NCBI GenBank assembly: GCA_964428315.1
Contig: CAYRXT010000008.1
Coordinates: 6,140 to 70,139, forward strand
Direction of reading: 5' to 3'
Source of the DNA: an uncultured Planctomycetales bacterium
GTDB lineage: Bacteria > Omnitrophota > Gorgyraeia > Zapsychrales > CAYRXT01
DNA: 64,000 bases
A model generated the notes under the pieces. It did not search any database. It was not told where the DNA came from and saw only the letters and a list, made by a program, of their open reading frames with translations. The position numbers and the translations under genes are program-made. Below are positions 1-64,000 of the stretch, in pieces. Numbering within the stretch: the stretch's first letter is position 1; every line of letters starts with the position of its first letter.

Positions 1-90
1 TGTAGCAAAAACTGAGGGGAAGTCAATCTTAATTCAACGGTCTGTCGTGTTGCCGGAATACGGGCGGAATCCTTATTGCTATAAAAACCC

Positions 91-119
91 GTGACCGGCG
101 TTTGCTACGCGCGTATAAT
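91..119 (+). promoter_or_regulatory. candidate sigma-70 promoter (GTGACC -35, 17-nt spacer, TATAAT -10) upstream of radical SAM gene
   Basis: Read directly: gtgacc at 91-96 and tataat at 114-119. It lies about 90 nt upstream of the ATG at 217. Confidence 0.25.
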
Positions 120-216
120 AAGTCCGTTCTGATCAATGAAGGAAGACTGAACACCATCCCAATAATGATTAAAGTATTTAAGGAAAGAACGAAAAACCTG
201 CCTGAAAGGAGATATC

Positions 217-1239
217 ATGCGCATAGAAGACGTTCTTAAAAAAACGCGGAATCACGAAATCTTCACCCAAGAGGAATTGATCGCTCTACTGGACCTGCCC
301 TGCGATTGCCCGGAAACATTCAGCGTGATGGCCGAGGCCAACCGCCTGTCCAAGGCGTTGAGCGGCAACAGGGCCGAGGTGCACGCCCAGTTTTCCCTGA
401 ATCTCTGGCCGTGCCGGTGCAACTGTGTCTTTTGCTCCTTTGCGACGGTGAACAAGGTGTTTACGGAACCCAGCGAGATCACCGTCGAAGAGGCCGTCGC
501 CAAGGCCCGGCAATTCGAGGCGGATGGCGCCAATGCCGTTTTCGTCATGACGACCGCGAATTACCCTTTCGAACGTTTCCTGGAAACGTCTCAGGAAATC
601 CGCCGGAACCTTTCGCGTCAGACAAAGATGATCGCCAACGTTGGCGACCAAAATCCGGAAAACGCGAAAAAGATCAAAGAGGCGGGATATAGCGGTGTCT
701 ACCACGCCGTGCGTCTGCGGGAAGGGGTGGATACCGGATTGGACCCGCAGGACCGCGTTGCTTCCATCAGGCACATGCAGGAAGCAGGCCTTCTGGTGGG
801 CACCTGCGTTGAGCCTGTCGGTCCCGAACATACGAACGAAGAACTGGCGCAGATGATCCTTTTGACGGCCTCCTTTCATCCCGCTTACAGCGGGGCGGCA
901 AGACGCATAACCATACCCGGCAGCCGGCTCGAACAATACGGAATGATATCCGAACTGCGCATGGCCCAGATTGTGGCCGTCACACGTCTGGCCATGCCGA
1001 GGGAGGTCACGGGGAACTGCACCCATGAACCCTGCACGCTCGGCGCCCTCGCCGGGGCCAATTTGTTCTGGGCCGAGGTCGGGGCCAATCCCCGCGATAT
1101 CCACGCCAAGACCGAAGAGGGCCGCGGCGGAACGGTGGCCCACTGCCGCACATTGTTCCAGGAGACGAACTGGAAAGTCCTTGATGGCCCTTCGGCTTTT
1201 TATCGCGACATCCCGCTTGCCGCCGGTCAGCGGGTATAA
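217..1239 (+). CDS. radical SAM domain protein (biotin-synthase/HydE-like fold)
   Basis: CxxxCxxC motif (CRCNCVFC) near residue 65. RBS AAAGGAGA lies 5 nt before the ATG. It is the only sizeable plus-strand gene at the 5' end. Confidence 0.6.
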   Translation: MRIEDVLKKTRNHEIFTQEELIALLDLPCDCPETFSVMAEANRLSKALSGNRAEVHAQFSLNLWPCRCNCVFCSFATVNKVFTEPSEITVEEAVAKARQFEADGANAVFVMTTANYPFERFLETSQEIRRNLSRQTKMIANVGDQNPENAKKIKEAGYSGVYHAVRLREGVDTGLDPQDRVASIRHMQEAGLLVGTCVEPVGPEHTNEELAQMILLTASFHPAYSGAARRITIPGSRLEQYGMISELRMAQIVAVTRLAMPREVTGNCTHEPCTLGALAGANLFWAEVGANPRDIHAKTEEGRGGTVAHCRTLFQETNWKVLDGPSAFYRDIPLAAGQRV

Positions 1240-1396
1240 GACTAAGAATATATCCGTTGGCCCCTTCACGATTCCGGCGGGCTTCCCTGAACCATTGCCG
1301 GTCAGGCAGACACAGCCGAAAAAGCCACCTCTCCCCTTTTTACGATCCAGGGATTTGGCGTCCACAGCCTTTCCGGAGGGCGCGCGGTCCTGTTCT

Positions 1397-1732
1397 CTAA
1401 CAATGATACCCTCTGATGAGCCGTTGCTTTTGTTCCTTGGTCAGACGCTTGATCCGGCGTTCTTCCTTCACGGCGTAAAGGTAATACCGGCACCGCTTGG
1501 CATAGACCAGCCGCAAAGGCCCCCTGCCTTTAAGGTATTTTGAACCCCGTCCGTTTGAGTGGTCCTTAATGCGTTTTTCAAGGTTGCTGGTGTAACCGGT
1601 GTACAGCGCGCCGTTACGGCACAGGATTATGTAAACGAAATAGATGCCATGTCGTTTTATCTTTTTTCTCTTCTTCCCGGAGCTCATGATTGATAAGTCT
1701 TTACAGGCTAAAATACGGCCGTTTTTCTTCAC
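1397..1732 (-). CDS. GIY-YIG nuclease-domain protein (UPF0213-like)
   Basis: HGIYFVYIILCRNGALYTGYTSNLEKRIKDH is a classic GIY-YIG motif. The true start is probably the internal Met at about 1687. Confidence 0.75.
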   Translation of the reverse strand: MKKNGRILACKDLSIMSSGKKRKKIKRHGIYFVYIILCRNGALYTGYTSNLEKRIKDHSNGRGSKYLKGRGPLRLVYAKRCRYYLYAVKEERRIKRLTKEQKQRLIRGYHC

Positions 1733-1771
1733 CGCTCACAAGGCCGAACATCCAGTATATGCCGCAAGACC

Positions 1772-3154
1772 TCAAACATTTTTGCCCTTGAGATCCTTGA
1801 GAAAAAGCACGACCAGGGTCACGGCCAGTGGAAAAACATGGATAAGCAGACGGGCGAACGTAAACGGTGAGATGACATGATTGCCCTTTTCGGAAACTAC
1901 AGCCAGCGTTATATGCAGGCCGAAAAAAAGCAGGATAGTCAAAAGGATAACCTGCCGGGATATGTCCCGGCGGATTTGCTGGCGGCTGAAAATAACGGCG
2001 ATCAGCGCGAACAGCCAGACAATGCTCCAGTTGGCCGTAAGGAAAACCTGCCCGAAAACGTCCCTGAAGACGGGAAGCATCCGGTGGAGTGCGTTGTGCC
2101 AGTTTACACCGATGTATTCTGCGGCGGGCAAACCGGCCAGCCATTTATAGAAACTGTAAACGGCATTGGGCAGTACCGCTGGTGCGATAAAAAGACCCAA
2201 GGTCCTCGCCTTTCGCCCGGGAGTCTGGCGCCGGTCCCGCATCATGATGTACGCCGTTACAACGGTGAGAATCAGGATATAGGCACCGCCTTCAAGTTTC
2301 AGAAAGCCTGCGAATCCGGCGAAAAGTGAGGCAAGAACCAGCAGGCCCGGAATTGCGGTTTCCTGCCATCGGCACAACAGGAACACCGATGTGCACAGGT
2401 AGTACATCATGAAAATGTCTCTGTAACTGATCCCCGCATGGTAGATGACCAGGTTGGAGGAGAAGAACAAAATGATGCCCGACAATGCGAGATCCCCATC
2501 CGTCTTGGAACGCAGAAAATCGTAAAATATCAGTGCGAACATGGAAAAGGCCAGCGGAAAAAGGATTTTGATCAGCTGGTCGGTCCATGCCCCCCAACAC
2601 ATGGCCAGCCACGCAATGATCATGGGTAGCTGAAGCGGGTAGGCCTTGTGTGCAAAATAGTGTTGGCTATCGAGGGATCTTTCAAAATAGAGGATTTTGG
2701 CGTTGAAAACGCTTGTCGCCACGGAATCCCACGTGTGGACCGGAAGGTTCAAGGCAACCCAGAAGATACAATAAAGGTAGTATGCGATAAAAATCAGCGC
2801 AGCGGCACGGAGGATATTCCCTCGTTGCCAGGGGCTCCGTCCGGACGCCTTTTCTTTTTGTTTCACGGAAGATGGAAGCGCAAACTTATACGCAAAACGC
2901 TTTTGACGCAAAGCGATAACGTGCTGACAGAGACTTACTGCCACAACACAAAGCGTGATCACAAGCGGTTCGTAACTGATTCCCGTCATCCCTATAAAGA
3001 GCATGATAAAGGCCAGCGTCCCAATTCCGAGACCGTAAGAGATCGCGATTGCATTGACCGGGTTCATCATCATTCCCTTTGTCACGGCAAAGAGAATCCG
3101 GCCGCCCATCAGCCAGGGTATAAGCACTCCAAGGAAAAACAGAAGGATGTTCAT
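1772..3154 (-). CDS. polytopic membrane protein, GT-C-like (ArnT/PMT-type) glycosyltransferase or polymerase candidate
   Basis: 460 aa with about 12 predicted TM helices. Family assignment is by overall architecture only. Confidence 0.45.
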   Translation of the reverse strand: MNILLFFLGVLIPWLMGGRILFAVTKGMMMNPVNAIAISYGLGIGTLAFIMLFIGMTGISYEPLVITLCVVAVSLCQHVIALRQKRFAYKFALPSSVKQKEKASGRSPWQRGNILRAAALIFIAYYLYCIFWVALNLPVHTWDSVATSVFNAKILYFERSLDSQHYFAHKAYPLQLPMIIAWLAMCWGAWTDQLIKILFPLAFSMFALIFYDFLRSKTDGDLALSGIILFFSSNLVIYHAGISYRDIFMMYYLCTSVFLLCRWQETAIPGLLVLASLFAGFAGFLKLEGGAYILILTVVTAYIMMRDRRQTPGRKARTLGLFIAPAVLPNAVYSFYKWLAGLPAAEYIGVNWHNALHRMLPVFRDVFGQVFLTANWSIVWLFALIAVIFSRQQIRRDISRQVILLTILLFFGLHITLAVVSEKGNHVISPFTFARLLIHVFPLAVTLVVLFLKDLKGKNV

Positions 3155-3981
3155 AAAAGGTCCTCCCTGACGGCGAAGAGAAATCTTTCTCCAATCTTAA
3201 GCCGCGGCACGTAATCGTCCGGGAGGAGATCCTCCGCGTTCCTTTTATCGAAGTAAATAAGATAATCCTCCTGTCTCTCTGGATTGAAACGTATCCTGAT
3301 CGGCAAAAGATAATAGGCCAGGCGTCTCTGGAGGGTCATGCCTTGGGATGTGGATAGATTCATGTCCGTAATGAGCCTTCCGTTGTAATAGCCGTCCCGC
3401 ATGTGCATTTTGCAAAGTCTGGCAAATTCGAAGGGAATCCCCATAATAAGCCGTTTTTTTTCTGTTTCCTCCATGCCGGAATAATGGACAACATTTTTGG
3501 AGAACCACCGGACATGCCCTGCCGTCTGGCACGAAACGATCACCAGTGAAACAGTCAGCAGGACCGCGGCCGCATCCCTCATGTAAAGTTTTATTCGGAA
3601 CGGTCTGCATTTTTGTCCTGCCGACAAAAAGACAACGGAATGCATTCCCGTCAGCATCACGAATGCGCAAAAGATAAAGAAAATAATTGCTGAATAGATC
3701 AGATCACTTTGCCCGTAAAACCCGTTCGCATTAGGCGGGGGGAAAAGCGCCCGCGTCGTCCATGCAAGCACTCCGGGGAGGGATAGACCGAAATAATGCC
3801 CGGCTGCCCGAAAGACAAAAGCCAGCGCAACAGCCGTAACAATGAAGACAACGGTGAATCTTTTCATCGTCAAGTTTTGCGGATACACGCGGTCGTGTCC
3901 TTGGAAGTCAAGGCAGTTAATGAAACGGCGAAAAGACCTCAGAATCTCCTTAACTATTGCACAGATATCCGGTGAAGGCAA
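3151..3981 (-). CDS. membrane-anchored hypothetical protein
   Basis: N-terminal TM segment (MKRFTVVFIVTAVALAFVF) plus soluble domain. Overlaps the downstream gene by 4 nt, suggesting an operon. No recognisable family. Confidence 0.4.
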   Translation of the reverse strand: MPSPDICAIVKEILRSFRRFINCLDFQGHDRVYPQNLTMKRFTVVFIVTAVALAFVFRAAGHYFGLSLPGVLAWTTRALFPPPNANGFYGQSDLIYSAIIFFIFCAFVMLTGMHSVVFLSAGQKCRPFRIKLYMRDAAAVLLTVSLVIVSCQTAGHVRWFSKNVVHYSGMEETEKKRLIMGIPFEFARLCKMHMRDGYYNGRLITDMNLSTSQGMTLQRRLAYYLLPIRIRFNPERQEDYLIYFDKRNAEDLLPDDYVPRLKIGERFLFAVREDLL

Positions 3982-3991
3982 GCCGCTATTG

Positions 3992-5062
3992 TTATTTCTG
4001 TAAGGGAGTCGAAGAAGATTTTTGCTGGATGGTATTGATCGCCGCGGAGGTCATCTCGGTCAAAAGAAGGATGGAATCGAGTCCGGCTCGGCCGGAGGGC
4101 CCCGCGTCTTTTCTGGACGAGAGGTTCAGGACGCCGTAAAGTTTGTCCGCCGATTTCAGGGGGGTAACGAGGGAAAATTTGATATCGGGCCGTTTGAGGT
4201 GTTCTTGAATGCGGTTGTGCGCGCTTTGCGTCCCTTCGATAAACAGGGGCGTTCTCTCTTCGGCCACGACCCCGGCCACGCCTTCGCCGACGCGCGTCCG
4301 CGCACGGTTGATGATGTCTTTCTTGAGGCCGCGGGACACCTTGATTGTCAGTTCACCGGTTTCTTCATCCAGGACCATGATGGATCCGCATTCGGTCCGG
4401 GTCATCTTCATGGCCATATCCAGAAATGTGGCCAGGAGCTCGTCTAGGAAGATCGAAGAAAGGATGTCCTGCGCGTCCCTGCTTATCTCTTCGCCCAGTC
4501 CTTCGCTGTTTAAAGCGAGTTTTGAGAGATCATATTTCTGTGATTTCAACTGTACCGTGTAGCGGGAGACCTCGTCCAGCAGATCGAGGATGGACTTGAT
4601 GCCCACGAAGGAGATGGTCCTGATCTCGCCCAAGGCGTCCAGAAGATCGGACGGTTCCATCCCGAACTCCAGGGCGATTTTTTCGTAATGTTCCGCACCC
4701 AGTCGGCGGTTCAGTATCACGGGACCGATAATAAGATAGGCTACGGCTGTCCTCCTGGGGCCGTAAATGGGGACGGCAAAAAGGTGCAGATCGAAGGGGT
4801 ATTGATATTCGAGATAAAAGCCGTGCTGTTTAAACTTATCCATCATCCTGGAGTCGTCCTTGAGCAGGTCCATGCCCGCGGGCGACATCTCGAGAAATTT
4901 CCAGCCATAACGGCCCATGCAGGGCGTCAGGAAGGCCTTGCCCTGATGGTCGACCATGAAGATATTCACACGAAGGACGTCGATGAAGCGCTGGAGGATT
5001 TCGACCCAGCGGTCTTTATCGATCAATTCCTGAGTGAGTTGTCTGATGTCCTTGTCGTTCAT
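3992..5062 (-). CDS. PocR-like sensory domain plus GAF domain protein (no output domain)
   Basis: N-terminal PocR-like region. The C-terminal part reads like a GAF domain (GSIMVLDEETGELTIKVSRGL...VGEGVAGVVAEERTPLFIE). Lies directly downstream of the response regulator. Confidence 0.55.
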   Translation of the reverse strand: MNDKDIRQLTQELIDKDRWVEILQRFIDVLRVNIFMVDHQGKAFLTPCMGRYGWKFLEMSPAGMDLLKDDSRMMDKFKQHGFYLEYQYPFDLHLFAVPIYGPRRTAVAYLIIGPVILNRRLGAEHYEKIALEFGMEPSDLLDALGEIRTISFVGIKSILDLLDEVSRYTVQLKSQKYDLSKLALNSEGLGEEISRDAQDILSSIFLDELLATFLDMAMKMTRTECGSIMVLDEETGELTIKVSRGLKKDIINRARTRVGEGVAGVVAEERTPLFIEGTQSAHNRIQEHLKRPDIKFSLVTPLKSADKLYGVLNLSSRKDAGPSGRAGLDSILLLTEMTSAAINTIQQKSSSTPLQK

Positions 5063-5063
5063 G

Positions 5064-6440
5064 TCATTTCGCAGGCCGTTTGAAGGGGATATCCAGTTTT
5101 TTCATTTTATTGTACAGGGTTGTACGGTTGACGCCGAGCGCGGCGGCGGCTTTGTTGCGGTTCCAGTTGCTTTCCCTGAGGACCGAAAGGATCAACTCGC
5201 GTTCGGGTTCCTCCAGAATTTTCTTTAACGGTTTTCCGTCGCTGGGTTTGATGGCGTCCGCCGAAAATTTTTCGGCGTTGGGGATGTCCCGCAGGTTGAG
5301 GACGTCCGTCTTGGCCATGATCACGGCGCCTTCTATCGCGTTTTCCAGCTCACGGATGTTTCCCGGCCAGTTGTATTCGAGGAAAGTCTTCCTGACCTCT
5401 TCCGAAATCCCCGTGATCTTCTTGTCGGATTTTTCGTTGTATTTACGCATGAACTCATCGACCAGCAATTCGATGTCTTCCTTGCGCTCCCTGAGCGGAG
5501 GGACCTGGATGGCGATGACGTTGATCCGGTAGTAGAGATCTTCACGGAACTCGCCTTTTTCGACCTGTTCCCGGAGATCGCGGTTAGTTGCGACGATGAT
5601 CCGCGCGTCGGTCTTCCGCGGCATGTTATCGCCCACGCGTTCGAATATCCCGTCCTGAAGAACCCGGAGCAGTTTGACCTGAAGATTGGGAGAAAACGCG
5701 TCGATTTCATCGAGGAAGATCGTGCCGTCCTTGGCATATTCGAAGCGCCCCTCCTTGTCCTTGATGGCGCCGGTGAAGGAGCCTTTCATGTGTCCGAACA
5801 GCTCGCTTTCAAGCAGTGTCTCGGAAAGTGCTCCGCAGCTGACCTCCACAAAGGGTTTGTCGAGGCGTTGTTTGTCGTTCCGCTGAATGGCCCTCGCCAC
5901 GAGGCTCTTCCCTGTTCCGCTGTCACCGGTGATCAGGATGGTCGCGTGGGTGCTGGCAACAGAGTCGATGATATGATAGATCTTCTGCATCTTTTCGCTC
6001 GCGCCGGTCATGCCGTCGTATGTTGACCGTGACGTCCTGGCCAGTTTGCGTTTGAGGCTGATGTTTTCGTCCACGATGGACTTCTTGTCAATGATCCGCT
6101 TGATGAGCAATTTGATCTCGTTGTCGATAATCGGTTTGGTGATATAGTCATAGGCGCCTTTTTTCATGGCCTCGACCGCTGTTTCGATGCTTCCGTAACC
6201 GGTGATGATGATGACCTCGGTTTCCGGGTGGTCTTTCTTGACCGCTTCCAGCAGATCGAGGCCGCTCATGGACGGAAGTTTCATGTCGGTGATGACGGCG
6301 TCCACCGGTGTATGGCTGAGGAGTTCAAGTGCGTCCTCGGCGTTTTCCGTCATATGGGCGTTGTATCCCTCAATGCGCAGGATCTCATAAAGGGATTTGC
6401 GTATAAGCGGTTCGTCGTCGACAATCAAAATATTAAACAT
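5064..6440 (-). CDS. sigma-54-dependent Fis-family response regulator (NtrC-like; PrsR-like candidate)
   Basis: Receiver domain (DDEPLIR, D...K), AAA+ sigma-54 activator motifs (GDSGTGKSLVARAIQ, GAFTGA, ESELFGH) and a C-terminal HTH. Overlaps the histidine kinase gene by 8 nt. Confidence 0.9.
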   Translation of the reverse strand: MFNILIVDDEPLIRKSLYEILRIEGYNAHMTENAEDALELLSHTPVDAVITDMKLPSMSGLDLLEAVKKDHPETEVIIITGYGSIETAVEAMKKGAYDYITKPIIDNEIKLLIKRIIDKKSIVDENISLKRKLARTSRSTYDGMTGASEKMQKIYHIIDSVASTHATILITGDSGTGKSLVARAIQRNDKQRLDKPFVEVSCGALSETLLESELFGHMKGSFTGAIKDKEGRFEYAKDGTIFLDEIDAFSPNLQVKLLRVLQDGIFERVGDNMPRKTDARIIVATNRDLREQVEKGEFREDLYYRINVIAIQVPPLRERKEDIELLVDEFMRKYNEKSDKKITGISEEVRKTFLEYNWPGNIRELENAIEGAVIMAKTDVLNLRDIPNAEKFSADAIKPSDGKPLKKILEEPERELILSVLRESNWNRNKAAAALGVNRTTLYNKMKKLDIPFKRPAK

Positions 6441-7767
6441 CTCCCGCCTCCGTCTCTTCTGGCCCCACCGGGATAGACACCGTGAATATGGCGCCTTTGC
6501 CGGGCGCGCTTTCCACGTCGATCTCCCCGCCGTAGGATTTTACGATCTCTTGGACGATCGTCAGCCCGAGCCCGCATCCCTTGTCGATATCCTTTGTCGT
6601 AAAAAAGGGGTCAAAGATCCTTTCGATCAGGTCGCTTTGAATGCCGGATCCGTTGTCCGCGACCGAGAAAAGGATTTTTCCGTCTTTAAAAGCCGTCATA
6701 ATCGCTATCTCCCCGCCGTCCCGGACCGAGTCGATGGCATTGCGCAGAAGGTTCAAAACGACGCGATCGACTCCGAAGTCCATCAAAAGAGGGACGTTAT
6801 CCGCCAGCGATTTGGTCAGCCGGATGTTCTTCTGGTACAATGCGGTCCCAAGCCCGCCGGTCGCTTCATTGACGGCGTCATTAAAATGTATCTTCTTCAT
6901 CGTCGGGGGCTCATTGCGAGAGCATGCCAGCAGACTCCGCACAATGTTGACCATGCGGTTGAGACCCGCCTTGGCCTCAATGAGATAATCCTTTACGGGA
7001 TCGTCCTCTTCGAGCTGGGTCAACGAGAGGTTGATGAAGCGCAGTACGCCGTCAAGGGGATTATTCAGTTCGTGGGCGATGCCGCCGGCCAGTTTGCCCA
7101 GCGAAGCCAGCTTCTCCTGGGTTATGACCTGGTGGCGCAGTTTGCTTGTCATTTCACTGGATTTCCCCAGTTCGTCCTTGAGCGACTGGGATTCTTTGAC
7201 GAGACGTTTGAATTTGTTGTAAAGCCGTGTGCGCCGGTAATTCAGGGCGATTTGGCTTGAGAGAAAGTCGAGGATCTGCAGTTCATTGCTGGTGAAGCGG
7301 GAGCCTGTCGTTTTGTCGGCGATGTTGATCACACCGATCAGCTTATCCTTGAAGAGTAGAGGCGCGCAGAGGAAAGACGGCGTCGAATAACCTTTACGGG
7401 GCTGGTGCTCGGGGAATCGTGTGTCGCGCGTGATATCATCCACGAAGAGAGGCTTCTTGATCTCGGCCACTTTGCCGACAACGCCTTCACCCAGCTTTTT
7501 GACCAGCTTTTCCTGTTCGCCGACTCCCATCCCGCGGCCGATTTTGAGGATCAGCTCTTGGCCGTTTTCGCTCAAAAGAAAGATAGACCCCCGTCTGGCC
7601 TGGAAGAGGTCCAGGGTCTTGTCCAGCGAGACCTCCAGGAGTTCCTGTGCCGTGAGGGTAACATTAACGGCGGCGCAGATGTCACCGATCTTTTGAAAGA
7701 CGTCCGACTGGATGAAATTTTCGGTTATGTTATCGGCCGGATTCATGGTTAGGGTATCGCAAATCAC
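6433..7767 (-). CDS. cytoplasmic GAF-domain sensor histidine kinase
   Basis: GAF domain, H-box HELNNPL, HATPase_c G-boxes (DNGSGI, GLGLTIV). Confidence 0.85.
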   Translation of the reverse strand: MICDTLTMNPADNITENFIQSDVFQKIGDICAAVNVTLTAQELLEVSLDKTLDLFQARRGSIFLLSENGQELILKIGRGMGVGEQEKLVKKLGEGVVGKVAEIKKPLFVDDITRDTRFPEHQPRKGYSTPSFLCAPLLFKDKLIGVINIADKTTGSRFTSNELQILDFLSSQIALNYRRTRLYNKFKRLVKESQSLKDELGKSSEMTSKLRHQVITQEKLASLGKLAGGIAHELNNPLDGVLRFINLSLTQLEEDDPVKDYLIEAKAGLNRMVNIVRSLLACSRNEPPTMKKIHFNDAVNEATGGLGTALYQKNIRLTKSLADNVPLLMDFGVDRVVLNLLRNAIDSVRDGGEIAIMTAFKDGKILFSVADNGSGIQSDLIERIFDPFFTTKDIDKGCGLGLTIVQEIVKSYGGEIDVESAPGKGAIFTVSIPVGPEETEAGDV

Positions 7768-7791
7768 GGTTTTAAAAATTAAGATAACGCC

Positions 7792-8691
7792 TCACGGATT
7801 AACCTCCGCTGAGGAGGCCCTCTCTTTTTTCAATTTCAACTCCCGCAATCCAGTATCCATCTGCTCAATGACCTTCTTGAGAGTATGATCCGGATGTTCC
7901 TCAAGAAATTCACGGTAAACGCTCTGTGCCCGTTGGGGATCACGGAGCTTCACAATGCTTATGGTGTTCAGCATCTGCATTGTGGACAGAAGCGACCGGC
8001 TTTGGGGGTAGGCGAACATGGTTTTTCTCAGTATCCTTACGGCATCATCCCATTTTTCCTGAAGGATCTTGCTGTTGGCCAGCAGATTCAGGGCATTCAG
8101 GCCGACCGCGGAATCCGGATGTCCTTCGGCCAGGCGCGCATAATGCGTATCCGCCCGCCGGAAGGAGGCGTCCGCTTTCTCCAGGTCTCCCCTGTCCAGA
8201 TATTTCCTTGCCAGATAAAGCGGTACCTTCAACCCGACCGGGGTTAACGGATAATCAGCAACGATTTTGTGAAGAACGGTCTCGGCCTCCGGCCAATTAT
8301 CTTCTTTCTCATAGGTGATCGCGATAGCCATGGCGGCTTCAGCCTTGAGAACGTCATTGCCCGGAAAATCCACGAACACATTTTGCAGGGAGCGCCTCGC
8401 TTTTTCGTAATTCTCTTGGGCCGTATAGAGATTGCCCAGTTGAAGTTCCGCCTGGGCCTTGATGGACGGATAGTCGTCGTAACGGTTAATGATCTTTTCG
8501 TATTGGCCGGCAATTTCTTCATAAACCGCCTTGGGGGTGGATTCCGGGTTCTTGACCGTTTCAGACAACCGCTTGTTTGTTTTCCAGAGTATCTTCTCAG
8601 CCTCGTATTGGCTTTGCCGCCCAAGCACGGACAAAAGAATATACAGCCCGATCAGGATAATTGCGCAAAAGGCTGTCAGTTTCTTCATCAT
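7792..8691 (-). CDS. TPR-repeat protein with N-terminal signal/anchor
   Basis: Hydrophobic N-terminus followed by repeated TPR-like 34-aa units (LQLGNLYTAQENYEKARRSL etc.). Confidence 0.65.
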   Translation of the reverse strand: MMKKLTAFCAIILIGLYILLSVLGRQSQYEAEKILWKTNKRLSETVKNPESTPKAVYEEIAGQYEKIINRYDDYPSIKAQAELQLGNLYTAQENYEKARRSLQNVFVDFPGNDVLKAEAAMAIAITYEKEDNWPEAETVLHKIVADYPLTPVGLKVPLYLARKYLDRGDLEKADASFRRADTHYARLAEGHPDSAVGLNALNLLANSKILQEKWDDAVRILRKTMFAYPQSRSLLSTMQMLNTISIVKLRDPQRAQSVYREFLEEHPDHTLKKVIEQMDTGLRELKLKKERASSAEVNP

Positions 8692-8707
8692 GGCCTAAGC
8701 TGTCTCC

Positions 8708-9607
8708 TCAGGAAGCGGTTCGGGAAAAAGTCTCTTGCTGTTCTTCCTTTTTCATAAGGTAAAATGTCGTAAGGGCGACCAGCACTGCCGCATCAATAAA
8801 GAGCGTGACGATGATGCTCGCGACAATGATAAGCGCCTGCCCCTCCGGAAATACGGAATTCATCTGGGGCGAAAGCGAATTGCGCATGATCAGAACAGGG
8901 ACATAAAGGATCATGGGGAAAAACACGATGCAGGTGACTGTTGTCAGTGACTTCCAAAGATATCCAAAATTCACTGCAAGCGCGGTATGGATCTTTTTCC
9001 GGTCGATAACAATCGCCGGTATGACAAAGGCAAAAACCGTTGTCACTATAATCGCGATAAGAAGCTGAAAATACGGGGCGCCGTGGATGATGACTGTCTT
9101 CAAGACGAAAAGGACGCCGGAGCTAGACCGGATCTGTTCCGCCCGCAAATAGATCTGAGCGAACAAATCCGAAAGCGTTTTAACCGCCAGGAGTGATAAA
9201 AAGGCGGCGATAATAATATGAACGTATTGCGACAGCGTGTCGCGAATAGCTGTTTTGATGACGATATGTTTCCCGTCATTGATGGCCTTGATTATCCGGA
9301 CGGCGACGGCCGTAAAAAAGGCCCCGAAAAAGACAAAGATAACCAGCTGGCTGTAAAAAAACAGTTTCGGCAACAGTATAAAATTATAGGGGTAATGCAG
9401 GAACGTCTCATGCCAGATCCGCCGGACAACTGGTCCGAAAAAAATCACCAGCGGATAGCGCGGCAAAAAATAGAGCATCTCGAGAGCCAGCAGTTGCAGG
9501 AGCGCAATCAATATAAACGGATAAAAGATGACAGGATGTCCTGCCAGGATGCCCAGTGATACCTTCAACACCGCAACCGGGTGCCGGTAAATGGCGTTTT
9601 TTTGCAT
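8708..9607 (-). CDS. polytopic integral membrane protein, unknown function
   Basis: About 8-10 predicted TM helices. First gene after the terminator at 9700-9738. It precedes the TPR, kinase and regulator genes. Confidence 0.5.
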   Translation of the reverse strand: MQKNAIYRHPVAVLKVSLGILAGHPVIFYPFILIALLQLLALEMLYFLPRYPLVIFFGPVVRRIWHETFLHYPYNFILLPKLFFYSQLVIFVFFGAFFTAVAVRIIKAINDGKHIVIKTAIRDTLSQYVHIIIAAFLSLLAVKTLSDLFAQIYLRAEQIRSSSGVLFVLKTVIIHGAPYFQLLIAIIVTTVFAFVIPAIVIDRKKIHTALAVNFGYLWKSLTTVTCIVFFPMILYVPVLIMRNSLSPQMNSVFPEGQALIIVASIIVTLFIDAAVLVALTTFYLMKKEEQQETFSRTAS

Positions 9608-9699
9608 TTGTTTATATTTAACGATTAAGGATAAAAGGAAAATTTATGCTAACAAATTCGTAACTGCATGTCAAATTTAAACTTTTATAAAGATTTGAC

Positions 9700-9738
9700 A
9701 AAAAAATAAGACAAGTTTGAGAACCTGTCTTATTTTTC
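9700..9738. terminator. bidirectional rho-independent terminator (A7 - ATAAGACA/TGTCTTAT stem - T5)
   Basis: Perfect 8-bp stem flanked by an A-run and a T-run. Downstream of the mini PEP-CTERM gene on the minus strand. Confidence 0.55.
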
Positions 9739-9799
9739 GTTGAGAAAATGAATCTCTCCATCCGTGGCAGCAAACCTTTGTTTGTCAGCAAATCCCCGG

Positions 9800-10081
9800 T
9801 TATCTTTTCTTGTTCTTCATCCGCGCATAAGCCATGACCATCATTCCGCTTCCCATTAGCATGAGGGTTGCCGGTTCCGGATTATGCAGTGTAGCCAACG
9901 AGGAACCTGCGCCTCCGGTTATCGCGGCCGCTCCGCCAGCCGACGAACCGCCTGAGGACGCGGCGAGGAATATTCCGCCGCTTCCAATCAGGCTTCCGAG
10001 TCCGCCGCCCTGACAACCGTACAGTGCGGGAAGAAGAACCGACAAGCCAATGACTTGTAATGATTGAATTAGCTTTTTCAT
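9800..10081 (-). CDS. minimal Gly/Ser-rich PEP-CTERM protein (exosortase substrate)
   Basis: Signal peptide and low-complexity G/S/A region. C-terminal PEPATLMLMGSGMMVMAYARMKNKKR gives PEP, TM helix and basic tail. Confidence 0.75.
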   Translation of the reverse strand: MKKLIQSLQVIGLSVLLPALYGCQGGGLGSLIGSGGIFLAASSGGSSAGGAAAITGGAGSSLATLHNPEPATLMLMGSGMMVMAYARMKNKKR

Positions 10082-10152
10082 AAGTTCTCTCCCTATGGTT
10101 ATTATAGCGATCTATACTCTCTAATCTCATCAGTTTGACGATCACGTCATCG

Positions 10153-10169
10153 TGCTGAACGCTTGCCAC
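10153..10169 (-). promoter_or_regulatory. candidate sigma-54 promoter (TGGCAA-N5-CAGCA; GG and GC correctly spaced)
   Basis: Minus-strand sequence GTGGCAAGCGTTCAGCA lies about 75 nt upstream of the PEP-CTERM ATG. The -12 element deviates from TTGC. Confidence 0.3.
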
Positions 10170-10263
10170 CTGGCCCCTTTATTGCCGGCAAGATACCTCA
10201 ACCTTGCTTCTGACGGTACCGCACTGACGGTTTATGTGCTTACACAGCGGCCTTTGGCTCCGG

Positions 10264-10812
10264 TTATTTCTTCCTGCGAAGACCGGCCAGGCCGAGAAGC
10301 CCAATGCCAAGTAATGACATCGTGGCAGGCTCCGGGACTGTATCATAGCCGCTGGCCGCAAGCGTGGATTTCTTAAAAATCCAGTCGCCTTTTTTTGTGT
10401 CAATTTTCACGTTCAGCAGGCCGTCGGTCTGCAACATGGCTGTATCGATATCGAATTCCAAGTCGCTGTAATCGACCTCATTGAGCCCCCGGTATTCTCC
10501 GTCCGTCCAGACTTTGATCTTTTCATCAACCCAGTCCCATCCGAATATCCAGGGGAAATCGCCTTTGTCATCGCTCACATCCAGCGTTAAGGTCGCGGAT
10601 GTCAACACATGATCAGTCGGATTAAAACCATGGATATTGATGTCGTGCGTATAAGACAGCTTATCATTCACTTCCAGGAAAAGAAAGTCTAGAGAATAAA
10701 CGTCTTTCGGATCATAAACATCGGTGAAATCCACCGGTATGACTGCCATCGCGGTTGAACTAAAAACCAGCACAAAACCAATCATCAGGCCTAAAATGGA
10801 AATCTTTATCAT
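10264..10812 (-). CDS. PEP-CTERM domain protein (secreted exosortase substrate)
   Basis: Start refined to MIKISILGL with RBS AAAGGAGA 6 nt upstream. Signal peptide. C-terminal VPEPATMSLLGIGLLGLAGLRRKK. Confidence 0.8.
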   Translation of the reverse strand: MIKISILGLMIGFVLVFSSTAMAVIPVDFTDVYDPKDVYSLDFLFLEVNDKLSYTHDINIHGFNPTDHVLTSATLTLDVSDDKGDFPWIFGWDWVDEKIKVWTDGEYRGLNEVDYSDLEFDIDTAMLQTDGLLNVKIDTKKGDWIFKKSTLAASGYDTVPEPATMSLLGIGLLGLAGLRRKK

Positions 10813-10877
10813 CTGTTTTCTCCTTTCTAATAAGTTGTTGACATTGTCTGTTTCCATTATCGCAGTAATTTATTGGA

Positions 10878-10908
10878 GGCCATTCGGCTTGCCCTATTCC
10901 GAATGGTC
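10878..10908 (-). promoter_or_regulatory. intergenic hairpin (GGCCATTCGG ... CCGAATGGTC, 9/10-bp stem)
   Basis: Inverted repeat between the sugar transferase stop and the PEP-CTERM gene. Not followed by a U-run on either strand. Confidence 0.3.
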
Positions 10909-10989
10909 ATAATATTGAATAAATCAGCACAGATTAGAACTTCTTTGAAATTTTATTTTTATGAGAAACAGCAAAAAATGCGTTCCGAC

Positions 10990-11874
10990 TTATCTCGCGC
11001 CTTCTCCAGTGAATACCACCCGTACTGTGCGCATAACTATAAGTAAATCAGTCCAGAAATTCAGCTTATTGATATAGAACCGGTCATAGCGCACTTTTTT
11101 CTTGACGTCTTCGATTGTTTCGTCATAACGATGCCGTACCTGCGCCAAACCCGTTATGCCCGGTTTGACCATAAGACGCGTTTCATATAGAGGAATGGAC
11201 TCCCTCAGCTTGGGAATGAATTCCGGCCGTTCGGGGCGGGGCCCGATAATGCTCATTTCCCCTTTTAAGACGTTCAGGAACTGCGGGATCTCATCAATAT
11301 GGGCTTTGCGAAGGAAATTCCCGATGGGGATAAGTCGGCTGTCGTTTGCCAGAGCCCATACCGGTCCGGTTTCTTTTTCCGCGTCCGTTTTCATAGTACG
11401 GAATTTAATGATTTCAAAAAGCTTGCCGTCCTTCCCGACCCGTGTCTGTGAAAAAAAGACGGGGCCTCTTGACGTCATCTTGATGGCCAGGGCGACGAGC
11501 AGGCACAGCGGCGAAAGGATGACTAAAGCCGTCAACGATCCGATGATATCGAACAACCGTTTTGCCCTATCATAGGTCCGCTGAATAAAACGGAAAACCA
11601 TTCCCATCAGTCCGCTGGCAAACAAGACCAAAGATGATGGTTCCGGCGCCCGGGATTCATTCGAGGCGTTCGAACCCCGGGATGACATTTCCACAGGATA
11701 CGCCGCGTCCATAGGTTTTACTAACGATATGGTCGCCCACGCAGTGCCCACACAAAGGCCGCCGATAATCAAGAGGCTCATGAGCACCGTTAATCGGCCG
11801 AATTTCTTTAGATATTGTGCATTTCTTTTCATAATGAAAGCGTTTGCGGAAAGCGTTTTGTTTAGTCTCAACAA
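10990..11874 (-). CDS. polyprenyl-phosphate sugar phosphotransferase (small PglC/WbaP C-terminal-domain type) with in-frame signal-peptide plus PEP-CTERM-like N-terminal extension
   Basis: Catalytic region KRLFDIIGSLTALVILSPL...GPVFFSQTRVGKDGKLFEIIKFRTM. The N-terminal 95 codons read MKRNAQYLKKFGRLTVLMSLLIIGGLCVGTAWA...RAPEPSSLVLFASGLMGMVFRFIQRTYDRAKR. The first codon of the ORF is TTG. In-frame ATGs lie at 11832, 11781 and about 11601. Confidence 0.8.
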   Translation of the reverse strand: MLRLNKTLSANAFIMKRNAQYLKKFGRLTVLMSLLIIGGLCVGTAWATISLVKPMDAAYPVEMSSRGSNASNESRAPEPSSLVLFASGLMGMVFRFIQRTYDRAKRLFDIIGSLTALVILSPLCLLVALAIKMTSRGPVFFSQTRVGKDGKLFEIIKFRTMKTDAEKETGPVWALANDSRLIPIGNFLRKAHIDEIPQFLNVLKGEMSIIGPRPERPEFIPKLRESIPLYETRLMVKPGITGLAQVRHRYDETIEDVKKKVRYDRFYINKLNFWTDLLIVMRTVRVVFTGEGAR

Positions 11875-11885
11875 TCATTATAGTA

Positions 11886-11900
11886 GCAATAAACGTGCCA
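11886..11900 (-). promoter_or_regulatory. sigma-54 promoter, full consensus CTGGCACG-N4-TTGCT
   Basis: Minus-strand sequence AATCCTGGCACGTTTATTGCTACTA. The predicted TSS is about 11875, immediately upstream of the sugar-transferase/PEP-CTERM ORF. Confidence 0.65.
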
Positions 11901-12040
11901 GGATTAAGGCGAATTGGCGAAGAACAGGTTAAGACCATAACCATTTGAAGTTAAAAGATTAATATATATTTAGGTGAACACTTATAGTATGACAAGATAA
12001 GACATTTCTAGACAAATACGGACATACCCGGAAATCATTT

Positions 12041-12058
12041 TGTTGAAATATTTCAACA
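12041..12058. promoter_or_regulatory. perfect 18-bp palindrome TGTTGAAATATTTCAACA (candidate enhancer-binding-protein UAS or operator)
   Basis: Lies about 150 bp upstream of the sigma-54 -24 element, the typical UAS distance. Confidence 0.4.
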
Positions 12059-12311
12059 TGTTGACCGGCATCATCAAGATGTACAATGAATCATCACTGT
12101 CCCAGCCAAGGTGTTATTCGCGCCGAATAGGCTCCCGTGGTGCCGCAAGCGGGAATCCATGAAGGGCAAAAATGGATCCCCGCTTAAAGCATGCCGGGAT
12201 GACAGATTCTTACAGGCATGCGGGGATGGCATGATCCTTTGTTTAGCCCACATTCCATCCGCGACAATTCGATCCTTATTTGGACATGAGTGTATAAATC
12301 AAAATCTGAAC

Positions 12312-12947
12312 TTAAGGCAGAAATTCATAAAGGAAGGGAACAATTTTTTGAATAAACGACCGGATAGTCTGCAACGTTTCTTCTTCATTATTGCCCATCT
12401 CCGAGGAGACACGGATCAGGGCACTGCTTGTTGACCGGCCGGTCAAGGCGTTGAGCGCCAGCAGTCCCTGCTGTTTCCAGTAATTCGAAGTGAATCTGTC
12501 CCGACCCGCCTTGAACCAGTAAAAGGAAAACTGCTTCTCTTCACCGAGCGTCAATTCAAGATTGTTGGCCGTGATAGACTTGTCCGAACCAGCCAGGTCG
12601 ATGCTTTCTTTGGTGTTTTTGAGAATGGTCGCCCCCCCGCCCGTGTAGCAGATTTCCGGAGGATGCGACACCTTCCGGTTTTCCCCGGAATAAACAATAA
12701 AGAGAAACACCTTTTTGCCGTTATGCCGGTTGGTATATTCCCGGATAAAAACATTGCGTGTTTCCAGGATTTCGTATTCGCGTTCGGAGATAGGCAGGTC
12801 CCTCGCCTCCCAGGGGCCGATTTCTTTTGGAAAATCATGGAGTATGACAGCCTCACGGTCGTTATAGGTCCGGAAATACCTCGACCATCCGAACAGGCCG
12901 CATGCCAGGATGAGCGAGATCAACACAAAATAACGAAAACCCTTCAT
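12312..12947 (-). CDS. exosortase-associated EpsI family protein
   Basis: Start refined to MKGFRYFVLISLILACGLFGW. VSHPPEICY motif resembles the EpsI HSPExC signature. Directly downstream of the exosortase with a 5-nt gap. Confidence 0.7.
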   Translation of the reverse strand: MKGFRYFVLISLILACGLFGWSRYFRTYNDREAVILHDFPKEIGPWEARDLPISEREYEILETRNVFIREYTNRHNGKKVFLFIVYSGENRKVSHPPEICYTGGGATILKNTKESIDLAGSDKSITANNLELTLGEEKQFSFYWFKAGRDRFTSNYWKQQGLLALNALTGRSTSSALIRVSSEMGNNEEETLQTIRSFIQKIVPFLYEFLP

Positions 12948-12952
12948 GGCGT

Positions 12953-13819
12953 TCACTCCATTATTTTCATCAGCGAATACAAAAGCACGAAAGCCAGCGC
13001 GAAGACGAGAAAACCGGACAGGTCGTGGATAAAGCCTTCGGCCCTCTCCGGTCCCCATATCTCGCTTACCGACGCCAGGAATACGACGCGGAAGACATTG
13101 GTGGCGATCGCGATCGGCACGGTTGAGATAAAAAGCGTGAGCCTTTTCAAGAGCCGTGACTTCATCCAATAGGCGAAAATCGCCCCTAGGGCCGCAAGGG
13201 ATATCAGGGAACGCAGTCCGCTGCAGACATCGTCGACAACGACAAAAGCGTGCCTCATTCTGATGATGCTTCCCTCACGAATGGCGGGGATGCGGATGCT
13301 GTTCAGCGCCTCTGTGGAGATCTGCGCCGCCAGGAGTTTCATTTGGAAACTGATGTTGGTTATCACGACCATCGGTACGGGGATCATGAACATGAGAAAC
13401 AAGACAGGAAATAGGATGAGACGGAAGACCGCCGTGCCGTAAAACAGAAGGACCATCCCGACGATCACCATCAGCATGGACCACGCCGCGGTGAAATAGA
13501 TCCGGAATACGGCGCTGGCCGCGTAGACCAGGAGCCCGGATAAAACAAATCCCCATGCCCAGCGCGAGGGCACAAAGCGCGCTTTGGCCAGCTCGTCCTT
13601 TTTTTGCCATATCAAAAAGGCCGTAACAAAGGGGATGAGGATGCCGTGGCTGTAATAGGAGTCGCGCGCGAACCAGCGCTCCCACATCCACTCGAGGACC
13701 GGGGCGTACGCCGCCAGAAATACAAGGCCGGCGGCCACAGGCCCGGCATGGGCTTTGGCTATATCCTTGACATTCATTATAGTATCAGCAAATTTAACAT
13801 AATTCGTGTTAGGCATCAA
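12953..13819 (-). CDS. exosortase (XrtA/EpsH-like)
   Basis: Eight-TM protein with YSHGILIP, DDVCSGLRSL (catalytic Cys) and ATNVFRV (Arg) signature motifs. Confidence 0.85.
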   Translation of the reverse strand: MMPNTNYVKFADTIMNVKDIAKAHAGPVAAGLVFLAAYAPVLEWMWERWFARDSYYSHGILIPFVTAFLIWQKKDELAKARFVPSRWAWGFVLSGLLVYAASAVFRIYFTAAWSMLMVIVGMVLLFYGTAVFRLILFPVLFLMFMIPVPMVVITNISFQMKLLAAQISTEALNSIRIPAIREGSIIRMRHAFVVVDDVCSGLRSLISLAALGAIFAYWMKSRLLKRLTLFISTVPIAIATNVFRVVFLASVSEIWGPERAEGFIHDLSGFLVFALAFVLLYSLMKIME

Positions 13820-13837
13820 GCCCGTTAGTCGTGTGCG

Positions 13838-16528
13838 TTAGTTTTGCCTTTTCATGATGGCGAACTCATCGATCCAGAAATGGGCCCCCTTTTCAGCGTT
13901 CCCGTCGGTGTGAAACTGGATCGCCGAAAGGTAGTCCGTCATAGCGAGAACGCTGCGCACGCCTCCGGCGGCGTCGAAGACGAGTTCATGCCATTGACCG
14001 TCGTCGCTGAGCTGCAGTTTGTCCTTGGCCAGGGCGCCGGCACACCGATACCCCCTCGTCCCTCCCAGACAGATCCAGTCGCCAAACCCCGTCCGAGCCC
14101 TTAAGCCCACCGGCGTGTTTTGCGGGATGCGGTAGGCGAATTTCACGAAGGGGTAGTCCCGCAGATGCCATGCGTTGATATTCACGCCGGCGGTTAGGTC
14201 CGATCCCGCGAATTTACCGGTGACCTTGAGCGCCCGGCCGTTTCTTCCGGATTCGACGATATCAAAACGGGCGTCTCCCTGGGAAGTGAACATCCCCTGC
14301 GATTTTTCGAAGCCGGCATAAAACAAAATGTCCTTACCCGCTGCCCGTTTTTCTTCGGGCAGTTCGGACAGGACGTTTCCCTTCCAGAGAGGAGAATCGT
14401 CAACGTAACCCAGGAAGTGGCCACTGGAGCGGTAATTCTGATTGAAATGTTTTTGGGAATTCAGGAAGGCTTCGGACACGCCGCGCTCGAAGACCTTCAT
14501 CCCGATCACATAGTAATCCTCGCGCTCATAACCGCTGATCAGATGACCGTAACCGAAGGCGTGGACGACCAGGAGATTCAGATCCGGCGAGCCTTCGGAG
14601 TTGGCATAATTGTCGGACGTCATATAGCGGAACGAATCGCCCCTGGCGACCAGGCCTTCCCTTATCATCCAGTCAAGGGCGCGGAACAGGGAATCCGCCG
14701 CGATCCTGTTATGCGTTAACCGGTGAAGTTTAACAACTGGCTCGAGGAGAATACCCGTCATGAAAGGCGACCCCCCGTATTCATCAGGTCTCGCGCCTTC
14801 GTCGGGATCATGGGCGTAAAGGTTGTGGATAAACCCTCCCCGGTCCGGCCACTGGATCTGCGTGAGATAAAGATGCTCCATGTATTGTTCAGCGGCTTTG
14901 AGATACGCCGTGTCCTGCGATATTTCATAATAGGACAGAACACCGAGAAACGGAAAGGCATAACGCCGTTCGGTCCAAAAATTCGTGCGGCCTTTTTCAT
15001 AAAAAGCGTCTTCAGGAGGAAAATGTGTTTTTAAATAATCCGCCATGTATCCGGCAACCTCCAGCGATCGCGGGTCTCCCGTCAGAAGATAGTCGTCGGC
15101 CAGGGCCTGCACATAGACGTATCGGGGTTCCCTGCCGGCCGTGCTCCGTCCCCTCTCAGAGCCGTCGAGAACGATTTGATTCTCACGGTAAAAAATGAGT
15201 TCCTTCCTGGCAGCCAGAAAATAATCCAGGTTCCCCGAGCGCGCGTAAAACTGGTAGTAGACGTGCGGTGTGGAATAGTAGCCATCTTTACGGACGTCAC
15301 CGGTCCTTTCTTTTTCGGAAAGACGGGGGAAATACCGTTCGATGTGCTGATCGTAAACAGCGGCCGGGCCACGGACTTTCCGGCGGATGGCCTTTTGCCG
15401 CTCAAGCTCCCTCATTTCCGACGCGGAGAGATCGCTTTGACCGGCCTTATCTTCCGGCGCGGGCGTATAACTCATGGGGCGCTGGGCGCCTGTAACCTCG
15501 GAACCGCAAAGCCATTCAGCCGGCAGGACGATAAAACCTTCGGGCAGGTCCCAACGCGGTTCCTGCACCGGAAGGGATTCCAAACCGCGTCTTTCCCCCC
15601 ATTCCATTGTCACATATTCATAAAAACGCGGAACGTCATAGGAAAACTGGACGAGAAGGGAGCGGATAGAATTGTCCCGGGGCCATCGGGCCAGAACGCG
15701 CACGGCAACGGGGATCTCTTTTCCTGCGGCATCGAGGAAACGGACCATCCGGTCTGATGTGAGCTGTCCGGGACCGAAAGGGATCCCGGTTGAAACCAAG
15801 ACAGAATCGCCCTTAGTTTTTTTCAATTTGGCGACGGGTACCTTGATACGTCCCTCTTTGGGCAGCTGATTTTGAGGCGGCATTTTGGCCAGGCGTATGC
15901 TGAGAGTTTGTTTATCCGTATCCGTTTTTGCGGCCGGCGCGATTGTATGCGGAGTAGAAATTGGTCCGGCGTCTTCTTTATACACCTCCCTCTCCTGTCG
16001 CACGAGCCGCAGGTTGTCGAAAAACAGGGTGAAGCTTTTGTCCGGTTTCTTGAGGAAGAAGACCACAAACCGGATATGAGAGGCATTAATTTTCCGTGCG
16101 ATCTCTGACCGGTCAACACTGAGGCTGTTCATGCCCGGCTTTAAAATTCGGGAAGTCTGCGCCCGTTTACGGTTGTTATCGTCAAGCCTGATGTAGAGTT
16201 CCAGGTCTTCCTGCCTGGGATTGTAGACATCCAAAGCAAGAGATGCATATTCCCCCCAGTTTTGAGGAAGTTTTTTGGTGTTAATGCTGGGCCAGTCGTC
16301 CTTGGGGAATTCGGCCTTCAAGGCATAACGCCCCTGCGTCACATGGTCCTTGGACAATTCCAGAGCAAAGCCTTGTTCCGGTGATGTGTCCCAGACCTTG
16401 ACATCTTCAAAATCCGAGAGAAGACGCGCTGTTCCTGCGCCTTCTTTTCCGTCGTCACCGGTCAGGCTCATCAACAGAGCACCGGCGCAGATAATGACCA
16501 GTATCGGTATCCATTTTTTTAAACCCAT
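13838..16528 (-). CDS. large secreted protein, unknown function (possible alpha/alpha-toroid polysaccharide lyase or hydrolase with beta-sandwich modules)
   Basis: Start refined to MGLKKWIPILVIICAGALLMS with RBS GAGGTG and a signal peptide. No PEP-CTERM. Immediately upstream of the exosortase in the same operon. Confidence 0.55.
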   Translation of the reverse strand: MGLKKWIPILVIICAGALLMSLTGDDGKEGAGTARLLSDFEDVKVWDTSPEQGFALELSKDHVTQGRYALKAEFPKDDWPSINTKKLPQNWGEYASLALDVYNPRQEDLELYIRLDDNNRKRAQTSRILKPGMNSLSVDRSEIARKINASHIRFVVFFLKKPDKSFTLFFDNLRLVRQEREVYKEDAGPISTPHTIAPAAKTDTDKQTLSIRLAKMPPQNQLPKEGRIKVPVAKLKKTKGDSVLVSTGIPFGPGQLTSDRMVRFLDAAGKEIPVAVRVLARWPRDNSIRSLLVQFSYDVPRFYEYVTMEWGERRGLESLPVQEPRWDLPEGFIVLPAEWLCGSEVTGAQRPMSYTPAPEDKAGQSDLSASEMRELERQKAIRRKVRGPAAVYDQHIERYFPRLSEKERTGDVRKDGYYSTPHVYYQFYARSGNLDYFLAARKELIFYRENQIVLDGSERGRSTAGREPRYVYVQALADDYLLTGDPRSLEVAGYMADYLKTHFPPEDAFYEKGRTNFWTERRYAFPFLGVLSYYEISQDTAYLKAAEQYMEHLYLTQIQWPDRGGFIHNLYAHDPDEGARPDEYGGSPFMTGILLEPVVKLHRLTHNRIAADSLFRALDWMIREGLVARGDSFRYMTSDNYANSEGSPDLNLLVVHAFGYGHLISGYEREDYYVIGMKVFERGVSEAFLNSQKHFNQNYRSSGHFLGYVDDSPLWKGNVLSELPEEKRAAGKDILFYAGFEKSQGMFTSQGDARFDIVESGRNGRALKVTGKFAGSDLTAGVNINAWHLRDYPFVKFAYRIPQNTPVGLRARTGFGDWICLGGTRGYRCAGALAKDKLQLSDDGQWHELVFDAAGGVRSVLAMTDYLSAIQFHTDGNAEKGAHFWIDEFAIMKRQN

Positions 16529-16532
16529 AAAA

Positions 16533-17642
16533 TCACCTCGATTCAATACGACTATGTATTTTATAATCCCTGAATCCGCCGGGATCACCGTTTTGGCCGG
16601 CCTCGGCGGCCTTGATGATGTTCACCATTTCCCTGGCGGTGACATAGTGAAGACGGAATCGGATTCCGTCGTCGTATCCCGCGCAAAGATATCTGTGCAT
16701 TTCCTCAATGGGGCCTTTGAGAAGCACCCCCCGGTTTTCCTCTGTCGCGCCGTGGGTATGGACCTTGATGAATATCCAATCGTCACGGCCGGCGACCCGG
16801 ATCATACAGCGCGCCCAAAGGTCAACGCGGTTTGCGTCCGGTGGGTTGAAAGCCGATATCTCTCCGTTTTCGATCCGGGGAAAGAGACCGAATTTCCTTT
16901 TATTCCAGTTCAGTGCCAGCGGCCCCTGAACCAACAGTAGCGCCGAGTCCACAGCGCTCATTCCTTCGGCGCATTCCACACCGTCGTTATGGGATTTGGG
17001 CGCGTTCTCATTGTTGTGGACGTCGTAGTACAGGCTGTTGATGGTCCTGGTCTGTGTCTCGCTGGGCGCCGAAGGCATGGTGAAATCTGCGTAACACCCT
17101 TCATCCTTGAGGATCGAGGTTTCGTTGTTGACGCCGCACCACCGGCCGTCCCTGCGTGAATTGTTGAGACTCCAGTTGCCATGTATGAAGCCGAAACGGA
17201 TCTCCCCGGTTGTCTTGTCCGCCCCCAAAAGTCCGTGACGGGAGAAATTTTTCTTGGCCAGACGGATCTTCTGACGGAAAGAGCGGGCGTTGTCGCCGTC
17301 GTGGTGCAGATGGATTTCCACCTCTCCATAACCCCTTCGGCACAGGTCGGCCAGACGTTCCAGATGTCCGGCGTTATACGTTTCTGCCGGGTAGAAAAAG
17401 GTGTGCCGGGGATGCCGGCCGTCGCCGTCAAAAAACCTGTCGGCCATGGACGGGTACCGCTCTGTCCAGGCTTTGACGCGCTCGAGCTGCTGCTCCGGAC
17501 CGGCCCTGTTCCAGTCCGGTTCAAAGTGGTCCGCGAGACAGAACATGACATGCGCGGGCCGGGCTGGATGTTCCCGTCTTCTCAGACGCGCGAGCTGCTG
17601 CCGGATATATGCCGGAAGCCAGATGTGGGTGTTTTTGAACAT
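16533..17642 (-). CDS. hypothetical protein, possibly a divergent polysaccharide deacetylase or carbohydrate esterase-like enzyme
   Basis: His-rich motifs (EIHLHHDGD, KVHTHG) and an FCLADHFEP segment. Family assignment is weak. Confidence 0.4.
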   Translation of the reverse strand: MFKNTHIWLPAYIRQQLARLRRREHPARPAHVMFCLADHFEPDWNRAGPEQQLERVKAWTERYPSMADRFFDGDGRHPRHTFFYPAETYNAGHLERLADLCRRGYGEVEIHLHHDGDNARSFRQKIRLAKKNFSRHGLLGADKTTGEIRFGFIHGNWSLNNSRRDGRWCGVNNETSILKDEGCYADFTMPSAPSETQTRTINSLYYDVHNNENAPKSHNDGVECAEGMSAVDSALLLVQGPLALNWNKRKFGLFPRIENGEISAFNPPDANRVDLWARCMIRVAGRDDWIFIKVHTHGATEENRGVLLKGPIEEMHRYLCAGYDDGIRFRLHYVTAREMVNIIKAAEAGQNGDPGGFRDYKIHSRIESR

Positions 17643-17750
17643 AGTATACTTTTTTATTTTTTAAATGATAATCGATGCAATCAGCGTTCCCCTTTGCAGG
17701 ACGGGCATGCCGCAAAAATCCATCATCGATCGGCTCTTGTCCATCCTCCC

Positions 17751-18911
17751 TCACCTCTCCGTCCTATTCCATTTCACGTTGTGTTTTCCCGTCAAGTACA
17801 TCCCCAGTCCCAGCAAAAGAGCGATGTTCATGGAGACAAAATAGTAGCACAGGCTGAAAAAACGTATATGCCGGCCGGACCAGGACAGGATTTGGCCGAT
17901 AATGGCCGAAATATAGAACATGCACTGGACGAGGAAAATCAGTGCATACAAAGGATGCTTGATCAAGAGAGCGTTGGTCATGAACGCCGCGATAAGAAAA
18001 AGCGGCGCGAACCAGCGCAGGACCTTGTGCGACCAGAACGCGAAAGCCGGAAATCCGCGCATAGGGTTAAGCAGGGATTTGAGCATGCCCAGCGACTGGA
18101 AGTCGCCGGCGCCGATACGGATTCGCCGCTTCTTTTCCTGAATGATATGGGCGGCCGCTTCCTCGGTGGCGAAGGCCTGGGGTTCGTAGACGACCCGGTA
18201 GCCCTTTTCCATGATCTTCATAGGAAGGACAAAATCCTCGACGATCGTGTCCGGGGGGCAGCGTTCGAAAAGGCTTTTGTGAATGGCGTAGATCGCGCCG
18301 TTGGCGCCGAGGAGCGCGCCGTGGCTGCCTTCGATCCTTTTTAAGAACGTCTCGAAGCGCCAGTAGATCCCTTCCAGTTCGCCCGTCCTGCTCCCTTCGG
18401 CGTTGACGAATTCCAGCGCCCCGCACACCGCGCCGACTTCTTCATCCGAAAAATTGCGGACGAGTTTTTTTATGGCGCCGGGAGCGAAGATCGTGTTCGC
18501 GTCGCTGAAGACAATGATCTCTTTTCGGGCCTGCTCCACGGCCTCATTGAGGACGTTAACCTTGCCCCGGCGTCTCGGGAAATCCAGGAGACGGACACCG
18601 CTGGACTCATAGGAACGGGTGATCTCTGCCGTCTTGTCCGTCGAGCCATCCGAGGCGATGATGACCTCCATCTTGTCCTGCGGGTAGTCCAGTTTGAGGC
18701 AGTTCTCGATTTTGCGGCCGATGACCTTTTCTTCGTTGTAAGCCGCTATAATGATGGTGACCCCGGGCTCGAATGGCCTGAACTGCCGGGTCCGGCTCCG
18801 GTTGAATTTATCGATGAAAAGCAGGATAAGCGGATAGACGGCATAGGAGTAGATCAGGCAAAACGCGCTGACCCAAAACAAGACCTGTATCATCGAAAAC
18901 ACGCGCGGCAT
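17751..18911 (-). CDS. membrane-bound family 2 glycosyltransferase (cellulose-synthase-like GT2)
   Basis: TIIIAAYNEE, DGSTD, FSDAN(T) and QxxRW-like region, with N- and C-terminal TM helices. Confidence 0.85.
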   Translation of the reverse strand: MPRVFSMIQVLFWVSAFCLIYSYAVYPLILLFIDKFNRSRTRQFRPFEPGVTIIIAAYNEEKVIGRKIENCLKLDYPQDKMEVIIASDGSTDKTAEITRSYESSGVRLLDFPRRRGKVNVLNEAVEQARKEIIVFSDANTIFAPGAIKKLVRNFSDEEVGAVCGALEFVNAEGSRTGELEGIYWRFETFLKRIEGSHGALLGANGAIYAIHKSLFERCPPDTIVEDFVLPMKIMEKGYRVVYEPQAFATEEAAAHIIQEKKRRIRIGAGDFQSLGMLKSLLNPMRGFPAFAFWSHKVLRWFAPLFLIAAFMTNALLIKHPLYALIFLVQCMFYISAIIGQILSWSGRHIRFFSLCYYFVSMNIALLLGLGMYLTGKHNVKWNRTER

Positions 18912-18914
18912 GGT

Positions 18915-19724
18915 TTAATCCTTTTTTTGCGCCAGGATTTCAAGATTATAGGCAAGCGTGCCGTAGGGAACGCGTCCGTCGATGTTCATGAGATTGACGA
19001 TACCTTTGAACAGAAAAGGATTGGGCCACACGCGGATCAGGACCGAGCGGAACAGGGCCAGGACAGGAAAAAGGAGAAGCCCGCCGCGGTGGACCCGCTG
19101 TATTTGAAAGCCCCCTTCCAGCGCCTCCCTCACTTCCTTGACGGAAAAATGGGGATGCCATTCAAGGTTGTCCGTGAACTGCGTGTTTTGATACCGGAAG
19201 ACCCTGCGCTCGATGAAACGGAAAAGACCGGGCAGAAACCGTTTGAAACGCACTTTGAGGTTGAAGGTGTCCAGGAAGGCGAATGCCCCCTTGTTGGGAG
19301 TGGACAGGATCAGAAGGCCTCCGGGCCTGAGGATCCGGTGGACCTCGCCGATCAACGCCGGACGGTCTTCGACGTGTTCATAGACTTCAAGCATGACTAC
19401 GGCGTCAAAGGAGTTGTCGTCAAAAGGCAGGGAACCGCCCTCGAGGACATGGAAATGGAGATGCGGATAACGGGCGCGCGCGGCCTCGATATGGTTCCGG
19501 TTGACATCGGCTCCGTGCGCTACCCGGGCCTTGTCTGCGATCCGTTTCGTGAAATAGCCGCTTGAACAGCCGATCTCAAGAATAGAATCGAGCCCCGCCG
19601 GGAGCCACCGGTAGGCAACCATGGCCTGCACGGTCGTGTAATCGGAATAAATATCTTCGAGGGACGACCGGCTGTCCGCTGTCTTGCTCTCGGTCGTTGT
19701 CATGAGGACCTCTTTTTGCGCCAT
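18915..19724 (-). CDS. class I SAM-dependent methyltransferase
   Basis: LEIGCSSGYFT motif I and DAVVMLEVYEHV motif. Confidence 0.8.
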   Translation of the reverse strand: MAQKEVLMTTTESKTADSRSSLEDIYSDYTTVQAMVAYRWLPAGLDSILEIGCSSGYFTKRIADKARVAHGADVNRNHIEAARARYPHLHFHVLEGGSLPFDDNSFDAVVMLEVYEHVEDRPALIGEVHRILRPGGLLILSTPNKGAFAFLDTFNLKVRFKRFLPGLFRFIERRVFRYQNTQFTDNLEWHPHFSVKEVREALEGGFQIQRVHRGGLLLFPVLALFRSVLIRVWPNPFLFKGIVNLMNIDGRVPYGTLAYNLEILAQKKD

Positions 19725-20806
19725 TGGATAAGATATTTAACGATTCTCCGGGCCGTCTTTCCGTCCCAGTACCGGGGCACGCGGCCCTTTTTCCACTGGT
19801 TATGGATAATTCGTCTGCCTTCCCGGACGATCTTCTTCGCGCTTGTGCCCACGAGCACGTTGGTGCCCGAAGTGATCGTGACGGGTCTTTCTGTGTTATG
19901 CCTGACCGTCATGCACGGGATGCCCAAGACGGTTGTCTCTTCCTGAATCCCCCCCGAATCCGTCATGACGCCTTTGGCATGTATCATAAGGTTCAGGAAA
20001 TCAAGGTAGCCAAGGGGATCGATAACCTGGAGATTCGGCATGGGAGGAAAATGCCTTTGCGAGACGATTTTCAAATATCTGGCCTGCGTACGCGGGTGCA
20101 TCGGGAAGACCATGGGCATCTCTTGCTGGAGTTTTTGTATGCCGCTCAGTATGCCGGTCAGGGCGTCCTCGGAATCGACGTTCGACGGCCTGTGCAGTGT
20201 CGCGAGGATATACCCGCGCGGCTCAAGACGCAGTTTGTTCAGGATGTCGGTCTGACGGGCCCTCTTTATATGGTGTTTGAGTGTGTCTATCATGATGTTT
20301 CCCACAAATCGGATCTTGCGCGGGGAGATCCCTTCCTTGATGAGATTGTCTCTGGCCTCGGGTGAAGTGGTGAAAAGGATATCGGACAGGCTGTCCGTGA
20401 CCAGCCTGTTGATCTCTTCGGGCATGGACCGGTCAAAACTGCGCAGACCGGCTTCGACATGGGCCACGGGGATCATCAATTTGGAGGCCACAAGGGTCGC
20501 GGCCATCGTTGAATTGACATCACCTACAACGATAACCAGGTCGGGTTTCAGCCTGAGCAGAACCTTCTCCATCTTCATCATGATCCGCGAGGTCTGCCAG
20601 GCATGGCTTCCCGAGCCCACCTCCAGGTTCATATCCGGCCGGGGGATCCGGAGCTCGCTGAAAAACAGTCTGGACATGGCGTGGTCATAATGCTGTCCCG
20701 TGTGGATCAGCGTGTGCTTAAAATGCCGGTGGCGGTTAAGTTCGCGCACAAGAGGCGCGATTTTCATAAAATTCGGCCTGGCACCGACGACACTGACGAG
20801 GTTCAT
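19700..20806 (-). CDS. wecB: UDP-N-acetylglucosamine 2-epimerase (non-hydrolysing)
   Basis: GARPNFMKIAPL, HTGQHYD, VHVEAGLRS and LVTDSLS motifs typical of WecB/MnaA. Confidence 0.9.
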   Translation of the reverse strand: MNLVSVVGARPNFMKIAPLVRELNRHRHFKHTLIHTGQHYDHAMSRLFFSELRIPRPDMNLEVGSGSHAWQTSRIMMKMEKVLLRLKPDLVIVVGDVNSTMAATLVASKLMIPVAHVEAGLRSFDRSMPEEINRLVTDSLSDILFTTSPEARDNLIKEGISPRKIRFVGNIMIDTLKHHIKRARQTDILNKLRLEPRGYILATLHRPSNVDSEDALTGILSGIQKLQQEMPMVFPMHPRTQARYLKIVSQRHFPPMPNLQVIDPLGYLDFLNLMIHAKGVMTDSGGIQEETTVLGIPCMTVRHNTERPVTITSGTNVLVGTSAKKIVREGRRIIHNQWKKGRVPRYWDGKTARRIVKYLIQWRKKRSS

Positions 20807-22005
20807 ACTTTCACTCCCAATTCTTGGTAGACAGGCAGGTACCTGCGGCAGATGGAGAGCCAGTTGCGCTGCTTTATGACGTAGTCGCGGGCCTGTTGGG
20901 CCATCTGCCCCATCCTCCCGCTGTCCTCAAGGACGTTAAGGCATTTGGACGCAAGGTCATCCACGTCGCCCGTCCTGAACAGGACGCCGTTAAAACCGTC
21001 CAGGACGAGCTCTTTGATACCACCCACACTGCTGCCGATGATCATCTTTTGCATGGCCATAGCCTCAAGGGGCTTGAGGGGCGTGACAAGTTCCGTGATG
21101 CGTTTCGATATCCTGGGATAGACAAAAACATCAATCAGGGCGTAGTATTTGTTGATCATCTCGTGCGGGATGCGGCCCGGAAGGATGACTTTATCCTGCA
21201 GGCCGAGTTCTTCCGTCATTGTTTTAAGGCGCCCCTCTTCTCTCCCGCCGCCTACGATCAGGAACCGCACGTCATCCCGGAAAGAGGTGATCTTCTCAGC
21301 AGCCTGTATCAGAAGTTCAAGGCCCTCAAAAAGGAAAAAGGTGCCGATGAACCCGAAAACCGTTTTGCCCTTAACCCCGAGCGATTCCGCCAGCCTCTCG
21401 TCTTTATGTTCCGGCTTGAAACGTTCCACCTCAACCCCGTTGGGAACGACCGTGATCTTTCCGCCGGGGATACCCCGTTCAATAAGGTCATGTTTCAAAC
21501 CCTCGCAGATGACTGTGATGTGGTCGGCTTTTCTGCAGATAGCGGTTTCCGCCCTGCGCGTCAGAAAGTAACGCAGGCTGTCTTCGCTGGTTTTTCCCTG
21601 ATCGACGGCCGCGTCTTCCCACAGGGCGCGGATTTCATAAACAAAGGGAATCCTTCGCCTGCGGGCCGCCTCCAGACCGGCCATCGCGTTGAGGACCGAT
21701 GAATGAGCGTGGATGAGTTTTGTCTTTTCATCGAGACTGGCATACAGACTTTTCTTCAGCTTCCGGAGCACAAAAAAGGGTTTCAACAAGGACATCCTTC
21801 TGGCGAGATCCCAGTTGATCGCGCCGCACGAATGGTAGTCCACGCCGTTAATGATTTCGTGGGGATGTTCGTAGGAATACACCGGTGAGCGGATGACCTT
21901 CACATCAAGCCCCAGCGCTGTCAGGGACTCGGCGATGTAACGGCTGCGCATGCTGTAGCCGCTGATGTAGGGCACGGTCTGGTCGAATATTTTAGTGACG
22001 GTCAT
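20803..22005 (-). CDS. family 4 glycosyltransferase
   Basis: GT4 C-terminal EG/E motifs. Start refined to MTVTKIFDQ with RBS GGAGA. Overlaps the upstream GT4 gene by 14 nt. Confidence 0.8.
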   Translation of the reverse strand: MTVTKIFDQTVPYISGYSMRSRYIAESLTALGLDVKVIRSPVYSYEHPHEIINGVDYHSCGAINWDLARRMSLLKPFFVLRKLKKSLYASLDEKTKLIHAHSSVLNAMAGLEAARRRRIPFVYEIRALWEDAAVDQGKTSEDSLRYFLTRRAETAICRKADHITVICEGLKHDLIERGIPGGKITVVPNGVEVERFKPEHKDERLAESLGVKGKTVFGFIGTFFLFEGLELLIQAAEKITSFRDDVRFLIVGGGREEGRLKTMTEELGLQDKVILPGRIPHEMINKYYALIDVFVYPRISKRITELVTPLKPLEAMAMQKMIIGSSVGGIKELVLDGFNGVLFRTGDVDDLASKCLNVLEDSGRMGQMAQQARDYVIKQRNWLSICRRYLPVYQELGVKV

Positions 22006-23206
22006 TGCGTTCTCCGGAGTTGTTCCACCTGCGAGGTGGAACTTGAGTTCCACCTGCGAGGTGGAACTGGTTGGCTGCCTGTACAAGATTCTCAAACAAA
22101 AGGTGCCCGTTCTCCCGCCAGCTCATGGCCTCTACCGTCTTGGCGAGGCTGTCGCGGTCGACCTTCCATCCGCAGACATCCCTCAGGGCCTTGGTGAGGG
22201 CTCCGGGATCACCGGGTTCCACGACCAGGCCTTGTTCGCCGCGTGTGACGAGGTCCGTGACGCCGCCCACCCGCGCGGCCACAACAGGCACCCCGCAGGC
22301 CATGGCCTCGAGCAGGACGTTCGGACACCCCTCATTGAGACTGGGGAGACAATACGCGTCCGCGGCGTTCATCCACAGAGGGATTTCATCATGCGGTTTG
22401 CGGCCGTGAAAACACACCCGTTCCTTGATATTCAGCGATACGCTCAGGGCCTCGAGATCCCTCCTCAGCGGACCGTCTCCGATGATGTCGAGACAGATAT
22501 CGCCGGGCAGATTCAAAAACGCCTCGATCAGATAGCGCACCCCCTTGACCGGCACGAGATTGGCGATGCACAGGACATGCCGGGAATGCGTGGTCAGCGA
22601 AAGGCGGTGACGGCATTCCACCTTGTCCATCGGCCGGAAAAGCCCGGTATCCACCCCGTTGGGCATATACCCGATTTTGGCCGGTTCAATGCCCAGCGCG
22701 GTCAGTTTTGCTTTTAAAGAACGCGATACCGCGACGACATGTTCGGCGCGGTTTAATGCGTACTTGATCATGATCCGCCTCAGTTTGTATTGCAAACCCA
22801 TGTTGATGTCCGTGCCGTGGACCTTGACCGCGAGGGGTTTCACTAACCGCCGGGCTGTTAATGCGGCGGCGAAGGCGTCCGGGTAGGCCCACGTGGCGTA
22901 GATAACGTCGAATTCAAACGACCTGCGGATTTTCCCTGCTATCCTTCGCAGGCTCAGAAAAAGTGAGATACCGTGCAGACACCGGAGGATTTTCGGGATA
23001 ACGAGGTAACGTGGATAATAGACCTCGAGACCGTTGACGGTGTCGACGGCAGGCACCTCTTTCCCGGAATAGCGGAATGCCGGCAGAGGGGCGACCACCT
23101 TGACCTCGGCATGGTGCTTCAGGGCGGCGATCTGCTGTTGGTTGAACATCGCCTTGACCGGTTCTTTGCGGTTCGGAAAAAGGTTTGTCACGACGAGTAC
23201 TTTCAT
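21992..23206 (-). CDS. family 4 glycosyltransferase
   Basis: GT4 fold motifs. Probable start MKVLVVTNLFP. The C-terminal about 25 aa are encoded by the palindromic repeats. Confidence 0.8.
   Translation of the reverse strand: MKVLVVTNLFPNRKEPVKAMFNQQQIAALKHHAEVKVVAPLPAFRYSGKEVPAVDTVNGLEVYYPRYLVIPKILRCLHGISLFLSLRRIAGKIRRSFEFDVIYATWAYPDAFAAALTARRLVKPLAVKVHGTDINMGLQYKLRRIMIKYALNRAEHVVAVSRSLKAKLTALGIEPAKIGYMPNGVDTGLFRPMDKVECRHRLSLTTHSRHVLCIANLVPVKGVRYLIEAFLNLPGDICLDIIGDGPLRRDLEALSVSLNIKERVCFHGRKPHDEIPLWMNAADAYCLPSLNEGCPNVLLEAMACGVPVVAARVGGVTDLVTRGEQGLVVEPGDPGALTKALRDVCGWKVDRDSLAKTVEAMSWRENGHLLFENLVQAANQFHLAGGTQVPPRRWNNSGERNDRH
22022..22067. repeat. two tandem copies of a 21-bp palindromic element GTTCCACCTGCGAGGTGGAAC (REP-like)
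   Basis: Exact direct repeat separated by 4 nt. Each copy is a perfect hairpin. Lies inside the 3' end of the upstream GT4 ORF. Confidence 0.6.
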
Positions 23207-23245
23207 GTCCGCCTTTTTGCAATAGTGCATTGGGTAAAATCAGCG

Positions 23246-23334
23246 TGTCCCCCTCCCCTTGTGGGAGGGGGCGGGGGAGGGGAAATGGCCGAGGAAAACA
23301 CCCCCACCTGACCTCCCCCATCAAGGGGGAGGAA
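23246..23334. promoter_or_regulatory. GC-rich intergenic structured region: two G/C hairpins plus a G-quadruplex-capable tract
   Basis: Hairpin CCCCCTCCC-CTTGT-GGGAGGGGG, hairpin CCTCCCCC-ATCAA-GGGGGAGG, and the tract GGGAGGGGGCGGGGGAGGGG. All lie in the 155-bp gap between two GT4 genes. Confidence 0.4.
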
Positions 23335-23385
23335 CCTAGAAGCCGCAAAAAAACTGCTTTTTCCCATTCGAGATTTCTAAGGACC

Positions 23386-24501
23386 TCATTTCTTTATGCT
23401 ATGGTAAACCCGCAGGTACTTCTCGGCCATTTGGTCCAGATGAAACATGCGCCGGGCTCTTTGTCTGGCGGCGTGCCCGAGCCCGGAAGCATAATCCGGG
23501 TTCCTCATTACGTTGATCATGCTCTCAGCCAGGGCCTCGTGATCGCCGGCAGGGGTCAGCAGTCCGGTTTCCCCATCGACTATAACCTCGGGATTGCCTC
23601 CGACCTTGGTCGCGATAACTGGCCTGGCGGCCGCCATGGCCTCGAGCAGGGTGATGGAGACGCCTTCCTGTTTGGTCGACAGGACAACGCAGTCCATGGC
23701 GCTCAGCAGAAAGGGGATCTCCCGGCGGTAACCCATGAAATCGATCCGGTCTCTCACGCCGCTGTCCCGCGCCATTGATTCCAGGTCATTCAGGAGTGGG
23801 CCGCTGCCGACAATGGCCAGGCGGGCGCAGGGACATTCCCCCGCGACATTCCGGAAGGCCCGTATCAGGGTTTCATGGTCCTTTTCCGGTGAGAGCCGGG
23901 CGATCATGCCGAATACGTACTCATCGTCCTTCCAATTAAACAGCCGGCGGTAGGATTGACGCGCGTCCGTTTGCGGGCTGTTTGCGAACCTTCCCGTGTC
24001 TATGGCGTTGTAAATGACCTCCACTTTGGATTCCCTTATGCGATTGTTCTTCAACAGTTGTCTTTTGGCGTCTTCGGAAACAGTGATGACTTTCTGCGTC
24101 ATTCCCCAGACAAGTGACGGGGCAATTAGGCCGGCACGGCCGTGTCGGGTGTTGACCGTGGCACAGCCCGCCAGTCTTCCGGCGGGAGTTCCGTAAAGCA
24201 GCGGCGCCAGATTGTGGGTATGCACAACATCGAAGCGGTTTTTGCGGATGAACCCTGCCAGCCGCCAGACGACCCTGAAATCGAAACCGTCCTTTTTCGG
24301 AAAATTGGCGACCCAGACCCCCTGTTCCTCGGCCTCCTTTTGAAGTGCCCCTTCATGTGAAAGGGTGGCCAGAACCGTCTGCACACCCTTGCCCTGGAGG
24401 GATCTGGCCAGAAGGATGGTCATCTTCTCCAGACCGCCGGGTTCCAAACTGAGGACGATATGCAGGACTTTCATGTTAAGCGTCCGCCTTGTTCTGCTCA
24501 T
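23386..24501 (-). CDS. family 4 glycosyltransferase
   Basis: GT4 motifs. Alternative start MKVLHIVLSL at 24474. Confidence 0.8.
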   Translation of the reverse strand: MSRTRRTLNMKVLHIVLSLEPGGLEKMTILLARSLQGKGVQTVLATLSHEGALQKEAEEQGVWVANFPKKDGFDFRVVWRLAGFIRKNRFDVVHTHNLAPLLYGTPAGRLAGCATVNTRHGRAGLIAPSLVWGMTQKVITVSEDAKRQLLKNNRIRESKVEVIYNAIDTGRFANSPQTDARQSYRRLFNWKDDEYVFGMIARLSPEKDHETLIRAFRNVAGECPCARLAIVGSGPLLNDLESMARDSGVRDRIDFMGYRREIPFLLSAMDCVVLSTKQEGVSITLLEAMAAARPVIATKVGGNPEVIVDGETGLLTPAGDHEALAESMINVMRNPDYASGLGHAARQRARRMFHLDQMAEKYLRVYHSIKK

Positions 24502-25861
24502 TCCCGAAATCCACCGGCACTTCGGAGATAGTCACGCGGTATTTGCCGGAATCCGTCAGGGGGATGTCTTCCACATAACGCATGTCGACGATTATATCAT
24601 GTCCGATGATCCGCCGGAGTTCTTTATCGAGAAATTCTTTTCTTTGAGCGCTCAACTCCTTTTCCCTGACCGCCTTGACCAGGATGCGGTCTTTGGACTT
24701 CTGGATGATCTGGAACTTCCTGATCTCATCGAATTCTTTCATGAGATGGGGGAAATAGACACCGGGGATGATGCGGCCGTCGGTGGTCTGGATCGAATCG
24801 AGCACCCGTCCTTCCACATCATTGATAAGCGGCAAGCCCCGGCCGCAGGCGCACCGCCTATCGTCCGAAGCGACCGCCAGGTCGCCGTTCCTGTAGCGGA
24901 TAAACGGCATGCCGTAATTATGCAGGTCCGTCACGACGATCTCGCCTGTTTCTCCCGGCCCCGCGGGCCTGCCGTCTTTAAGGACTTCGACCAGCAGATT
25001 ATCCGCAGTGAGATGAAGACCGTTATGGTGTTCGCATTCGCACGCGATGAGCATAAACTCGCGGCAGCCATAGGTATTGAAGACGTCGGCCTTGAAAACA
25101 TCCCGGAAAAGATCCCTTTGGTAGTCGAAAAGCTTCTCTGATGCGGAGATAACCGACCTGACAGGCGCGCAGCGCGCGCCCGTATCGCGGATGTATCTGG
25201 CGAAGTTGTAAAGCGGCGTGGTGTATCCCACGATTCCCGCCGGTTTGAAGCGGTTAATGGCATCGAGGCACATCTTCATATTCTCTTCAGTGAACCGGAA
25301 AGAGTTGAACGTCTTTCTTCGTCGAAGGGTATTATGAATGTTCTGCTTAAATTGTTTAAGAAACACCGGTTCACCGATGTCCGCCCCCCAGATGTAGAAG
25401 ACCTTCTGGCCGTCCTCACAGCCGGCCCAGCTGTAGCCTCGGAAGGCGGCGGCGATGCGCCATTCGTAGCTGTTGCGGTCATGGAAAAACCGCAGGGGCT
25501 CGCCCGTTGATCCGCCCGTAGATTTTGGGATGTTGGACGAAAGGTAATTCTCGGCGGCCATGGCATCCTTGTTTTTGCGGATGTCCTCTTTGGAGATGAC
25601 GGAGAGACGCCGGAAGTCTTCCAGCGAACGGATATCTTCCGGGTTCAACCCGGCCTTCTGGAATGCGTCGCGGTAATAAGGACAATGGCCGCCGGCGTGG
25701 TCCAGGAGCCTTTTCAGCTCATTCCACTGGAAGCGGGCGATCTCATCGGGTGAAAGCCACTGGGTTTCGTTCATTCTCCTTATGTAGCGGATAGTGCTGC
25801 GTCCGCGTAGACGCCCTTCATAAAGGGGATACAAGATGTTTTTGTAGAATTCCGCGTACAT
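24476..25861 (-). CDS. phenylacetate-CoA ligase-like adenylate-forming enzyme (CapK / F390-synthetase family)
   Basis: AMP-binding motif STGGSTGEP. Overall PaaK-like architecture. Confidence 0.75.
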   Translation of the reverse strand: MYAEFYKNILYPLYEGRLRGRSTIRYIRRMNETQWLSPDEIARFQWNELKRLLDHAGGHCPYYRDAFQKAGLNPEDIRSLEDFRRLSVISKEDIRKNKDAMAAENYLSSNIPKSTGGSTGEPLRFFHDRNSYEWRIAAAFRGYSWAGCEDGQKVFYIWGADIGEPVFLKQFKQNIHNTLRRRKTFNSFRFTEENMKMCLDAINRFKPAGIVGYTTPLYNFARYIRDTGARCAPVRSVISASEKLFDYQRDLFRDVFKADVFNTYGCREFMLIACECEHHNGLHLTADNLLVEVLKDGRPAGPGETGEIVVTDLHNYGMPFIRYRNGDLAVASDDRRCACGRGLPLINDVEGRVLDSIQTTDGRIIPGVYFPHLMKEFDEIRKFQIIQKSKDRILVKAVREKELSAQRKEFLDKELRRIIGHDIIVDMRYVEDIPLTDSGKYRVTISEVPVDFGNEQNKADA

Positions 25862-25864
25862 GGA

Positions 25865-27448
25865 TCACTTCTCCAGCGTTTTCAGGATTTTTGCGGGGTT
25901 GCCTGCGACAACGGCCCCTTCCGGGACATCTTCACGTACGACCGCGCGTGCACCGATAACGGCGCGGTCTCCCACCCTTACGCCCTTGAGGATGACGGCC
26001 TGCCGGGCGACCCAGACATCATCGCCGATCACCGTTGGCTTGACGTGGTCCTTATTTGGGGGCAGGTCCTGCCTTCTTTTTTCGGCCTCAAGAGGGTGTC
26101 CGTCGTTGTCGGCGATCATCGAGCCGTTGGCGATATAGCAGTGTCTGCCGACACGGATTTCACGGGCGACAAAAAAGGCGGTATTATGCGCGATAAAGGT
26201 GTGGTCGCCTATGGTCAGTTTCGGATCGTTGTAAACCTTCCGGCTGAAGGCGAAACTGGGCCGGCCCGACAGACGCACGTGGTCTCCGATGGTTATCTCG
26301 CCCTGACCCGTGATATAGGGGAGCTTTTCCATCCATAGCCCTTTGCCGACATGAGCGCACTGGCTTCTAAAAAGCGGTTCGTAATACATGAACTTGAACA
26401 GGACAATCAGGCCCTCCCGCAGAAATATATGAGCCTTATAAAGTCCTTTGAATACAGGACGCGTCAGCGTGTTCACGGGGACGCTGAAGCGGAGCATTCT
26501 CTTAACGATAATCTTGAGCATAAGACCTCCCTGCTGTTTACCGAACACGGCGCGCGGTGAATAGCGCGCGGCCTGGACAATATGATCTTGCGCGCGGGCA
26601 AGGTCGCCACTGCGGTCATACGCCCAGGCCGCGCAGAAATGCCGGTATCCGTAAGCCTGCGCCTTGATAGACGGCGAAGAAATGATCTCGTCGATGTTGC
26701 CCGCGTAGTACTTGTCGAGGACCTTCAGTTCGTTCTCGAGCATTTTACTGGCGTTTCTGATCCCGCTCATCGTGTTTTGTCCCGTCCGGACCTTGACCAG
26801 AGGTCGCTGAACAAAACGCACGGAGTAACGCCTTGCGATCCTCAGCCACATGTCCCAGTCCTCCGCGCTCTTGAGCCCTTCGTCGAACAGGCCGACAGCG
26901 TCAAAACACTCTTTCTTTATGAGGGCATTGGACCCGCCGCTGACGATGTTCTTGACGAGAAGGTTCTCGCGCAGTCTGTTCTGGTCTCCCGGATCGCGGG
27001 GGACGTTTTCCCCAAAAACGCGGCCGGTATCGTCCATCTCAAAAGACCCGCAGCTCACCAGCCCCGCGCTTTTGTCTTCGGCGAAGATCTTCATCTGCTC
27101 TTCGAGCTTGACGTTCAGCCAGATGTCGTCGGCGTCTAGGATGGCGACATACTCGCCCTTCGCTTCGCGGATACCGGTGTTGCGCGCGGCCGAAAGCCCG
27201 CGGTTCTCCTGGTAGACATACCGGATACGGTCTCGCAACGGTTCAAGGGCGTCCCTGGTGTTATCCCGGGACCCGTCATCCACAACGATGACTTCCTTTC
27301 GGGGATAGGTCTGCGACAGCGCGCTCTCCACCGCCCCGGCCACCAGCCGGCCGTGGTTGAAGGTGGGGATGATGATGGAAATGAGAGGTCGTTTGTTCAT
27401 AATCATTTTAAATGATTGGGTGCCCCAGAGACATGAAACAGGACACAA
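25865..27448 (-). CDS. bifunctional GT2 glycosyltransferase plus hexapeptide-repeat (LbH) acetyltransferase fusion
   Basis: N-terminal ISIIIPTFNH and DDGSRDNT...DADD GT2 domain. C-terminal left-handed beta-helix hexapeptide repeats (IGDHVRL, IGDDVWV, VGDRAVIGARAVV). Confidence 0.8.
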   Translation of the reverse strand: MCPVSCLWGTQSFKMIMNKRPLISIIIPTFNHGRLVAGAVESALSQTYPRKEVIVVDDGSRDNTRDALEPLRDRIRYVYQENRGLSAARNTGIREAKGEYVAILDADDIWLNVKLEEQMKIFAEDKSAGLVSCGSFEMDDTGRVFGENVPRDPGDQNRLRENLLVKNIVSGGSNALIKKECFDAVGLFDEGLKSAEDWDMWLRIARRYSVRFVQRPLVKVRTGQNTMSGIRNASKMLENELKVLDKYYAGNIDEIISSPSIKAQAYGYRHFCAAWAYDRSGDLARAQDHIVQAARYSPRAVFGKQQGGLMLKIIVKRMLRFSVPVNTLTRPVFKGLYKAHIFLREGLIVLFKFMYYEPLFRSQCAHVGKGLWMEKLPYITGQGEITIGDHVRLSGRPSFAFSRKVYNDPKLTIGDHTFIAHNTAFFVAREIRVGRHCYIANGSMIADNDGHPLEAEKRRQDLPPNKDHVKPTVIGDDVWVARQAVILKGVRVGDRAVIGARAVVREDVPEGAVVAGNPAKILKTLEK

Positions 27449-27478
27449 GATGTTTAAAACAATTTAAATAGCGCCAAT

Positions 27479-27833
27479 CTAAACTGTCTGCATAAATTTC
27501 CAAAGCAACTTTCCTGTATCCATGCGCTTTGCAGATAAATGGCAATAATCCTCTTTTGTTAAATAACCGATCTCATAAGAAAAATCTATGAGATATTCCG
27601 TTTCTGCTAATGAACCCAATCCGATAGACAAAAATTGTTTAAATTCCTTTTTGCTTCTACTTGCATAGCCTTCGACCAAGTTTAAGGGTACTGACAAAGC
27701 AGATCGTCTAAATTTGTGATGTTAAGCCATAGATTTCTTCTTTGGGAAATTTTAATGAGATTTTGTATACCTCTTTTGCTAAAAGATCTGCCTTTTGCCA
27801 AACAATCAATTTCCTGTAACCAGCTCCCCCCAT
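27479..27833 (-). pseudogene. four-helix-bundle protein (TIGR02436 / 23S-rRNA-IVS-protein family), disrupted by a +1 frameshift
   Basis: N-terminal frame reads MGGAGYRKLIVWQKADLLAKEVYKISLKFPKEEIYGLTSQI then stops at TAG. The continuation RRSALSVPLNLVEGYASRSKKEF... is in another frame. Removing one T from the run at about 27712 restores the frame. Confidence 0.65.
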
Positions 27834-27887
27834 GACGATTTCTCCTTTTTTGTCTTGTCTCTTGTACGCCGGGTGCCGGGGCGCGCG
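27823..27887. repeat. 65-bp direct repeat copy 1; contains the RBS and start codon of the four-helix-bundle pseudogene
   Basis: Near-identical to 28019-28083, with a few mismatches. Confidence 0.6.
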
Positions 27888-28018
27888 GTATTACGTTGTT
27901 CTCTTCGCTCCGGTCTCGCTGGTCTGTTCCGTCCTCTCCTCTCTGTTCTTCGGGCTATTCATTCGACATTGGACGTTGATTTGTCATTCGCCATTTGTCA
28001 TTGTTTATTTGACTCCCG

Positions 28019-28083
28019 GCTCCCCCCATGACGATTTCTCCTTATTTGTCTTGTATCTTATGCGCCGGGTGCCGGGGCGCGCG
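28019..28083. repeat. 65-bp direct repeat copy 2, immediately after the GT4 stop codon
   Basis: Contains the same AAGGAGAAATCGTCATGGGGGGAGC segment followed by only a 25-codon ORF. Confidence 0.6.
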
Positions 28084-28086
28084 AAA

Positions 28087-29286
28087 TCAGACTGCTTTTC
28101 TCCCGAACCTGCCGATGACATCCCTGTACAACTGTTCCGTCTTTTCCACCATGCTTTCGTGGCTGAACTGACTGCGCACCCACGCGTAGGCCTTTTGGCC
28201 CATGTCCATGCGGCGGTTATTGTCGCCCAAAAGCCCGCACACAGCTTCGGTAAGCTCCCGCGGACTCCCAGGCTCGATGAGGATCCCGGTTGCACCGTCT
28301 TTGACGACTTCAGGCACCGCTGTGGCGCGGCAGGCGATGACCGGCAGGCCGAAGGACATGGCCTCTATAAAGACAAGGCCGAAATTTTCGCTCAGCGAAG
28401 GCACGACGAAAAGATCCGAATCACTGTAATAACGCGCGAGTTCTTCCGGAGAAAGAAAACCGAGAAACTCCGTGTTCTCCCTGTGGCTTGGATATTTTTT
28501 TTCGAAATATTTTTGAAAAGTGAGGCCGCCCGGCGCGTGCCGTCGGTCAGCGCCGATAAAGGTGAAACGGGCCAGTGGAAACTTCTCCAGAATACCGGGG
28601 ATGGCATGCAAAAGCGTCAGCGTTCCCTTCCGTTTCTCCAGACGGCTGACGTACAGGACCCTGTAGTCGCCGTTTGGCCTCTCCGTTTTTCTGGCCGGGC
28701 GGTCTCCAAAGGTCCGGGTCCCCAGGGCGATAAGGGAGATGCTGTCCCGGGTTAATTTATACCTCCGGGTTATCAGGTCACGGTGAAAGGCCGCCGAGGA
28801 CACCAGGACGTCGCTTTTTTTAACGCACAATTTCTCCATCCAGTTAACAAAAACGGGCCACTGTCTGCCCTTTGCCGACCTCCCGTCGATCTCCAGTGTT
28901 TCAAAAAATGCCGTGTGCAGACGGGTGACGACGGGCTTACGGCGCAAACTCAGCAGGTATCTTGACCCAAGGCCCTCCCAGTTGGGAAATTCGATGATGT
29001 CGAAGGCCTTGACCTTGTCCAGGGCTTTGATCTTCGCGGAAATATACCAGCTGCACGCCAGCCCGGGAAGGAAATATTCCAGCCGGGGGATATACCGAGG
29101 CAGGAACCGGTGAACCTCGATCCCGTTGACCGTGTCGACACGGTCAGCCTGCCTGGATTTTGCCATGACCGTGACGATGTGGCCCTTCTTCCGCAGTCCC
29201 TCGGCGAGCGTCGCGCTGTAGCTCGCGATCCCTCCCCCGTCTTCGGGCGGGTAGCCGTTTGAGAAAAGGCATATATTCATCCACAA
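28087..29286 (-). CDS. family 4 glycosyltransferase
   Basis: GT4 motifs (EG...GLPV... in the C-terminal half). Confidence 0.8.
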   Translation of the reverse strand: MWMNICLFSNGYPPEDGGGIASYSATLAEGLRKKGHIVTVMAKSRQADRVDTVNGIEVHRFLPRYIPRLEYFLPGLACSWYISAKIKALDKVKAFDIIEFPNWEGLGSRYLLSLRRKPVVTRLHTAFFETLEIDGRSAKGRQWPVFVNWMEKLCVKKSDVLVSSAAFHRDLITRRYKLTRDSISLIALGTRTFGDRPARKTERPNGDYRVLYVSRLEKRKGTLTLLHAIPGILEKFPLARFTFIGADRRHAPGGLTFQKYFEKKYPSHRENTEFLGFLSPEELARYYSDSDLFVVPSLSENFGLVFIEAMSFGLPVIACRATAVPEVVKDGATGILIEPGSPRELTEAVCGLLGDNNRRMDMGQKAYAWVRSQFSHESMVEKTEQLYRDVIGRFGRKAV

Positions 29287-30218
29287 ATCCCCGTTTTTGT
29301 TTTCAATAAATCAGGGCCCCGTCCCAACCTGCTTATGACGATCTGGACACAGCGTCCCCAGTAGCCCATGATCTTCGCGCGGCAACGGAACTTCCTTGTG
29401 ACATCCGCGGAAAGAACGGCCCTCAGCAGGGGCGGCAGGTTTCTCAGAAGCTCCTTGCAACAATACCGCAGATGCCTGTGCCATGGGATGTCCTCCGGTT
29501 CGAGGAGGACGGAGGCCCTGGCCCACCAGTAGGTCTGCCTGAGAAGCTTGCCCGGTTTGATCCGGTCGGTCCGGAATCTGTGATAGACCAAGGCGCGGGG
29601 AGCGTACACCTTCCTGATGCCTCCCGCGGATACCCGCCGGGAAAATTCCGTGTCTTCACAGTAACGGAAGATCTTTTCCGTACGGAACAATCCGAACCGC
29701 TTGAAGACATCGGCCCGGACGCTCATATTGGCGCCGACAAGGTCCTCTTCGGTAATCGCCCTTGCCTTATCCCCGTAATCGACATGGGCGAACCGCCTGC
29801 GGACAATATCTTCGGACAGCCAGTCGAAACGGCTGATGTCGGCATCGAGGACCACGCGGCCCTGCACCGCGTCCGCGTCCATTGTCCGGTGGGCCTCGTA
29901 AATGTTCTTTATCCAATCAGGGGCGGGCAGACAGTCGTCGTCCGTAAAGACAAGGCATTCCCCTTTCGCCTCCCGGATTCCGGCGTTGCGGGCCGAGGCC
30001 GGAGAACGGCGGTTTTCGAAAACATACCTCAGCGCGCCGGAAAACTGAGGGTTAAGAGACGCGACAATATCTTTTGTCCCGTCCGAAGAATCATTATCAA
30101 CGACCAGCACTTCATAAGTGATGCCTGAAGGCAGGTCCTGGCCGGATAGCGCGCGCAGTGCCCGCCCTAAACCCTCGGAGTTATTGAATGTCGGTATAAT
30201 TATGCTTATGTCGTTCAT
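29277..30218 (-). CDS. family 2 glycosyltransferase
   Basis: SIIIPTFN, VVDNDSSDGT, TDDD motifs. Confidence 0.85.
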   Translation of the reverse strand: MNDISIIIPTFNNSEGLGRALRALSGQDLPSGITYEVLVVDNDSSDGTKDIVASLNPQFSGALRYVFENRRSPASARNAGIREAKGECLVFTDDDCLPAPDWIKNIYEAHRTMDADAVQGRVVLDADISRFDWLSEDIVRRRFAHVDYGDKARAITEEDLVGANMSVRADVFKRFGLFRTEKIFRYCEDTEFSRRVSAGGIRKVYAPRALVYHRFRTDRIKPGKLLRQTYWWARASVLLEPEDIPWHRHLRYCCKELLRNLPPLLRAVLSADVTRKFRCRAKIMGYWGRCVQIVISRLGRGPDLLKTKTGICG

Positions 30219-31180
30219 TCGGATTTTGGTTCTGTTGTAGTTGTCATCGGCCGTGTGCCGCCAGTATGAAATTGATAGGCCCGCCCCGCCATGATCCAGT
30301 ATTCGATCCCAAGACGCAACCTTTCATGGCCGTCCCCTTTGAGAAATGCCCAAACACGCCGAGCAAGCAAACCAACAAGTTTTTTAAGAATGAACCGAGG
30401 GATTCCAAAACATTGTGAGACCTGTTCACATTCTTCGAAATACACGTCGGCCCTTCCGTATTTGCAGGCCCGGTAGTAAAGCCATTTTTTGGTCATCTGC
30501 TCAGGCCTGATCTGATGATAAACATATGCGTTCGGAAGATAGACGGCAGGATGACCATCTTTTTCCAAGCGTTTTGTTAACTCCGTCTCGTTTCCCATTA
30601 TAAAATTCTCTCCTTTGACATCCATATCCATGCTGAAGCAATAGCCCTTATCGAAAAGAGATTTTTTTATAGCCATGTTCCCCCCCCAAACTTTGCCGGC
30701 GTCATACGGACCTTCCGAAATATCCCATTCCGCGATGGCATATGCCGAAAAATAAAAATCCTTCCGGATATTTTCCGCCGGCCGCTGGCCGTCCGGCCAG
30801 TGAGGCAATATTCTTCCGCCGAATATGCTGTAATCTCTCCAGCGGTCTGATCCCCGTAATAGTTCGACAAGCCAACTTTGGTCCGCCAGTACGTCGTCAT
30901 CCGTGAAAACGAGCAAGTCCCCACCGGCTAGTCCAACCGCCCTGTTCAAGGCGTTATTTTTTCCGCGTCTCTTTTCCACAATGTAACGAATGGGCAGACG
31001 AGCAGAAAACCGGTCCGCCGTTGTCTTTGTTTCTTGGTCGTCCGCATTGTCCATGACCAGAAGCTCCCAACGGAGCTCCCCGGTCTTCATCCGGCAGAAG
31101 CTCTCGAGCGTTTTATCGAGGAGCGCGGGCCGCCTGTATGTTGCCAGAATCACAGATATCTGTACCGTAATTTCATTCAT
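30215..31180 (-). CDS. family 2 glycosyltransferase
   Basis: ISVILATYRRP, MDNADD, TDDD motifs. Confidence 0.8.
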   Translation of the reverse strand: MNEITVQISVILATYRRPALLDKTLESFCRMKTGELRWELLVMDNADDQETKTTADRFSARLPIRYIVEKRRGKNNALNRAVGLAGGDLLVFTDDDVLADQSWLVELLRGSDRWRDYSIFGGRILPHWPDGQRPAENIRKDFYFSAYAIAEWDISEGPYDAGKVWGGNMAIKKSLFDKGYCFSMDMDVKGENFIMGNETELTKRLEKDGHPAVYLPNAYVYHQIRPEQMTKKWLYYRACKYGRADVYFEECEQVSQCFGIPRFILKKLVGLLARRVWAFLKGDGHERLRLGIEYWIMAGRAYQFHTGGTRPMTTTTEPKSE

Positions 31181-32424
31181 GATACGAAAAGGACCCTTTC
31201 GTAAACGGCTTCCAGTTGCCGGTTAATGCTTGTGGCGTCGAATTTCTCGCGCACAGTCTTTTTAGCTTGCTTTGTAATCATCGGCAGGATTTGCGGATTC
31301 TCGATGATGAAACGCAGTTTTCCCGCGAGCGCCTCCTCATCCTTTTCCGGAACGAGAAAGCCGTTCTTTCCGTCTTTAACAAGCTCCGGTATACCTGAAT
31401 GATAAGTCGAGACGACAGGCAGGCCTGCGGCCATGGCCTCTTTGAGCGCGTTGGGGATGCCCTCCTGCTGTCCCGTACGGTCACGGACAGAGGGCAGAAT
31501 GAATATGTGAGCGCGTTCAAAAAACGGCAACACGTCTTTGTCGATGATGCGTCCGGCAAATTCCACGCGGTCTTCCAGATTCAGCGACTTGACAAGGATG
31601 CGCAGGGCCTCTCCCTGCGGTCCGTCTCCGACTATTACATACCGGACGTTCATGCCGTCCTTTTTGATCCGGGCGAGCGCGAGGATAACATAATCCAACC
31701 CTTTCATTTCGGCCAGGCGGCAGACACTTAACAGGACAATCTGTCCGTCGTGCGGTAGGACCCTGCGCCGAAACGGATAAAGCGACACATCAATGCCCGA
31801 GTAGAGGGTCTGTATTTTTTTCCTTGGACAGCCGGCCCGGGCGAGTTTTTCTGCAAAATAATCGCAGACCGGCAGCAGTCCGTCGGCATGGCGGAATACC
31901 TCTTGATAGTCCTTGGCGAGGGTGCCGTTGTAGTCCGGGATGGACACATCATGCCCCCTCAAGGAGAGAAAAAATCCGGCCCGAACGACATGCTTCAGAA
32001 AGATCATCCTCTGGGCGATGAGTCCATACTGGCACTGGATAATGTCGTAGTCCTTGCGGATAAACGGCGAAGACCGTAACAGGAGGTTGACGGCCTCGAA
32101 GACCTTGCGCTTTCTGATATCCAGGCATCGCAAGACATAAACCGGTCTTCGGAATATTTGGGTCAGCACAACCGCAAACGTCAGGCCCAGGCGTTTCATC
32201 CGTCCCCTGGGCGGCGGCTTGAGGTATTGCACTCTCTCCATGAGGCCGTATTGCCGGATTTTTTCATGAATCCGTTCGTCTTTTTCCGGATTGTCAAACG
32301 CGTAGATATCAACGTCATGGCCCGCGTCCATCATCCCGGTGATCTGGTTGACGATAAAAGTTTCCGACGCGGTCGGGAACCATTCGAGGACCATCGCGAT
32401 TTTTAATTTCTTTTTCTTTTTCAT
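31177..32424 (-). CDS. family 4 glycosyltransferase
   Basis: GDGP...EGIPNALKEAMAAGLPVV GT4 signature. Confidence 0.85.
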   Translation of the reverse strand: MKKKKKLKIAMVLEWFPTASETFIVNQITGMMDAGHDVDIYAFDNPEKDERIHEKIRQYGLMERVQYLKPPPRGRMKRLGLTFAVVLTQIFRRPVYVLRCLDIRKRKVFEAVNLLLRSSPFIRKDYDIIQCQYGLIAQRMIFLKHVVRAGFFLSLRGHDVSIPDYNGTLAKDYQEVFRHADGLLPVCDYFAEKLARAGCPRKKIQTLYSGIDVSLYPFRRRVLPHDGQIVLLSVCRLAEMKGLDYVILALARIKKDGMNVRYVIVGDGPQGEALRILVKSLNLEDRVEFAGRIIDKDVLPFFERAHIFILPSVRDRTGQQEGIPNALKEAMAAGLPVVSTYHSGIPELVKDGKNGFLVPEKDEEALAGKLRFIIENPQILPMITKQAKKTVREKFDATSINRQLEAVYERVLFVS

Positions 32425-32425
32425 A

Positions 32426-33364
32426 TCAAAACGTCCGGAAAAAGTTGATATAATCCTTCGCTATTTTCGGAAGTGACGTGCGCTCGCGGACCTCGTCCAT
32501 CATGGCCAGCGCGTCGTCCCAGGTTTTGGTCCCGAAGGAATCCCGGGCGCGGTTTACGGTGTCAAGCACGTCTTTAAATCCGCCGGTCGTATAAAAAGGA
32601 TACAGGTTGTCCAGCAGCTCGAGGTTGGCCGGTTCGCGGCTGGTGATGATGTTGGCCCGCATGCCGGCGGCGAATGTGAGTTTGGCATTGGGCTTGAAAT
32701 CGAAACTCGGCCGGTTCTCGTCCCTTACCGAAAAATGACAGCTGAAACCCGTCATGAGCTCAAAGATATTCTGAAGCTTAACGTCCTTCGAGGCGCTTAA
32801 CTTTACGATCTCAAGGTCGGGCAGATGGTCGACCAGCCCCTGACGGATATTGTCCGGCGTGGGATCTCCCAGATACGCCAGACGGAAACGTCCGGCGGTG
32901 TTCGGCCGGCAGCGCGGGTCCCAGTGATGGTAAACCACCCGGGTCCGGCATCCCGCGGAAAAATGCGGCGCGTAGCGTTCGACACTTTGACGATGGGGCA
33001 TGAGCGCACCGTCGAAAAGCCTGATATCTCCGTCGTCTTTGAGCCTGTCCAGGTCATCCAGGGGGTCCCAGATCAGGACATTGCCCGCCTCCTTCCATTT
33101 GTAAAGGAAATCACGTTTGTCGCAAAAGGCGTTCTTGATGAAGACGATGACGCTGTCCCTGATCGAAGGTATTTCCTCACAATACGCGAGATCCAGGAGT
33201 TCGGCAAAAACGCCGTTTTTAAGGATCCCGCGGCTCATCTGGTATCCCCGGGTGATCGAAGAGCCGATCCCCATCTGTCTGACGGCAAAATAGACGTTCC
33301 GGCACCGCTTGAGGGGTGATGACTTTAAGATGCTTTTATAAGTCTTTTCGATCACTGTTTTCAT
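32426..33364 (-). CDS. hypothetical protein (polysaccharide-locus associated)
   Basis: 312-aa ORF tightly packed in the operon. No recognisable family. Confidence 0.4.
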   Translation of the reverse strand: MKTVIEKTYKSILKSSPLKRCRNVYFAVRQMGIGSSITRGYQMSRGILKNGVFAELLDLAYCEEIPSIRDSVIVFIKNAFCDKRDFLYKWKEAGNVLIWDPLDDLDRLKDDGDIRLFDGALMPHRQSVERYAPHFSAGCRTRVVYHHWDPRCRPNTAGRFRLAYLGDPTPDNIRQGLVDHLPDLEIVKLSASKDVKLQNIFELMTGFSCHFSVRDENRPSFDFKPNAKLTFAAGMRANIITSREPANLELLDNLYPFYTTGGFKDVLDTVNRARDSFGTKTWDDALAMMDEVRERTSLPKIAKDYINFFRTF

Positions 33365-34500
33365 TGCCGGGATGGTGTCCTTTGTATCAGCATCGTTATC
33401 AGGATAAAGCTGAACAGCGTGTACACCTCAATGTATGTCCACGCGGCGACTTCAAATCCTGATAATGAACCGAAAAAAAAGCCTGCCGCGGTCATTCCCA
33501 TAAGCATTGCCCTGGTCCTTAATCGAAGTCCTAACGCAGTAACAGACAATGCAAGCTGAACACCCAGGTGCCAAAGCAGGTAAAAGAAGAAGCTGGCCAA
33601 AAGCGGCACAGGGACGACACGATTAATCCTGAAAAAGAAATCGCTGAGATTATAAACACTGCCGGCAGAACACAGCAGAAAACCGATGGCCGTAAAGCGC
33701 AGCGTTACTGCGCGGGGCATGGACTTTCCGATGCCACGTCTCCAAAAGACCGTAAACAGCAGAAAATTGGCCAGCATGGGAAACCACACGGCCGGATTAC
33801 CTCTAGTGTGCAGGTCTTCCAGCCTCGGCCACAGCAAGTGGATGAACAGGATGCTTGCTGTTGTCAGCACGGTCATGGCAAGGATCCCGCTGTTCTTGAT
33901 GCGCAGGTCCGGTATAATTTCCCACCGGTTAAGGTCTGCCTTGAGCCGGCGTTTGCGCGCGTAAATACCTGCTATGATGAGAGTCGACCCGAAGAGTTCG
34001 CTGCCTTCTTCAGCGGCCAGGCGCAGGCCCTCAATGGCCTGCGGCCAGGGCAGGACCCATTCCAGGATTTCTTGCACAATGACGAGGGCAAACAGAACGA
34101 AGCCTGCTATTAAATATTCCGCGGGCAGTACGGCCCTTTTTTTCAAAAGACCCACGACAGACCATGCAATCAGTCCGACAATCACCAGTCCGACCAAGAC
34201 TAGATGGCCCGGTTCAATTCTTTCATGAAAAGAGGCCAGCTCGTCGAAGGACAGTAAATATAAAATACCGGAAAGGATCAGCCACAAGATTCGGTTTTCT
34301 TTTTCTTCCGAAGCCCGCACCTCCAGGGCCAGTGTTCCGGCCGTCATCAACAGCAGGCTGGCCCACCAGACGGCGAGGTTCATTTCTAGCGCCAGATTAA
34401 AGGCCGGGAACAGCCGCCAGTTTTGCGGCATGTACGGCACATAATATTTACACAGCGTGAGCCCGAGCATAAACAGGTTCACGCAGACAACAGTTGTCAT
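33361..34500 (-). CDS. polytopic membrane protein (Wzy-like polymerase or other EPS membrane protein candidate)
   Basis: About 10 TM helices. No recognisable motifs. Confidence 0.45.
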   Translation of the reverse strand: MTTVVCVNLFMLGLTLCKYYVPYMPQNWRLFPAFNLALEMNLAVWWASLLLMTAGTLALEVRASEEKENRILWLILSGILYLLSFDELASFHERIEPGHLVLVGLVIVGLIAWSVVGLLKKRAVLPAEYLIAGFVLFALVIVQEILEWVLPWPQAIEGLRLAAEEGSELFGSTLIIAGIYARKRRLKADLNRWEIIPDLRIKNSGILAMTVLTTASILFIHLLWPRLEDLHTRGNPAVWFPMLANFLLFTVFWRRGIGKSMPRAVTLRFTAIGFLLCSAGSVYNLSDFFFRINRVVPVPLLASFFFYLLWHLGVQLALSVTALGLRLRTRAMLMGMTAAGFFFGSLSGFEVAAWTYIEVYTLFSFILITMLIQRTPSRQ

Positions 34501-36095
34501 TATAAATGCTTCTCCTTATCGCGCAGCAGAGCCGTGTTTTCAGCCTTGTTTACTATATAGCAAAGATCGATTATGTAGTGTATTAACGGAGGGCAGATCC
34601 ACCAGTTATTCTGTTTAATGATGTGATTAACAATTCTCGATAATACATAGCTCATGTTTATAATTTTATTTGAAATTTTATGCTGTCTGACACAACTGAA
34701 TAAAAGGTCGGCTGCATATCTTCGCCGTAAGCGATTGGGGTTTTTGGGTCTGCATAATTTGCTAGCAAAAGGAACAGAAGCGTACTGCGGATAGGCCCGA
34801 AGGATTGTTTCTGTATGAAAATCATTGGATAAAATAAAATTGCTGTCTAATCCTGATAAAAAATTGTATAAATCATAATCCAGATAGGGCGCGTAAACCG
34901 CGGGAAATCTGCTCCATACGCCGAAAGGAGACTGGCATATCTCGCGACGCGTCCTGTTCCAGAAGAAAAACTGCGCCAGTGGATTGGGCGTGCCCGCATG
35001 TTTTTGGAATTCTGTTTTCAGACATTCCATCGCAATTCCCCGGTCCAATTTTTTTCGAATAACCGGCGGAAACAAATGCGCAAAGGCGTCCTCATGCATG
35101 CAGTCGGCGGCATAATCGGTCAGGAACCTATCCGCGAGTTCGTTGAAACGGCCTTCCTTATAAAACATAATTTTTTCCGGATCGAGACCAAGCCCCGCGG
35201 AAAGGATGTCGCCGGCGATCCCGTCATACAGCACGGATACCTGACCATCTAACCTGTCGGCGATAGCGGCGCTTTCCAGGATTTCGTCCGAGCAGAAATT
35301 CGTTTCTATATTTCTTCGATGCAACGTCCGGAAATAGGATTTTGGCTGGTCTATGATGATATGCTCAATGTTCAATTCTTTCGTTAAGAGAGGGGCGATG
35401 CGTACGTCCTCATCATGACGCGGTGGATAAAATTTTGTCGTGATACACATATCCGGCGGATGGCCCTGATGGACGAGTTCAAGTAATATGTGTCGGGAAT
35501 CCCTTCCGCCGCTTAAAGGGACGGCGGATTTCCCATTGCCGGGAAGCCGCCTTCGAATGGACTGACGGAAAAGGTCAATGTAATTGTCTAGGACTTTGTC
35601 AAAATCCTTATGATCGGTGTGCTCGGAACAGGTATAAGAACCCGATATTTGGACGTTCCCGTTTTCCCATGTGAAACGGCAGTCGGGTGGCAGGGCCTTA
35701 ATGCTCCGGAAAGGCGTGTCATCCCCGATGAAGAAACCGATACGAAGAAAAACCGCAAGGGCCGTCCAATCGATTTCGGCTGATGACCCGTGTTGGATAA
35801 CATTGATTATGGAAGGGGATATAATTACCTCCCTGTCATCTGCATAATAATAAAAAGGATAACACCCGTACCGGTCGTTACGGACCGTCAGCCTCCCGTT
35901 TACCCATTCCCATTCCACAAAAACGCCGTCCGGCCGGGCTCCGGCTCTTTTGATTTTATGGCCAAGGAGTCCTTTTTCAGGACCGCGCGTTGTTGTCCGG
36001 CCGTCCTTCTCTATATTGGCCGAAAAGACGGGCTTCGATTCTGTCAGAGTATAGGGATTCATGTTATTTTTAACGGTTTTGTTATTGTTGTCCAA
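34500..36095 (-). CDS. asparagine-synthetase (AsnB) family amidotransferase-like protein
   Basis: PP-loop motif SGGRDS. AsnB-like architecture. The glutaminase N-terminus appears degenerate. Confidence 0.7.
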   Translation of the reverse strand: MDNNNKTVKNNMNPYTLTESKPVFSANIEKDGRTTTRGPEKGLLGHKIKRAGARPDGVFVEWEWVNGRLTVRNDRYGCYPFYYYADDREVIISPSIINVIQHGSSAEIDWTALAVFLRIGFFIGDDTPFRSIKALPPDCRFTWENGNVQISGSYTCSEHTDHKDFDKVLDNYIDLFRQSIRRRLPGNGKSAVPLSGGRDSRHILLELVHQGHPPDMCITTKFYPPRHDEDVRIAPLLTKELNIEHIIIDQPKSYFRTLHRRNIETNFCSDEILESAAIADRLDGQVSVLYDGIAGDILSAGLGLDPEKIMFYKEGRFNELADRFLTDYAADCMHEDAFAHLFPPVIRKKLDRGIAMECLKTEFQKHAGTPNPLAQFFFWNRTRREICQSPFGVWSRFPAVYAPYLDYDLYNFLSGLDSNFILSNDFHTETILRAYPQYASVPFASKLCRPKNPNRLRRRYAADLLFSCVRQHKISNKIINMSYVLSRIVNHIIKQNNWWICPPLIHYIIDLCYIVNKAENTALLRDKEKHL

Positions 36096-37471
36096 TTCCG
36101 CGCACGGGATACAAGCCTGCGCAGGACACAGTACGGGAGATGCCGGGCGATGCCCAGGGCCATAGGCAGTGATCTCGTCTTCTTAAGCGTTGAGAGAAAG
36201 GCCCGCTCTTCGATGGAAAAATAGTCTTTCGCCAACATGCGCAGGAATCCGTTATCCCCGCATCGCCGCGCCAGTGCGATGATCTCGTCAAAGACTTCCG
36301 GGTGGACCGTCCTGTGTCTATACATGGCCTTAAGGCCTTCATAAACTCTGCCGGCCTCTTTGTCCTGACCCGTTTCCAGCAGGTGCCTGGCGGCCGCGAT
36401 CCTTCCCTCGTAAAAGGCGTAATAATTGGGCATGATTTTCCACATGAAGGCCGCCCCGACCGCGTTGGTTTTGGTCACGTTATCAACATGGTGGCGGTAT
36501 TCCGCCACATACCGGTCAAGGTGCCGGAAATCGTGCCGCGCCAGGCACCGGATCCAAAACTCCCAGTCTACAGAAACATAGAGGTCATTTCTGAACAGCC
36601 CCATCTCCCTGAAGAGAGACCTCTTATGCAGGGCGGCGCAGGTTGTGGTCAGCGTCCTGGTGAAAAAGAGTTTTCTGTTAAAATCCTCTCCGATAGTTTT
36701 GATTCTTTTGAACTGCTTAAAAGCCCCGTTTACGTTCTTGCCTGCGGTTTTTAGCGTCTTGCCGTAGACGAGAGGTTCCCGGCCGGCCGACAGGGCCTTT
36801 GATAGAAATTTCAGGTGTCCCGGATAGAAGACATCATCGTCGTCCAGATAGGCAATACACTCTCCCCGTGACATGAGAACGGCTTCATTGAGGGCGGCGG
36901 CCCTTCCCGTGTTTTGATTGAGACGGCGGTAGCGGATGCGGGGCGAATCAAAGGAATCGACATGCCCGTCCGTTTCTTCGCTTCCGCCGTCGTTGACGAT
37001 GACCAGTTCGAAATCATCGAAGTCCTGGTCAAGCACGCTGGCGATACTTTCTTTGATCATCCTTCCACTGTTGAAGGTCGTCATGATGACCGAGATCCGG
37101 CATCCTCTGCCGTTTTTGCGCACAAGGAGCTCGGGTTTTTGATCTGGCTGAAGAGACCTCAGGAGATCGAACACCTGCCTTTGCCCCGGATTCCGCCGCA
37201 GGGACTCGGCAAGACAAAGTTCGGCCAGAAAACCTTTGTTCAGGCCGAGAAACATCTCAGCCAGTTTGTTTAAGCGCCCTGTTTCTCCGTCATCGTGAAG
37301 ATAGCGCAACTGCTGATATTTGATATCGTCCCAGGGATCATGATCGTTCGACGCCTCATGCCGCAAAAAATAGGCTCCCGCAAGCTTTTTATCAAAGGGG
37401 TCCGCGTAAGCCGCAGCGGCAATCTCCCGGTAAGCCTGGTCTTTGTGTCCTGCGGTCTCTCTTTTTTCCAT
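36059..37471 (-). CDS. family 2 glycosyltransferase with N-terminal TPR-like extension
   Basis: ISVIMTTFNS, VNDGGSEET, LDDDD motifs in the C-terminal two thirds. Confidence 0.75.
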   Translation of the reverse strand: MEKRETAGHKDQAYREIAAAAYADPFDKKLAGAYFLRHEASNDHDPWDDIKYQQLRYLHDDGETGRLNKLAEMFLGLNKGFLAELCLAESLRRNPGQRQVFDLLRSLQPDQKPELLVRKNGRGCRISVIMTTFNSGRMIKESIASVLDQDFDDFELVIVNDGGSEETDGHVDSFDSPRIRYRRLNQNTGRAAALNEAVLMSRGECIAYLDDDDVFYPGHLKFLSKALSAGREPLVYGKTLKTAGKNVNGAFKQFKRIKTIGEDFNRKLFFTRTLTTTCAALHKRSLFREMGLFRNDLYVSVDWEFWIRCLARHDFRHLDRYVAEYRHHVDNVTKTNAVGAAFMWKIMPNYYAFYEGRIAAARHLLETGQDKEAGRVYEGLKAMYRHRTVHPEVFDEIIALARRCGDNGFLRMLAKDYFSIEERAFLSTLKKTRSLPMALGIARHLPYCVLRRLVSRARNWTTITKPLKIT

Positions 37472-38902
37472 TCAGGGCCCGGCTCTCTTCGACGCGTTTT
37501 CTATTTCTTTCATAACGCGTATAATTTCTTCCGCCACTTTCGCGTGGCCGTTCGTGTTGATATGGTCATCCAGAAGAAAAAAATCATTTTCTTTCAGCTT
37601 GTCAGCCAGCTGAACGGTAAGCATATGCCTTATATAGGAAGGGTATCCGGGATCCGTCTTTCGCTGTTCGATCTGCCTGATGAGAGAAGGGTCCAGTTCG
37701 TAATACGGGTCGACAACCACGAGGATCAGGGTCACGCCCGTTAAATCAATTGAATGGGTGTGTTCTAAGGCGTAAAGCAGTAAAAAGGACTCATCGGGTC
37801 CGCTCGTGATCTTACTGCCAAGGATTGATCTTCGCGATTCCTCATCGAGCCGCGGCGGTAGTATCGCGCGGTACGTTGTATTCTCGCCATCAATAATGCC
37901 GGTCATTATGCCGGCCGTCAGCTTCAGCGCGTATTTCCCAGGGAAATACCTCTGGACCTTCTTTTGTTCAGCGATTTGATTTTGTATAGCCTCCGGACTT
38001 ATCAGCTTTTCCCTTAGGCGACCTGTCTCCCAATAATGGCGGTTTTCGTCTAAATCATTAGAACAGTACTGTACAACAAGGTATTTGAGCCGGCTTGTGT
38101 CGAGCCTTTCGAGAAGGCGCATCTCTCTGACAGTCGCGTAAGAGCTGATGGCGGCGTTCAGCAACTTTTTACCGATTTTTTCTTCAATGATATGGGCGAA
38201 GGTGGACGCCTGCGGGACGCCAAGCCCCATACCGTGCGAATCGCCCAAAACGATGATCTCCGGAGCCCTCAGGGATTCCTCATCGTCTCTCAGTCCCATG
38301 CTGTTGAAGGAATAAACGACATCGAATTCCTTTTCCTTATGGCGGACACGGCCTTCGCGGTGGACGTATCCCAGTTCCTCGTCGTATAGTTCGTTGCGAA
38401 TGACAGGAAGAAGGTCTCTCTCTTCCATGTAGATCCTCCTGAACTGCCAGACAAGCTTTCCGGGAAGTTTTTCAATTAAGTTGGGCTGAAACATCATAAG
38501 CCGCATGAATATCTCGTAAAAAGCCAGGATGATAATAAGGTTAGCCGCCGCGACGCCCCAATATTTCTTTTTGTGGATGAAAAAGACCGCGCTTATTACG
38601 AAAACGGCAAAGAATCCCCAGTAAGAGACCTTCCATAACATCCGTTCGGCCTTGTCGAGGTAAAATTGGACCGGCGTGGTATCCTGCGCGGTAATCATCG
38701 TATTCAGTGCTCCGAGGGATTCCCTGCGATAAATGCTTTGAATGATCTGTTTGCCGGCAGTAAAATAAATCATCCAGGCCGCCGCGATCAGCAGGACAAT
38801 GATGATCGTGCCCAAAAATATCCTGCGGTAAGCGCTCTTTTCAAACGTTCTCGTCTTTTTTTCTGTTTGTTTTTTCATGTCAGGTTGGCCCATTTCGCCC
38901 AT
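37472..38902 (-). CDS. membrane-anchored SGNH/GDSL-like hydrolase or acyltransferase (AlgJ/DltD-like candidate)
   Basis: N-terminal TM helices. IIVLGDSHGMGLG resembles the GDSx block of SGNH proteins. Confidence 0.5.
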   Translation of the reverse strand: MGEMGQPDMKKQTEKKTRTFEKSAYRRIFLGTIIIVLLIAAAWMIYFTAGKQIIQSIYRRESLGALNTMITAQDTTPVQFYLDKAERMLWKVSYWGFFAVFVISAVFFIHKKKYWGVAAANLIIILAFYEIFMRLMMFQPNLIEKLPGKLVWQFRRIYMEERDLLPVIRNELYDEELGYVHREGRVRHKEKEFDVVYSFNSMGLRDDEESLRAPEIIVLGDSHGMGLGVPQASTFAHIIEEKIGKKLLNAAISSYATVREMRLLERLDTSRLKYLVVQYCSNDLDENRHYWETGRLREKLISPEAIQNQIAEQKKVQRYFPGKYALKLTAGIMTGIIDGENTTYRAILPPRLDEESRRSILGSKITSGPDESFLLLYALEHTHSIDLTGVTLILVVVDPYYELDPSLIRQIEQRKTDPGYPSYIRHMLTVQLADKLKENDFFLLDDHINTNGHAKVAEEIIRVMKEIENASKRAGP

Positions 38903-40116
38903 TGTTCCGTTAACGCCATCCCGCGTTTAAAGGCAAATTCCGGATGATAACCCAGAACCGAACGGGCCTTGCTGTTATCAAAAACGGCCCGGCTTTGCAT
39001 CATCCTGAAATGGATACGGTTCGGATAACGTGCGGTTCGAACCTTGCCGGAAGGAGCGGAAAGGACGATGGGTTTGGCTGTTTCATCTTCGCTTTGTCCC
39101 TTCCTATTTAAAGGAATGAACAGGGCGGCCTTAAGAGACCGGTAAGCGCTAAGAGCTCCCGGAAATAACAAAAGGACCTTCCGTGCTTTAAGACGCGATC
39201 TGTGAGCTAAGGTTTTCTCCTTTTCTTCCTGGCGAATTTTCCTTTCGATTTCTTCCGGCCTCATGAAGATTATGGCCTTTTGACCGAGCATATCGGCGTA
39301 GGTCTCGTAAAATTTCCCCCATGACACGGGCTCCGGACCGGAAATGATAAACTCCTGTCCGGCAGTCCCTTCGATAACGGACGCCAAGAGTATCCCCTGG
39401 ATGAGGTCATCGATGTAAACGGCATTGCATAACCCGCTGTTGACGGGAAGGACCACATCCTGTTCCTTCAAGCGATTTAGAGGATTGATCGTCCAGAGCA
39501 TTGAACCGGGGCCGTAGACGACACTGGGCTGGACAATGGAAACGGGCAGTCCCTCGTGATAGAAGCGCTTGGCCATCTTCTCCGCCTTATATTTGCTGGC
39601 CGCGTAATCACTTTTGGTCGGGTCATAGGCGGAATCCTCGTTGATTCGCCCCTCTTCTAAGGATTTATAATGGGCGACCGTGCTGACATGGACAACCCGC
39701 CTAACCTTTTCTTCCTTGGCACAGCGGAAAACATTTCGAGTCCCGGTCAAATTGGTCTTGGCTGTTTTTCGCGCGTCCTCCGGCCCGGCATAGGCCCAGG
39801 CGCAGTGGAAGACAAGATCGCATCCGCGCATGGCCTTGCGCAACGCGGCTGGTTCGGTGATGTCCGCTTTTTGGATATCAAGAGTAAATCTGGCCAGTCC
39901 GGAACACCGGCTGAAATTACGGACAGGAACAGTCACCTTGGCCTGGTGGTCGAGAATCAGTTTTTCAACCAGTCGGCCTCCTATGAATCCGGTGCCGCCC
40001 GTTACGAGCACCTTTTTCCCTTTTAGCTGGGAAAGCCTGTGCGCGGTATTCATTGTGTTTGTTTTGTTCATGGGGTCATCCATGGCTGTTCGAGCGGTTT
40101 CCGGTTGTTGAAGCAT
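38875..40116 (-). CDS. NAD-dependent epimerase/dehydratase (extended SDR) with C-terminal extension
   Basis: VLVTGGTGFIGGRLV Rossmann motif and YxxxK (YAASKYKAE). Confidence 0.8.
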   Translation of the reverse strand: MLQQPETARTAMDDPMNKTNTMNTAHRLSQLKGKKVLVTGGTGFIGGRLVEKLILDHQAKVTVPVRNFSRCSGLARFTLDIQKADITEPAALRKAMRGCDLVFHCAWAYAGPEDARKTAKTNLTGTRNVFRCAKEEKVRRVVHVSTVAHYKSLEEGRINEDSAYDPTKSDYAASKYKAEKMAKRFYHEGLPVSIVQPSVVYGPGSMLWTINPLNRLKEQDVVLPVNSGLCNAVYIDDLIQGILLASVIEGTAGQEFIISGPEPVSWGKFYETYADMLGQKAIIFMRPEEIERKIRQEEKEKTLAHRSRLKARKVLLLFPGALSAYRSLKAALFIPLNRKGQSEDETAKPIVLSAPSGKVRTARYPNRIHFRMMQSRAVFDNSKARSVLGYHPEFAFKRGMALTEQWAKWANLT

Positions 40117-41096
40117 GCTTCAATCGCGGCCACAGATCTCATGCCGTCTTCACCTGAAATGTAAGGTTCGGCATTTTGCACGATGGCTCTTCCGAAGTCT
40201 TCAATAAGCTCCTTGACGATAAAGGTGTAATCATTTTGAGGAGGAGCATGTTCCATGCAGACGCGGCCCTCAAGGAACATCGGTGTCTCGCAAGATATTT
40301 TGACGGGAGGATTCGCCCATTGCGCCCCGACTTCAAGTGATCCTTTTGTACCGTTAATTCGATAGGTCTTGCGAAGAACCCGCGTCCGGCTCAGTTCGAT
40401 AACGCCGCGGGCTCCGTTTTTCAGCTTAATTTCACACAGGCAGTTTGCATCTACGCCGCCGAAAGAGTCGTCAAAATAGGCCGCCGACTCGTAATCTCCG
40501 AACCACCACAGCATAAGATCCACAACATGCGGCCCGATGTCGTGCCATACGCCCCCGCCCATGTTTTTCAAAAACGGCCGGAGGGTGGTTGAAGGCCACC
40601 AGTAGTAGCCCCCCTCGCGGAAATCGAAAGAACGGACCTCTCCGATGAAGCCTTTATCTAGGATGTCTTTAACATACCGGTGTGCGTGGAAAAAGCGTTT
40701 AGCCAGAATAACCGAAAGCTTCCTGCCGTTTTTGCGGGCGGCCGATATCATGCCCTGGCATTCCTCAGCCGTTAGGGCCATGGGTTTTTCGATAAGGACA
40801 TGTTTACCGTTATTCAGCAAATCGACAGTCATGGGCGCGTGAAGATGATTGGGTGTCGCAACAATGGCCGCGTCGAATTCGTCCATGATATCGCGGTAAT
40901 CACAGGATGTGCGCGGATTGCCGGAACGGCGCGATAATGCGGCCAGTCTTGTTTCATCCTTGTCGACTAGATGGGAAAGCGAAAAGACGTCCGAGGCGAG
41001 TGCGGCCGGGATATGCAGTCGTTCAGCGACGGCGCCGCAGCCGATGACAGCCAATCGAAGCTTCCCTCCGCTGTCGTTTATCCTCTCATGGTGCAT
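40068..41096 (-). CDS. Gfo/Idh/MocA family oxidoreductase (sugar-nucleotide dehydrogenase candidate)
   Basis: LRLAVIGCGAVAERLH N-terminal NAD-binding motif and EKPMALT motif. Confidence 0.85.
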   Translation of the reverse strand: MHHERINDSGGKLRLAVIGCGAVAERLHIPAALASDVFSLSHLVDKDETRLAALSRRSGNPRTSCDYRDIMDEFDAAIVATPNHLHAPMTVDLLNNGKHVLIEKPMALTAEECQGMISAARKNGRKLSVILAKRFFHAHRYVKDILDKGFIGEVRSFDFREGGYYWWPSTTLRPFLKNMGGGVWHDIGPHVVDLMLWWFGDYESAAYFDDSFGGVDANCLCEIKLKNGARGVIELSRTRVLRKTYRINGTKGSLEVGAQWANPPVKISCETPMFLEGRVCMEHAPPQNDYTFIVKELIEDFGRAIVQNAEPYISGEDGMRSVAAIEACFNNRKPLEQPWMTP

Positions 41097-42105
41097 TTGA
41101 AAGCTCCGACCGGTTTTCGATTTTTAAACCGCAGCGTTTTCTTTCCATCAAAAACCTGTACCATTTTGCGCTCACAGTCTTTCTTTTATAATAATGCGGA
41201 GCGAGGATATAGAATCTGGGTGTGCCGAGTTTATTTAGGAAATATGAATTGAGATCTTCCGCCATCTCTTCAAAGATCCGCCGGCTTTTGACAACTGTTT
41301 TGAATTGCGGGATAAGCCGATCTATTGATCGTGGCGTCAGGCAGGTGATTCTGTCATCGGAGGCGATATACGCCAGGAGCTGCTCAAGGCGTGATAGTTC
41401 TTTTCCCGTGATCATCCATGAATGATAGGTGATCTGCATAAAGAAGTCATGGCGCGTTGTTGTCCGGGAAAGATATTCAGGGAGGACGAATATCTCCTCA
41501 TCACGCAGGACGTAATCGATCAGGGTCATCGATTCGTTGCTTTCGGATGTATTCGAGCAAAGCACGAATTCAAAACCGGCTTCCGACAGCAGTTCGAGTG
41601 CCGTGATGTTAAGCCGGTCCCAGGGAAAGATGAAGGTCTTAATATCACGGTCGAATATCTCTTCAAGATGCGCCTTGCCTTCCTTTATGGCGGACGCCTG
41701 TTCCTCGCGTTTGAGGCCGTTGAATTCGCTGTAACCTTCCGGGTTTTCCGGCTTATAGGGGAGCCAGTCGCGGTCGATCCCCCGGCAAGACTTTTTCTCA
41801 GCGCCCTTTTGATCCAAACGGCTGGGATGATAACAGTTGGTCTGATGCGTGAAGCCGTGCTGGGCAATCTCAATGATTCCGTTTTCCGCGCAGACTTTGA
41901 GAAGGCCGCACAAAGGGGTATTCTCCGCCAACGGATGAAACTTCGTTCCACGGTGATCATGCGGGTCTTCAGCGACCCTGGGGATGACCCCGATAACCTG
42001 CGGTATGCGGTATTTCTTGAAAAGGGAAAGGATATAATCTTCCTTTCCATGGTCACTCAAGGCGCAGATATCGTCGTTCCTTATTAATAGATAAACTCTT
42101 CCCAT
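41086..42105 (-). CDS. putative polysaccharide deacetylase (DUF2334-like)
   Basis: YLLIRNDDI N-terminal motif and conserved His residues. Assignment is moderate. Confidence 0.5.
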   Translation of the reverse strand: MGRVYLLIRNDDICALSDHGKEDYILSLFKKYRIPQVIGVIPRVAEDPHDHRGTKFHPLAENTPLCGLLKVCAENGIIEIAQHGFTHQTNCYHPSRLDQKGAEKKSCRGIDRDWLPYKPENPEGYSEFNGLKREEQASAIKEGKAHLEEIFDRDIKTFIFPWDRLNITALELLSEAGFEFVLCSNTSESNESMTLIDYVLRDEEIFVLPEYLSRTTTRHDFFMQITYHSWMITGKELSRLEQLLAYIASDDRITCLTPRSIDRLIPQFKTVVKSRRIFEEMAEDLNSYFLNKLGTPRFYILAPHYYKRKTVSAKWYRFLMERKRCGLKIENRSELSNAP

Positions 42106-42127
42106 GCAGGCACCCCTCTATGCCATC

Positions 42128-42286
42128 TTAGAACAGCGTGTAAATAAACGGCGCGACGGCGGACGACTGGGTGAAGATCATCAGGAAGCTCATCAGGAGC
42201 AGGAACAGGATGATCGGGGCCAGCCAGAAGCGCTTGCGCACGCTCAGGAATTCCCAGAATTCCTTGACGATAGACAGTTTTGACAT
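42128..42286 (-). CDS. 52-aa conserved small membrane protein (DUF5989-like); not in the ORF track
   Basis: Translates to MSKLSIVKEFWEFLSVRKRFWLAPIILFLLLMSFLMIFTQSSAVAPFIYTLF. RBS AAAGGAAAG upstream. Single TM helix. The APFIYTLF C-terminus is recalled from a widespread small-protein family. Confidence 0.55.
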   Translation of the reverse strand: MSKLSIVKEFWEFLSVRKRFWLAPIILFLLLMSFLMIFTQSSAVAPFIYTLF

Positions 42287-42302
42287 TTCGCTTTCCTTTC
42301 TT

Positions 42303-43550
42303 CTATGAACTTTTCCGCATATCCCACCGGCTTTGCGGCAGGAGGACCGGGCCGCCTTTGATATTCGCCGTGCCGGCGTCTATGTTAAAGACCCCCTCCT
42401 TTTTGACAAGGTACGGGTGGATCATGTCCTTGTCCCAGACGGATATCTTCGTAAAATAGATCCCCGGGGCGAGATTGTGGTCGCTGACGAGGATGTCCAG
42501 CTTCCCTTCGCCCGTTTCACGGGGCACGGCGTAACCGGCGTCCTTCGTGCTCGATGAACAGCACAGGATGCCGTCGGAACGGATGATCTCGTAGGCGAAG
42601 GCGACATCCTCGATGTCTTTCTTGATGCGGTAATCGACGCGGATCCCGATGGGCTCGCCCACGGCAAAGGACTCGGCCGGTAATCCGTTCTCTTGTCTCA
42701 GACCGACCGAGTGAATATGAATAAATTCCTCTTCTTCCATTTCCAGCTGATAGGTGGATTTGCTGATCTGTTGTTTGAGTTCCTCTTCCCTTCCCTTGGA
42801 GACGAGATTTTCGTAGAACGGCATGACCTCTTCGGGGTAGCCCTCCTTGAGGATCTGCCCCTTGTCCAGGAGGATGATCCGCTCGCAGAGGCTCTGGACC
42901 AGCGGGATATTATGCGAGATGAAAATGACGGTGGCCCCGGAACTGAGAAGCTCGCGCATCTTTCTCACGCATTTGGTCTGGAACGTCATATCTCCCACCG
43001 AAAGCACCTCGTCCACCAGCAGGATGTCAGGATCGACATGCGCCGCGACCGCGAATCCGAGGCGCGCCATCATTCCCGAAGAATAGCGTTTGACCGGCGT
43101 GTCGATGAATTCCCGCACCCCGGAAAATTCGACGATTTGCTCGTATTTCTGCTCGATCTCATCGCGCGTCATCCCGTAGATGGCCCCGTTGAAATAGATA
43201 TTTTCGCGTCCGGTGAAGTCGGGGTGGAAACCCGCGGTGATCTCGATCAGGGCGGACAGGCGTCCCTTGATCTTCATGTCTCCCTTGTCGGGCCTCATCA
43301 GCTTCGAGAGGAGCTTGAGGATCGTGCTTTTCCCGGCGCCGTTGGGGCCTATGATCCCCAGGACCTCCCCCTTTTTCACGGAAAAGGTGACGTCCCTGAT
43401 GGCCCAGAATTCAGATTTGTTCAGCCCGTTCGCGGCCCCTCGTCCGGCGACCACACCCTTGGCGATCTTGGGGATGAGGTCGCGCAGGGCGTAGACCTTG
43501 TCGCCTTTGCGGAACTTTTTCGAGATATTGTTGAATTCGATGGCATTCAT
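42303..43550 (-). CDS. wzt: polysaccharide/O-antigen ABC exporter ATP-binding protein with C-terminal carbohydrate-binding domain
   Basis: Walker A GPNGAGKST, signature YSSGMMARL, Walker B LLVDE. About 150-aa C-terminal extension. Confidence 0.9.
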   Translation of the reverse strand: MNAIEFNNISKKFRKGDKVYALRDLIPKIAKGVVAGRGAANGLNKSEFWAIRDVTFSVKKGEVLGIIGPNGAGKSTILKLLSKLMRPDKGDMKIKGRLSALIEITAGFHPDFTGRENIYFNGAIYGMTRDEIEQKYEQIVEFSGVREFIDTPVKRYSSGMMARLGFAVAAHVDPDILLVDEVLSVGDMTFQTKCVRKMRELLSSGATVIFISHNIPLVQSLCERIILLDKGQILKEGYPEEVMPFYENLVSKGREEELKQQISKSTYQLEMEEEEFIHIHSVGLRQENGLPAESFAVGEPIGIRVDYRIKKDIEDVAFAYEIIRSDGILCCSSSTKDAGYAVPRETGEGKLDILVSDHNLAPGIYFTKISVWDKDMIHPYLVKKEGVFNIDAGTANIKGGPVLLPQSRWDMRKSS

Positions 43551-43656
43551 TGAAGCTCCAGAGTTTAGAAGTTAGTGAATGAGTCTTTAGTGTAAGAAGC
43601 CCTGCCGATCCGTTTGATATAAGTGAGCTCCCGGGGAGTTCTTTCAGATTGCCTTT

Positions 43657-43724
43657 CCCGACGACACATCCTGAAGGATCTTATTGATCCGTCACCGCTG
43701 CGCTCCTCGGGATGAGTCGTCGGG
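43657..43724. promoter_or_regulatory. nested palindromic structured element in the 200-bp wzm-wzt gap
   Basis: Outer stem CCCGACGAC/GTCGTCGGG, inner CATCC/GGATG, innermost GGATC-TTATT-GATCC. Confidence 0.35.
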
Positions 43725-43752
43725 AGATGTTGTCCAGAAACTCGACGCCCCC

Positions 43753-44538
43753 TCATATACATTCCGCGAACTTCGGCTCCGCCTTCTGGAAGATGTTCCA
43801 CGCACCGAAGAAGACGGCCACGGCGAAAACCGCGGCGTAGAGAACCCACAGCATCTCGGGCGGCTGGTGCATCACCACGACCCGGTTGATGTTCTCCAGT
43901 ATGGCGCCGACCGGATTGATCATCAGCACCGTCTTCCATTTGCCGAACATGTCCGCGTCGTAAAAGACCGGAGTAAAAAATATGCCGAACGTCAGAAGGA
44001 CGTCGATGACGTATTTCACGTCGCGGTAAAACAGGTTGCCGCACGAGAGGATGATCGCCAGGCCCGAGGTCAGCAAGAACAGGATGAAGAGCAAAACCGG
44101 GTACCATAAAAACTGGACGCTCAACCCGATGCCCGAAAACAAAAAGATGACCGAAAAGGCCGCCAGGGCGATAAGGAAGTCGAAGAACGCGCCCAGGACA
44201 TACGATAACGGGAATATCGCGCGAGGAAAATAGACCTTGGCCACCAGCCCCATGTTCGTGACCAGAGACGGCACGGCGAATTTCAGGGCGCTGACGAAAA
44301 AGGCCCAGGGAAGAGCCTTGACCGAGACCGAGATGATGCTGGAGAATTCCATAGGCTGTCCCGACAGGATTGACATGGCCTTCTTAACGATGATCCCTGA
44401 TAGGACGATCACGATCGGCATGAACAGTGCCCACAGGAATCCCATAACGGTCTGTTTGTATTTGATCTTGATGTTGCGCGTGACAAATGCGTACAGAAGC
44501 TGGCGGTAACCGTAGAGTTCCTTGATCATTTCATTCAT
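43753..44538 (-). CDS. wzm: ABC-2 type polysaccharide exporter permease
   Basis: Six-TM ABC-2 permease with the N-terminal YRQLLYAFVTRNIKIKYKQTVMGFLWALF motif. Confidence 0.85.
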   Translation of the reverse strand: MNEMIKELYGYRQLLYAFVTRNIKIKYKQTVMGFLWALFMPIVIVLSGIIVKKAMSILSGQPMEFSSIISVSVKALPWAFFVSALKFAVPSLVTNMGLVAKVYFPRAIFPLSYVLGAFFDFLIALAAFSVIFLFSGIGLSVQFLWYPVLLFILFLLTSGLAIILSCGNLFYRDVKYVIDVLLTFGIFFTPVFYDADMFGKWKTVLMINPVGAILENINRVVVMHQPPEMLWVLYAAVFAVAVFFGAWNIFQKAEPKFAECI

Positions 44539-44573
44539 AGAATCAGTCTTTCCTTTTTTGGGTTAATGAGGTA

Positions 44574-45830
44574 TTACACTCCCACCTTGAATATCAGATA
44601 CGCGAAGGACAGGACACCGACCGACATCATCAGGATCAGGACATAGTCGCGTTTGACCAATTGAAAATCAAGCTCGGGGTTCTGTCTCCTGGCCGCATAA
44701 AAGAGGGAGCCGGCCAGGGCAAACAGCATGTAAGGCACGATGACATAAGACCGGGAAAGGAAAAAGGCGGCCGAACAAAAACCGACAAGCGCCGCCTGCA
44801 GGCCGTAAGCATAGTCCGCCAGCCGTGGCTCCTTGTTTTGTATGACCGTCATTTGCTTGATCGAGACATAGATCAATCCCATCCAGAAAAACAGCCCGAC
44901 CAGCCCGAGTTCGGCTCCTACCAGGATATAGGAGTTGTGCGCGGTCTGGGGCAGGTCGTTCATGAACATGTCATAACCTACCCCGAACAAGGGGTTGGAC
45001 TTGAGCATGGCCAGGCCCTGGTACCAAAGCTCGATGCGCGTGTAGGCCGACGCCTCCGTCATGGTGATCAGTCCCAGACGGGAAGGCCCGAGGGCGAATA
45101 TGGCCGCGGCCGCGCCTACACCCAGTATGCCCCCAAGGATAAAATGGCGGGTCTTGCGGATAAAATAAAACCCGAAGGCCGCGATCAACGCAAGGATGCC
45201 GCCGCGGGAATTGGTCAGATAGATCCCATAAAACAGCAGGCCGATCATCGGTACGGACAGTGTCTTGATAAAAAAATTGGCGCCGCCGAACAGAAAGGCC
45301 AGGGTTATTCCCGATGCGACGACAAAGATAAGAGCCAGATCGTTGGGGTCGTTGAAAATGCCAACCCAGTTGATGCGCACGTCTTCCGGGGTATACCCGA
45401 CGGTGGGCAGCTGTCCGGCCCACCCGCGGCCGGTCTCGATCTGGTGCATCCCCTGGAAGACAAGGATGAGGATCAGGGCGACGATAAACCATATGCCGGT
45501 CTTGACTTTGCGTTCCGTGTTCATGACGTTGAGGATCAGGAAGAAAAGGATCAGGATGATCAGAAACCCCTTGGCCGTGAAGATCAGCCCGCCCAGATAG
45601 GTGTGCGCGACATGCGACATGAGGGCGCTGGCAAACAGGCCGAGCATGAAGACATTCTGCGGGACCTTCACGAACGCGGGCTTCTTTGTGATGAACCGTT
45701 CGCAAAGCATGGCATACGCAGTGGCCAGGGCCAGGCCGTTGACCAGAGGCCAGCCCCGCACGGCCTCCAGCCAGTCCTGCGGACGGATGAAGGTCACGAA
45801 AAGATACATGAGAAGGAAGAGAAAACTCAT
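44574..45830 (-). CDS. O-antigen ligase/polymerase family membrane protein (Wzy_C domain)
   Basis: Polytopic with an NSRGG motif in a large periplasmic loop. Confidence 0.65.
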   Translation of the reverse strand: MSFLFLLMYLFVTFIRPQDWLEAVRGWPLVNGLALATAYAMLCERFITKKPAFVKVPQNVFMLGLFASALMSHVAHTYLGGLIFTAKGFLIILILFFLILNVMNTERKVKTGIWFIVALILILVFQGMHQIETGRGWAGQLPTVGYTPEDVRINWVGIFNDPNDLALIFVVASGITLAFLFGGANFFIKTLSVPMIGLLFYGIYLTNSRGGILALIAAFGFYFIRKTRHFILGGILGVGAAAAIFALGPSRLGLITMTEASAYTRIELWYQGLAMLKSNPLFGVGYDMFMNDLPQTAHNSYILVGAELGLVGLFFWMGLIYVSIKQMTVIQNKEPRLADYAYGLQAALVGFCSAAFFLSRSYVIVPYMLFALAGSLFYAARRQNPELDFQLVKRDYVLILMMSVGVLSFAYLIFKVGV

Positions 45831-47179
45831 CCCTCCCCCCTTCCGGCCGATAGGGTTTTGTGATTATGCCGGATCTCGGCATTGATCTTCTCCGCAGTGC
45901 GCTTGCCGCTGAGGATGCTGTGGTCCATGTTGAAATATTCCCATTCACCGAAACGGCCGCACGGATATATGCCTTTGGAATGAAGAAAACCGTGTATCGT
46001 GTCCACGTTTTTGCGGTGGTCAAGGTCGTAGATCACGTAGGCGTATTTCATCGAAAGGATGTCACGCACGGGGATATTGTCATCCTCGCGGAGGATCCCG
46101 GCCTTGATGAGGTCGTCGATGGTCCTCTTGATGATGTTGGCCTTGCCCTTGACCTCGAGCGGTCTGAACTTGGAATAGGCGATCTCGCAACAGAGGGAAC
46201 TCTTCCCCCTGGGAGCGACATTGTCGGAAAAGGTCATCGGAAAACTGAGCCGGTGGAAAATAAAATCCTTTTCGTAAAAGTAAAGCCAGTGGTACGGCGA
46301 GATGTTGTCCCGGTCGACGCCCAGGTTCACGCAGACGATCGAATTGTGCTGAAGGGCCCGGGCCGCCTGTTTGACGTTATCCGGGGTATCGTCAAGCATT
46401 TCGACGATCACGGGAAGCGGGAGCGTCGAGATCAGTCGTTCGTATTTCAGGGCTGTTTTGTCGGCGAATTCGACGTTTTTTTGGTCCACCCTGATCCTGG
46501 ACGCCTTTTTGTTTAAATGGATGTTTTCCACCTTTTCGGCCAGGGCTGTTGGCAGGGATTCGATTCCGCCGTAAACCGGGTACCAGAAATCGTTGTTGAA
46601 TCCCTCCAGGCTGGTCGTGTCCTTAAGGGCGCCGTCAAGCACCCTTGAAAAATCGGGCGTGGGCACGCGCCGGTCGATCCAATCATAATTCATGCCCTTG
46701 GGACTGATAGTCCATATCCTCTCCGAATAAGGGATCATGAGGTGTTCGGCGATCCCCCGGCCGAACCTCTGGTAGATCCATTCTTCGTAATTGTCCGGAC
46801 GTTTTTTATCAGGATTCCGGATGACCTCGGCGAGCCCTTTCAGGCAATCGAGGATCACATCGTTAGGCAGTCCGTAAAGATGAGCCTGGAACGGGAACTG
46901 GGTGTAGAGCTTGTGTTTCAGGTGGTAGATAAAGGCCTTGCGTTTTTTGATGACTAGGTTGTCTTTCAGCAGGTCCTTGATCATCTGTTCGGCGCAGGGA
47001 TTGACCGTGTATAGGATATGCGGCGCGTAATCGAAAAGGTAGCCGTCGACCTCCTCCGAACGCGCGAGCCCCCCAATCTCGGAGTTTTTTTCGAAAACGG
47101 CGGAATCCTCCTCAAGGTGATAGGCGGCGCTTAAACCTGTTAATCCCGCGCCGAGTATGATGTTTTTTTCTGTATGCAT
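45827..47179 (-). CDS. FAD-dependent oxidoreductase (amine-oxidase / UDP-galactopyranose-mutase-like)
   Basis: ILGAGLTGLSAAYHL dinucleotide-binding motif. Overlaps the upstream gene by 4 nt. Confidence 0.6.
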   Translation of the reverse strand: MHTEKNIILGAGLTGLSAAYHLEEDSAVFEKNSEIGGLARSEEVDGYLFDYAPHILYTVNPCAEQMIKDLLKDNLVIKKRKAFIYHLKHKLYTQFPFQAHLYGLPNDVILDCLKGLAEVIRNPDKKRPDNYEEWIYQRFGRGIAEHLMIPYSERIWTISPKGMNYDWIDRRVPTPDFSRVLDGALKDTTSLEGFNNDFWYPVYGGIESLPTALAEKVENIHLNKKASRIRVDQKNVEFADKTALKYERLISTLPLPVIVEMLDDTPDNVKQAARALQHNSIVCVNLGVDRDNISPYHWLYFYEKDFIFHRLSFPMTFSDNVAPRGKSSLCCEIAYSKFRPLEVKGKANIIKRTIDDLIKAGILREDDNIPVRDILSMKYAYVIYDLDHRKNVDTIHGFLHSKGIYPCGRFGEWEYFNMDHSILSGKRTAEKINAEIRHNHKTLSAGRGEG

Positions 47180-47200
47180 ATTCTTGTCTTCCGGATTTAT

Positions 47201-48064
47201 TCAGGATCCGTCCTGCGCTGACAGAAATCGCGACAGCGATTCCTTCCAAGACGGTATCTCGACGTCCAATGCCCGGCTTAGTTTCCTGTTCGACAAGACC
47301 GAGAATAGCGGCCTTTTAACCTCCGCAGGGAAATCTTTGACCGACGCGGGGCGGATCTCAACGGGAAGTTTTTTGGCCTCCGCAAAGACACGCGCCAAAT
47401 CATAACGGGAACACTGTCCGCTGCTGGTCAGATGATAAAGCCCGCGCAGGTCATTTTCCAGAGCGAGCAAAGTGAGCTCCGCGGCATCGCGGGTGAATGT
47501 GGGCACTGAAACCTCGTCGTCCACAATCATCAGATAGTCTTTTTCTCTTGCCCATTGCGTCAACTTGTATAAAAAGTTCTGCCGGCCCTGTCCGATGACC
47601 CAGCTTAACCGGAAGAGAACGTATTCTTCCAGCGTTGAGCTGACGGCCTTCTCGCCTTCGAGCTTGCTTTTCCCGTAGACATTGACCGGATTGGGTCCGT
47701 CTTCCTCGATGTAGGGCTCCTTCTTCTCTCCGTCAAAGACATAATCACTGCTGAAATGCACAAGCAGGATATCCCGTTCTCTGGCCGCAACGGCGATTCT
47801 CTCCGGTCCCTGCGCGTTGACGGCCATCGCGCTCTGCGGATCCTTTTCTGCACGGTCAACCTGGTTGTAGGCGGCGCAGTTCAGGATAATGTCAGGCCGG
47901 CAGTCGTCAAGGCGCTTATGAATGCTGTCAGCGTCGGTAATATCCAGGTCATCTTCTTCCGGCGCGCAGAACGGGATCTCTTTTTCCCTGAGACAGGAGA
48001 TGAATTCGCGCGCCAGTTGTCCGGACGAGCCTGTGATGAGGAATGTTTTTTCCTTAAGTTCCAT
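47201..48064 (-). CDS. rfbD: dTDP-4-dehydrorhamnose reductase
   Basis: FLITGSSGQL and YGKSKLEGE motifs. Positioned with rfbC and rfbA. Confidence 0.9.
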   Translation of the reverse strand: MELKEKTFLITGSSGQLAREFISCLREKEIPFCAPEEDDLDITDADSIHKRLDDCRPDIILNCAAYNQVDRAEKDPQSAMAVNAQGPERIAVAARERDILLVHFSSDYVFDGEKKEPYIEEDGPNPVNVYGKSKLEGEKAVSSTLEEYVLFRLSWVIGQGRQNFLYKLTQWAREKDYLMIVDDEVSVPTFTRDAAELTLLALENDLRGLYHLTSSGQCSRYDLARVFAEAKKLPVEIRPASVKDFPAEVKRPLFSVLSNRKLSRALDVEIPSWKESLSRFLSAQDGS

Positions 48065-48617
48065 TATAAGTGAAGTTCGATTCCAGGTTCGATAGACCCG
48101 GATAATTCGCGTCCCGCTCGCAAACTATCGGATTCTCAACGGGCCACTGTATGGCGATCTCCGGGGCGTTCCATCTAAGCCCCCTTTCGTGTTCCGGCGA
48201 ATATTCGCGGGAACAATAATAGATAACCTGCGCGCTCTGTGAAAGGACGCAGAAACCGTGGGCAAACCCTTCCGGGATATAGAGCATTTCCTTGTCTCGG
48301 TCGTTAAGCCGCCGCCCGACCCATTTCCCGTAACACGGCGAACCTTTACGCAGATCGACAGCCGCGTCGAAGATCTCGCCCTCGACGACGCTGACCATCT
48401 TCATTTGCGCCTCGGGATTAAGCTGGAAATGCAGCCCGCGCAGGACGCCTTTACGGCTTTTTGAATGATTGACCTGCTTTACCGGTGAACGCAGTCCGCT
48501 GTGGACGAAATCCGACTCCTTGAACGTCTCCAGAAAAAAACCGCGTTCATCCGAAAATATTTTCGGTGTGACGACATGCAGCCCGGGAATTTCTAATTCT
48601 TTGAACGTGAACGGCAT
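48054..48617 (-). CDS. rfbC: dTDP-4-dehydrorhamnose 3,5-epimerase
   Basis: Cupin fold. RGLHFQ, HGFCVLS and YSPEHERG motifs. Confidence 0.9.
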   Translation of the reverse strand: MPFTFKELEIPGLHVVTPKIFSDERGFFLETFKESDFVHSGLRSPVKQVNHSKSRKGVLRGLHFQLNPEAQMKMVSVVEGEIFDAAVDLRKGSPCYGKWVGRRLNDRDKEMLYIPEGFAHGFCVLSQSAQVIYYCSREYSPEHERGLRWNAPEIAIQWPVENPIVCERDANYPGLSNLESNFTYNGT

Positions 48618-49489
48618 TATTCGATCTCCGCGATGCGTTTGAGGTATTCCCCGTATGAGGTGTTGATGTTTCCGGCCAGCTCCAATAAGCGGTCCCGTCC
48701 GATGAAGTTTTTGATATAGGCGACCTCCTCGATGCAGCCGATCTTCAGCCCCTGCCGCTCTTCCACTGTCTTGATGAACATGGAAGCGTCAATCAACGAA
48801 TCATACGTGCCGGTGTCCAGCCAGGCGTAGCCCCGGCCCAGCGGCATGATGTTTAACCGTCTGTTTTTCAGGTAGTCCTGTATGACATCAGTGATTTCCA
48901 GCTCTCCCCGCCCTGATGGCTTGAGTGCCTTGGCGATGTTGACGCAATCATTGTCAAAGAAATACAGCCCGGTGACGGCCCAGTTGGATTTGGGCTGCCG
49001 GGGCTTTTCTTCTATGGACACGGCCTTCCAGTCCCGGTCGAACTCAACGACGCCGTAGCGTCGGGGGTCACGCACAAAATAGGCGAAAATGGTTGATTGC
49101 GGCTTGTCTACCGCCTGGCGCAGGCATTCGGACAGTCCGTGTCCGAAAAAGACGTTATCACCGAGTATCAAGGCCACTCTGTCCTCACCGATAAACTCTT
49201 CTCCGATGATAAGGGAATCCGCCAGACCGCGAGGACTTTCCTGTTCGGCGTAGGTTATGTTTATCCCTATGTGACCGCCGTCTCCCAGCAGGTCCTTGAA
49301 CCGCGGCAGGGCCTGCGGCGTCGAGATCAACAGGATATCCTTTATCCCGGCCAGCATCAGGACCGACAGGGGATAATAGATCATCGGTTTGTCATAGACG
49401 GGAAGAAGCTGTTTGGACACGCCTTTGGTAATGGGATAAAGGCGGGTTGCTCGGCCGCCAGCGAGAATAATGCCTTTGGTTTTTGTCAT
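48617..49489 (-). CDS. rfbA: glucose-1-phosphate thymidylyltransferase
   Basis: [16 protein letters not shown] motif. Start refined to MTKTKG. Confidence 0.9.
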
Positions 49490-49512
49490 GAACGACGGTC
49501 CTTTCAATTGAA

Positions 49513-49590
49513 GGTCACCATGTCACAAAGTCACAAGGTCACAAAGTCACAAGGTCACCTATGTCCCGGTGACAAGGTGAACTAGTGACC
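49513..49590. repeat. octamer tandem repeat GTCACAAR x4.5 plus inverted GGTCACC/GGTGACC copies in the rfbA upstream region
   Basis: Sequence gtcacaaa-gtcacaag-gtcacaaa-gtcacaag-gtcac, followed by ggtgacaagg...gtgacc. Minus strand reads TTGTGAC repeats (CRP/FNR-like half sites). Confidence 0.7.
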
Positions 49591-50556
49591 TTATTTTTCT
49601 CCCCATACCTTTTTACAATATTCAACCGTCTTCCTCAAACCGCCTTCAAAATCGACGAGAGGTTCAAAACCGGTTTTCTCTCTGATCCTGCTGATATCGC
49701 CGTGAGTCTTGAAGACATCCCCCGGGCGCACAGGAAGAAATTGCGGTTTGATGTCCTTGCCGAAAATTTTGTTCAGGACCTCAACAAGCTGGAGGACGGT
49801 GTGGTCCTTTCCGTTCGCCACGTTCAGGACTTCGTGTTTGATGCCGGGCGCGGTGGCCGCCAGGTAATTGGCCGATATAACGTTTTCGATGAAGGTAAAG
49901 TCCCGCGACTGTTTTCCGTCTCCGAAAACCGGCGGCTGCTGGTCATGCATGATGCAGTGAATAAACTTGGGCACGACGACGGCGTATTCGTCATCAAGCG
50001 CCTGGCGGGGGCCGAAAACGTTGAAATACCGCAGACAGACCGTTTCCAACCCGTAGTGCTCGGAGAAAATGCGGCAGTAATATTCACCGGCAAGCTTGCT
50101 TAAGGCGTAAGGCGAAATCAAAAGCGGATAAAACGTTTCGCTTTCCGGGAAACTGTCCGTGTCGCCGTAGACGGAGCTGGACGAGGCCATGACCAGCCGT
50201 CTTATCTTCTTTTGGGACGCCGCCCTTAAGAGCGTCAGGGTGCCGTTGATGTTGACGTCATTGTAACTGTAAGGGTCGTCCATGGACTTCGGTACGGACC
50301 GCAGAGCGGCCTGGTGAAGCACATAGTCCATCCCATCGCATGAGGCATGGCAGGTTCCGGCGTCCCGGATGTCCCCCCGAACAAGCTCAAACCTATCCTT
50401 TCCCAACCCTCGGGCAAAAACCAGGTTTTCTTCTTTGCCCGAATAAAAATTATCCAGGACCCGGACGAAATGTCCGTCCGCAACCAGTTTTTGTGCGATA
50501 TTGGATCCTATAAAACCGGCCCCGCCGGTGATCAGATATTTTGACATGGATGCCAT
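49591..50556 (-). CDS. NAD-dependent sugar-nucleotide epimerase (WbpP/CapD-like UDP-GlcNAc 4-epimerase family)
   Basis: ITGGAGFIGSN, YALSKLAGE (YxxxK), NVFGPRQ motifs. Confidence 0.85.
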   Translation of the reverse strand: MASMSKYLITGGAGFIGSNIAQKLVADGHFVRVLDNFYSGKEENLVFARGLGKDRFELVRGDIRDAGTCHASCDGMDYVLHQAALRSVPKSMDDPYSYNDVNINGTLTLLRAASQKKIRRLVMASSSSVYGDTDSFPESETFYPLLISPYALSKLAGEYYCRIFSEHYGLETVCLRYFNVFGPRQALDDEYAVVVPKFIHCIMHDQQPPVFGDGKQSRDFTFIENVISANYLAATAPGIKHEVLNVANGKDHTVLQLVEVLNKIFGKDIKPQFLPVRPGDVFKTHGDISRIREKTGFEPLVDFEGGLRKTVEYCKKVWGEK

Positions 50557-50601
50557 TCCTTTCGTTGACAGCGCGGCGAAACCCGCGCGGAGACTTAATC
50601 A

Positions 50602-51387
50602 TTACAGATATCGGTAAATATATTCCGGCAGGTGATATTCGACATTCACCAGGACATACCCCAGCAGATGGACATGCGCCTGATGAAGGAGTTCAGTTGC
50701 CCGGTCGACTATGCCCCTCTGCGTTCGGCCGGCCTGGATGACAAGCAGGGCTCCGTCCGTGTACGAACCGATAATGCCGGGGTCGGTCACGGAAATGAGC
50801 GGCGGGGTATCGATAAGGATAAGGTCGTATTTGTGTTTAAGCTCGAATATGAGGTTTTTCATTGTGTCCGAGCTGACAAGTTCGACAGGATTGTGCGGGG
50901 TGATCCCGGACGCCATAAAGGTCAGGTTTTCCATGTCGATTTTGAACAGGGCCTCGTCCGTTTTGACTTCGCCGGAAAGGACGTCGCTCAAGCCCACTTC
51001 CTGATCCACGCCGAGATACTTCTGAACTCGTCCCCGGCGCATATCCGCGTCAATCATCAGAATTTTCGGTTTGTGCATGAGCTGGGCGAACGAGATGGCG
51101 AGGTTCAGTGCCGTAATGGACTTGCCTTCCGAGTGGATGGAGCTTGTAATGGTGATGGCCTTGGGGGCCTTCCCCTTGTTCATAGACATCAGATTGGTCA
51201 TCAGTATTTTGTATTGTTCCGTGATAGGGGACTTGGCGTCAAAATAGGAAACGATCCGCGGATCGATGTTGGACCCTTCCATTTTTTTGACCACCATGCT
51301 GTCATGTTGTTTGATACGGCTGATGCGGTCAAGACGCGTGATCTTGTCTTCGGTCGCCTTTTTGAGGGCGTCGGTTATTCTTCCCAT
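50602..51387 (-). CDS. BY-kinase-type tyrosine autokinase / P-loop ATPase (CpsD/CapB-like, PEP-CTERM-locus type)
   Basis: Walker A SEGKSITALN, Walker A-prime and B (MIDADMRRG, LILIDTPP), tyrosine-rich C-terminus. Confidence 0.8.
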   Translation of the reverse strand: MGRITDALKKATEDKITRLDRISRIKQHDSMVVKKMEGSNIDPRIVSYFDAKSPITEQYKILMTNLMSMNKGKAPKAITITSSIHSEGKSITALNLAISFAQLMHKPKILMIDADMRRGRVQKYLGVDQEVGLSDVLSGEVKTDEALFKIDMENLTFMASGITPHNPVELVSSDTMKNLIFELKHKYDLILIDTPPLISVTDPGIIGSYTDGALLVIQAGRTQRGIVDRATELLHQAHVHLLGYVLVNVEYHLPEYIYRYL

Positions 51388-51420
51388 GATTTTCCTTTCA
51401 TGAAGTTTGTGTGTTTCCCG

Positions 51421-51630
51421 TTAATCCATTAAAAAGCTGTTGAACTGTTTTTGGATTTTTGCCGTCAAGGTTTCCATGCGACGGATATCCGTTCGGACCT
51501 TGCGGGCATTGTTCCGCATGTGCTCAATATCCCGGAGCAACAGAAAAGAATGCCAGGAGGTTTTCGGAATATCCCCTGTCTTCGACCTGTTGTCCTGCAC
51601 TTTTTTTAAAGCCATGATGATACGGCTCAT
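51421..51630 (-). CDS. small hypothetical protein (69 aa)
   Basis: ORF only. Operon-compatible spacing. No recognisable family. Confidence 0.3.
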   Translation of the reverse strand: MSRIIMALKKVQDNRSKTGDIPKTSWHSFLLLRDIEHMRNNARKVRTDIRRMETLTAKIQKQFNSFLMD

Positions 51631-51643
51631 GCCGCGCCCCCTC

Positions 51644-52171
51644 CTATTTCTGATTCTTCAGCTTATTGATCTCGCTGCTCGTTATCCTGTTCAAATCATT
51701 AATATAGGCCCGCAGAGCGTTGTTGGACACAGTAAGCTTGCTGATACCGTCCTCAGCCTCTTTCAGGGCTCGACGGGTCTCTGCCACGCTGGTTTCCATG
51801 GTCTTGAGACTGTTTTCATTTTGGAATTTAAGATTTTTCACGAGACGTTGAAGATCCGCGATCTGTTTTTTGTATTCATCGATTTCCCACGTTTCTTTGT
51901 AGCGATATTGATCGGCCAATGCCGCGGCCTCACGCACATGAAAAAAGGATTTCAAGCTCATGACAAAAGACAGCCCGCTGATGATCCCGATCAACGCCAA
52001 CAGGCTGACATGAAAATGGACGGCTGGCCTAGCGGAACTGCCGCTGACGATCCTGCCGGTACCATACGTCTTGATGTCCGGATCCGGCCCGCCGGCCTTC
52101 TGCGCCCCTTCCGTTTTGCCTGATGGACGTGAGCCCTTGGCTTTATCGAGTTCTTTAATCGTCTTGCTCAT
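51644..52171 (-). CDS. membrane-anchored coiled-coil protein (GspB/ExeB-like partner candidate)
   Basis: Cytoplasmic N-terminus, one TM helix (VHFHVSLLALIGIISGLSFVM), coiled-coil C-terminus. Immediately downstream of the ExeA-like ATPase. Confidence 0.45.
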   Translation of the reverse strand: MSKTIKELDKAKGSRPSGKTEGAQKAGGPDPDIKTYGTGRIVSGSSARPAVHFHVSLLALIGIISGLSFVMSLKSFFHVREAAALADQYRYKETWEIDEYKKQIADLQRLVKNLKFQNENSLKTMETSVAETRRALKEAEDGISKLTVSNNALRAYINDLNRITSSEINKLKNQK

Positions 52172-52206
52172 TTCTTCCCTCGTTCTTGTTGGTAAATATC
52201 CGGGGA

Positions 52207-53130
52207 TTACTGCCGTTCAAAAAACAACGACTCCCATGATGCGGGTTGATCCTGTTCAAACAAATCCGGCGGATGAGAAGCCAGGATGCGTTCGATGTCT
52301 TCCTTGGAGGCCTTTGACGCGATCTGGTTCATCGGCGAATCCTGGATGGCCTCAACAAGTATCTTTTCGTCAATCACATCGGCGCCGCAGGTGTACCCCG
52401 CCAGGAGGGCGCTGTCGCAGATCTGGTTGACAAGCCGCGGGACCCCTTTGGAAAATGCGAAAACCAGCCGCAGGGCTCCTTCGGTAAAATACCGCCTCTC
52501 CGATCCGCTGGCTAGCCTCAACCTGTGCACTATATAGTTAAGGCATTCTTCCTGCGTCAGCGGCTGAAGATGATAATAGACGGCAATCCGCTGTCTGAGC
52601 TGTTCCAGCCGGTTCAGGGCAAGTTTCTGTTTGAGCTCAGGCTGTCCCAGCAGGATAATCTGGATAAGCTTTTCCGACTCCGTCTCCAGATTGGAAAGCA
52701 TCCGGATCTCTTCCAGTACGGAAGGAGAAAGATTCTGGGCCTCGTCAACGATCAGCACGACGTTGTGGTCATACCGCAATTGTTCGATAAGATATTGATT
52801 AAGCTGCGACAACAAGCGGGCCTTGGACCCGTTCGCGTACTCCACCTCCAGATCGTCCAGAATCGTCATCAGGAGGTCCTTAGGCGTAAGGTGGGTATTG
52901 GTGATCAGCGCCGTGTGGGTATCGCTTTCCAGTTTATTGAGCAAAGTCCGGCACACGGTCGTTTTGCCCGACCCGATGTCGCCGGTTATGACCACGAAGC
53001 CCTTTCGTTCCAATATCGCGTAAATGAGCGTGTTCAAAGCCTCGGCGTGTTTGCCGCTTTCGAAAAAGTATTTCGAATTAGGCGTGATGCTGAAAGGTAT
53101 TTCCTGAAATCCGTAAAAGTTTTTATACAT
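52207..53130 (-). CDS. ExeA/GspA-like AAA ATPase (PEP-CTERM-locus secretion ATPase type)
   Basis: Walker A GDIGSGKTT and Walker B LIVDEAQNL. Start refined to MYKNFYGFQE. Confidence 0.8.
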   Translation of the reverse strand: MYKNFYGFQEIPFSITPNSKYFFESGKHAEALNTLIYAILERKGFVVITGDIGSGKTTVCRTLLNKLESDTHTALITNTHLTPKDLLMTILDDLEVEYANGSKARLLSQLNQYLIEQLRYDHNVVLIVDEAQNLSPSVLEEIRMLSNLETESEKLIQIILLGQPELKQKLALNRLEQLRQRIAVYYHLQPLTQEECLNYIVHRLRLASGSERRYFTEGALRLVFAFSKGVPRLVNQICDSALLAGYTCGADVIDEKILVEAIQDSPMNQIASKASKEDIERILASHPPDLFEQDQPASWESLFFERQ

Positions 53131-53155
53131 TATGTCTCCCTTCCGAGCAAACGTG

Positions 53156-54439
53156 TTACTGCAGGAATATCGAAGCCGCCACGGCCATGCACACACAGAT
53201 AACACCCATGATGATTGTCAGGGTCACCACCCAGCGGTTATGGTCCTTTTCACTGCGGATGCTTTCCAGGGTGCTGATTCTGGAAACCGCCCCCAGAAGC
53301 GGCCGGCCGAGATATTCCTTCGCGTCTTCAACGTCAAGAAACGACTTGTCAAGGAATTCTGTCCCGACCACAAGACCGACGCCGATGGTACCCCCCAGCA
53401 TCAACCCGGCGAAGGCCAGAAGGAGCTTGTTTGGTTTGAATGGTTTGAGGGGAAGCCGGGCCGGATTAAGGATCTTGTATTTTGTGCCTTCTTTTGAGGC
53501 CTGAAGGCGCTGGGTTATCTTTGCCGTCTCCAGGCGCTGGAGCAGCATGTTATAAATGCCCTCGTTAACCTGCACGTCCCTGGCCATGACATTGTCCAGT
53601 TTTTCCGTGAGCATGACCTTGGCGATTCCGGCCTCAATGATGTCCCCGCCTTCATCGCTGGGCGTCGTTTCCACCTTCTTCAAAGCCTTTTTGATTTCAT
53701 CGATCAGAGGGTTTGTCGACTGCATTTTCAAGACAGAACTCTCGGTGAACTCCAGATTCTCCTTACTGAGCTCCTCCCTTTTTGCGGCGATCTGTTCGCG
53801 CAGTTGTTTGACCAGCGGATGTTTTTCCGTCGAATCGATGAGCAGGGCGTCAAGCTGTTCCTGCAGCTGGGCGATCTCGGCGGATTTAATCTTGCCCTTA
53901 TAGACCTGTAGCTGTTCTTCAATGAATTTGATCGCGTCGGCTGTTTCCTGGTTCTGGATCTGCACGTTGCGTTCGATAAAGATATCTGTCAAGTTTTTCA
54001 CGATGGCCTGTGTGGATCCGGGGTCGGCGCCGGCATAGGAAAGGTCGATGATGTTGGTGCCGCGCATGGAGATGTCGACCTTGTCCCGTATCCCCAGGAC
54101 AAGTTGCTCGAAATCATATGTTGTCTTGATGTCCTTGTCGAGATTCAGACGCTTGACGAGAGTGACAAGGCTGTCCCAGCCGAGCATCGATTCGCGGATT
54201 GTCGCGAGCCGCTGCTGCACGGTCGTTGATACCGCGATATTCTGAAAAAGCGGGTTGTCGGTTTTCCCTTCCTCGACAAGAAGGATGGTAGAGGACTTAT
54301 ATTCCTTGGGCATGAGGATCCCCGCGCAGATGCCTAAAACCAGTCCGAAAAAAACGGGGACAAAAAAGAGCAGCTTCCTTCGAAAAAAGATCTTCAGAAA
54401 ATTCATCGGGGTCAACGTGATCTGCTTTTGATAGCTCAT
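53156..54439 (-). CDS. polysaccharide chain-length determinant (Wzz-like) protein
   Basis: N-terminal TM, long coiled-coil periplasmic region, C-terminal TM plus GxxxG-rich segment. Confidence 0.8.
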   Translation of the reverse strand: MSYQKQITLTPMNFLKIFFRRKLLFFVPVFFGLVLGICAGILMPKEYKSSTILLVEEGKTDNPLFQNIAVSTTVQQRLATIRESMLGWDSLVTLVKRLNLDKDIKTTYDFEQLVLGIRDKVDISMRGTNIIDLSYAGADPGSTQAIVKNLTDIFIERNVQIQNQETADAIKFIEEQLQVYKGKIKSAEIAQLQEQLDALLIDSTEKHPLVKQLREQIAAKREELSKENLEFTESSVLKMQSTNPLIDEIKKALKKVETTPSDEGGDIIEAGIAKVMLTEKLDNVMARDVQVNEGIYNMLLQRLETAKITQRLQASKEGTKYKILNPARLPLKPFKPNKLLLAFAGLMLGGTIGVGLVVGTEFLDKSFLDVEDAKEYLGRPLLGAVSRISTLESIRSEKDHNRWVVTLTIIMGVICVCMAVAASIFLQ

Positions 54440-54484
54440 TGCGTGATTATTACTCCTTTGTTTGTCGTGCGTTGTTTTATACCA

Positions 54485-55309
54485 TCAATATCCAGGATAA
54501 ACCGAACGGGCTGTCCCGGCCGTACTGCCGATGGGCTGTGTCACCGGGCTGATGACCCTCATGGCCTTGGCCATGACCGTGGCCGGTATATACAGGGTGT
54601 CTCCGGGTTTCATGATGACATTCTCCCGGAGATCTCCTTCATAAAGCAGAGCAAAGACATTGACGTATTTGATGTCGGGTTTGCCGTCTTCGGATGGCGT
54701 AATTAACCTGCATTTTTTGGTTGAGGCGCTTAACAGAGGAAGTCCGGCCTGGACCAAGGCCTCGCGGATTGTGATAACGTCACCCTGCATGAATATTTTT
54801 CCGGGCGCGCCGACCTCTCCGATAACGTAGACTATCTTGCTGTTGTATGCCGTAATCTTGACTGTGACATCAGGGGAAATAATGTATTCCGACAGGATAT
54901 CCGTCAGAACATTGGTGAGTTCATCTTTTGTTAATCCGGCAACCTTAACGTCGCCCACGTAGTCATACTGGATTTTCCCTTCCTTATTGATCTCGAATTC
55001 ACCGCTGAATTCCGGGTGCCGGAGAACAGAAATCTCGATCACGTCCGTTGGGCCCAAGGTGTAATTGCTCGGGTCGCGCAGTCCCACCTCCATGGGCGCG
55101 GTTTTTAGAAGCTCCGTCAGTTCATCGTTCTTTTCCAATGGTTCTTTGAGGAGAGAACCTGTTTGGGCCGAATTCAACGCGGCCTCGCTTTCCTCGGATT
55201 CCTTCCCGTAAAAATTCGCGAAATTCTGAGCCTCCGCCTGACCCGCCGTTATCAGCAGGGCAAAGACAATGAGACCGATACAGATTATACAGAATGCCAG
55301 TCTTTTCAT
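54485..55309 (-). CDS. periplasmic polysaccharide export protein (Wza/EpsE-like)
   Basis: Signal peptide. Poly_export motif (LGPTDVIEISV) and SLBB-like domains. Confidence 0.85.
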   Translation of the reverse strand: MKRLAFCIICIGLIVFALLITAGQAEAQNFANFYGKESEESEAALNSAQTGSLLKEPLEKNDELTELLKTAPMEVGLRDPSNYTLGPTDVIEISVLRHPEFSGEFEINKEGKIQYDYVGDVKVAGLTKDELTNVLTDILSEYIISPDVTVKITAYNSKIVYVIGEVGAPGKIFMQGDVITIREALVQAGLPLLSASTKKCRLITPSEDGKPDIKYVNVFALLYEGDLRENVIMKPGDTLYIPATVMAKAMRVISPVTQPIGSTAGTARSVYPGY

Positions 55310-55330
55310 TAGATCACCTCTTCCTTTATA

Positions 55331-55546
55331 TTAGTCAAACAGAGCCTCATGAAAGGCCTTGATTCTCGATACGTCATCTTCGTTATAGACCCTCCATCCA
55401 CGCCAATCGCGTTTGGGTCTTTTGACTTTTCCCATGCTTTCCCAGCGGGCAATTGTTTTTGTACTTACCCCGATAATCCTGGCAACATCGGTGATAGTAA
55501 GCCTTTTGCGCACCTGTACCCCCCCTTCAATTTGCTCTTTAATCAT
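55331..55546 (-). CDS. MerR/excisionase-type HTH DNA-binding protein; first gene of the supercluster
   Basis: LTITDVARIIGVSTKTIARWESMG helix-turn-helix. Start refined to MIKEQ with RBS AAAGGCGG. Confidence 0.65.
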   Translation of the reverse strand: MIKEQIEGGVQVRKRLTITDVARIIGVSTKTIARWESMGKVKRPKRDWRGWRVYNEDDVSRIKAFHEALFD

Positions 55547-55601
55547 ACGATAACCGCCTTTCAAAAAATGTAGGTTACAATTTCGTATACCAGAATATAG
55601 A

Positions 55602-55616
55602 GCAATTATCATACCA
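55602..55616 (-). promoter_or_regulatory. candidate sigma-54-type promoter (TGGTAT-N5-TTGC) upstream of the HTH gene
   Basis: Minus-strand TGGTATGATAATTGC with correct GG-N10-GC spacing, about 45 nt upstream of the refined start. The -24 element deviates from TGGCAC. Confidence 0.25.
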
Positions 55617-55922
55617 TTTAAGAAAACGATTTCTCATATCTAAATAATTATTATAACTTATTGTTGGTATAAAGGTTACATAATTGCACAGAGCTAATTT
55701 ATTGCTGAGTTGAATAGTCATGTATTTCTGTATGTTTAACATAATTAACAATAATGTCTATGACATGGTAGGACAATCCCAGAAATTATGCGTTAAGTTG
55801 CATTTATGTCATGTCTAACAATTTGAACCATAAGTAAGTCCTTTTTAAACAAATAGTTAGAAGGAATTTTGATAATCATTTGAAATTTGTAATATTTGGA
55901 TCCGCATGGTATACTTTTTGCT

Positions 55923-57284
55923 ATGGACCAGCGTCTATCAAAATTGCAGGTTCAAAAACAGATATTATCTCCTGTTATGCAGAGGTCGATTACCATCCTG
56001 ACCCTGCCGATCACGGAACTCAACCAGGCCATTGAAACAGAGCTTCAGGATAATCCTTTTCTCGAGTCCGAAGAAGACATGAACCAGATGGTTGAATTGC
56101 CGCCAGAGGGCGCCCCAACGTCTTTGGAATTGATGTATCAGATGGCCGAGGATGAGCTTCCTGATAAGTCTACGGGTAAGAAGGAAGAGGTCTTTTTCCG
56201 GGTTGCCCAGGCCATATCCTTAAGCGATTATCTTCTTCAGCAGCTTCGTATTGAGCTAAGCGATCCGGAAGATATCAGGATCGGTGAGGTCATTATAGGG
56301 AATATCAACGATAACGGTTATCTTACGGTTTCTCTTGATGACATCGCGGGGCAATGCGGATTAACCGAAACCGGCAGAATCCTGCGCATTCTTTCACGCA
56401 TTCAAACATTTGATCCGCCCGGGGTGGGGGCGAGAGATATCAAGGAGTGCCTTGCTATTCAGCTGGACAACCTGGAGTGGGACGACAAGCCTTTGGCCTT
56501 ACAGATCATTCAAGATCACTGGGATGATCTGGCGAAGAAGAGATTTGACCTGATTGCCCGACGTTTGAGCATTTCCACGGAACGGACGAAACACATATTT
56601 AACTTTATCTCAGGGCTCGAGCCGAAACCGGCGCGCAATTTTTTCCCGATCAACACGCAAATCTATGTCAAACCGGATCTGTTTGTCGTCAGGCAAGGTG
56701 ACGGCCTTGAAGTCAAAATAAATTCCGAGGGGGTCCCCCTTTTGAAGATCAGCCCGCTATACAGGGCAATGCTCAGAAAGGAGAATTTAACCGACGAGGA
56801 AAGAGCTTTCTTGAAAAACAAAATGGAAAGCGCCGTGCAGTTTATACGCAGCATCAGACAAAGAGAAACCACTTTGCGCAATATCGCCGAGGATATTCTC
56901 CGTCATCAACAGCGATTTTTTGAGATGGGCCCTGTCGGGCTGTGCCCCCTGACTTTAAAGGACGTCGCCGGACGCATCGACCGCGATGAGTCAACGGTCT
57001 CGCGCACTATCCGCAACAAATATATGGACACGCCGATGGGGATCTTTCCCATGAAGTTCTTTTTTTCCAATGCCGTGGCCATGGAAAATAACGGCAAGAC
57101 AACTTCACGGGGCATCAAGGAAGAACTTAAAGAGCTTATTAACGGCGAAGATAAAACGAAACCTCTTTCTGACCAGGCCATTGTTGAATATTTCAGGAAA
57201 AAAGGGATGATATTGGCCAGGAGGACTGTCGCCAAATATCGTCAGAACTGCCGTATTTCTCCCTCCCATCTCCGTAAGGAATAA
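55923..57284 (+). CDS. rpoN: RNA polymerase sigma-54 factor
   Basis: N-terminal LQQxL-type region I (MDQRLSKLQVQKQILSPVMQRSITIL), C-terminal HTH and RpoN box ARRTVAKYR. Confidence 0.9.
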   Translation: MDQRLSKLQVQKQILSPVMQRSITILTLPITELNQAIETELQDNPFLESEEDMNQMVELPPEGAPTSLELMYQMAEDELPDKSTGKKEEVFFRVAQAISLSDYLLQQLRIELSDPEDIRIGEVIIGNINDNGYLTVSLDDIAGQCGLTETGRILRILSRIQTFDPPGVGARDIKECLAIQLDNLEWDDKPLALQIIQDHWDDLAKKRFDLIARRLSISTERTKHIFNFISGLEPKPARNFFPINTQIYVKPDLFVVRQGDGLEVKINSEGVPLLKISPLYRAMLRKENLTDEERAFLKNKMESAVQFIRSIRQRETTLRNIAEDILRHQQRFFEMGPVGLCPLTLKDVAGRIDRDESTVSRTIRNKYMDTPMGIFPMKFFFSNAVAMENNGKTTSRGIKEELKELINGEDKTKPLSDQAIVEYFRKKGMILARRTVAKYRQNCRISPSHLRKE

Positions 57285-57393
57285 TAAGGCGAACTCATTG
57301 ACCTCTGACATTGATCTGGGGGGCGGCCAGCGGACATCAATGAGCAGAGGGAATCACAATGAGCTGCCCTATTATTCGCTTTCAGAAATAGAC

Positions 57394-60300
57394 TTATGGC
57401 CGTGTCTGGTATGAATAATCCTTTGTCCACCAGGCACCATCGATCAAAATCCACAGCCTTACGTAGATTTTCGTGTTATTAAGCGGGATGCCGGTGACTG
57501 TCTGCGATGTCGCCATGTGAACATTTTTGCTGTAGATATCGCCCCAGGGATCGACTTTGACTGAACTGAAGGTCGTCCCCACGCTGAGCCAGTAGGCGGA
57601 GGCCCGCGGGTCGGAATCCCAGGAGAAGTTCACAGTCGCGGAGGTGATCGCGGCATTGTCCCCCAGGTGGACGCTCTGATCTTGATCAACTTCTGTCATG
57701 CAGGAGGCGTCACAACCGTCGTTGTTGTTCGTGTTGCCGTCATCACATTGCTCCGAACCGTTTACTGTGCCGTCTCCGCAATATTCGGCGGATACGCATG
57801 ATGCAAAGGCGGAGCATTGATCGTCACAGCTTTGGGTTCCGGCATAACCGTCCGTAGTGGTGCACGACTGGACGTTAGAATCACAGACTTCTTTTCCGTT
57901 GGTCATACCGTCCCCGCAATATTCGGTTGCGATGCACTCACTGTATCCGGAGCACTGGTCATTACATGACCGCGAACCGGCGTAGCCGTCTTCCGTTGTG
58001 CAGATTTCGCTATCGTTGTCACATATCTCCGAGCCTGTGACCATTCCGTCACCGCACACGTCCGTCTGACCGGAGGCTGTCGTCTGATAAGAATAATCCT
58101 TGGTCCACCAGGCACCGTCAATCAAAGTCCACAGCCTTACGTAGATTTTCGTGTTATTAAGCGGGATGCCGGTCACAGTCTGCGATGTCGCCATGTGAAC
58201 ATTTTGGCTGTAGATATCGCCCCATGGATCAACTTTGACTGAACTGAAGGTCGTCCCCACGCTGAGCCAATAGGCGGAGGCTCGAGGATCCGAGTCCCAA
58301 CTGAAATGAACGGTGCTGACACTGATGGTGGCGTCTCTCCCGAGATGCACAGCCTGGGATTCAAGACGGCAGCCGGCACTACACCCGTCTCCCCCGCTGT
58401 TATTGCCGTCATCGCATTGTTCGTTTCCATTGACGGTACCATCGCCACAGCTTTCAGTGGTCGAACACGTCCCAAAACCCCCACAATGGGCGTCACATAA
58501 CTGTGTGCCCGCATAGCCGTCGGTCGTTGTGCAGCTTTGCGCATTCGAATCGCATACTTCGCTGCCATTCACCATGCCGTCACCGCAATATTCGCTTGTC
58601 GTGCATGCGCCAAAAGCTGAGCAATTATCGGAACACGTCTGCGTACCGGAATAACCGTCTGCAGTAACACAGACCCGGGAAGCTGTATCGCAGATTTCGT
58701 TTCCGTTTGTTGTTCCATCTCCGCAATACTCGGATGTCGAGCATGAGCCGTACCCCGAACACTGGGCGTTGCACGTCTCTGTCCCGGCGTATCCTTCAGC
58801 GGTTGTGCATGACTGAGAGTCGGCATCGCAGGCCTCATCCCCGTTCGTTGTCCCGTCGCCGCAGGATTCGGTTGTCACGCATTCCGTGTTATACCCGCTG
58901 CAATCCGATTTGCACGCCTGCGTGCCGCTGTAGCCCTCGGCTGTCGTACAGGACTGCCCCTCTCCATCGCAGGTTTCATTGCCGTTGAGGATACCGTCTC
59001 CGCATGATTCTTCGGCAACGCAGGAACCGAAGCCGGTGCACTGCGCGTTACATGTTTCTGTACCCACATAACCGTCGTCAGCGATGCAGGACCGGCTGTT
59101 ACCGTCACAGACCTCTTCCCCTTCGATCTTCGCGTCTCCGCAATAGGTGAGCGATTGGTTTTCACTTCCCAAAACGCCAATTTCCGCGACGCATGTCCAT
59201 GGGTTGCCGTTAACCTCCGACAGCGCAACAAATTTAAAATACCGTCCGGTGTGCACTGAATTGAAGAGAACCTCTTTCTCTGAACTGGAATTGACGAAAG
59301 AACCGCTTGCCGCCAGCGAATCCCAAGCAATTCCGTCTTCGCTGATGTAAAACTCGTAATCTTTGACATTTCCATTTGATCCGCCATCCTGACGCGGGAG
59401 GTAACGGAATCCGCTCACATCATATGTCGCCCCCAAATCCACAATGATATAATGAGGATGTTCGGGAGATGTGTAGTACCACTCTGTATGCCATTCCGAT
59501 GTCGTGTCATCATCAAAGGCGTTTACTGCGGCATCATTATCGCTGTTCATTTCCTGGCTGTCGAAGTCGATCAGAGTCCAATTGGCCTTTGAGATGGCAA
59601 CAATCAGAGTCGAAACGGAAATCGAATGATCCGCCATATTGCTTAAAACACCATCAGAAACCGAAAAACGAAACGTGTAATCTCCATCTTGTCCACTCAC
59701 TGGCGACCAGGTCAGCGTCCCTGTTCCATCGCCGTTATCGACAAATACCGCCCCCAGAGTCGTCACCTCATCCAAAACATCGCCGTTGACGACGTGTGCC
59801 GTAAGCGTAAGCGGGTCCCCGTCCGAATCGCTGGCGCTGACATTAACGCTCGCGGCGCCTCCGGTTTCAATCGACGCATCACCGGAAACACTGATGACAG
59901 GCGCGTGATTGATATCCCCGACCGCGATGCTCGTTGTGTCATCATCACTCAAACTCCCGTCGCTGACGGTCAGGGTGACGGTGTACTCTCCAGTCTGGGC
60001 GTAGGTGTGCACGGGGCTTTCTTCGCTGCTTGTCTGGCCGTCGCCGAAGTCCCATTCATAGGAATAGCCGGCATCCGGCAGGAAGGATTGGCTGCCGTCA
60101 AAATGGACAGTCAAATGATCCGTGCTGGCGACCTGAATAACCGCTACCGGCAGGGCCTGATCGGTCGAACTGACCCGTATCTGATGGGTTCCAGTACCCC
60201 AGAATTCATGCCGGGCAAAACCCTGATCGCTAACGTTCAGGGCGGATTGGGTGCCGTCAATGCTGATAGTCCATGCCTTTGCCGGATCCAGGTCAGCGAT

Positions 60301-62433
60301 GTAGACCTCGGTATAGGCGTCAGAATTGACATTGATGACAAAGCCGGTTTTGAAAAGGCGCAGGGAGTTTGTCTTGGAGAACCTTTCCGGATCGTGCGCG
60401 GCACGGTAATTTTCAAAAGGCGTGGGCGAAGGCGGGGTGTTTTCCGTCCCGTTGAATATGGCCAGCTTATACGTGTCCACGCCCGCCATTAATACCCCGA
60501 CCGCGTCCTCGTCCGCCACGGATAGCAGTTTGGAAAAGTCCGCCTGGCTGCCGACATGAACGACGTTGGCCAGTGTGAGAAAACCTGTCTTTTGTGTCGG
60601 GATGATCCTCAACTGATATTTAAGTTCCCCGTCCCTCATAACCCCGGTCAGGTAAAGAGGATGCCCGGCGTTGTAGAGACTCTGTTCGTCATAGATCTGC
60701 AATGAGTAATCGTCTACCAGGGTTCTCAGGGTGACTTCTTCCCCGTTATCGGCGTGCCATTTTATGGTGTCGCCGCTGATGTTGGGATTGGCGTCAGGTA
60801 TATGGAGGATCCACTGATGATAGGCGTTGGCCGCGTCGATGCGCTCTTCGATGTAATCCGGTATGCGTTCGTAGCGCCAGGTCGGCATGGTGTTCGTATC
60901 CTTGGGATCGCTGACGTTAAGGCGGTCAAACACCACGATAGTGTCCGAGCCGTCCGTATTATGCCAGTACATTGTACTGCGGTTCCATTCATGGACGAAC
61001 TCCAGCGGAGGATCGTAGTAGTTGCTGTGAACCAGCTGTCCGCCGGTGGTCCCTGAATGATAAAGGAAGGTGTCGCCCGCTTCAAAGGCGCCTTCCCCGA
61101 AGGCCTCGTTCGCGCCGGCGACGCCGCCTGAAATAAGCATGCCGTTCATGTACGGCCCTTCGACCTTGCCGCCGTAATACCCTTTGGGATTCGAGACCGC
61201 CCATCCGCCGTTGCGGTAGAGATTGAAGTTTGTCAGCGATTCCCTGTCATGATCCACGTAGGTGTAGTTGAACATCGTCGATGCGTAAAAACTGTCGTTG
61301 GAGCCCCATCCGCTGTGATGGTACGCGATCCCGTGACCCGAGGCGTGATGTGATGTGATTCCGGCGGGAGCCTGACGCGAGGAGTAGGGATCCACGAAGT
61401 ACGGCCAGCTGGGACCGGTGTTCGTCGTCCCGTTGGCCTCGTATACGACGTCGAACAAATACAGAGCCTCCGGATCCCTGGATAACGCGCTCACCATCGC
61501 CATAAGGGGAACGCGGTTCCAGTAACGCAAATCGTGGGGGTTCTGCTCGTCGCCCCACTGAAAGGAATCTCTGAAGTTCGGGGTCATCTGCTGAACCATC
61601 GCTTCGGCAAAATCATCATATAATGCCGTAACGTCCGGAAATTTATCTTCTCCGTAATAGGCGTTGATTGCCGAGGCGCCCATAAGAAGATATTGCAGAG
61701 TCCCCAGGTTGTAATTCGAGCTCTCCAGCCATTCGCCGCCTACGGATATGCCGGTCGTGTACCGCTTGATGGTATTGCGCCATGTGGAGGTGTTTGCGCC
61801 GGTGGCGTCCAGCCCTCCCACAGGTTTGATGAAATCATTTCCGGCGAAATTGAGGATCTCGCTGGCCCTGGTGGGATCTTCGTCCATAAGGGCAACGGCG
61901 TAACAGGCCACGCCGAAATAATGTCCCGTCATTTCGTCCGAGTCCCACGTCCGCGTCCCGTGGCCGGTGGAAAAGACCAAATCAACCCAATGGTCGAGTA
62001 TATCCCGGTAGTTCGCGCGATCCGTCGATGAAAGCGCGTCAGAAATCCAGTCGTAAAGAATCGCCAAATTCGTGAAGTTATGGCGGGTGGAATTGCGGGA
62101 TGGTTCGGCGCAGCCCGACGGGCGGTAAGAATCCCCGCACCACCAGTTCACCCTCTGCCACGCCGAGTAGGCATATGAGGTGTCTCCGGTGATCAAGTAA
62201 ACCAGCCCGTCACGCAGTCCGTCGTCGCCGTAGAGATTGGACGTATCGGCCTGCGATTTCAGACGCTGCCAGAGCGGATGGTTTTCATTGTACATCTGGG
62301 TCCAGAGCTGCTGCTGGTCAGCGGACCACCCCACCTTGTTCTGGGCCCAGGCGTCGCATAGAAAAACGCCCGATAGCGCAAAAAATACCGTTGTCAAGAG
62401 AACAAACAGCTTTTGAAAATTTGATTTACTCAT
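57394..62433 (-). CDS. giant secreted multidomain protein: heparinase II/III-like lyase-like N-terminus, PKD/Ig-like modules, F5/8 discoidin domain, about 12 Myxococcales-type Cys-rich repeats, duplicated about 90-aa C-terminal domain
   Basis: Signal peptide MSKSNFQKLFVLLTTVFFALSGVFLCDAWAQN with RBS GGGGAGG. Repeats CGDG-NG-E-CD-C-GY-GT-C. Two near-identical C-terminal domains (SAYWLSVGTTFSSVKVDPWGDIY...). Confidence 0.85.
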   Translation of the reverse strand: MSKSNFQKLFVLLTTVFFALSGVFLCDAWAQNKVGWSADQQQLWTQMYNENHPLWQRLKSQADTSNLYGDDGLRDGLVYLITGDTSYAYSAWQRVNWWCGDSYRPSGCAEPSRNSTRHNFTNLAILYDWISDALSSTDRANYRDILDHWVDLVFSTGHGTRTWDSDEMTGHYFGVACYAVALMDEDPTRASEILNFAGNDFIKPVGGLDATGANTSTWRNTIKRYTTGISVGGEWLESSNYNLGTLQYLLMGASAINAYYGEDKFPDVTALYDDFAEAMVQQMTPNFRDSFQWGDEQNPHDLRYWNRVPLMAMVSALSRDPEALYLFDVVYEANGTTNTGPSWPYFVDPYSSRQAPAGITSHHASGHGIAYHHSGWGSNDSFYASTMFNYTYVDHDRESLTNFNLYRNGGWAVSNPKGYYGGKVEGPYMNGMLISGGVAGANEAFGEGAFEAGDTFLYHSGTTGGQLVHSNYYDPPLEFVHEWNRSTMYWHNTDGSDTIVVFDRLNVSDPKDTNTMPTWRYERIPDYIEERIDAANAYHQWILHIPDANPNISGDTIKWHADNGEEVTLRTLVDDYSLQIYDEQSLYNAGHPLYLTGVMRDGELKYQLRIIPTQKTGFLTLANVVHVGSQADFSKLLSVADEDAVGVLMAGVDTYKLAIFNGTENTPPSPTPFENYRAAHDPERFSKTNSLRLFKTGFVINVNSDAYTEVYIADLDPAKAWTISIDGTQSALNVSDQGFARHEFWGTGTHQIRVSSTDQALPVAVIQVASTDHLTVHFDGSQSFLPDAGYSYEWDFGDGQTSSEESPVHTYAQTGEYTVTLTVSDGSLSDDDTTSIAVGDINHAPVISVSGDASIETGGAASVNVSASDSDGDPLTLTAHVVNGDVLDEVTTLGAVFVDNGDGTGTLTWSPVSGQDGDYTFRFSVSDGVLSNMADHSISVSTLIVAISKANWTLIDFDSQEMNSDNDAAVNAFDDDTTSEWHTEWYYTSPEHPHYIIVDLGATYDVSGFRYLPRQDGGSNGNVKDYEFYISEDGIAWDSLAASGSFVNSSSEKEVLFNSVHTGRYFKFVALSEVNGNPWTCVAEIGVLGSENQSLTYCGDAKIEGEEVCDGNSRSCIADDGYVGTETCNAQCTGFGSCVAEESCGDGILNGNETCDGEGQSCTTAEGYSGTQACKSDCSGYNTECVTTESCGDGTTNGDEACDADSQSCTTAEGYAGTETCNAQCSGYGSCSTSEYCGDGTTNGNEICDTASRVCVTADGYSGTQTCSDNCSAFGACTTSEYCGDGMVNGSEVCDSNAQSCTTTDGYAGTQLCDAHCGGFGTCSTTESCGDGTVNGNEQCDDGNNSGGDGCSAGCRLESQAVHLGRDATISVSTVHFSWDSDPRASAYWLSVGTTFSSVKVDPWGDIYSQNVHMATSQTVTGIPLNNTKIYVRLWTLIDGAWWTKDYSYQTTASGQTDVCGDGMVTGSEICDNDSEICTTEDGYAGSRSCNDQCSGYSECIATEYCGDGMTNGKEVCDSNVQSCTTTDGYAGTQSCDDQCSAFASCVSAEYCGDGTVNGSEQCDDGNTNNNDGCDASCMTEVDQDQSVHLGDNAAITSATVNFSWDSDPRASAYWLSVGTTFSSVKVDPWGDIYSKNVHMATSQTVTGIPLNNTKIYVRLWILIDGAWWTKDYSYQTRP

Positions 62434-62461
62434 TGTACGACCTCCCCGGGTGCCCCCCGAT

Positions 62462-62495
62462 TAAAAAAACCCAGGTCCAAAGAGTCGGCCTGGGT
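62462..62495 (-). terminator. intrinsic terminator T2 (CCCAGG-13 nt loop-CCUGGG plus U7), 30 nt upstream of the giant-gene RBS
   Basis: Minus-strand CCCAGGCCGACUCUUUGGACCUGGGUUUUUUU, followed by AAUCGGGGGGCACCCGGGGAGGUCGUACA-AUG. Confidence 0.7.
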
Positions 62496-62539
62496 GTTGC
62501 GGTTTTCCGGGGTTGGTGCTGTTTGTTTCTCGCTGAGAA

Positions 62540-62622
62540 TCGCGTTTTCGGCAGCCAGGCTGTCCCTCTCAAGGACCCTGTGACTTTGCGTCCCCGCCTT
62601 ACGACGGGTTTGCCTTTATCGT
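62540..62622 (-). ncRNA. c-di-GMP-I (GEMM) riboswitch-like aptamer, copy A (gene-proximal)
   Basis: Minus-strand UAAAGGCAAACCCGUCGUAAGGCGGGGACGCAAAGU... then a second hairpin and CUGCCGAA. Parallels V. cholerae Vc2 (ACAGGGCAAACC-AUUC-GAAA-GAGU-GGGACGCAAAGCC...). Confidence 0.7.
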
Positions 62623-62656
62623 TACTTTTCTGAAAGAGCGGTGCGGCCGCGATGGC

Positions 62657-62690
62657 CAAAAAAAAACCTATTACGCAAAGTAATAGGTTC
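62657..62690 (-). terminator. intrinsic terminator T1 (CCUAUUAC-UUUGC-GUAAUAGG plus U9) between the two aptamers
   Basis: Perfect 8-bp stem followed by nine U on the minus strand. Confidence 0.75.
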
Positions 62691-62700
62691 GGTTTTGGTC

Positions 62701-62792
62701 GATCCTTCGGCAGTCAGGCTGCCCTTGAACCATGCGTTCAGGGCCCTATAACTTTGCGTCCCCGCCTTACGGCGGGTTTGCCTTTGTCGGTG
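62701..62792 (-). ncRNA. c-di-GMP-I (GEMM) riboswitch-like aptamer, copy B (promoter-proximal)
   Basis: Minus-strand CACCGACAAAGGCAAACCCGCCGUAAGGCGGGGACGCAAAGU-UAUAGGGCCCUGAACGCAUGGUUCAAGGGC-AGCCUGACUGCCGAAGG. GNRA (GUAA) tetraloop on P1. The variable second hairpin keeps its base-pairing relative to copy A. Confidence 0.7.
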
Positions 62793-62794
62793 AT

Positions 62795-62826
62795 ATTTTA
62801 AAGAACTTTTTTCCAGCCAATGTCAA
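62795..62826 (-). promoter_or_regulatory. candidate sigma-70 promoter for the riboswitch leader (TTGACA -35; TTTAAA/TAAAAT -10)
   Basis: Minus-strand TTGACAttggctggaaaaaagttcTTTAAAATA. Spacer is 18-20 nt, so only moderate quality. Confidence 0.3.
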
Positions 62827-62990
62827 GTATAGAACACAAATCCGGAAAAAGCAAATCGTGACGCGAAAAAATGATGATTTTTTCACGAGAAAAAGCGTCA
62901 ATCTTTAAGTGTCTATATCCTTTTGCAGGACAGCATGTTGCATATTTTGCGGTCTTTGGGAAAGCGCTTTCTCATTTTTAAAGTCCATTG

Positions 62991-63392
62991 TCAAAATTGC
63001 TTTTCGTAACATTCTTTTTTTAATTCGGATTTTTCCCGCTGTATCCAGTAAGAGTTTTTTTCCGGCTCAAGCGGCTGGTCTAGCAGATCCTTGCGGAGCA
63101 AACGAAGAACCAATCCAATGATGCCGAACATAAGATAAAATACCGCGCCCAAGATAAAACCGGTGACAACCGCTCCTATAAAGTGAGCCACCTTCATCCA
63201 CCGGTCATACACCAGCTTGACATGATCCAGCGAGAAGACCGTCAACAACAGGAAAAAACCGGACATGGTTATCAGCGCGAATGGCACAAATCCCGCTCCG
63301 TGCTTTATCCAAAGCCTGGAACCGATAAACCCCAGGATCAGGAATAGGCCATAACCGAAAACCTTCAAGTTTCTCATCTCTTTTGGATTCAT
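62991..63392 (-). CDS. SxtJ-family-like small membrane protein
   Basis: 133 aa, three TM helices. Immediately downstream of a carbamoyltransferase gene, the typical context of SxtJ-like proteins. Family call from memory. Confidence 0.5.
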   Translation of the reverse strand: MNPKEMRNLKVFGYGLFLILGFIGSRLWIKHGAGFVPFALITMSGFFLLLTVFSLDHVKLVYDRWMKVAHFIGAVVTGFILGAVFYLMFGIIGLVLRLLRKDLLDQPLEPEKNSYWIQREKSELKKECYEKQF

Positions 63393-63394
63393 CG

Positions 63395-63997
63395 TCAGTC
63401 CAGGATCAAGGACATATCCTCTTTTTTGTATTTGTCTTTGTCAGGCTGTTTTTCCTTCTCAAAAATCAGGTTCTCAATCACCAGGTAATCCATATTCGTG
63501 CACATAAAGCAGCGGTAGGCATCGGCCGGCGTACACACGATGGGTTCTCCGCGTATGTTGAAAGACGTGTTGATCACCACCGGGCAACCCGTCAGCTTGT
63601 AAAATTCATTAAGGACCTGGTAATACAGCGGATTGGTCTTTGCGGAAACGGTCTGTATCCGCGCCGAATAATCGACATGCGTGACCGCGGGAATGACGGA
63701 ACGACGGACCTTCAACTTTTCCAGTCCAGCCGCATTCATGTTCCGGGAGCCCTCGTCAATCTTGTCTTCCTTGACATTCGCGACCAGGAGCATGTACGGA
63801 CTGGGGCAATCCAGTTCAAAATATTCCTGACAGTAGTCTTCGAGCACGCTCGGCGCGAACGGCCGGAACGATTCCCGGAATTTGATCTTCAGGTTCAATA
63901 CAGACTGCATTTTTTCGCTCCGGGCGTCCGCGATGATACTGCGGCTGCCCAGGGCGCGCGGGCCGAATTCCATGCGTCCCTGAAAAAGGCCGACCAC
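63395..63997 (-). CDS. NodU/CmcH-family carbamoyltransferase, C-terminal part (5' end beyond window)
   Basis: EFGPRALGSRSI, FRPFAPSVL, IPAVTHVDYSARIQTV, NTSFNIRGEPIV motifs of the carbamoyltransferase C-terminal domain. The ORF runs off the window edge. Confidence 0.8.
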   Translation of the reverse strand: MVGLFQGRMEFGPRALGSRSIIADARSEKMQSVLNLKIKFRESFRPFAPSVLEDYCQEYFELDCPSPYMLLVANVKEDKIDEGSRNMNAAGLEKLKVRRSVIPAVTHVDYSARIQTVSAKTNPLYYQVLNEFYKLTGCPVVINTSFNIRGEPIVCTPADAYRCFMCTNMDYLVIENLIFEKEKQPDKDKYKKEDMSLILD

Positions 63998-64000
63998 ATT

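Follow-up and report, generated by a model that had tools for sequence, protein, structure and literature searches.

Tandem class-I c-di-GMP (GEMM-I) riboswitches have been catalogued as 347 doublets and 12 triplets (Sherlock et al., 2022; PMC9481103), and complete riboswitches arranged in this way are described as giving more digital control (PMC4759541; PMC9481103). The Bc3-Bc4-Bc5 riboswitches of Bacillus thuringiensis, which precede surface-protein genes, are ON switches in which the 5' arm of the terminator overlaps C92, P1, and P3 (PMC4759541). In Clostridioides difficile, seven of seven functional class-I switches are OFF, with c-di-GMP promoting premature termination, as in Cd1 (flgB) and the zmpI/PPEP-1 switch, the latter repressing a secreted protease that releases adhesins (PMC6366702). 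The locus described here lies in a window of 64,000 nucleotides, the whole stretch of DNA that was analysed, from what appears to be an uncultured Omnitrophota-like lineage. The reading that we favour, at a probability of about 0.6, is that of two class-I c-di-GMP riboswitches in series, the first of them an OFF switch, through which a secreted lyase-like gene would be repressed.

A cmscan of the entire window against Rfam, with the curated gathering score of each model as threshold, returned two matches, both on the minus strand, and none elsewhere in the window. They lie in the leader, ~370-430 nt in length, of a gene for a 1679-aa protein:

62705-62791, minus strand: aptamer 1, class-I c-di-GMP (GEMM-I); RF03167, 69.6 bits, E 2.1e-14
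62546-62623, minus strand: aptamer 2, class-I c-di-GMP (GEMM-I); RF03167, 69.4 bits, E 2.4e-14
57394-62433, minus strand: regulated gene, 1679 aa (ORF list; Pfam, NCBIfam, AlphaFold2, Foldseek)
62431-62447, minus strand: Shine-Dalgarno GGGGAGG (62447-62441) and ATG (62433-62431) (sequence, ORF list)
62874-62901, minus strand: weak candidate sigma-70-type promoter, TTGACG, 16-nt spacer, AATCAT (consensus scan)

In both aptamers the match extends over the full model, positions 1-80 of 80; the model is a member of clan CL00126, of which one further model, presumably RF01051 (gathering score 35 bits), also exceeded its own gathering score in each copy. A preliminary description made from the letters of the DNA had placed two GEMM aptamers at ~62701-62792 and 62540-62622, a few bases from the Rfam matches at 62791-62705 and 62623-62546, and the motifs that it quoted are all there, namely AAAGGCAAACC, the CCCGCC/CCCGUC-GUAA-GGCGGG hairpin, GGGACGCAAAGU, and CUGCCGAA. 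The first hairpin carries a GUAA tetraloop in both aptamers, both hairpins of each are present in all minimum-energy folds, and the residues of the C44-G83 bridge (numbering of Vc2 from Vibrio cholerae, RF01051) are in place as C62758 and bulged G62719 in aptamer 1 and as C62590 and G62560 in aptamer 2. There is scarcely any doubt that these are two genuine GEMM-I aptamers. Compensatory change in the second hairpin, which had also been proposed, amounts to one pair altered on both sides (C-G to U-A); two further pairs differ in a single base (U-A to U-G and U-G to C-G), the copies are of unequal length towards the distal end of this hairpin, and the claim, though true, has thin support.

The preliminary description had named a missing Rfam match, or elements on the plus strand, as grounds for dropping its reading; the matches are strong, are confined to the minus strand and have the orientation that it gave them, that of the downstream gene. 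A plus-strand match to C0465 does overlap the region, with 22.8 bits (E 0.088) where the gathering score is 40, and could be taken to mark plus-strand small RNAs unrelated to the gene, or the matches could be due to chance. Against such views are two independent full-length matches at E ~2e-14, which lie on the strand that encodes the adjacent gene; a terminator follows each of them, and both are situated between the promoter-like site and the Shine-Dalgarno sequence. We regard such views as vanishingly improbable. Upstream of the aptamers, TTGACA at 62826-62821 is a perfect -35 box but was rejected as a confident promoter, there being no -10 box at 16-18 nt.

The architecture of both aptamers is that of Vc2, with G20, C22, A23, A25, C44, G45, A47-A49, G83, and C92 retained. 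At 16 nt, the first hairpin is as long as that of Vc2, so that Vc2 numbering, mapped here from the cmscan alignment and the numbering in PMC3764141 and PMC4744006, transfers directly. The equivalents are G20 = 62782, C44 = 62758, A47 = 62755, G83 = 62719, and C92 = 62710 in aptamer 1 and G20 = 62614, C44 = 62590, A47 = 62587, G83 = 62560, and C92 = 62551 in aptamer 2; C92 is the unpaired C directly 5' of the P1 3' strand, and G83 is the bulged G. In RF03167 model positions these residues are G at 10 (G20), C at 34 (C44), A at 37 (A47), and AA at 38-39 (A48, A49). The mapping is consistent with the conserved nucleotides and pairings of Vc2 (PMC3764141) and agrees with the 27-nt spacing of G20 and A47 in Vc1 and Vc2 (PMC4744006). 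The copies differ from Vc2 in their GC-rich first hairpin, with a GUAA in place of a GAAA tetraloop, in the unequal length of their second hairpins, and in a short, interrupted P1.

The cmscan alignment gives a canonical ligand-contact triad, G20/A47/C92, in both aptamers; c-di-GMP is therefore the expected ligand of both, and very probably the one bound. Position 20 has a role in GEMM specificity (PMC9481103). The preliminary description had aligned a G there in both copies by eye and favoured c-di-GMP over 3',3'-cGAMP, and the G is confirmed at 62782 and 62614. A 3',3'-cGAMP riboswitch (GEMM-Ib), which needs A at this position, was rejected as a candidate on the same residue.

The expectation that the copies would match RF01051 held at the level of the GEMM-I clan, but the top model for both was RF03167 (c-di-GMP-I-GGC), whose gathering score of 59 is exceeded by both and which closely resembles them in the first hairpin and in sequence overall. 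Taken at face value, this score would make the aptamers a specificity variant, c-di-GMP-I-GGC or another, that senses a ligand other than c-di-GMP. From the model consensus and the naming scheme we infer that 'GGC' refers to the residues at positions 20, 47, and 92. At the variant-defining position 47 (model position 37), RF03167 has G and both copies have A, with GACGC-A-AAG against the model consensus GACGC-G-AA and a blank in the cmscan match line, so that the mismatch falls exactly where the variant is distinguished; on this reading of the name, A47 rules out membership in c-di-GMP-I-GGC. Position 92 is C, and position 20 has G where cGAMP variants typically have A. In a comparison set of 25 aptamers, drawn from 18 genomes of many phyla and with recovered members found by a pattern that requires A47 (GACGC-A-AAG), RF03167 likewise out-scored RF01051 in 23. 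A model that is best for so many A47-type aptamers does not discriminate the GGC variant by its score, and on this sequence comparison the RF03167 label appears to reflect the shared GC-rich first hairpin and not the binding site. Sensing of another ligand is accordingly very improbable on the residues at hand. In annotation, the leader should be entered as a pair of class-I c-di-GMP riboswitches, each with a terminator, and the Rfam 'GGC variant' name dropped; the same mislabelling affects most of the GC-rich GEMM-I aptamers sampled from other phyla (the same 23 of 25).

A hairpin with a U-tract follows each aptamer:

62658-62690, minus strand: terminator T1, 11-bp stem GAACCUAUUAC / GUAAUAGGUUU into U9 (terminator scan)
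62462-62495, minus strand: terminator T2, ACCCAGGCC...GGACCUGGGU, then U7 (minimum-energy folds)

The T1 stem (62690-62664; U9 tract 62666-62658) has a predicted energy of -11.8 kcal/mol; that of T2 (62495-62469; U7 62468-62462) is made up of 7 bp, a bulged A, and 4 bp and is placed at -16.0 kcal/mol. T2 is absent from a simple terminator scan because the form of its stem and loop lies outside the scan rules. A terminator after each aptamer had been anticipated, with stems of 8 bp and 6 bp; the terminators are present but their stems are longer. Owing to an A-tract upstream of T1, this terminator also scores as a plus-strand terminator.

The order in the leader is thus aptamer 1, T1, aptamer 2, T2, Shine-Dalgarno. 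One leader holds two complete aptamers of the same class with an intrinsic terminator for each, a tandem multiple-platform layout. The arrangement is real but ordinary, tandem c-di-GMP-I riboswitches being known already in hundreds of cases. It resembles Bc3-Bc4-Bc5 and the catalogued tandems in having several full class-I aptamers with their own terminators in one 5' leader, ahead of a gene whose product is secreted or on the surface, and tighter, more digital control would be expected of it. It differs from Bc3-5 in its host, in its target, a lyase-fold protein, and in its free-standing terminators: T1 and T2 begin 15 nt and 50 nt beyond P1, respectively, with no overlap, whereas in the ON-type relatives L043, L063, L068, and L072 the P1 3' strand is itself the terminator 5' arm.

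This spacing bears on the direction of control, for which the preliminary description gave neither ON nor OFF. If both units were ON switches, c-di-GMP would prevent the terminators from forming, and the protein would be produced in biofilms, at high c-di-GMP, as part of the matrix or as an adhesin. ON control is seen in many terminator-coupled GEMM-I riboswitches, including Bc3-5, Bc2, and examples from Chloroflexota, and the global minimum-energy fold accommodates the aptamer hairpins alongside both terminators, so that thermodynamics alone sets no direction. Neither terminator, however, shares nucleotides with an element that the ligand stabilises, the P1 3' strand included, which leaves no evident route by which binding would block termination. 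The sole significant alternative helix in the leader also has the opposite topology. It is formed in unit 1 by two strands:

62745-62759, minus strand: predicted antiterminator, 5' strand ACGCAAAGUUAUAGG (helix search, folds)
62673-62687, minus strand: predicted antiterminator, 3' strand CCUAUUACUUUGCGU (helix search, folds)

The first comprises the aptamer-1 core C44-A49 and the 5' strand of the second hairpin, and the second takes in the 5' arm and loop of T1 plus the first two 3'-arm bases. Between 62759-62745 and 62687-62673, 14 of 15 positions form Watson-Crick pairs; no shuffle among 2000 gave as many, and the duplex is placed at -19.7 kcal/mol. A nascent transcript that extends through the 5' arm and loop of T1 has the antiterminator as its fold of lowest energy; with the T1 stem complete, the antiterminator fold stands at -51.0 kcal/mol against -50.2 kcal/mol for aptamer plus terminator, a gap of 0.8 kcal/mol in thermodynamic folding that ignores tertiary structure, ligand energy, and co-transcriptional kinetics. 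As the antiterminator uses C44-A49, it cannot coexist with the ligand-bound pocket, and its formation destroys pocket and terminator together, which is the topology of an OFF switch and makes ON control of both units an improbable alternative. Unit 1 is thus probably an OFF switch on these folding models. Without ligand, 62759-62745 would pair with 62687-62673 and RNA polymerase would read through; with c-di-GMP bound, the core residues would be locked in aptamer 1, T1 would form, and transcription would stop.

The platform of unit 1 is of a clean OFF type, with an antiterminator made from the ligand pocket and nearly isoenergetic with the terminator state, and could serve as a compact c-di-GMP-repressed reporter part. 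As a generic design it was rejected, since CTTTGCG occurs within 260 nt downstream in only 1 of 117 related aptamers, and only 14 have a U6 run.

Control of each terminator by its own aptamer, as had been claimed, is therefore supported in silico for unit 1 but not for unit 2, in which the best helix between aptamer 2 and T2 has 8 pairs (p = 0.28, helix search with shuffles). The intervening linker is as follows:

62496-62545, minus strand: unit-2 linker, A/C-rich and G-poor by base counts

Its composition is A22 C18 G9 U3 (52 nt counted), and helix search found no significant pairing of the linker to aptamer 2 or T2, nor any significant antiterminator or anti-antiterminator between aptamer 2 and linker, linker and T2, or aptamer 2 and T2 plus Shine-Dalgarno. 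The unit-2 homologue of the unit-1 antiterminator reaches only -9.5 kcal/mol, the best terminator-free fold is 5 kcal/mol worse than aptamer plus terminator, and a strand-swapped P3/T2 structure lies 5 kcal/mol above the minimum-energy fold. T2 could thus be constitutive, or controlled in another way. One possibility is that the linker is a Rho-loading site; another contact is suggested by the aptamer-2 3' strand CCUGGCUGCC, which could pair, by raw pair count, at 9 of 10 positions with GGCACCCGGG, overlapping the Shine-Dalgarno sequence.

These results would suit an arrangement in which only unit 1 switches, with T2 as a constitutive attenuator and aptamer 2 either decoupled from it or acting through Rho loading or access to the ribosome-binding site. 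Aptamer 2, however, keeps all conserved pocket residues and scores at the level of aptamer 1, which argues for selection on ligand binding. T2 has also kept the loop motif CUUUG, complementary to the aptamer core CAAAG, and its arms mimic those of the aptamer-2 second hairpin, a mimicry found again in the Omnitrophota relative L020; this hints at strand exchange, a mechanism to which simple helix statistics would be blind. Switching by unit 1 alone consequently appears rather unlikely to us. Under the favoured reading of two riboswitches in series, unit 2 would be a duplicate that has diverged but is laid out alike, with aptamer, spacer, and a terminator standing free of P1, and would probably act in the same direction as unit 1 with a degenerate antiterminator. 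That both units are OFF switches is put forward tentatively, at somewhat less than an even chance. Serial termination checkpoints would multiply their read-through probabilities, which would reduce leakage and steepen the c-di-GMP response.

The gene downstream had been described as encoding a giant extracellular protein; to this can be added a predicted polysaccharide-lyase fold at the N-terminus. A signal peptide is followed by a lyase-fold domain of ~750 aa (62433-60184), by PKD, Big_9/cadherin-like, and F5/8-type-C domains (Pfam, NCBIfam), and then by acidic, Cys-rich repeats and a C-terminal module present in duplicate. A large secreted protein that carries PKD, cadherin-like, and discoidin domains is often an adhesin switched ON by c-di-GMP, and the adhesin-like domains of the present protein would accordingly suit ON control of both units; its N-terminal domain, however, has by Foldseek a lyase and not an adhesin fold.

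The N-terminal domain has no sequence match in Pfam, NCBIfam, PHROGs, or PDB, and its function is resolved by structure prediction and Foldseek only. The AlphaFold2 model of the N-terminal 750 aa (pLDDT 94.1, pTM 0.91) matches heparinase II (2fut) at E 1.3e-26 and TM 0.64-0.65 as well as PL15/PL17 alginate lyases, with 34 PDB lyase or epimerase chains at E < 1e-5; against 2fut, 3a0o, and 7bjt, the values range from E 1e-26 to 1e-17 and from TM 0.55 to 0.65. The model thus places these residues in a polysaccharide-lyase fold, an (alpha/alpha) toroid plus beta-sandwich, of PL15/PL17/PL21-like type. The likeness to heparinase II (PL21) and the PL15/PL17 lyases is one of predicted fold, identity being only 12-15%. 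Y241, N242, H395, and R117 are invariant in 44 homologues. Relatives of the family occur in phage contigs, where it would probably serve as a depolymerase. An uncharacterised secreted lyase-fold family that has no Pfam, NCBIfam, or PHROG model would in this way be placed in a c-di-GMP regulon.

A polysaccharide synthesis and export locus adjoins the gene, as had been stated for an EPS/exosortase neighbourhood, but an exosortase gene was not found. The lyase fold and this neighbouring locus together make c-di-GMP repression of a matrix-degrading enzyme plausible. High c-di-GMP, the matrix-building state, would block the secreted lyase-like protein, and low c-di-GMP would permit its synthesis, a dispersal logic that is testable as production of a matrix lyase at low c-di-GMP. 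The logic parallels that of the zmpI switch, where an attachment-undoing secreted enzyme is repressed (PMC6366702), although the C. difficile OFF switches are single riboswitches of Firmicutes, with a protease as target where the present leader would control a polysaccharide-lyase-like protein. That the OFF-type pair directly gates a secreted EPS-degrading lyase beside its own EPS locus, as a hard-wired dispersal circuit, is conceivable, with the odds leaning against it; if true, a 'do not digest matrix while c-di-GMP is high' circuit would operate in a deeply branching Omnitrophota-like bacterium. A literature search returned no paper that mentions a c-di-GMP riboswitch together with a polysaccharide lyase. 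The understanding of how riboswitches work is unchanged by these findings.

Six loci with the nearest homologues of the gene (39-47% identity) gave no Rfam match at all, and so carry no riboswitch; judged against these loci, the link between riboswitch and gene appears specific to this genome. Genome contigs scanned with the N-terminal 750 aa yielded no relatives of the gene, there was no exact-sequence match on record for the 1679-aa protein or for RpoN, and a tandem-aptamer DNA pattern with 120-150-nt spacing had 0 matches in a metagenome scan. The leader itself had no close relative in these searches, so that its expression platforms cannot be analysed by covariation. The 31-nt core GGCAAACCCGYCGTAAGGCGGGGACGCAAAG, through which the RF03167 mislabelling came to light, was considered as a lineage-specific pattern and rejected, identifying no one lineage: it is present in 114 stretches from Planctomycetota, Actinomycetota, Chloroflexota, Steroidobacteraceae, Omnitrophota, and others.

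The 1679-aa ORF (62433-57394) is encoded on the minus strand, and its intergenic leader holds two similar units, in each of which a terminator-like hairpin and U-run lie 3' of an aptamer. Searched with cmscan against Rfam 15, the entire 64 kb has just two matches at gathering thresholds, both on the minus strand, covering the full model and belonging to clan CL00126 (c-di-GMP-I); a permissive rescan of 62400-62900 on both strands added nothing but sub-threshold noise. The leader is laid out as follows:

62791-62705, minus strand: aptamer 1 (cmscan, 69.6 bits, E 2.1e-14)
62690-62664, minus strand: T1, terminator of unit 1, 11-bp stem into U9 at 62666-62658 (terminator scan, -11.8 kcal/mol)
62623-62546, minus strand: aptamer 2 (cmscan, 69.4 bits, E 2.4e-14)
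62495-62469, minus strand: T2, terminator of unit 2, 7 bp, a bulged A and 4 bp, then U7 at 62468-62462 (-16.0 kcal/mol)
62447-62441, minus strand: Shine-Dalgarno sequence GGGGAGG, 3' of T2
62433, minus strand: ATG start of the regulated gene, 3' of the Shine-Dalgarno sequence

The preliminary description had predicted two tandem GEMM-I aptamers, each with its own terminator on its 3' side. The aptamers are confirmed far above chance, with cmscan coordinates only a few bases off the predicted positions, and both terminators are present. The T1 region (62658-62700), with an A-tract CCAAAACC upstream and a U-tract downstream, scores as a terminator on the plus strand too; no plus-strand gene clearly ends there.

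For both aptamers the top-scoring model was RF03167, the 'c-di-GMP-I-GGC' variant, and not RF01051 (c-di-GMP-I). The conserved residues of the Vibrio cholerae reference aptamer Vc2 are G20 in J1-2; C22, A23, A25, G32, A35, G42, C44, and G45 in P2; A47, A48, and A49 in J2-3; G83 in P3; and C92 in J3-1, with G45-C22 and C44-G83 pairs and P1 closed by G14-C93 (PMC3764141). The G20-to-A47 spacing is likewise 27 nt in Vc1 (PMC4744006), and the first hairpin of the window aptamers, at 16 nt, equals that of Vc2 in length. Vc2 numbering can with confidence be transferred to the aligned residues:

Aptamer 1, minus strand: G20 at 62782, C44 at 62758, A47-A49 at 62755-62753, G83 at 62719, C92 at 62710
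Aptamer 2, minus strand: G20 at 62614, C44 at 62590, A47 at 62587, G83 at 62560, C92 at 62551

Around position 47 the RF03167 consensus reads GACGC-G-AA, as against GACGC-A-AA in both window copies, and in both this is the only core column at which the cmscan match line is empty. With A47, the triad in both copies is therefore the parental G/A/C and not G/G/C, where we infer from the RF03167 consensus and the sister name 'UAU' that 'GGC' denotes positions 20/47/92. As a control, the 31-nt core with A47 was searched in 185,579 species genomes and found in 114 stretches from many phyla. Rfam scanning of 18 recovered loci, again from many phyla, gave RF03167 as the best model for 23 of 25 GEMM-I aptamers and RF01051 for the other two (RF03167 scored higher, for example, in L020 at 1475-1552, L038 at 4828-4905, and L010 at 1742-1819). 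We read the RF03167 label as mirroring a GC-rich first hairpin, common to the seed of the variant, rather than the binding site; annotation by best match over-calls the GGC variant class. A cGAMP-type variant is opposed by the G at position 20 (for the role of this position, see PMC9481103), which the cmscan alignment places in both copies, in keeping with the earlier argument from this residue. c-di-GMP is the expected ligand of both aptamers.

When growing transcript prefixes of unit 1 were folded and the minimum-energy structure followed, the fold shifted once the T1 5' arm and loop had been transcribed. In the alternative structure ACGCAAAGUUAUAGG (62759-62745, minus strand), comprising the aptamer-1 core and the 5' strand of the second hairpin, pairs with CCUAUUACUUUGCGU (62687-62673, minus strand), comprising the T1 5' arm, the loop, and the first two 3'-arm bases. 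In this antiterminator helix, 14 of 15 positions form Watson-Crick pairs, and the duplex energy is -19.7 kcal/mol; in 2000 shuffles of the downstream region the pair count averaged 6.3 and never exceeded 13. The helix uses up C44, G45, C46, and A47-A49 and is therefore incompatible with a ligand-bound pocket. Unit 1 is predicted to have a classic OFF topology, in which the antiterminator would form in the absence of ligand and polymerase would read through T1, while binding of c-di-GMP would lock the pocket, let T1 form, and stop transcription. With a complete T1 stem, the energies of the two states almost coincide (antiterminator fold -51.0 kcal/mol, aptamer-plus-terminator fold -50.2 kcal/mol), and the terminator state wins clearly only if the U-tract may pair with the upstream A-tract, which is impossible while the U-tract sits in the transcription hybrid. 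ON-type relatives recovered with the core pattern (L043, L063, L068, and L072) are unlike unit 1 in that the 3' strand of P1 is itself the terminator 5' arm.

With about 85% identity over the aptamer, the two units appear to have arisen by duplication and then diverged. An intact binding site makes it probable that unit 2 is functional. T2 mimics the second hairpin of aptamer 2 and keeps a CUUUG loop motif complementary to the core CAAAG, and the counterpart of the unit-1 antiterminator is reduced to 5 + 4 interrupted pairs (-9.5 kcal/mol). Between aptamer 2 and the region downstream of it, no helix exceeds eight pairs, which is not significant (p = 0.28); helix searches of the linker yielded no convincing antiterminator or anti-antiterminator; and the best fold lacking T2, a strand-swapped one in which the second-hairpin arms pair with the T2 arms, lies 5 kcal/mol above the aptamer-plus-terminator fold. 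The proposed gate, with each aptamer controlling its own terminator, is thus supported in silico for unit 1, where a pocket-derived antiterminator is predicted to switch T1 and an OFF direction is added, but not for unit 2.

The 50-nt linker of unit 2 (62496-62545, minus strand) is A/C-rich and G-poor (A22 C18 G9 U3) and predicted to be unstructured; from its composition, it could be a Rho utilisation (loading) site. The aptamer-2 3' strand CCUGGCUGCC (62550-62559, minus strand) can pair at 9 of 10 positions with GGCACCCGGG (62445-62454), which overlaps the first Gs of the Shine-Dalgarno sequence, and this could be an additional translational layer. A Candidatus Omnitrophota MAG (JADFYE010000009.1; L020, 1360-1560, minus strand) has a single GEMM-I aptamer that differs little from aptamer 2 in its 5' half and precedes a gene for a signal-peptide protein; the aptamer has its own terminator upstream and a long one downstream, whose arms mimic its second hairpin as in T2 and aptamer 2.

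The regulated protein begins with a signal peptide, in line with the 'giant extracellular protein' of the preliminary description, whose nature is here corrected to one with a lyase-fold N-terminus. Pfam and NCBIfam matches are confined to the C-terminal two-fifths (PKD, Big_9/cadherin-like, F5/8-type-C (discoidin), and Cys-rich acidic repeats). There, a 138-nt unit repeated six times (57758-59082) encodes 46-aa Cys-rich acidic repeats (TIGR02232/DUF4215), and a duplicated 269-nt module (57404-57672 and 58082-58350, 85% identical) encodes a domain of about 90 aa that closes each of two repeat blocks. The N-terminal 750 aa (60184-62433, minus strand) had no match in Pfam, NCBIfam, PHROGs, or PDB sequences and belong to a family with 51 or more metagenomic members, none of them more than 47% identical to the protein of the window. 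In an AlphaFold2 model built on 44 family sequences (pLDDT 94.1, pTM 0.91), a beta-sandwich comes after a helical toroid. Foldseek matched the model in the PDB to heparinase II (2fut, E 1.3e-26, TM 0.65), and further to PL15 and PL17 alginate lyases, exo-heparinase, heparinase III, PL33, and chondroitin lyases, so that the domain is confidently modelled as a heparinase II/PL15/PL17-type polysaccharide lyase fold. Phage-like contigs carry several of the homologues (L006, where Gp80 and Mu-like prohead genes are also present, and L007), as would be expected for capsule or EPS depolymerases, and one homologue is named 'Oligo alginate lyase [Siphoviridae]'; the family may be an unannotated depolymerase family common to bacteria and phages.

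The first reading is supported, subject to correction in its Rfam label, in the direction of switching (ON or OFF), in what can be said of unit 2, and in the kind of protein regulated. Judged from its sequence, the element pairs two complete class-I c-di-GMP riboswitches, each with its own expression platform, an arrangement it has in common with the 347 doublets tallied by Sherlock et al. alongside 12 triplets (PMC9481103). Experimentally, the Bc3-5 triple tandem of B. thuringiensis gives more stringent, more digital control (PMC4759541). OFF switches of class I have ample precedent too: in C. difficile all seven functional class-I switches are OFF switches, one of which represses the secreted adhesin-releasing protease ZmpI/PPEP-1 (PMC6366702). 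Particular to the window are the clean pocket-derived antiterminator of unit 1, a lyase-fold secreted target of an unannotated family with an adjoining EPS locus, and a host probably of a poorly sampled lineage. Among the papers covered by a literature search, none names a c-di-GMP riboswitch together with a polysaccharide lyase. By inference, a matrix-degrading enzyme would be blocked at high c-di-GMP. The use of the result lies in annotation and a testable regulatory link, and it will not surprise a specialist.

Downstream on the same strand lie genes for a Wza-like exporter, a Wzz/GNVR chain-length protein, an ATPase similar to the XrtA/PEP-CTERM-associated one, a ParA-like kinase, RmlABCD, glycosyltransferases, and an ABC exporter. 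EPS genes do adjoin the regulated gene, as had been proposed; no exosortase gene was located, and all matches to PEP-CTERM-system families fell under curated cut-offs. Directly upstream of the leader (62991-64000, minus strand) are a carbamoyltransferase (C-terminal domain, E 1e-71) and a small SxtJ-like membrane protein, a pairing known from saxitoxin-type clusters; its position here in a polysaccharide locus may point to O-carbamoylation of a sugar. Convergent to the riboswitch-controlled gene is rpoN (sigma-54; 55896-57284, plus strand). Among 5.8 billion database proteins none exceeds 50% identity to the rpoN product, and the best named matches are from Candidatus Omnitrophica MAGs; the window probably derives from a poorly sampled deep lineage.
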